Source: Escherichia coli (GTDB lineage Bacteria > Pseudomonadota > Gammaproteobacteria > Enterobacterales > Enterobacteriaceae). From it: a stretch of 670 nucleotides of DNA. A program made the translations under genes and the position numbers. The notes under the pieces were generated by a model. The model made no database searches. It had not been told where the DNA came from and was given only the letters and a program-made list of their open reading frames with translations. Location: NCBI RefSeq assembly GCF_003334385.1, contig NZ_QOWN01000154.1; one strand, given 5' to 3'. This document shows, one piece after another, positions 1 to 670 of the stretch (the stretch's first letter is position 1; each line of letters opens with the position of its first letter).

Positions 1-1
1 A

Positions 2-295
2 TACTCGAGGGAATTAGCCGATGCGAGAGCTGAAAATGAAACTCTGCGCGCTGACGTTGCCGCTGGTCGTAAGCGCCTGCGGGTCAACGCCACCTGCCCC
101 GGTACCGTGCGTGAAGCCACCGGCACCTCCGGCGTGGATAATGCAACCGGCCCCCGACTGGCAGACACCGCTGAACGGGATTATTTCACTCTCAGAGAGC
201 GGTTGATGCTGATGCAGAAGCAGCTGGAAGGGGCGCAGGAATATATCCGCACTCAGTGCACTAAGCTGGCTTTTTATTATCCGGAGGATATATGA
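2..295 (+). CDS. Rz: Rz i-spanin (inner-membrane spanin subunit), C-terminal portion; 5' end lies upstream of the window
   Basis: Frame 2 is open from position 2 to TGA at 293-295. My translation is YSRELADARAENETLRADVAAGRKRLRVNATCPGTVREATGTSGVDNATGPRLADTAERDYFTLRERLMLMQKQLEGAQEYIRTQCTKLAFYYPEDI. From memory this aligns closely with the C-terminal half of lambda Rz (...KELADAKAENDALRDDVAAGRRRLHIKAVCQSVREATTASGVDNAASPRLADTAERDYFTLRERLITMQKQLEGTQKYINEQCR), including both periplasmic Cys positions. The track ORF 107..295 is only the internal-Met part of this frame. Confidence 0.9.
   Translation, partial: YSRELADARAENETLRADVAAGRKRLRVNATCPGTVREATGTSGVDNATGPRLADTAERDYFTLRERLMLMQKQLEGAQEYIRTQCTKLAFYYPEDI
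7..11 (+). promoter_or_regulatory. Shine-Dalgarno-like GAGGG for Rz1, located inside the Rz coding sequence
   Basis: GAGGG lies 9 nt upstream of ATG at 21. This spacing fits translation initiation of the embedded gene. Confidence 0.5.
21..206 (+). CDS. Rz1: Rz1 o-spanin, outer-membrane lipoprotein, embedded in the +1 frame of Rz
   Basis: Track ORF MRELKMKLCALTLPLVVSACGSTPPAPVPCVKPPAPPAWIMQPAPDWQTPLNGIISLSESG (61 aa). From memory it resembles lambda Rz1 (MLKLKMMLCVMMLPLVVVGCTSKQSVSQCVKPPPPPAWIMQPPPDWQTPLNGIISPSERG). It has a hydrophobic signal peptide, a lipobox V-S-A-C with Cys at codon 20 (nt 78-80), Gly at +2 (no inner-membrane retention Asp), and a proline-rich mature part with a conserved internal Cys (PVPC). 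A GAGGG Shine-Dalgarno at 7-11 lies 9 nt upstream of ATG 21. The true start could instead be ATG 36 (MKLCAL...). Confidence 0.86.
   Translation: MRELKMKLCALTLPLVVSACGSTPPAPVPCVKPPAPPAWIMQPAPDWQTPLNGIISLSESG
274..282. repeat. Left copy of an exact 9-bp direct repeat TTATTATCC
   Basis: An identical 9-mer recurs at 523-531. This copy lies immediately 5' of the SD of the small ORF, within the 3' tail of Rz. Confidence 0.35.
283..288 (+). promoter_or_regulatory. Shine-Dalgarno GGAGGA for the downstream small ORF, inside the last codons of Rz
   Basis: GGAGGA at 283-288 is followed by ATG at 292, a short 3-4 nt spacing. ATG 292-294 overlaps the Rz stop TGA 293-295 (ATGA), a typical translational-coupling arrangement. 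Confidence 0.5.
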
Positions 296-516
296 AGAAA
301 TTACGGGTAACCGTAGAACCTTTTCAGGGAACAATTCCGTTCCGTATTTTGCAGCGTGGTCGTGTTCTTGTTGAAGGTTCGTTCAGTGGTAAATGTACGC
401 AATTACACTCCCGGACCTTTCAGGTGAATGCCACGAATGAAGAGCTAACCGTTGAGTGTACGATGAATGCCGCTAAATGCCGCATGGTATCCGCTGCATT
501 ACAGCCAGTGTGTTGA
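292..516 (+). CDS. Hypothetical small protein (74 aa), no family recognised; candidate moron or accessory gene downstream of the lysis cassette
   Basis: Track ORF MKKLRVTVEPFQGTIPFRILQRGRVLVEGSFSGKCTQLHSRTFQVNATNEELTVECTMNAAKCRMVSAALQPVC, ATG to TGA, with SD GGAGGA upstream and ATGA overlap with Rz. By my manual counts GC is about 45-48% in 301-480, against roughly 68-70% in 61-180 and about 60% in 541-600. It has no signal peptide or hydrophobic segment, and four Cys that do not form a CxxC motif. Alternating hydrophobic and polar residues near the N-terminus suggest beta strands. Confidence 0.5.
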   Translation: MKKLRVTVEPFQGTIPFRILQRGRVLVEGSFSGKCTQLHSRTFQVNATNEELTVECTMNAAKCRMVSAALQPVC

Positions 517-522
517 GCGACC

Positions 523-531
523 TTATTATCC
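523..531. repeat. Right copy of an exact 9-bp direct repeat TTATTATCC
   Basis: Identical to 274-282. It starts 7 nt after the TGA stop of the small ORF at 514-516. Confidence 0.35.
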
Positions 532-642
532 ATGCGCGGTATTGTCGCCGTATTCCTGCATTAACAGAGACCGCAGCCCGACCGGGAGACTCCTCTGCGC
601 GAGTGTGCGGGGATAATCAAAAACGATACACACCGGGGTTTA

Positions 643-661
643 CCGCGTTAACGGAGCGCGG
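643..661. other. Short inverted repeat (CCGCG-N9-CGCGG) containing the palindrome CGTTAACG; possible weak hairpin
   Basis: CCGCG at 643-647 pairs with CGCGG at 657-661, and the loop contains the palindromic octamer CGTTAACG at 646-653. No U-run follows (GCGTTGTCCC), so it is not a convincing intrinsic terminator. Confidence 0.2.
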
Positions 662-670
662 CGTTGTCCC

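What the first reader, a model, noticed from the sequence alone, without database searches (positions are those of the whole stretch)
274..531. Exact 9-bp direct repeat TTATTATCC brackets the small ORF (cassette-like unit of about 249 bp)
Directly seen: TTATTATCC occurs at 274-282 and again at 523-531. Together the two copies enclose exactly the SD, the ORF and its stop, and the enclosed segment is the low-GC part of the window. Inference: this looks like a recombination junction or insertion footprint from acquisition of the ORF. Caveat: by my rough estimate about one exact 9-mer repeat is expected by chance in a 670-bp window, more so for AT-rich words. The evidence is therefore the placement relative to the ORF, not the repeat alone.
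Basis: partly seen in the sequence, partly recalled or inferred. Interest (0 to 1): 0.45.

Follow-up and report, generated by a model that had tools for sequence, protein, structure and literature searches.

The report
Prophage mosaic joint, not insertion footprint
The exact 9-base repeat around the small gene is real, but comparison with thousands of related E. coli prophages shows an ordinary patchwork junction after the phage lysis gene Rz rather than the scar of a mobile gene cassette.

Summary
Observation confirmed. TTATTATCC occurs exactly at 274-282 and 523-531, bracketing the SD, a 74-codon ORF and its stop, and the enclosed DNA has lower GC (47.5% vs 59%).

Interpretation only partly holds. 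The window is the Rz/Rz1 end of the lysis cassette of a lambdoid prophage (E. coli SW070917). Many relatives lack the ORF, but they carry no copy of the 9-mer. About 273 nt (259-531) is replaced by an unrelated 19 nt that includes a different Rz end. A single-copy "empty site" was not found in 5,426 E. coli genomes, IMG/VR or 241 million metagenome records.

The left copy is the end of a T-rich leader that travels with the Rz 3' end. With 1-4 substitutions it also precedes ORF homologues that have no right copy. The right copy ends the ORF's 15-nt trailer, exactly at a recurrent mosaic joint that three different upstream neighbours share. Only 27 of 68 distinct ORF-containing (occupied) sequences have 9/9 identity.

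There are no terminal inverted repeats, no recombinase gene nearby and no other insertion sites. The ORF is a real, conserved gene (dN/dS about 0.3, small beta-sandwich, function unknown).

Verdict: an ordinary lambdoid mosaic junction. The repeat is a coincidence of two AT-rich spacers or a microhomology relic. Low interest.

The parts
2..295 (+). 3' part of Rz (i-spanin, 'lysis protein'). In this lineage the canonical stop is lost and the frame runs on 9-10 codons (..TQCTKLAFYYPEDI*) to TGA 293-295.
   Evidence: RefSeq annotation of the 100% identical source locus. The frame is seen. Relatives end ..QCIK* (TAG) or ..QCLN* (TAA).
21..206 (+). Rz1 (o-spanin lipoprotein) embedded in the +1 frame of Rz.
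   Evidence: 61-aa ORF with lipobox-like ..LVVSAC. 'Rz1 family lipoprotein' annotations lie under matches. The embedded arrangement is established knowledge for lambda Rz/Rz1.
259..273 (+). Variable end of Rz / former stop-codon region, and the left breakpoint zone. Homology with different relatives stops at 258, 265 or 277.
   Evidence: Alignment A1. Junction read-outs for L001, L005, L006, L007.
274..282 (+). Left copy TTATTATCC. It is the last 9 nt of a T-rich leader (271-282) that abuts the SD. It codes for ..(F)YYP.. of the extended Rz.
   Evidence: With 1-4 substitutions (TTGTTATCC/-TTC/-TCA/-TCG, TTGTCAATC) it also precedes ORF homologues of 62-80% identity. It co-varies with the Rz allele.
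283..287 (+). Shine-Dalgarno GGAGG of the small ORF.
   Evidence: Sequence. Conserved as GGAGG, GGAGA or GGGGG in most sampled leaders; L250/L251 have GGAGT.
292..516 (+). ORF74: a conserved 74-aa protein of unknown function, and a real gene. Its start overlaps the Rz stop (ATGA).
   Evidence: dN/dS 0.25-0.37 between alleles. Open in nearly all sampled variants (one allele truncated to 64 aa by an early stop), including one with an in-frame 9-nt deletion. phrog_2571, unknown function. No Pfam, NCBIfam or PADLOC match. AF2 pLDDT 89.6, seven-strand beta-sandwich. Only generic fold matches.
517..522 (+). Variable 6-nt spacer of the ORF trailer: GCGACC here; GCGAGC, GCAAGC, GTGACC, GTCACC, CTGTTC in other alleles.
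523..531 (+). Right copy TTATTATCC: the last 9 nt before the joint with the downstream module.
   Evidence: Variants TTATTATTC and TTATTAACC exist. It is only ever found preceded by the ORF trailer.
532..670 (.). Conserved non-coding module that continues beyond the window. Its left edge is a recurrent mosaic joint shared by three unrelated upstream neighbours.
   Evidence: 120 IMG/VR loci were classified. No Rfam hit, and no consensus promoter or terminator within this stretch. No excess RNA stability. The ATG at 532 is not conserved.

Best explanation
The window shows one widespread configuration of the end of the lysis cassette of lambdoid prophages: Rz/Rz1, a small accessory gene (ORF74), then a conserved non-coding module.

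ORF74 has no consensus promoter or terminator of its own here. It is read from the late transcript (inferred). It is probably translated by coupling to Rz (inferred): a T-rich leader directly follows Rz, can pair with the ORF's SD and AUG, and in this lineage Rz even terminates in an ATGA overlap.

The two TTATTATCC copies are not a target-site duplication or a cassette attachment site. The left copy is the tail of the leader and belongs to the Rz 3' flank. The right copy is the tail of the ORF's 15-nt trailer, abutting a module boundary where different upstream genes have been joined by recombination.

ORF-less relatives are an alternative mosaic arrangement with a different Rz end plus an 8-nt spacer. 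They are not the pre-insertion or post-excision state of this one.

The 9/9 identity is most simply a coincidence between two short AT-rich spacers, inherited by descent. It was probably sharpened by a G-to-A change in the left copy, because the more distant alleles carry TTGTTATCC.
For: Shown:
- Source and gene order.
- Empty forms replace 259-531 by about 19 unrelated nt and have no 9-mer.
- Three different left neighbours abut exactly at 532.
- No single-copy junction in E. coli genomes, IMG/VR or metagenomes.
- The leader, with a slightly variant left copy, precedes ORF homologues whose downstream DNA is different and lacks a right copy.
- Against the O157 prophage, the Rz 3' half and the leader differ (58/258 and 12/33 nt) while the ORF and right flank are nearly identical (5/225, 1/139). 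The leader therefore goes with Rz.
- One homologue carries a 65-nt Rz-end remnant in front of its leader, 440 nt from another intact Rz.
- Only 27 of 68 distinct occupied sequences are 9/9.
- No inverted repeat at the inner ends (6/15 by inspection).
- No recombinase gene in 8.7 kb.
- No consensus promoter or terminator around the ORF.
- The leader:SD/AUG hairpin is predicted and compatible with 94.7% of cells in 11 leader variants.
- ORF74 is under purifying selection.
Against: - The placement of the pair is improbable by chance (about 1e-3).
- Both copies end exactly at boundaries: the SD on the left and the module joint on the right.
- The right 9-mer is unchanged in ORF alleles whose adjacent spacer differs (CTGTTC vs GCGACC).
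- L250 has a leader-like stretch (AGCTTTTCATTCTTATAC) before the same downstream module.

These points leave room for a real historical link between the copies.

The hairpin has no significant covariation and no significant z-score. Coupling and late-transcript expression are inferred, not shown.
Confidence: 0.55

Rival explanations
1. The repeat is a relic of the founding recombination. The downstream module was once preceded by its own Rz-type T-rich leader ending in TTATTATCC. An unequal or illegitimate exchange between two phage genomes then placed leader-ORF74-spacer in front of it, possibly guided by this microhomology and by phage Red/RecET-type annealing. That would leave a partial duplication of the leader on both sides of the ORF.
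For: - Improbable placement.
- The right copy abuts the joint exactly.
- ORF-less forms have a leader-like TTTTGYTG in the same place.
- L250 has a longer leader-like stretch before the module.
- Deletions in this same region are demonstrably bounded by 4-12 nt direct repeats.
- RecET-promoted recombination at 5-13 bp is described in the literature (PMC2327257, citing Shiraishi 2002).
Against: - The required parent (single copy followed by ATGCGC) was not found anywhere.
- Similarity does not extend beyond 9 nt.
- More distant alleles have TTGTTATCC on the left, so the copies may originally have been 8/9.
- All occupied loci may descend from a single event, so there is effectively one observation.
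Confidence: 0.3
2. TTATTATCC is a functional motif needed at both places, for example a protein-binding site or an RNA element such as an RBS-occluding or long-range pairing partner, and is kept by selection.
For: - The left copy can pair with the SD and AUG.
- A complementary GGATAAT(C)AAAA lies at 611-622 (pair I1).
- The centroid fold pairs 526-531 with 611-616.
- The right 9-mer is conserved next to a variable spacer.
Against: - Both copies vary within close lineages (TTATTATTC, TTATTAACC, TTGTTATTC..TCG..TCA).
- Changes at position 8 of the two copies do not track each other (L117, L241, L243).
- The 510-640 fold is no better than shuffles (z = +1.1).
- No Rfam family matches.
- Conservation of the right copy fits the 5-15% divergence of its flank.
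Confidence: 0.1
3. This is a mobile cassette: a transposon- or MITE-like element with a 9-bp target-site duplication, or a circular cassette integrated by site-specific recombination at a 9-bp core.
For: An exact 9-bp direct repeat brackets a promoterless ORF of lower GC.
Against: - No terminal inverted repeats.
- No transposase or integrase gene nearby.
- No attC-like structure.
- Every copy found sits after Rz or an Rz remnant.
- No single-copy empty site.
- Empty relatives differ by substitution, not a clean indel.
- ORF alleles with dS 0.4-1.0 sit in the same place.
Confidence: 0.03

Closest known systems
Mosaic module junctions ('novel joints') of lambdoid phages, located at gene boundaries (Juhala et al. 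2000 and Hendrix et al. from my own knowledge; discussed in PMC2327257)
   Same: Similarity to relatives changes abruptly within a few nt of stop codons. The same flanks carry alternative contents. Flanks are about 95% identical while the enclosed gene exists as alleles with dS 0.4-1.0.
   Different: Nothing essential. The coincidence of an identical 9-mer on both sides is not a described property of such joints.
Morons of lambdoid phages (extra genes between conserved genes, often of deviant GC)
   Same: A small accessory gene, present in some and absent in other collinear phages, with lower GC than its surroundings and located in the late region.
   Different: Classical morons carry their own promoter and terminator and are expressed from the prophage. 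None was found here. The ORF overlaps the Rz stop and looks dependent on late transcription and Rz translation.
Short conserved 'linker/boundary' sequences proposed to mediate module exchange (Susskind and Botstein 1978 and Clark et al. 2001, from my own knowledge; cited as ref. 9 in PMC2327257)
   Same: A variable block (SD-ORF-spacer, several deep alleles) lies between short constant sequences.
   Different: 9 nt is far below the efficient homology length. The constant sequences continue into long conserved flanks (Rz and the downstream module), which suffice to explain allele exchange.
Target-site duplications of IS elements (9 bp for IS1, IS10, IS50 and IS903, from my own knowledge)
   Same: Direct repeat of 9 bp.
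   Different: No inverted terminal repeats, no transposase, a single genomic context and no single-copy empty site.
Deletion between short direct repeats (slipped mispairing or RecA-independent illegitimate recombination)
   Same: ORF-less or truncated relatives in this region (L005, L156-158) are deletion derivatives whose endpoints share 4-12 nt. The 9-mer pair would be a substrate for such a deletion.
   Different: The predicted product of deletion between the two TTATTATCC copies was not observed in any collection.

Membership tests
Transposable element with target-site duplication | Flanking direct repeats of fixed length | tested here: met
   Exact 9 bp at 274-282 and 523-531.
Transposable element with target-site duplication | Terminal inverted repeats just inside the duplication | tested here: not met
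   No inverted pair joins 283-297 with 508-522. By inspection 6/15 complementary.
Transposable element with target-site duplication | Copies at several unrelated sites; transposase in cis or trans | tested here: not met
   In every locus inspected the ORF follows Rz or an Rz-end remnant, with the flanks read directly in about 17 fetched loci; the ORF occurs in 1,245 of 5,426 E. coli genomes. No transposase in 8.7 kb.
Transposable element with target-site duplication | Empty site with a single copy of the duplicated sequence | tested here: not met
   Empty relatives have no copy. No single-copy junction found.
Integron-type or site-specific gene cassette | Recombination site (attC-like imperfect palindrome) at the cassette end and a cognate integrase | tested here: not met
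   Only 15 nt lie between the stop and the joint. No palindrome. No integrase in the neighbourhood.
Lambdoid moron | Extra gene absent from otherwise collinear relatives | tested here: met
   Occupied and empty forms share flanks.
Lambdoid moron | Deviant base composition | tested here: met
   47.5% vs 59% GC.
Lambdoid moron | Own promoter and terminator, giving autonomous expression | tested here: not met
   No consensus promoter or terminator flanks the ORF. The start overlaps the Rz stop. A consensus scan is weak negative evidence.
Mosaic module junction of lambdoid phages | Abrupt loss or gain of similarity at gene boundaries, with the same boundary reused by different neighbours | tested here: met
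   Breakpoints at 258/259, 265 and 277 (the Rz end) and at 531/532. Three upstream neighbours abut at 532.
Rz/Rz1 spanin gene pair (context) | Rz homologue with embedded +1-frame lipoprotein gene, downstream of holin and endolysin | tested here: met
   Annotation of the source locus and PF03245/PF06085 on neighbours. Embedded 61-aa ORF.

The most novel reading that the evidence does not exclude
The constant 9-mers are genuine crossover points. TTATTATCC on both sides of a variable SD-ORF-spacer block would act as a minimal linker at which phage annealing recombinases swap ORF74 alleles or insert and delete the gene. That would be a natural example of linker-mediated cassette exchange in lambdoid phages.
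Probability: 0.08. Interest if true: 0.5.

Novelty: already known. Interest (0 to 1): 0.15.

Why it matters
The finding itself matters little. It is a worked example of a short flanking repeat that looks like an insertion scar but, once compared with relatives, is better explained as a mosaic joint after Rz.

Useful by-products:
- ORF74 is a real, selected, widespread small phage protein of unknown function. It occurs in about 23% of complete E. coli genomes, including O157:H7 and Stx phages, and sits directly after the spanin genes.
- One lineage has lost the Rz stop codon and carries a C-terminally extended i-spanin.
- Gene loss in this region demonstrably proceeds by deletions between very short direct repeats.

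Tried and rejected
- Searches for the single-copy junction: a synthetic 36-mer by megablast, a 38-mer by blastn, IUPAC patterns in IMG/VR and in metagenomes. All were negative. The 21 IMG/VR hits were unrelated contexts.
- Search for the trailer plus right copy joined to something other than the ATGCGC module: none.
- Function of ORF74: Pfam, NCBIfam and PADLOC gave nothing. PHROGs gave only an unknown-function family. Fold searches gave generic beta-sandwich matches (Z up to 6.6) and uncharacterized enterobacterial proteins.
- RNA element in or around the right copy: no Rfam hit, and the fold is no better than shuffles.
- Leader hairpin: plausible, but covariation is not significant.
- A longer duplication, with the Rz end plus leader resembling the ORF end plus trailer (CAGTG..): rejected, because ORF homologues show that this 3' end is ordinary ORF sequence and local alignment stops at 9 nt.
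- Mini-ORF starting at ATG 532: rejected, because the ATG is GGG or TGG in other alleles.
- The search for related loci with the protein alignment returned only near-identical loci. Diversity came instead from the look-up of encoding contigs.

Full report
**What is in the window**

The 670 nt are 100% identical to E. coli SW070917 chromosome positions 1857542-1858211, inside a lambdoid prophage. The annotated gene order there is:
- holin, lysozyme, antirepressor
- 'lysis protein' (Rz; window 2-295)
- a 74-aa hypothetical protein (window 292-516)
- about 345 nt of non-coding DNA
- a TonB-family gene, YlcI/YnfO, an HNH endonuclease and terminase

Rz1 is embedded in Rz at 21-206.

**Checking the observation**

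TTATTATCC is present exactly at 274-282 and 523-531 and nowhere else. The two copies enclose the SD GGAGG (283-287), the ORF and a 6-nt spacer. The enclosed DNA is 47.5% GC against 59% on each side.

The left copy is actually inside the Rz frame in this lineage. Rz ends at TGA 293-295 and overlaps the ORF start as ATGA.

An exact 9-mer direct repeat somewhere in such a window is expected half the time. The window holds a second one, CTCTGCGCG at 42/593.

A pair that brackets the ORF within 20 nt on each side is rare in shuffles: P = 0.0008, and 0.00075 with composition-matched 20-mers. Similarity does not extend beyond the 9 nt. The placement is therefore unusual but post hoc.

**Comparison with relatives**

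The phage collection and 5,426 complete E. coli genomes contain both forms. 'Occupied' loci match the full window in 1,180 genomes. 'Empty' loci match in two pieces spanning 416 or 398 nt.

The alignment shows that empty forms share the window up to 258 (..CAGTGC) and again from 532 (ATGCGC..). In between they carry about 19 unrelated nt (CTGAACTAAGTTTTGCTG), which include a different Rz end (..QCLN*). They contain no TTATTATCC. The difference is thus a substitution that starts in the last Rz codons, not a clean insertion bounded by the repeat.

Other ORF-less relatives lose homology at 265 or 277 and continue into other modules (L007, L005).

**The right boundary**

I retrieved 120 IMG/VR loci with an invariant 24-mer of the right flank. 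Three unrelated left neighbours abut exactly at ATGCGC:
- the ORF trailer (..GCGACCTTATTATCC|)
- the Rz ..QCLN/K* stop plus GTTTTGYTG|
- the end of an antirepressor-like gene plus CATAGCC|

Position 531/532 is therefore a genuine, reused mosaic joint, and the right copy lies on the ORF side of it. The right copy plus module is never preceded by anything but the ORF trailer. The trailer plus copy is never followed by anything but this module.

**The left copy**

ORF homologues of 62-80% protein identity were found in other E. coli prophages and in Salmonella. All are preceded by the same kind of leader directly after an Rz stop: TAG/TAA, 1-2 nt, a T-run, then TTGTTATCC / TTGTTATCA / TTGTTATCG / TTGTCAATC, then the SD.

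Several of these have entirely different downstream DNA and no right copy. A second small ORF follows in L010, L154, L162 and L011.

In L156-158 the homologue lies 440 nt beyond a different, intact Rz. It is nevertheless preceded by a 65-nt remnant of an Rz 3' end plus the leader.

Against the O157:H7 prophage, the Rz 3' half and the leader differ strongly (58/258 and 12/33 nt). The ORF and right flank are almost identical (5/225 and 1/139). The leader, including the left copy, therefore travels with Rz and not with the ORF.

Relatives with an intact stop (..QCIK* TAG TC TTTTTATTATCC; L047, L252) show that the window lineage has lost the Rz stop. That is why Rz here reads through the left copy.

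**How exact and how conserved is the pair?**

Among 68 distinct occupied sequences:
- 27 are 9/9.
- 26 are 7-8/9. Left variants are TTGTTATCC, TTGTTATTC and ..TCG. Right variants are TTATTATTC and TTATTAACC.
- The rest have other downstream sequence or truncated ORFs.

Changes in the two copies do not track each other (L117, L241, L243).

The right 9-mer is unchanged in alleles with different spacers (GCGAGC, GCAAGC, GTGACC, GTCACC, CTGTTC). However, the adjoining module is only 5-15% diverged in those loci, so this is not significant conservation.

The more distant alleles carry G at the third position of the left copy. The perfect match in the window may therefore be derived (inference).

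**Search for the predicted single-copy site**

No match was found to leader-TTATTATCC-ATGCGC junctions in any of the following:
- E. coli complete genomes (the best hits were occupied sites)
- IMG/VR
- 241 million metagenome records

**Mobile-element features are absent**

There are no inverted repeats at the inner ends. No transposase or integrase gene lies within 8.7 kb. No other insertion contexts were found.

**Gene loss in this region**

L005, which looks like an empty counterpart of L011, retains a 35-nt internal fragment of the second small ORF. It differs from L011 by two deletions whose endpoints share TTTAT(C) and CAGGGTRTGRGG. L156-158 carry a deletion bounded by ATGG. Short direct repeats are therefore demonstrably used for deletions here.

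The literature notes RecET-promoted recombination at 5-13 bp, and debates illegitimate versus homeologous recombination at lambdoid mosaic borders (PMC2327257). The product expected from deletion between the two TTATTATCC copies is nevertheless not observed.

**The ORF**

It stays open in nearly all variants: one allele is truncated to 64 aa by an early stop, and one has an in-frame 9-nt deletion. dN/dS is 0.25-0.37 with dS up to 1.0. It belongs to phrog_2571, of unknown function, and has no Pfam, NCBIfam or PADLOC match.

AlphaFold gives a confident seven-strand beta-sandwich (pLDDT 89.6). That model resembles only generic sandwich/CBM-like domains (Z up to 6.6) and uncharacterized small proteins of enterobacteria and their phages.

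No consensus promoter or terminator flanks the ORF.

The leader (271-282) can pair with the SD, the AUG and the first codons (286-298). This pairing is possible in 94.7% of cells across 11 leader variants, with one compensatory change, but without significant covariation. Translational coupling to Rz is therefore a reasonable but unproven mechanism.

**Conclusion**

The repeat is real, and its right copy marks a true recombination joint. The evidence speaks against an insertion footprint or a cassette site.

The best reading (about 0.55) is an ordinary lambdoid mosaic junction, in which two short AT-rich spacers, the Rz leader and the ORF trailer, happen to end in the same 9-mer.

A real historical link, meaning partial leader duplication or a microhomology-guided founding joint, remains possible (about 0.3). 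A shared functional motif (about 0.1) and a mobile cassette (about 0.03) are unlikely.

Noticed in passing
window 259-295 (compare L047, L252, L005, L011): This lineage has lost the canonical Rz stop codon (TAG after ..QCIK in relatives; CTG or CAG here). The i-spanin gains a 9-10 residue C-terminal tail (..KLAFYYPEDI) and ends in an ATGA overlap with the next gene. The extended form is common: it covers most of the 27 distinct sequences that have the exact repeat.
   Followed up: partly
window 532-670 and beyond (L008 4532-4860; L250 1050-1400): A conserved non-coding module with a sharply defined left edge is shared by three different upstream neighbours. A diverged copy lies about 330 nt upstream of a lambda-like cos/Nu1 region in L250. 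It has no Rfam match and no excess RNA stability; no consensus promoter or terminator falls within 532-670, though a weak promoter-like site (9/12) lies at L008 4801-4828. Its function is unknown.
   Followed up: partly
L005 1760-1810 vs L011 1180-1660: An apparently ORF-less prophage retains a 35-nt internal fragment of a second small ORF. It derives from an occupied form by two deletions whose endpoints share 5-12 nt direct repeats.
   Followed up: yes
L156-L158 1059-1500: An ORF74 homologue sits 440 nt downstream of a different, intact Rz. It is preceded by AT-rich DNA with terminator-like hairpins and then a 65-nt remnant (75% identical) of another Rz 3' end plus the leader. The ORF has therefore moved together with an Rz end.
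   Followed up: partly
L010, L154 (Salmonella), L162, L011: just downstream of the ORF74 homologue: In the more distant relatives ORF74 is followed by a second conserved small ORF (66-71 aa, no Pfam). This may be the older arrangement. That gene is absent from the window's configuration.
   Followed up: no
window 611-622 vs 271-282 and 523-531: GGATAATCAAAA is complementary (11/12) to the T-rich leader and 7/7 to the ATTATCC of the right copy. The centroid fold pairs 526-531 with 611-616, but overall stability is no better than shuffled sequence.
   Followed up: partly
L012 (E. coli STECUZB006) 1201-1245: A degraded prophage remnant keeps only the last 36 nt of ORF74 plus the right copy and the downstream module, joined to unrelated upstream DNA.
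   Followed up: no
window 292-516 across alleles (L004, L159, L163, L244-248): ORF74 exists as several deep alleles (dS 0.4-1.0) embedded in flanks that are about 95% identical. Either the flanks have been repeatedly homogenised or the alleles have been swapped by recombination in Rz and the downstream module.
   Followed up: partly

Follow-up and report, generated by a model that had tools for sequence, protein, structure and literature searches.

The stretch of DNA analysed here, hereafter the window, is 670 nt long and is 100% identical to positions 1857542-1858211 of the chromosome of E. coli SW070917 (locus L001). It carries the 3' part of an Rz gene, a complete Rz1 gene embedded within it in another reading frame, and, directly downstream of Rz, a 74-aa open reading frame (ORF74) that lies in a cassette of 272 bp. 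The window is almost certainly the distal two thirds of a two-component spanin locus of the lambda type, belonging to a lambdoid (Stx-phage-like) E. coli prophage. Its features, in window coordinates, are as follows.

2..295, + strand: 3' part of Rz, codons 68-164 followed by the TGA stop at 293..295 (open frame, RefSeq CDS and family matches)
7..12, + strand: GAGGGA, a purine-rich stretch resembling a Shine-Dalgarno sequence, ahead of the Rz1 start codon (seen in the sequence and in the alignment with lambda DNA)
14..334, - strand: antisense ORF of 106 aa, longer than any other complete ORF in the window's ORF list
21..206, + strand: Rz1, a 61-aa ATG ORF in the +1 frame of Rz, an outer-membrane lipoprotein precursor by its family matches
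21..77, + strand: predicted signal peptide of Rz1, aa 1-19, an n-region with R2, K5 and K7 followed by a hydrophobic core (pattern and hydropathy)
69..80, + strand: lipobox V-S-A-C of Rz1, whose Cys20 (78..80) is predicted to be lipidated and to begin the mature protein
95..97, + strand: Rz Cys99 (TGC), at the same position as C99 of lambda Rz, an invariant column
108..110, + strand: Rz1 Cys30, equivalent by alignment to Cys29 of lambda Rz1
117..131, + strand: proline stretch PPAPP of Rz1, equivalent by alignment to the lambda penta-proline 32-36
257..259, + strand: Rz Cys153 (TGC), equivalent to C152 of lambda Rz, an invariant column and the end of conserved Rz sequence
260..531, + strand: 272-bp cassette replacing 18 bp of other alleles (pairwise alignment with L046, a related prophage locus)
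266..295, + strand: read-through extension of Rz, L156-I164 and the TGA (junction comparison with sister alleles)
292..516, + strand: ORF74, 74 aa, directly downstream of Rz (ORF list; RefSeq 'hypothetical protein' WP_000736383.1)

A reading of the window made from the sequence alone had placed the Rz frame at 2..295. The frame is indeed open up to its TGA, but these coordinates hold only codons 68-164 of the gene; the full Rz is 164 aa (495 nt), and its start lies 200 nt upstream of the window (L001 3801..4295, annotated by RefSeq as a 'lysis protein'). The complete protein matches Pfam PF03245 (Phage_lysis; E=8e-50, model positions 1-125 of 126) and, over the full length of the profile (1-154 of 154), PHROG 13, 'Rz-like spanin' (E=3.1e-77). 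BLASTP gives 67% identity to lambda Rz (E=4e-75). In NCBIfam none of the three proteins, Rz, Rz1 or ORF74, was matched above the cut-off, LysB and MreC appearing for Rz at sub-threshold level only. A search of PDB sequences with Rz returned only insignificant tropomyosin matches (E=0.07), and no close sequence relative with a solved structure was found in it.

Residues 4-22 of Rz, VLCVVIIVMLVACGVLSLG, form a helix in the AF2 model, and their mean Kyte-Doolittle value across the 19 aa is 2.97. This N-terminal membrane helix is encoded outside the window, upstream at L001 3801-3872. It is the single transmembrane helix predicted for the protein, and a type II inner-membrane topology is predicted with it. 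The AF2 model was built from 13 alleles as a monomer and is of moderate confidence (mean pLDDT 62.5). It has helices at residues 2-95 and 119-159 separated by a linker, 96-118, with pLDDT <50; the tail, 155-164, is likewise modelled with low confidence (pLDDT below 50). The modelled helices and linker match the domain map of lambda Rz, in which the TMD occupies residues 1-24, CC1 27-87 and CC2 121-150 (PMC5295617); for the present protein a coiled coil is a candidate feature. Rz would then begin with a membrane helix and continue in the periplasm with a long helix, a flexible linker rich in Ala, Thr and Gly, and another helix running to Cys153. The two cysteines already noticed in the Rz frame are Cys99 and Cys153, and both are invariant among the 13 aligned alleles; their lambda counterparts, C99 and C152, make homodimer disulfides (PMC5295617).

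The second product, Rz1, matches Pfam PF06085, 'Lipoprotein Rz1 precursor' (E=4.3e-21), with residues 20-60 on model positions 1-40 of 41, so that the match begins exactly at Cys20. It also matches PHROG 3198 (E=1.6e-30), and BLASTP gives 67% identity to lambda Rz1 (E=4e-25). The comparison with phage spanins that had been proposed as a check on both translations therefore places each of them in a spanin family. RefSeq annotation lacks Rz1 at this locus in both genomes examined, E. coli SW070917 and EPEC E2348/69 (L002). The exact 61-aa protein is already present in public collections, labelled only 'hypothetical' in GenBank entries, and its 90% cluster-mates carry the name 'Rz1 family lipoprotein'. 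In the alignment the GAGGGA ahead of its ATG falls on the AAGGAG that precedes the start codon of lambda Rz1, and it may serve as the ribosome-binding site of Rz1.

The N-terminus of Rz1, MRELKMKLCALTLPLVVSAC, has K/R in its first seven residues and no charge in the six residues before the four-residue lipobox region, and aa 8-19 have a mean Kyte-Doolittle value of 2.2. VSAC fits the lipobox consensus [LVI][ASTVI][GAS]C quoted in PMC6139136. The longer segment ALTLPLVVSAC fits the PROSITE-type pattern {DERK}(6)-[LIVMFWSTAG](2)-[LIVMFYSTAGCQ]-[AGS]-C, with its cysteine at residue 20 as in lambda. Pattern and homology together point to cleavage by signal peptidase II. The residue at +2, read from the translation, is Gly21 and not Asp. 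Under the Lol sorting rule a lipoprotein without Asp at +2 goes to the outer membrane, and the mature protein would therefore be expected there.

Besides the lipobox cysteine, Rz1 has Cys9 in the signal peptide and Cys30, whose lambda counterpart, C29, makes the homodimer disulfide (PMC5295617). The mature peptide contains 11 Pro among its 42 residues; signal peptide, lipobox and proline-rich mature peptide were thus all rightly recognized from the translation. Missense changes that leave lambda Rz1 defective in lysis fall at P32, P33, P35, P36, I39, W46, L50 and I54 (PMC5295617), and all eight positions are conserved in the present protein. The Ala of PPAPP is the sole break in the penta-proline and stands at the position of lambda P34, which tolerates Ala (PMC5295617).

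Within the 495 nt of the Rz gene, Rz1 takes up nt 221-406; it lies wholly inside Rz in phase +1, the arrangement that the sequence-only reading had described. Expressed as a fraction of Rz length (L), Rz1 starts at 0.45 L and ends at 0.82 L, or at 0.87 L on alleles encoding an Rz of 155 aa. In ~70% of embedded pairs the o-spanin starts at 0.4-0.5 L and ends at 0.9-1 L (PMC6139136). The start of Rz1 is inside this usual range, and its end is just below the modal range, the same as in lambda (0.87 L). The overlap is modular. The linker of Rz (window ~86-154), which in the Rz frame reads ATCPGTVREATGTSGVDNATGP, shares its DNA with the core of Rz1, and the proline-rich, mutation-sensitive part of one protein is thereby set opposite an unstructured part of the other; the DNA for the Rz1 signal peptide also encodes the end of Rz helix 1. 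The overlap also explains, as had been suggested, the high GC content and proline-codon bias of positions 60-180. GC is 0.69 at 60..180 against 0.54 for the whole window and 0.47-0.52 in the adjoining stretches (1..59, 181..295 and 296..670), and 12 of the 12 CCN proline codons of the Rz1 frame are found within 60..170.

The prototype of the embedded two-component spanin is Rz/Rz1 of lambda (NC_001416 45966..46427 and 46186..46368), which belongs to the same two families, PF03245 and PF06085. In lambda and here, Rz1 starts at Rz nt 221 in the +1 frame, its lipobox Cys is residue 20, and the two genes are the last pair of the lysis cassette; the window and lambda DNA align colinearly through the overlap. 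Also conserved are the Cys pair of Rz (99 and 152/153), the Cys at 29/30 of Rz1, and, in Rz1, the proline-rich core and the AWIMQP..DWQTPLNGIIS segment. The differences are of sequence detail, length and surroundings. Rz1 has 61 aa with VSAC and PPAPP, whereas lambda Rz1 has 60 aa with VVGC and PPPPP. Rz has 164 aa against 153 in lambda; the linker has one added residue, the residue after the last Cys is a different one, and there is a read-through tail of nine codons. Unlike lambda, an antirepressor gene and small ORFs stand between R and Rz, and the gene after Rz is a 74-aa ORF of the same orientation, whereas in lambda it is bor, of opposite orientation. The salt-bridge pair of lambda, Rz E150 and Rz1 R59, is replaced by Thr and by Ser or Asn, respectively, in 39/39 non-lambda alleles; being one paired change, this is weak evidence of co-variation.

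Constraint on the two frames was assessed in Rz relatives encoded at 82 loci (80 from IMG/VR together with L001, L002 and lambda, minus one incomplete locus), which comprise 40 distinct Rz DNA sequences. In 40/40 of these alleles the +1 ORF is retained at 60-61 aa and its lipobox is intact. The variable sites of Rz are distributed over its codon positions as follows.

Rz codon position 1: 33/92 sites variable outside the overlap, 22/62 inside (Fisher p 1.0)
Rz codon position 2: 30/92 sites variable outside the overlap, 14/62 inside (Fisher p 0.21)
Rz codon position 3: 65/92 sites variable outside the overlap, 19/62 inside (Fisher p 1.3e-6)

Inside the overlap, variability is lowered at the wobble position of Rz alone, the base that serves as second position in Rz1 codons. 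Along Rz1 the suppression is slight in the signal peptide and N-terminal linker and peaks over aa 31-61, where the second codon position of Rz1, at 0.12 changes/site, is the least variable. Past the Rz1 stop, third-position variability in Rz recovers (13/19 sites). Both frames are under purifying selection, and the pattern marks dual coding. Its course along Rz1 fits the modular trade-off reported for lambda (PMC5295617).

These observations bear on whether 21..206 could be open merely by chance within a genuine Rz gene and give no protein. The missing annotation would agree with this, and so would the ease with which such frames arise. When the Rz protein was held fixed and synonymous codons were redrawn with local codon usage in 20,000 trials, a +1-frame ATG-ORF of at least 61 aa appeared in 5814 of the recodings (29%), and ORF length was accordingly rejected as evidence for Rz1. 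A lipoprotein signal, however, arose in only 70 of the 20,000 (0.35%). What goes beyond chance is this signal, the family matches (Pfam, 4e-21; PHROG 3198, 1.6e-30) and the dual-coding signature across alleles, that is, an ORF intact in every one of them and a wobble variation lowered only inside the overlap; the identity of 67% is moreover to a lambda protein that has been studied experimentally. An accidental frame is effectively refuted by these data already, and its probability is negligible. Hardly more credible is a second gene, instead of or besides Rz1, in the antisense 106-aa ORF at 14..334. This ORF is longer than Rz1, is open in 38/39 non-lambda alleles and matches phrog_17757 (unknown function; E=3.6e-46). 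Its codons are nevertheless in register with those of Rz, and a stop in it needs TTA, CTA or TCA in Rz; the frame is open because these codons are rare in Rz. At Rz nt 407-462, which belong to the antisense ORF and not to Rz1, the third positions of Rz (antisense first positions) are variable at 13/19 sites, with 1.0 changes/site. They are as variable as in ordinary Rz, and there is therefore no antisense constraint. The antisense ORF was rejected as a gene on this variation pattern, and phrog_17757 is probably a family of over-called antisense ORFs. The second gene of the window is Rz1.

The departures of the embedded Rz/Rz1 pair from the textbook case are confined to the end of Rz and to the small neighbouring gene inserted there. 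Related E. coli prophages and Stx-converting phages (for example L046, L039 and L059) carry an Rz of 155 aa, 84-99% identical to the present one, that ends two codons past Cys153; their Rz1 is identical or has few differences in 61 positions, and they have the same flanks, 1..259 and 532..670. Of the 47 loci with this form, 36 are without the 272-bp ORF74 cassette. Aligned with L046, the window is almost the same in both flanks and has different sequence between them. By direct string search, TTATTATCC occurs twice in the cassette, at 274..282 and 523..531. A simple model of target-site duplication was not adopted, the cassette-less alleles being without TTATTATCC at the junction.

The remaining 11 loci with a 155-aa Rz do have the cassette, and in them the Rz TAG lies 24 nt before ORF74 and there is no read-through. 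Their junction reads CAGTGT ATT AAC TAG, a 24-nt spacer with GGAG, and then ATGAAG. In the window it reads CAGTGC ACT AAG CTG, followed by the same spacer without change of length. With CTG in place of the TAG, which in the sister alleles is at the position of window 266..268, the Rz stop has therefore been lost, and the Rz frame runs on across the spacer as far as a TGA sharing bases with the start codon of ORF74 (ATGA at 292..295). The last nine codons are a lineage-specific stop-loss read-through and not conserved Rz sequence, and the residues added, LAFYYPEDI, show equal variation at the three codon positions. Among the distinct alleles 22 encode the 155-aa form and 17 the 164-aa form, the Rz of lambda being 153 aa.

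ORF74 matches positions 100-172 of the 291-position profile of PHROG 2571 (unknown function; E=2.7e-28), and Pfam, NCBIfam and PADLOC gave no match to it. It is found in 45/82 loci, where its variable sites number 13, 15 and 24 at codon positions 1, 2 and 3, a weak third-position excess. ORF74 is a neighbour and not part of the spanin. A terminator scan of the window gave two weak terminator-like hairpins within ORF74, about the number expected by chance, and a promoter scan gave no promoter-like site in the window. The Rfam search (E up to 1) found no match in the window, and a generic repeat search of it nothing meaningful.

The altered end of Rz raises the question of function. The pair could be intact in sequence and the allele nevertheless impaired, either through disturbance by the extension of the C-terminal contact with Rz1 or through residence in a cryptic prophage. 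The extension comes from DNA that in the sister alleles is intergenic spacer, it lacks codon-position bias, and a pseudogene lies within the same cassette. In lambda, furthermore, Rz residues 143-152 are mutation-sensitive and, when truncated, length-sensitive, changes of length at this end having been tested there as truncations only (PMC5295617). Against impairment, the 164-aa form is widespread (17/40 distinct alleles, 34/82 loci), both frames are still intact, and 1180/5426 complete E. coli genomes contain 80% or more of the window across the ORF74 cassette, a count that takes in both the 164-aa form and the 155-aa form with ORF74. The last 0.1 L of i-spanins is also reported as variable and dispensable for complex formation (PMC6139136), and for this reason the extension is probably tolerated. 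We consider an impaired allele unlikely; the prophage as a whole may be partly decayed, because the neighbouring YdfR of the same cassette is a pseudogene. The loss of the stop might, at the other extreme, be adaptive and not neutral drift, in that the ATGA may couple translation of ORF74, a moron-like, small, Cys-rich protein, to that of Rz and the tail may modulate the spanin. This is a shade less likely still. A tolerated extension on an otherwise ordinary pair is the reading preferred here.

The surroundings agree with a spanin locus. In E. coli SW070917 the order of genes is class II holin, YdfR pseudogene, lysozyme, KilAC antirepressor, three tiny ORFs, Rz and the 74-aa hypothetical; farther downstream come an HNH endonuclease, the small and large subunits of terminase and a major capsid protein. 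The genes of EPEC E2348/69 are arranged likewise. A lambdoid prophage lysis cassette of holin, lysozyme and Rz ends at this locus. Family membership, embedded architecture, lipoprotein motif, dual-frame constraint and genomic context are all seen directly at this locus, and from them the working of the pair may be pictured by analogy with lambda.

Rz1 would start at an ATG of its own, in the +1 frame of the Rz DNA, and be made as a 61-aa precursor, then cleaved and lipidated at Cys20 and sorted to the outer membrane. By homology with lambda, Rz would reside in the inner membrane and Rz1, once lipidated, in the outer one (PMC5295617, PMC6139136). Each would be a disulfide-linked homodimer, and their C-terminal regions would bind across the periplasm. 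When holin and endolysin have cleared the murein away, the complex would collapse and fuse the inner and outer membranes, and with this last barrier gone lysis would be complete. From the lambda example one would thus expect that Rz1 of this copy is lipidated, that the two proteins form a complex and fuse the membranes, and that the copy is active.

The Rz/Rz1 pair is an already known system in a well-sampled lineage and, as the sequence-only reading had judged, nothing novel. Its main value is as an annotation anchor, which shows that the window lies where the lysis cassette of a lambdoid prophage ends. The comparison of alleles provides a clean small illustration of dual-coding constraint, and the 164-aa Rz is a natural i-spanin with an apparently tolerated C-terminal extension derived from a lost stop codon; both leave the current understanding of spanins unchanged. 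The exact 164-aa Rz sequence is already in public collections, the DNA of the window is matched, whole or in part, in 4532/5426 complete E. coli genomes, and 408 phage records, mostly of Stx-converting phages, match it at 90-97% identity.

The Rz gene of the window extends beyond the C-terminal end of its sister alleles, which are carried by related E. coli prophages and Stx phages. Comparison with these alleles identifies the final nine codons (266..295) as read-through: position 266..268 is CTG in the window whereas it is TAG in the sister alleles, the stop has consequently moved to the ATGA at 292..295, and Rz is therefore 164 aa in length rather than 155 aa. The relocated stop shares bases with the start codon of the next ORF (ORF74). 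The features concerned, in window coordinates unless otherwise stated, are these.

21..206: Rz1, the lipoprotein gene embedded in Rz (4021..4206 in L001, the identical locus of E. coli SW070917; 3021..3206 in L002, the locus of EPEC E2348/69)
198..200 and 251..253: codons equivalent to lambda Rz1 R59 and Rz E150, respectively, the salt-bridge pair of lambda
14..334, minus strand: antisense ORF of 106 aa, its codons in register with the Rz codons
260..531: ORF74-bearing cassette of 272 bp, substituting for 18 bp of other alleles
292..516, plus strand: ORF74, a Cys-containing ORF of 74 aa (WP_000736383.1, ‘hypothetical protein’)
467..616, plus strand, and 526..633, minus strand: short mechanical ORFs, the sole content of the downstream stretch
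L001, endolysin–Rz interval: one antirepressor gene (KilAC) plus three annotated ORFs of only 43, 51 and 28 aa

The cassette begins immediately 3' of the Rz Cys153 codon, and TTATTATCC lies close to each of its ends (274..282 and 523..531). This 9-mer was not found at the junction of alleles lacking the cassette, so the pair is not a simple target-site duplication. ORF74 is present in 45 of the 82 related loci as two variants that are ~74% identical to each other. Its coding signature is weak (variable sites 13/15/24 by codon position), it matches PHROG 2571 only over positions 100–172 of the 291-position profile, and it has no match in Pfam, NCBIfam or PADLOC.

The salt-bridge pair of lambda, Rz E150 and Rz1 R59, is replaced by Thr and by Ser or Asn, respectively, in all 39 non-lambda alleles examined. 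Both charges are lost jointly and only two states exist across these alleles and lambda, so the loss counts as one event.

In both L001 and L002, RefSeq (PGAP) gives Rz the name ‘lysis protein’ and has no entry for the embedded Rz1 gene; the exact 61-aa Rz1 protein is named ‘hypothetical protein’ in GenBank entries. The antisense ORF matches phrog_17757 (3.6e-46), a family annotated as of unknown function, and the variation pattern reveals no coding constraint on this ORF. The family probably consists of over-called antisense ORFs of Rz.

Downstream of the cassette, 532..670 bears no annotation in L001 or L002 and is conserved whether or not an allele carries ORF74. Rfam gives no match there, and neither promoter-like nor terminator-like sites occur. 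Upstream of the window, in L001 1854..3801, ~1.4 kb separates the endolysin from Rz, and the YdfR-family gene adjoining the holin is a pseudogene; E2348/69 keeps the small ORFs and lacks the antirepressor.

Follow-up and report, generated by a model that had tools for sequence, protein, structure and literature searches.

Loss of a stop codon as the probable source of a nine-residue C-terminal extension in a lambda-type Rz spanin of Escherichia coli prophages

The stretch of Escherichia coli DNA analysed here, called the window throughout, is 670 bases long and contains the end of an Rz gene, an embedded Rz1 gene, a reading frame designated ORF74, and 154 nt of non-coding DNA, with all of its features on the plus strand. 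Rz, the i-spanin gene, is represented by its 3' part, comprising the last 97 codons and the stop (positions 2 to 295, read in frame 2, with the stop TGA at 293-295), and translation of this region gives ...LEGAQEYIRTQCTKLAFYYPEDI before the stop. Rz1, the o-spanin lipoprotein, is a reading frame of 61 amino acids at 21-206 with the lipobox LVVSAC, nested in the +1 frame of Rz. ORF74, at 292-516 with its ATG at 292-294, encodes a conserved protein of 74 amino acids belonging to phrog_2571, a family of unknown function. An Rfam scan of the window gave no match at E values up to 1, and a promoter scan of the window found no promoter-like site. A terminator scan returned two weak terminator-like hairpins within ORF74, not meaningfully above those in shuffled sequences.

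The window is 100% identical to part of a prophage of E. coli SW070917, in which the full Rz gene encodes 164 amino acids (L001:3801-4295). Rz lies there in a lysis cassette, in the order class II holin, lysozyme, inserted genes, Rz, and is followed by ORF74, a TonB-like gene, an HNH gene, and terminase genes. The interruption of this cassette (L001 1090-3799) includes a truncated ydfR-like pseudogene after the holin gene, as well as a KilAC antirepressor gene and three tiny reading frames between the lysozyme gene and Rz. At another locus (L333) holin, lysozyme, and Rz are contiguous. In E. coli strain G8 (NZ_CP060057.1, 2192987-2194432), an IS1A element has inserted into the region that matches the window, splitting it in two.

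The assignment of this Rz to the lambda family is straightforward. The protein matches PHROG 13, "Rz-like spanin", with E=3.1e-77, residues 1-155 aligning to positions 1-154 of a 154-position profile. The profile is exhausted at residue 155 of 164, and the C-terminal tail described below lies beyond it. All 120 listed Rz homologues carry PF03245, and Rz1 matches phrog_3198, likewise "Rz-like spanin", with E=1.6e-30. Outside the window, the full Rz gene encodes a hydrophobic N-terminus, VLCVVIIVMLVACGVLSLGL. An AF2 model of full-length Rz, of low confidence overall (mean pLDDT 63), has helices at residues 2-87 and 122-158; residues 155-164 have pLDDT below 50 within this poor model. By profile match, by the nesting of Rz1, and by position in the lysis cassette, Rz and Rz1 are here a lambda-family spanin pair.

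The original prediction was that Rz continues at its C-terminus past the lambda-like end, and both translation and an alignment of homologues bear this out. The protein ends ...QEYIRTQC-TKLAFYYPEDI, with the Cys codon at 257-259, eleven codons at 260-292, and the stop directly after them; no in-frame stop occurs between 269 and 292. The tail thus begins at 260, two nucleotides before the position 262 first proposed. Lambda Rz (J02459) has 153 amino acids and does end in QKYINEQCR, as first stated, and in the protein alignment the Cys codon at 257-259 corresponds to lambda Rz C152. The tail makes this Rz ten residues longer than lambda Rz and nine longer than its closest short relatives, which end in ...TQC-LK, LN, IN, or IK. 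An alignment of 28 sequences, of the kind proposed for finding where similarity ends, shows similarity running through QC and two further residues, after which the long forms add nine.

Past the conserved QC, the 120 close homologues fall into two classes. Those of the short class, of about 155 amino acids, have one or two residues after QC (LK, LN, IN, LR, TN, IP, or R). Those of the long class, of about 164 amino acids, have eleven, with the ends TKLAFYYPEDT/I, TKLAFYYPENA, TKQAFYYPEDV/T, IKLSFYYPEDI, IKQTFYYPEDI, and IKQAFYYPEDV. The first two residues of the tail, Thr-Lys (260-265), match the usual last two of the short relatives (IK, IN, LK, LN), and the true addition is therefore the nine residues LAFYYPEDI. 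Of 5,426 complete E. coli genomes, 557 contain the exact 43-nt junction with CTG, as in the window. The tail is confirmed as real and is not an artefact.

The relatives that carry ORF74 show what this added sequence corresponds to. Sufficient flanking sequence was available for 118 viral-contig loci with ORF74, representing 56 haplotypes. In these, the stretch from CAGTGC or CAGTGT through ATGA never changes in length, varies by substitution alone, and takes the forms QCIN-TAG, QCIK-TAG, QCTK-CTG, QCTK-CAG, and QCIK-CCG. Eleven representative junction types align without gaps over 71 columns. The C-type junction reads CAGTGT ATT AAC TAG TAT TTT TGT TAT CCG GAG AAT GCA TGA, so that Rz ends QCIN, and the B-type reads CAGTGC ATT AAG TAG TCT TTT TAT TAT CCG GAG GAT GTA TGA, so that Rz ends QCIK. 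The window form reads ...ACT AAG CTG GCT TTT TAT TAT CCG GAG GAT ATA TGA (QCTKLA...), another form has ...ACT AAG CAG GCT... (QCTKQA...), and a further one ...ATT AAG CCG ACT... (QCIKPT...). The decisive column is the codon at 266-268, CTG (Leu) in the window and TAG, TTG, CAG, CTG, or CCG among the relatives. In the short forms TAG is followed by an untranslated spacer of 23 nt, gaplessly collinear with the tail codons of the window, and the eight codons for AFYYPEDI (269-292) correspond to this spacer between Rz and ORF74. The Shine-Dalgarno sequence is kept in all junction types, as GGAG or GGGG. Salmonella prophages, in which ORF74 is 64% identical and stands behind an Rz that is 32% identical, keep QCIK-TAG and the 23-nt spacer. 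Phages without ORF74 stop at the same codon, with CTG AAA or AAC and then TAA, among the matches listed.

One further variant was seen in H-19B (L338, AF034975.3, 401-973), where a 1-nt deletion lies in GGAGGATGT, in the Shine-Dalgarno region. The annotated Rz of this phage has 190 amino acids and runs out of frame into ORF74. The deletion is either real or an old sequencing error.

We conclude, with a probability of about 85%, that the Rz tail is a stop-loss extension, that is, the translated former spacer before ORF74. The ancestral Rz would have ended with TAG two codons past the conserved Gln-Cys, followed by a 23-nt spacer containing a T-run and a Shine-Dalgarno sequence, and then by the ATG of ORF74. 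In the lineage of the window the stop would have been lost by substitution, most simply from TAG to CAG to CTG, with ribosomes then reading through the spacer to the first in-frame stop past the lost one, the TGA that overlaps the start of ORF74 as ATGA. Rz would in this way have gained nine residues, LAFYYPEDI, encoded by the translation-initiation region of ORF74. A different candidate event, a 4-nt deletion of CTGA relative to phage 1720a-02 that would have put the stop out of frame, was dropped, as the ORF74-bearing short forms give a gapless series of substitutions.

Because a stop at codon 266-268 is common to all outgroups, the sense codons found there are taken to be derived, a direction of change read by outgroup parsimony rather than by a formal recombination-aware reconstruction. 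We infer the order TAG to CAG to CTG (or CCG), with TAG to TTG as a separate change. The TTG of the IKLS forms lies one base away from TAG on the exact TAG-TCT background, and the CAG, CTG, and CCG series lies on GCT or ACT backgrounds; two independent stop losses are therefore the simplest account, and the long forms probably arose at least twice. The opposite polarity would make the long form ancestral and derive the short ORF74-linked forms from a nonsense mutation restoring the canonical length of Rz. The steps from CAG to TAG and from TTG to TAG are indeed single ones, and canonical length could be favoured, but the stop stands at the same codon in the QCIN (C-type), QCIK (B-type), Salmonella, and ORF-less (TAA) lineages, that of lambda comes one codon earlier, and several independent nonsense changes at one codon would be needed. 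We regard this polarity as highly improbable.

The stop-loss reading also settles how far the end of Rz was shaped by its neighbour. The original prediction was that the junction with the downstream unit had remodelled the 3' end of Rz. The tail does stem from the region where Rz and ORF74 meet, but the joining did not itself remodel Rz, as versions of this junction that keep the stop are no less common. The junction appears to be old and usually to retain its stop, with the tail arising from a later point substitution in that stop.

A 9-bp direct repeat, TTATTATCC, brackets a 249-bp unit that includes ORF74; its left copy (274-282) lies inside the Rz tail, as first described, and its right copy is at 523-531. 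Two copies were found in none of 200 shuffled sequences. In phage 1720a-02, which lacks ORF74, identity with the window stops after CAGTGC (259) and restarts at ATGCGC (532), where homology with ORF-less phages resumes directly after the right copy, and only CTGAACTAAGTTTTGCTG lies between the two equivalent points. A tail made directly by the recombination or insertion that brought ORF74 to Rz, with the repeat marking the junction, would account for both the limits of identity and the flanking repeat. It would not account for the hundreds of genomes, and the Salmonella prophages, in which this junction still has its stop. Moreover, TAA G TTTTG of the ORF-less phages still aligns with TAG TA TTTTTG of the ORF74-bearing ones, and since the stop and T-run are alignable in both, the module boundary must lie downstream of the old stop. 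A direct origin of the tail in such an event is the least credible of the alternatives, and we give it almost no weight. Derivation of the ORF-less form by deletion between the 9-bp repeats was also considered; it predicts ...CTTTTTATTATCCATGCGC, and ...GTTTTGCTGATGCGC is observed.

The space from the Rz stop to the non-coding stretch at 532-670 behaves as a cargo slot. This non-coding element is highly conserved in ORF-less lambdoid phages and has a more distant counterpart in lambda at about 46870-47010, beyond bor. The distance from the Rz stop to the element is 18 nt in phages of the 1720a-02 type and about 440 nt in lambda, and ORF74 occupies the interval here. A third setting was seen in an E. 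coli genome (L330 1440-1504, GCA_002109925.1), in which 442 nt separate a different, complete Rz from an ORF74 homologue (62% identity) downstream of it. In front of this homologue are a relic of about 45 nt of another Rz 3' end and the spacer, with TCG at the position of the stop. This relic suggests that the Rz 3' end, spacer, and ORF74 moved as one unit and have been together for a long time.

Among the viral-contig matches listed and the E. coli records matched, the tail always comes in company with ORF74. The 15-mer TTTTATTATCCGGAG adjoins an Rz end in 51 viral contigs among the matches listed, and ORF74 follows in all 51; the other 70 matches listed are unrelated chance matches. A query consisting of the tail and the first 54 nt of ORF74, run against the 5,426 complete E. 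coli genomes, was covered over at least 80% of its length by every one of 707 records. All long-tail proteins that were traced to their contigs are followed by ORF74 with the ATGA overlap. The original prediction had named as its counterexample an Rz gene that has the tail without the downstream reading frame, and none was found among the viral-contig matches listed or the 707 E. coli records.

Constraint at the protein level was assessed by pairwise comparison of 30 long haplotypes. The ratio pN/pS is 0.18 in the Rz-only codons at 209-259 and 0.51 in ORF74, and in the tail (260-292) it is about 4 (pS 0.019, pN 0.077), a value that comes from 11 codons and related haplotypes and is indicative only. 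So read, it points to an absence of purifying selection and not to positive selection. Apart from one synonymous change, the tail varies as T/I, L/Q/P, A/T/S, D/N, and T/I/V/A, and four different sense codons occur where the stop used to be. The claim that the tail is not functional spanin sequence fits these data in that no sign of selection appears and variation falls almost entirely at amino-acid-changing sites, and the tail may well have no role in spanin function.

The F-Y-Y-P-E core is invariant in all 30 long haplotypes, and constraint acting on the protein would look just like this. However, the nucleotides of the core, TTT TAT TAT CCG GAG, which make up the 15-mer used above, are equally present in the B-type QCIK-TAG junction, where they are untranslated. 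Since the core is kept where it is not translated, its conservation needs no explanation at the protein level, and may reflect recent common ancestry or nucleotide-level constraint on the initiation region of ORF74. This bears directly on the proposal that the tail has a function in the i-spanin and was selected for it, acting for example through a C-terminal contact between Rz and Rz1, the stability of Rz, or the timing of lysis. Besides the unchanged core, such a proposal could draw on the abundance of long forms, which include inducible Stx phages and H-19B, on their probable origin on at least two occasions, and on work in lambda, limited to truncations, in which the extreme C-terminus of Rz was sensitive and mattered for complex formation (PMC5295617). 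Set against it, in addition to the untranslated core, are the variable positions, all but one of which change the amino acid, with Leu, Gln, or Pro at the former stop; the roughly half of otherwise near-identical prophages that do without the tail; and Rz1, which differs by only a few substitutions between the window and the short-tailed 1720a-02. A selected role for the tail in the spanin is, on balance, decidedly unlikely. We favour the view that the nine residues are a passive and tolerated addition to the periplasmic end of Rz, close to its contact with Rz1, and that they are probably disordered and have no spanin role.

The same nucleotides serve the start of ORF74. The Shine-Dalgarno sequence GGAGGA (283-288) lies inside the Rz coding sequence, where it is read as part of Pro-Glu-Asp, and the ATGA overlap occupies 292-295; the presence of this site and of the ORF74 start within the tail had been correctly foreseen. 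A hairpin is predicted at 271-298 in which the T-run, which forms the F-Y-Y codons, pairs with the AUG region of ORF74 and the Shine-Dalgarno sequence lies at the loop. It can form in all 11 junction types, that of Salmonella included. One might suppose that the stop loss was selected for the sake of ORF74, turning a pair of genes spaced by 23 nt into one overlapping by ATGA, so that ribosomes finishing Rz melt the hairpin, reinitiate, and raise ORF74 expression or tie it to late lysis expression. The overlap, the internal Shine-Dalgarno sequence, the hairpin with the ORF74 AUG in its stem, and the seemingly recurrent loss of the stop all suit this idea. Covariation in the hairpin, however, was no better than in shuffled alignments (115/500), and the fold z-score was only -1.8. 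Furthermore, a ribosome terminating at 266-268 would already cover the 5' arm, which makes coupling plausible in both forms. Selection of the stop loss for coupling therefore seems to us very unlikely. Under the stop-loss reading, the main mechanistic effect, if there is any, would be that termination of Rz coincides with initiation of ORF74, giving tighter translational coupling.

ORF74 itself was found only in prophages of E. coli and Salmonella. Its AF2 model is an all-beta fold with pLDDT 89.6, for which a fold search gave no significant match in PDB or BFVD. A phmmer search with ORF74 gave weak matches over multiple stretches to repeats in giant proteins (5740, 4672, 1113, 835, and 599 amino acids), and a Pfam search with a repeat-containing relative of ORF74 returned nothing significant. 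ORF74 may correspond to one unit of a domain that is repeated in large surface proteins.

Long and short alleles are both common. Among complete E. coli genomes, the CTG junction is present in the 557 mentioned above, the C-type TAG in 601, and the B-type TAG in 18. A 100-nt search of the 5,426 complete genomes gave about 150 further records in the band of 90-95% identity; the two inspected were a CAG long form from O157:H7 and a B-type TAG short form, and the band is thus mixed. The CAG form is present in the inspected Stx2a and Stx1a converting phages Stx2_95, Stx2_EH2201, and Stx1a_11KH263 and in H-19B, and the CTG form in three phage records, all partial. ASU11, a phage induced with mitomycin, is short-tailed. 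Overall, about half of the ORF74-bearing E. coli prophages, Stx phages included, carry the long form.

An allele this stable and widespread argues against a strong defect, and the long form of Rz is at least tolerated. Spanins are dispensable under many laboratory conditions, and the wide spread of the long allele is accordingly weak evidence of function. A broader proposition is that the stop loss was not neutral, having arisen at least two times and spread by an advantage, whether through coupling of ORF74 to late lysis-gene expression or through an FYYPED tail that tunes the Rz-Rz1 complex or the stability of Rz. We consider it unlikely.

The chief value of these results is in correct annotation and interpretation. 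The 164-residue "lysis protein" that recurs across hundreds of E. coli genomes, and in Stx-converting phages among them, is an unexceptional Rz of the lambda type, and its last nine residues are translated spacer and no new spanin domain. The tail should neither serve to define a family nor be taken to show that the gene is recombinant. The locus offers a clean natural case of a stop codon decaying to several sense codons (TAG, CAG, CTG, CCG, TTG) and of protein encoded by a ribosome-binding site. In addition, it is a natural test of how far the end of Rz tolerates a C-terminal extension, which complements the published truncation data for lambda. Among the papers searched, none joins an i-spanin with a C-terminal extension.

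Gene lengthening by the shift or loss of a stop codon is well known in prokaryotes, and the stop-loss extension described here is an event of this ordinary kind. It shares with the general case the substitution in the stop codon, translation of the 3' flank as far as the following in-frame stop, and a tail under weak constraint. It differs in that the new stop overlaps the start of the next gene, and in that the translated flank is the ribosome-binding region of that gene. Another close comparison is with the short-tailed prophages and phages that carry ORF74, such as phage ASU11, PPyecE_EH1910, and the Salmonella prophages. Spacer sequence and length, Rz, and ORF74 are in these as in the window, but they keep TAG where the window has CTG, and their 23 nt before ORF74 remain untranslated.

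In lambda, the cargo ("moron") slot downstream of Rz is occupied by bor. The resemblance lies in the variable content of the space that leads from the Rz stop to the non-coding element. ORF74 differs in lying on the same strand as Rz and directly behind it, with no promoter-like site of its own in the window, and it is unrelated to lambda Bor.

The Rz/Rz1 pair of lambda is also among the closest known systems. Both systems belong to the PHROG 13/PF03245 family, with 67% identity over the common length of Rz; both have Rz1 nested in the +1 frame, both conserved Cys residues, and the lysis-cassette setting of holin, lysozyme, and Rz. In lambda, E150 of Rz pairs with R59 of Rz1, and loss of Q151 or C152 abolishes function, but the residue following C152 is dispensable (PMC5295617). 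At the positions of E150 and R59 the present proteins have a polar pair, Thr in Rz and Ser in Rz1, which fits the charge-to-polar covariation reported in the same study (PMC5295617). Rz has 164 amino acids here and 153 in lambda, with eleven residues past the Cys equivalent to C152 as against one, and its reading frame closes within the start codon of the gene that follows, whereas lambda Rz has a free stop.

Follow-up and report, generated by a model that had tools for sequence, protein, structure and literature searches.

The small RNAs described in lambdoid prophages, namely AgvB and AsxR, STnc100 and Pas, StxS, and the LPR1, LPR2 and 6S RNAs of lambda, are non-coding, display conserved synteny and lie in or near the late operon. 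The anti-sRNAs AgvB and AsxR occupy the moron site upstream of the lysis genes (PMC4104026). The Pas sRNAs sit at the same kind of site, ahead of the lysis genes (10.64898/2026.05.13.724894). As a group these RNAs are found either at the moron site or near pR', are 50–200 nt long, carry their own promoters and terminators, and are bound by Hfq. The RNase III hairpins, such as the R-sites of T7 and sib of lambda, are intercistronic interrupted helices of about 25 bp in long phage transcripts, placed at module boundaries and devoid of a promoter or terminator of their own. The H-type pseudoknots, exemplified by the T4 gene 32 leader and the frameshift stimulators, follow the order S1–L1–S2–L3, with a short L1 and a purine-rich L3.

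How does the element described here compare with these? Like the prophage sRNAs it is a lambdoid non-coding sequence of conserved synteny in or near the late operon, but it lies after Rz and has neither of their two transcription signals. With the RNase III hairpins it shares the interrupted helix, the position at a module boundary and the lack of a promoter or terminator, but it is much larger (~180 nt) and includes, besides the helix, a 3' pseudoknot and a hairpin of variable sequence; neither sequence nor Rfam comparison links it to the T7 R-sites or lambda sib. Its pseudoknot has the S1–L1–S2–L3 plan, here backed by covariation, but, unlike the gene 32 leader and the frameshift stimulators, the element precedes no consistent ORF or slippery site and lies outside any conserved frame. 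Finally, the proteins of the phrog_6954 and ECs_1218 type translate this same block of DNA in 933W-type phages, in a frame that is not conserved across element types.

The window, by which we mean the whole 670-nt stretch of Escherichia coli DNA that was analysed, is 100% identical to positions 1,857,542–1,858,211 of E. coli SW070917 (NZ_CM129862.1), in the late region of a lambdoid prophage. Beyond the window edge we used the extended locus L001, in which positions 5001–5670 are the window. The gene order in L001 is Rz with its embedded Rz1, a 74-aa ORF, an unannotated gap of 344 nt, a TonB-like lipoprotein moron, ylcI on the minus strand, an HNH gene, TerS and TerL. The 3' end of Rz, the i-spanin, occupies positions 1–295 of the plus strand (PGAP ‘lysis protein’, L001 4801–5295). 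Embedded in its +1 frame, on the same strand, is Rz1, the o-spanin lipoprotein (21–206), which starts MRELKMKLCALTLPLVVSAC and carries the lipobox MKLCALTLPLVVSAC; it is absent from the PGAP annotation of the identical genome, where Rz alone is given as ‘lysis protein’. The annotated 74-aa hypothetical ORF (292–516, plus strand) overlaps the stop of Rz (ATGA). It matches phrog_2571, of function unknown, only over profile positions 100–172 of 291, and may represent either a short paralogue or a fragment from a family of longer genes.

A first-pass annotation of the window had drawn attention to a frame that opens at ATG 477 on the plus strand and overlaps the end of this small ORF. ATG 477–479 is indeed present, within the last 40 nt of the 292–516 ORF; the codons at 477, 480 and so on are free of stops through 670; and our translation is identical to the peptide reported. 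The frame is missing from the ORF track solely for the reason offered, that it runs off the window, as the ORF listing confirms. Direct reading of the sequence likewise detects nothing resembling a Shine–Dalgarno sequence upstream of 477. The annotation had leaned towards a spurious frame in GC-rich sequence lacking a Shine–Dalgarno site, and had proposed that the sequence be extended downstream, a stop soon after 670 with no homologue speaking against a gene. Followed into the 100%-identical extension, the frame runs on for 82 nt beyond the window and stops at L001 5752, making an ORF of 91 codons of which 477–670 holds the first 64. There is no long ORF, PGAP makes no call for the 91-aa ORF in the identical genome, and no genuine homologue was found. 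The sceptical reading was therefore correct. The alternative, that the frame opens the next late gene, perhaps that for the terminase small subunit, does not survive: the ORF stops before the TonB-like moron, which is the next annotated gene (PGAP, L001 5861–6187), and TerS comes only 1.5 kb later, at L001 7218. What had escaped notice is a conserved non-coding block beneath the same bases.

The TonB-family lipoprotein moron itself is of 113 aa, counted from a GTG, and its region, L001 5801–6187, lies 131–517 nt past the window end. Ahead of it, at L001 5801–5828, is a sigma-70-like site with an extended −10 (ATGACC-16-TAGAAT, TG present). The moron shares its reading frame with the 477 ORF by coincidence, four stops intervening.

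The conserved block is about 180 nt long (~181), extending from L001 5532 to 5712, or from window position 532 to ~712. Its bounds are sharp and its flanks unrelated, so that the window holds the 5' 139 nt (532–670, plus strand), the first three quarters of a probable structured RNA element recognised by its bounded conservation, by its covariation and by the presence of copies in lambda and DLP12. Used as a BLAST query, the gap returned this ~180-nt core in some 400 phage records at 71–100% identity. The fetched loci yielded 180 copies, comprising 78 distinct sequences; six Salmonella phage records that matched the gap query were left out of the copies analysed, and these could be the most divergent sequences on which to examine covariation. 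Phage lambda has a copy at 46,868–47,032, between bor and lambdap78, and the DLP12 prophage of K-12 MG1655 has one at 579,009–579,174, between borD and ybcV; both are unannotated. As well as in these two, the element occurs in most Stx-converting phages. The block is thus real as a conserved feature.

Its surroundings are far from constant. We distinguished about seven types of upstream flank and about eleven of downstream flank. In 160 of the 163 loci Rz is found upstream and in the same orientation; as little as 5 nt can separate the two, and some phages have the block beginning 5–10 nt past the Rz stop. The nearest recognised upstream gene is Rz in 78 of these loci, bor (minus strand) in 61 and the 74-aa ORF in 23. 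Downstream are found, variously, ybcV/p78/ylcI, a Nu1-like TerS, HNH–TerS or the TonB-like moron. Neither a promoter nor a Rho-independent terminator belonging to the element was detected beyond chance, and the flanks change right outside the block. We take the element to be part of the pR' late transcript, since it is on the sense strand, is fixed 3' of the lysis cassette and lacks a promoter and terminator of its own.

When one genome of each species was scanned, the core turned up in Escherichia alone, apart from contigs 93–99.6% identical to E. coli prophage loci. These contigs (L131 and L133–L136) are assigned to Candidatus Nanosynbacter, Collinsella, Thiomicrorhabdus and Proteobacteria MAGs, and match E. 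coli lambdoid prophage loci over 0.5–6 kb. At that level of identity they are probably mis-binned or contaminant.

If the block is conserved, is it conserved as a coding sequence? ATG 477 is retained in only about 12 of the 65 unique sequence variants of the block. In most variants the frame is interrupted within the block, by TGA at 0 (just before GTGTGCGGG), by TAA at +15 or +45, or by TAG at +72. In no variant is either of the remaining plus-strand frames open, and no frame on the minus strand stays open across the variants. Indels of 1 nt and of 17 nt fall inside the conserved block. Variability at codon positions 1, 2 and 3 is 0.078, 0.083 and 0.039, respectively; the third position is the least variable, the reverse of the coding pattern. 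Nor is the length of the ORF unusual. In dinucleotide-preserving shuffles, an ATG-initiated ORF of at least 91 codons arose in 32% of the randomised versions of the 900-nt neighbourhood and in 6.4% of those of the 411-nt gap region; for at least 64 codons the figures are 72% and 31%. Because the ATG is rarely kept, stops and indels occur in most variants, the third position varies least and the length is within the reach of chance, we conclude from the sequence comparisons that the ORF from ATG 477 is a chance, non-conserved frame and not a gene.

The protein databases contain matches to the 477 peptide, all of them from E. coli and Shigella and of 50–147 aa. These matches carry no Pfam domain, and an NCBIfam search with the peptide returned nothing. 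The peptide does match phrog_6954, labelled ‘Rz-like spanin’, with E = 1.6e-13, but only over residues 20–64. The match breaks off at a 1-nt indel that shifts the reading of the conserved bases from there on. The 81 positions of phrog_6954 correspond to this block as translated, over 81 aa, from its 933W-type copy. By direct reading, the 477 peptide (MPHGIRCITASVLSDLIIHARYCRR...) has neither a hydrophobic stretch of ~20 residues nor a lipobox, and so lacks the features of a spanin. With the genuine Rz and Rz1 upstream, the label is probably an annotation artefact, one that probably spreads to new phage records. CDSs of the phrog_6954 type were seen at L004 1976–2221 and at L179 9476–9679 (ECs_1218), and there are many ‘hypothetical protein’ calls of this kind in 933W-type Stx phages. 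phrog_6954, and with it many hypothetical proteins of Stx phages and of Sakai (ECs_1218), are probable translations of non-coding sequence. As a gene prediction, then, the 477 frame is ordinary, one more spurious ORF.

What, then, is conserved? RNAalifold, applied to 71 sequences, returned a long interrupted hairpin followed by a 3' hairpin; the helices P4, P5 and S1 were added to this set by inspection. In the resulting model, all of it on the plus strand, domain I is an interrupted hairpin of ~90 nt (P1–P2–P3) with near-invariant internal loops. It is closed by P1, in which GUAUUGU (539–545) is predicted to pair with ACGAUAC (623–629). This helix (helix 1) is 98.4% paired, with pair variants GC 77/AU 1, UA 44/UG 26 and CG 60/UG 17. 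The 5' strands of P2, P2b and P2c follow at 551–565 (P2, 551–557, UAUUCCU; P2b, 559–561; P2c, 564–565). P2 (helix 2) is 99.9% paired; its pair 30/90 is found as UG 43/UA 31/CG 4 and its pair 35/85 as CG 57/UG 13/GC 7, the flip to GC occurring in lambda-type copies, outside the set used to build the model. At the apex, 572–599, P3 (CGCAG, 572–576, with CUGCG, 595–599) is predicted to enclose the apical hairpin P3b (CCC, 577–579, with GGG, 584–586) as well as an apical region containing GGA; one pair in helices 3–4 is found as CG 50/UG 27. The 3' strands of P2c, P2b, P2 and P1 occupy 603–629 (P2, 609–615, GGGGAUA). Nowhere is the element more strongly conserved than here, where the near-invariant internal loop AUCAAAA (616–622) also lies. 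Direct reading places GGA motifs at two conserved apical or loop positions.

Domain II (635–670) consists of P5 enclosing P4, the GGG of P5 (635–637) pairing with CCC at 669–671, across the window end. P4 is a variable hairpin, CCGCG (643–647) with CGCGG (657–661) in the window. In this helix (helix 6) three of the five pairs are changed on both sides (CG/UA, CG/UA and GC/UG), the sequence variants being CCGCG/CGCGG, CUGUG/CGCAG and CUCAU/AUGGG. Past the window edge lies a 3' H-type pseudoknot, also marked by covariation, with S1 at 677–681/691–695 and S2 at 684–690/706–712 in window numbering. Its purine-rich loop, GGAAGAAAC, is invariant. S1 is found as UCGC/GCGA, CUCGC/GCGGG, CCGC/GCGG and GCCAG/CUGGC. 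S2 is found as GUCCGGU/ACCGGAC and GUCCUGU/ACAGGAC, the G-to-U change and its compensating C-to-A occurring naturally in mEp460-type copies. The copies of lambda and DLP12 have a degenerate S1 and an A·G mismatch in P1, and one element type lacks S1 through a 17-nt deletion. The indels of the element are located in loops and junctions.

How well is this fold supported? A covariance model was built from the nested helices and the 78 distinct sequences were re-aligned to it. Standard pairs make up 98.2% of the 3,557 pair cells, compared with 33–63% when the 3' partners are slid; ten pairs are changed on both sides, compared with 0–7 in the slid controls, and 64 cells, compared with 0–31, contrasts that are inflated since the structure was scored on the same sequences from which it was derived. 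S1, which stood outside the model, is 98.3% paired and three of its five pairs covary. The compensatory changes are spread over five helices. They represent only a handful of independent events among recombining sequence types, because the copies analysed come from a single genus (phages of Escherichia/Shigella). G–U cells number 367 and A–C cells 18, an excess of about 20-fold that constitutes a sense-strand signal. The alifold energy agrees: −21.3 for the plus strand (z = −5.3 against column-shuffled alignments) versus −5.5 for the minus strand (z = +0.4). On the other hand, the minimum free energy of the single sequence is no better than that of its shuffles (z = −0.04 for the plus strand and +0.66 for the minus), and the MFE fold differs from the consensus, at −65.4 kcal/mol compared with −59.6 kcal/mol when the consensus is enforced and the pseudoknot left uncounted. 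Many stem nucleotides are invariant beyond what pairing needs, which a constraint at the level of DNA could also explain. Overall, the comparative evidence makes it probable that the block is a folded, sense-strand RNA structure.

Is this structure a known RNA? Rfam 15, whose models cover AgvB, AsxR, STnc100, Esr41 and IsrK as well as riboswitches and ribozymes, gave no match at E ≤ 1 over 3 kb of the locus (L001 4500–7500), and none with the lambda copy. With the element alone the only match was to mir-1421 (E = 0.8), whose 16.6 bits fall short of the gathering score of 45 and which we attribute to chance. The same search recovers AgvB, AsxR and STnc100 in the Sakai prophages, ~5–7 kb upstream of the element. 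Identity with AgvB, AsxR, Pas or STnc100 was rejected, for these precede the lysis genes, at the moron site, and the Rfam models miss the element; so was identity with lambda LPR2 or 6S RNA, which lie near pR' and not at the position of the element (10.1101/2024.10.31.621285). No tRNA or tmRNA was detected at the locus. The element is not among the RNAs reported from RIL-seq of lambda infection (10.1101/2024.10.31.621285), and the orphan Hfq-bound sites of EHEC Sakai, determined in uninduced cells in which the late operon is silent, include no peak on the Sp5 copy. The literature on borD/ybcV, on a non-coding RNA at lambda bor and on lambdoid structured RNAs yielded nothing relevant, and neither a review of phage sRNAs nor the lambda essentiality map mentions the position of the element.

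Two very strong Hfq peaks, the orphan sites EcOnc11 and EcOnc12, at one stage appeared to fall on the core of the element. The coordinates of Tree et al. 2014 are ~140 nt lower than those of NC_002695.2, as calibrated with the AsxR and AgvB matches; once calibrated, the peak maps just 3' of the element and on the minus strand, and the assignment to the core was rejected. EcOnc11, in Sp10, corresponds to L180 6462–6510 (NC_002695.2 ~1,946,961–1,947,009, minus strand) and coincides with an intrinsic terminator, ACUGCUGUGACUCCAACACGGCAGUUUUUUUAUU, which closes the ylcI-like gene ECs_1967 and directly adjoins the element on its 3' side. EcOnc12 is the corresponding site in Sp9; only the Sp10 copy was mapped. 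Both look like 3'-UTR-derived RNA.

Taken together, positions 477–670 are probably best explained as a spurious ORF lying over a functional, sense-strand structured RNA. A module of ~181 nt would be transcribed within the Q-dependent late (pR') transcript, directly 3' of the lysis cassette in lambdoid phages. Its RNA would fold in three parts, the hairpin of domain I, the P5-closed P4 hairpin of domain II and the 3' H-type pseudoknot, and both ends would be locked in helices; its action would be post-transcriptional. As to what that action might be, we tentatively propose that the module acts in cis on the stability or processing of the lysis-gene segment of the late mRNA. The pseudoknot and terminal helices might serve as a barrier to 3'-to-5' exonucleases, or there might be an RNase III-type site, which would fit the predicted helix geometry (about 27 bp, interrupted by internal loops). 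Either would determine how stable the lysis genes' part of the message is relative to the downstream modules; release of the module as a stable RNA is an alternative outcome. A role in cis is favoured because of the position at a module boundary, often right after the Rz stop, and because no constant gene follows. If functional, the module would give the lambdoid late operon, from which Shiga toxin and the lysis genes are also expressed, a new element acting after transcription.

The late transcript might instead be cut to give a stable non-coding RNA of ~180 nt that acts in trans by binding a host or phage protein or RNA. Conservation stops abruptly at both ends of the element, and both ends lie in helices, as expected of an excised stable RNA; the loops AUCAAAA and GGAAGAAAC are invariant beyond the needs of pairing, which suggests recognition by a partner; GGA motifs occupy two conserved apical or loop positions; and the variety of downstream genes argues against any single cis target in that direction. 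Yet no target complementary to the invariant loops is conserved within the 180 fetched loci, the element is absent from the Hfq-bound RNAs both of uninduced EHEC and of lambda infection, and it has no promoter or terminator of its own. Because of the invariant loops we nevertheless regard a trans-acting stable RNA as nearly as likely as the cis role, which is to say possible and somewhat doubtful. The candidate functions, a decoy for a host defence factor or RNA-binding regulator, or a controller of lysis timing, are offered with the same reserve. Put more broadly, and as speculatively, the element could represent an unrecognised class of structured RNA, ~180 nt long and ending in an H-type pseudoknot, that constantly accompanies the lysis cassette and works by way of a specific partner: it might titrate a host RNA-binding protein or defence factor, for instance, or adjust when lysis happens with respect to packaging. 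Its carriers would then be phage lambda, the Stx-converting phages and the cryptic prophages, and lambda, the best-studied of phages, would gain a new regulatory RNA.

The fold might also be incidental, the block serving as DNA, either as a recombination ‘linker’ between lambdoid modules or as a regulatory region for minus-strand morons such as bor, or both. It sits exactly at mosaic joints, between the several flank types enumerated above; many of its stem bases are invariant; lambda recombines with DLP12 in the region of the element (PMC3945230); and in the HK630 and HK629 records a promoter on the minus strand is annotated within the 5' domain of the lambda-type copy. But a DNA site is not expected to show compensatory changes in five helices and a 20-fold excess of G–U over A–C, and the indels lie in loops and junctions. 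Moreover, in 102 of the 163 loci, including that of the window, bor is not the nearest recognised upstream gene, and in the window's type the minus-strand −10 box is destroyed. Because of the covariation and the G–U excess we consider a role at the DNA level unlikely. Still less probable, to a degree that approaches dismissal, is a real small protein, whether the 91-aa product or a member of the phrog_6954 ‘Rz-like spanin’ family. The frame is open in the window's variant, annotations of some genomes include comparable ORFs, an 81-aa CDS is given at this place in 933W-type phages, and the E-value of the phrog_6954 match is low. However, that match stops at an indel, neither start nor stops are conserved, the codon positions vary in the wrong order, Pfam, NCBIfam, PGAP and the search for a Shine–Dalgarno sequence all came back empty, and the real spanins are already present upstream. 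Equally improbable is that a ten-codon mini-ORF (ATG 532 ... TAA, MRGIVAVFLH) is a leader peptide coupling translation to the fold. Its ATG lies at the first bases of the block in at least 90% of variants and its TAA is invariant, but it has no Shine–Dalgarno sequence, its bases are GTG CGA TGA in the lambda/933W type, and in other types the start is replaced by CTG, ATT or TTG and the stops differ. We rejected it since it is not conserved across element types; the conservation of its bases is accounted for by their forming the 5' strands of P1 and P2.

The promoter in the curated HK630 and HK629 records has the sequence TGGACA-N15-TACAAT; in HK630 it lies at L181 1223–1249 on the minus strand, equivalent to lambda ~46,882–46,908, and it is presumably P_bor. 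Its −10 box falls on variable bases of an internal loop, CAUUG in the bor-linked types and CGCCG in the type represented by the window. Since the latter reads TACGGC instead of TACAAT, the promoter is a feature of a subtype, and in the bor-carrying phages the same DNA may be dual-purpose.

Follow-up and report, generated by a model that had tools for sequence, protein, structure and literature searches.

A conserved non-coding block between the lysis and packaging genes of lambdoid phages, with a putative conserved fold in the mRNA-sense strand

The distal end of a lambdoid lysis cassette

The window, the whole 670 nt stretch of Escherichia coli DNA analysed here, is the distal end of a lambdoid lysis cassette, containing the 3′ end of Rz with the embedded Rz1 and a low-GC ORF of 74 aa. 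Over its whole length it matches Stx-converting and other lambdoid phages with up to 96.7 % identity; the left part is annotated as endopeptidase Rz, and the Rz region of the matching records as endopeptidase Rz or lysis protein. Positions 1–295 of the + strand are the 3′ end of the i-spanin gene Rz, in a frame that is open off the left end of the window and terminates in ...EYIRTQCTKLAFYYPEDI*. Embedded within it in another frame (21–206, + strand) is Rz1, encoding the o-spanin lipoprotein of 61 aa, which has at its N-terminus MKLCALTLPLVVSACGS, a lipobox. This layout is as in lambda Rz1 and K-12 rzoD.

The 74-aa ORF (292–516, + strand) is a hypothetical protein in RefSeq. It matches PHROG 2571 (phrog_2571) over profile positions 100–172 of 291 only, and may correspond to one domain, or a fragment, of a family of longer phage proteins. 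It is not present in Sakai Sp10, lambda, or mEp460, where the slot is either empty or holds other sequence, and it is one of various inserts that can separate Rz from a conserved block. The 15 nt spacer that follows, GCGACCTTATTATCC (517–531, + strand), is flank-specific and belongs to the ORF insert, being common only to copies with the 74-aa ORF in the multi-copy alignment.

Base composition changes at the end of the ORF, from 46.7 % GC in 292–516 to 57.8 % in 517–670; a sliding profile was also run, and the GC content of 1–291 is 57.4 %. The initial annotation had described this step as a return to backbone sequence of about 60 % GC. The step is real, although the figure was slightly too high. 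Comparison of 129 copies places the ORF as an insert before a conserved block that starts at about 532. There are alternative inserts on the left and the block is shared, therefore the return to backbone is borne out, with the low-GC ORF as inserted cargo that separates Rz from a backbone unit.

In the prophage that matches the window exactly (L001), one strand carries holin, lysozyme, DNA methyltransferase, Rz, and the 74-aa ORF, followed by a 345-bp gap and then the downstream genes. Beyond the gap, on the same strand, are a TonB-family lipoprotein gene, an HNH endonuclease, and the terminase small and large subunits, with a YlcI/YnfO-family gene on the opposite strand between the TonB-family gene and the HNH endonuclease. 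The packaging module, further downstream, is HK97-like. In L002, a related Stx2a phage, a cos-like site and a small terminase gene of the lambda type come after the same sequence.

Extent and distribution of the conserved block

The segment 517–670 is not the end of a gene or a terminator region; after the 15 nt spacer, it is the first part of a discrete backbone block that does not encode protein. Of the ~180 bp of this block, the first 139 nt are inside the window (532–670, + strand) and ~41 nt are past it, ending in ...GGAAGAAACCGGA; in L001 the block occupies 5016–5195. A covariance model, R1, matches window positions 529–670 (E 4e-53), the match being cut at the 3′ end. On the left, conservation across all flank types starts at (A/G)TGCG, which is window position 532, and on the right it stops at GGAAGAAACCGGA, at about window position 711. 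Homology between L001 and L002 ends ~41–45 nt past the end of the window, with total divergence after this. The most invariant stretch, UGCGCGAGUGUGCGGGGAUAAUCAAAAACGAUACACACCGGG (597–638, + strand, from the columns of alignment A1), includes the single-stranded A-rich AAUCAAAAACGAU.

Unannotated prophage DNA matches 517–670 with 100 % identity, and this segment occurs at 4484 places in 1853 of 5426 complete E. coli genomes, with a median of two copies per genome and a maximum of nine. No feature is annotated on the block in E. coli genomes. A sensitive search identified the same segment in 398 phage records, including lambda-like, 933W-like, and mEp460-like phages, and a scan of viral contigs with a 21-nt core motif added 120 further loci. 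In lambda, where there is no second copy, the block is between bor and lambdap78 at 46864–47038 by full covariance-model match (BLAST core 46885–46981). In the K-12 prophage DLP12 it is between borD and ybcV, and in Sakai Sp10 it is at 1946752–1946940 of NC_002695.2.

By tblastn with Rz, an Rz gene is upstream on the same strand in 122 of the 129 block copies and on the opposite strand in none; in six of the other seven, the sequence on the upstream side is too short for Rz to be placed. The distance from Rz to the block falls into discrete classes, from 0 to ~1275 nt. As judged from these comparisons, the lambda-like phages of Escherichia and Shigella have the block directly after the Rz/Rz1 spanin genes. 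Since it was never found apart from Rz, the block was ruled out as a MITE or other mobile element.

The block is not present in HK97 or HK022. A scan of genome contigs with Rz returned eight loci, and the Rz loci of Enterobacter, Pantoea, Pluralibacter, and Dryocola are without the block, so that these non-Escherichia loci give no added phylogenetic depth. Due to its absence from HK97, HK022, and these four other genera, the block is dispensable. The copies are all closely related, with core divergence of no more than ~27 % and essentially two core alleles. Mean divergence of the block is 13.4 %, compared with 15.2 % at Rz four-fold synonymous sites, and for the pair of lambda and window alleles the values are 27 and 29 %; sequence conservation alone is therefore no proof of constraint. 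Literature searches of a limited library found no paper describing the block itself, and yielded no data on transcripts, processing, or binding of its RNA.

Cargo at the edges of the block

At the left border, at least six unrelated sequences adjoin the block, including bor, the 74-aa ORF, and, in copies without an insert, Rz itself with its stop codon 9–20 nt away. At the right border there are at least eight, including cos with Nu1, a TonB-like gene region, the end of ybcV/lambdap78, HnrS, and a 933W-type terminase. All of the left and right flanks join at the same two positions and not inside the block. The bor insert brings its AT-rich upstream region with it; this region is part of the insert, and the block was ruled out as the bor promoter.

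Lambdoid moron organisation and mosaic module boundaries have been described (Juhala et al., 2000, as cited in PMC4104026). Like lambdoid morons, the 74-aa ORF, bor, the TonB-like gene, and HnrS are cargo between backbone units, and like lambdoid mosaic modules, the block is a backbone unit with sharp junctions. The usual lambdoid backbone units are genes, however, whereas the block has no reading frame. In L001, a promoter-like ATGACC-16-TAGAAT with an upstream TG (5285–5312) is found before the TonB-family lipoprotein gene (5345–5671). With this site, the TonB-family gene just past the right border resembles a moron that is complete in itself.

Coding potential

No frame on either strand is open in all six of the reference alleles. 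The window, VT2phi_272, and mEp460 alleles share one + frame that stays open across the block; the same frame is interrupted by a TAA, through a change of ATAATC to ATAATT, in lambda, DLP12, and some other alleles. The alleles differ by indels of 1, 11, 12, and 17 nt, the open frame after TPGF varies between alleles, and there is no start codon conserved across the block alleles. A 10-codon mini-ORF from the ATG at 532 was rejected, as neither its start nor its frame is conserved. Some phage records annotate ORFs of 81–82 aa over the block, for example at 2476–2721 of L004 (NC_028656.1 35830–36075) and 2596–2844 of L005, and one block-spanning ORF is labelled 'Rz-like spanin'. Such ORFs are in different frames and positions between records, and those annotated over the block are probably spurious, being annotation artefacts.

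Terminators and late transcription

The consensus scan found no hairpin-plus-U-run terminator in 517–670 on either strand, in agreement with the initial annotation, and in L001 there is no + strand terminator-like site from the ORF to the terminase genes. The only two terminator-like sites in the window, at 328–343 (+ strand) and 315–302 (− strand), are both inside the 74-aa ORF; in the case of the hairpin at 328–343, GTATTTTG comes next. RNA folding of 500–670, which had been proposed as a check, gave an MFE of −51.9 kcal/mol (z +0.71), no better than shuffled sequence.

Late transcription of lambdoid phages begins at pR′, and Q renders it resistant to terminators; the transcript passes through the lysis genes and, across the joined cos site, into the head genes. 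A terminator would in any case be ignored by Q-modified polymerase. In L001, L002, and L138, the block is between co-oriented late genes, with lysis genes on one side and packaging and head genes on the other. Since there is no terminator before the terminase genes, read-through is the sensible reading, and it is to be expected because the late genes are co-oriented, there is no terminator-like site, and the polymerase is Q-antiterminated. We therefore infer, as had been suggested initially, that late transcription reads through 517–670. As it was first described, the segment is ordinary: an intergenic stretch of a lambdoid late operon without a terminator, as Q-antitermination predicts.

A predicted fold in the mRNA-sense strand

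An RNAalifold consensus was made from 39 non-redundant alleles on the + strand and has 32 pairs, at −30.9 kcal/mol. It contains a long conserved hairpin at 539–629 (+ strand), in which helix 1 pairs 539–545 with 623–629 (98.5 % paired across the 39 alleles), helix 2 pairs 551–561 with 605–615 (99.7 % paired), and two 3-bp stems are enclosed, 577–579/584–586 and 593–595/601–603. This is followed by hairpin 5 at 643–661 and, beyond the window, by hairpin 6, which pairs 686–690 with 706–710, both on the + strand.

The inverted repeat at 643–661, containing CGTTAACG (646–653), had been noted in the initial annotation as weak and as the only notable structure. The repeat is real, consisting of CCGCGUU (643–649) and AGCGCGG (655–661) around a 5-nt loop, with a stem of 7 bp that includes five G-C pairs and one G-U. 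It is not negligible, however, since with a pair probability of 0.98 it is the most robustly predicted hairpin of the window allele, nor is it alone, the long-range hairpin at 539–629 also being predicted from the consensus and conserved across homologues. The initial annotation had further overlooked that the region is part of a discrete element of wide conservation, for which the + strand has a conserved predicted fold. Hairpin 5 has a different but still self-complementary sequence in other alleles, being kept by compensatory changes from CCGCG/CGCGG to CUGUG/CGCAG, with UCUCAU/AUGGGA in 933W-type phages, and it is deleted in the lambda-type and L012-type alleles. Like an intrinsic terminator, it has a stable G+C-rich stem; unlike one, it is not followed by a U-run, CGUUGUCCCC / CGUUGUCCCCUCAUGG being 3′ of the stem, and it is internal to a larger conserved element.

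Helices 1 and 2 contain GC-to-AU, UA-to-CG, and CG-to-GC compensatory changes, together with many changes from C-G to U-G. In an alignment of close and recombining relatives, from which the structure itself had been derived, 98.3 % of sequence-by-pair cells are standard pairs and seven pairs have double changes; none of 500 shuffles reached the observed pairing or covariation, and controls in which the structure was slid along gave 35–57 % pairing. Compared with column-shuffled alignments, the consensus energy has a z of −6.5 on the + strand and +0.6 on the − strand. On a neighbour-joining tree there are 1.03 substitution events per column at paired sites and 2.13 at unpaired sites, event counts by parsimony that recombination inflates. 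Of 55 one-sided changes, 38 keep the pair, against 26 expected from the spectrum at unpaired sites (P = 0.001), and all four double changes on a single branch are compensatory. Between lambda and the window, the deepest two alleles, all 11 pairs of helix 2 are kept despite changes at four positions, including a swap from C-G to G-C. Pairing is thus kept by compensatory and wobble changes above controls, as in a conserved structured RNA.

The polymorphisms at paired columns are also asymmetric. C/T polymorphisms opposite an invariant G are frequent (alignment columns 28, 30, and 67 among others), whereas G/A changes opposite C are rare singletons, and at unpaired columns there is no such bias (18 C/T versus 15 G/A). 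A C/T change opposite G keeps the pair only in the + strand RNA. On the evidence of these alignments, this pattern appears to be the signature of selection on the mRNA-sense RNA.

Against this, single sequences fold unremarkably. The exact element has a z of +0.11 in the window allele, and lambda has −1.57 on the + strand and −2.61 on the − strand. For the window allele, the consensus structure has an energy of −41.5 kcal/mol, compared with an MFE of −64.9 kcal/mol, in which the 5′ and 3′ ends of the block pair with each other and helices 1 and 2 do not form. The ensemble probability of these two helices is ~0, and hairpin 5 (0.98) is the only consensus helix that is robust in this allele. Helices 1 and 2 exceed a probability of 0.5 in 20 of the 39 alleles, helix 6 does so in three, and helix 4 in none. 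Rfam 15, the families of which include AgvB (RF02702), AsxR (RF02703), STnc100, and Esr41, gave no gathering-level match in the window, L001, or L002, and at E≤10 only a chance match to mir-1421 (16.6 bits versus a gathering score of 45). A selected RNA structure in the block is plausible but short of established. There is moderate support for the + strand RNA having a conserved fold, made up of 539–629, 643–661, and the terminal hairpin past the window, that may be kept by selection.

In addition, the CGCC of the internal loop of the long hairpin is complementary to the GGUG in part of the hairpin 6 loop (A1 columns 17–23 and 166–174, corresponding to window positions of about 544–550 and, beyond the window, 691–699). 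The lambda allele has another complementary loop pair, GUCA/UGAC, with the register shifted by one. The complementary loops could be a pseudoknot or an alternative fold.

HnrS and other prophage sRNAs

HnrS, the new name for EcOnc10, EcOnc11, and EcOnc12, is a 66-nt Hfq-dependent prophage sRNA with an intrinsic terminator, which has a seed perfectly complementary to the last 15 nt of mazF and represses hha (bioRxiv 10.1101/2025.11.27.690950). In L138, the mazF 15-mer, GTACTGATTGGGTAG, which was checked against K-12 mazF, is on the + strand at 5981–5995, and on the − strand a hairpin plus U7 ends at ~5947. From the positions of the seed and the terminator, HnrS is therefore L138 5947–6012 (− strand), which is 1946946–1947011 of NC_002695.2, ~10 nt past the right border of the block. 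In the Sakai Hfq-CRAC table (Table S2 of Tree et al., 2014), EcOnc11 in Sp10 is at 1946819–1946867 on the − strand. These 2014 coordinates are ~129 nt lower than those of the same sequence in NC_002695.2, and at face value would misplace the Hfq peak inside the block. Comparison of the mazF seed and the terminator ruled this out: the peak is HnrS, just outside the block and on the other strand.

GTACTGATTGGGTAG is on neither strand of the window or L001, and is found 160 nt from the block core motif in nine of 128 other copies, including Sakai Sp10. Judging by these matches, HnrS is one of the right-flank cargoes and is not in the lineage of the window. The block shares its neighbourhood with HnrS, namely the late-region stretch from Rz to the packaging genes in lambdoid prophages of EHEC and EPEC. 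Unlike the block, HnrS is on the strand antisense to the late genes, has its own terminator and a mazF seed, and is outside the block. Other candidates were also rejected. The anti-sRNAs AgvB and AsxR are 3′ of pR′ and upstream of the lysis genes, not at the block; EcOnc08, EcOnc21, and EcOnc42 are likewise located upstream of the lysis genes; and the Pas sRNAs have intrinsic terminators and other contexts.

Possible roles of the block

The whole is best explained, and with somewhat more confidence than doubt, by a transcribed backbone block with a conserved mRNA-sense fold that would act in cis on the late mRNA. The block would lie within the Q-antiterminated late transcript, which would continue through it into the packaging and head genes. 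Its + strand RNA would fold into the long irregular hairpin (539–629), the hairpin at 643–661, and the terminal hairpin just past the window. As a guess, this structure might be an endonuclease processing site or an exonuclease barrier, and might set the stability of the lysis-gene segment relative to that of the following genes.

RNase III processing hairpins are known from phages, such as T7 R1.1 and, in lambda, the N-leader and sib. Like these intercistronic hairpins, the block would be inside a long polycistronic transcript between blocks of genes, and has a predicted irregular hairpin of about two helical turns, here with helices of 7 and 11 bp on either side of an asymmetric internal loop, together an interrupted helix of 18 bp. 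The hairpin of the block is conserved in the mRNA-sense strand only. Unlike the RNase III hairpins, its upper part is a multibranch loop, and there is no sequence similarity; only the predicted shape is alike.

The main rival to a cis-acting element is a neutral recombination linker, that is, neutral backbone DNA that has been kept through shared ancestry and homologous recombination, with borders set by a few ancient moron insertions and repeats that are inherited but unselected. This is a possible though rather doubtful explanation. It is favoured by a block divergence close to that of Rz at four-fold synonymous sites, by there being only about two deep core alleles, by the unremarkable single-sequence folding and the half of the alleles without the predicted consensus hairpin, by HK97 and HK022, which are working phages without the block, and by the absence of any annotation at the block or of literature on it in the searches made. 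However, neutral DNA would not be expected to show the strand asymmetry of the consensus energies, nor does it readily account for paired columns that change half as often as unpaired columns, pairing kept above expectation with double changes that are all compensatory, or a helix 2 in which 11 pairs survive between lambda and the window. The flanks are also against it, all of them joining at the same two positions with none inside the block. The conserved pairs could instead be a site in the DNA, with inverted repeats bound by a phage or host protein or involved in packaging or injection near the right end of the chromosome. There are conserved inverted repeats, such as TATTCCCGGA...TCCGGGAATA in lambda, where the arms of helix 2 form an inverted repeat of 10 bp without a mismatch, as good on one strand as on the other, and in some lambda-like phages the block is ~70–110 bp upstream of a cosN-like sequence; in L002 this sequence is ~110 nt past the end of the window, outside the block. 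A site of this kind is nevertheless very improbable, as the two arms are ~43 bp apart and most alleles swap Watson–Crick pairs for G-U, which keeps the pairing of the RNA and destroys the dyad symmetry of the DNA. Moreover, three unrelated packaging modules accompany the block (lambda Nu1/A, HK97-like with HNH, and 933W-like), and in lambda the block is ~1.5 kb from cos and thus not tied to it. With regard to a lambda-type cos (cosQ-cosN-cosB), the window has no cosN-like GGGCGGCG....

Alternatively, the block may encode a trans-acting non-coding RNA, an sRNA or sponge made from the late transcript or from a promoter of its own, in which AAUCAAAAACGAUACACACC pairs with or titrates a host RNA or binds Hfq. 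The most invariant stretch, which includes AAUCAAAAACGAUACACACC, is rich in A and C and for the most part unpaired, the block behaves as a module of its own, and this lambdoid region is a known home of sRNAs, HnrS (EcOnc10–12) being directly at the right border of the block in Sakai Sp9, Sp10, and Sp12. Yet there is neither a sigma-70-like promoter nor an intrinsic terminator on either strand, there is no Rfam family, and HnrS itself is not in the lineage of the window. In the part of the Sakai Hfq-CRAC orphan table covered here, the only entry near the block is EcOnc11, which, given the ~129 nt offset, is the neighbouring HnrS. A trans-acting RNA is therefore considered improbable. It is least credible of all that the block is a small or degraded protein-coding gene: although one + frame is open in the window, VT2phi_272, and mEp460 alleles and some records annotate hypothetical proteins of ~81 aa over it, that frame has a TAA in lambda, DLP12, and other alleles, the indels shift the frame, no start is conserved, and the annotated ORFs differ in frame and position between records.

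A broader and more tentative proposal is possible but on balance somewhat doubtful. The block may be an undescribed structured RNA of ~180 nt in the late transcripts of lambda and of hundreds of Stx-type and other lambdoid phages and prophages, which would be selected in the mRNA-sense strand and would affect either the processing or the stability of late mRNA, or else serve as a regulatory RNA released by processing. Virulence-related cargo, bor and the HnrS sRNA among it, would land preferentially at its two edges. What the present comparisons add is that the backbone here is a discrete element without annotation, shared by about a third of complete E. coli genomes and by lambda itself. Its fold is conserved in a strand-specific manner, and both edges are hot spots for the insertion of cargo, including morons and HnrS, an sRNA regulating virulence. 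A functional RNA would open a new way to study how lambdoid and Stx phages balance lysis and structural genes from one transcript of more than 20 kb. If the RNA has no function, the block is still a useful landmark for annotating the cargo region from Rz to terminase. It also argues against ORF calls placed over its span, including that of the 'Rz-like spanin'.

A few copies are unusual in form or in source. In the viral contigs L098 and L126 the block is truncated, the first half up to the ATAAT core being joined to a cos-like GGGTCCTTTCTGGCATACGGGCCCGTTACGGGGCGGAAGCG and the 3′ half missing. L129 and L131, which are labelled 'MAG: Collinsella sp. Map_57_008' and thus actinobacterial, contain an E. 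coli-type Rz with 88–91 % identity, and L129 has a full-score copy of the block at 370–558. The assignment of these two contigs is most likely due to mis-binning or contamination.
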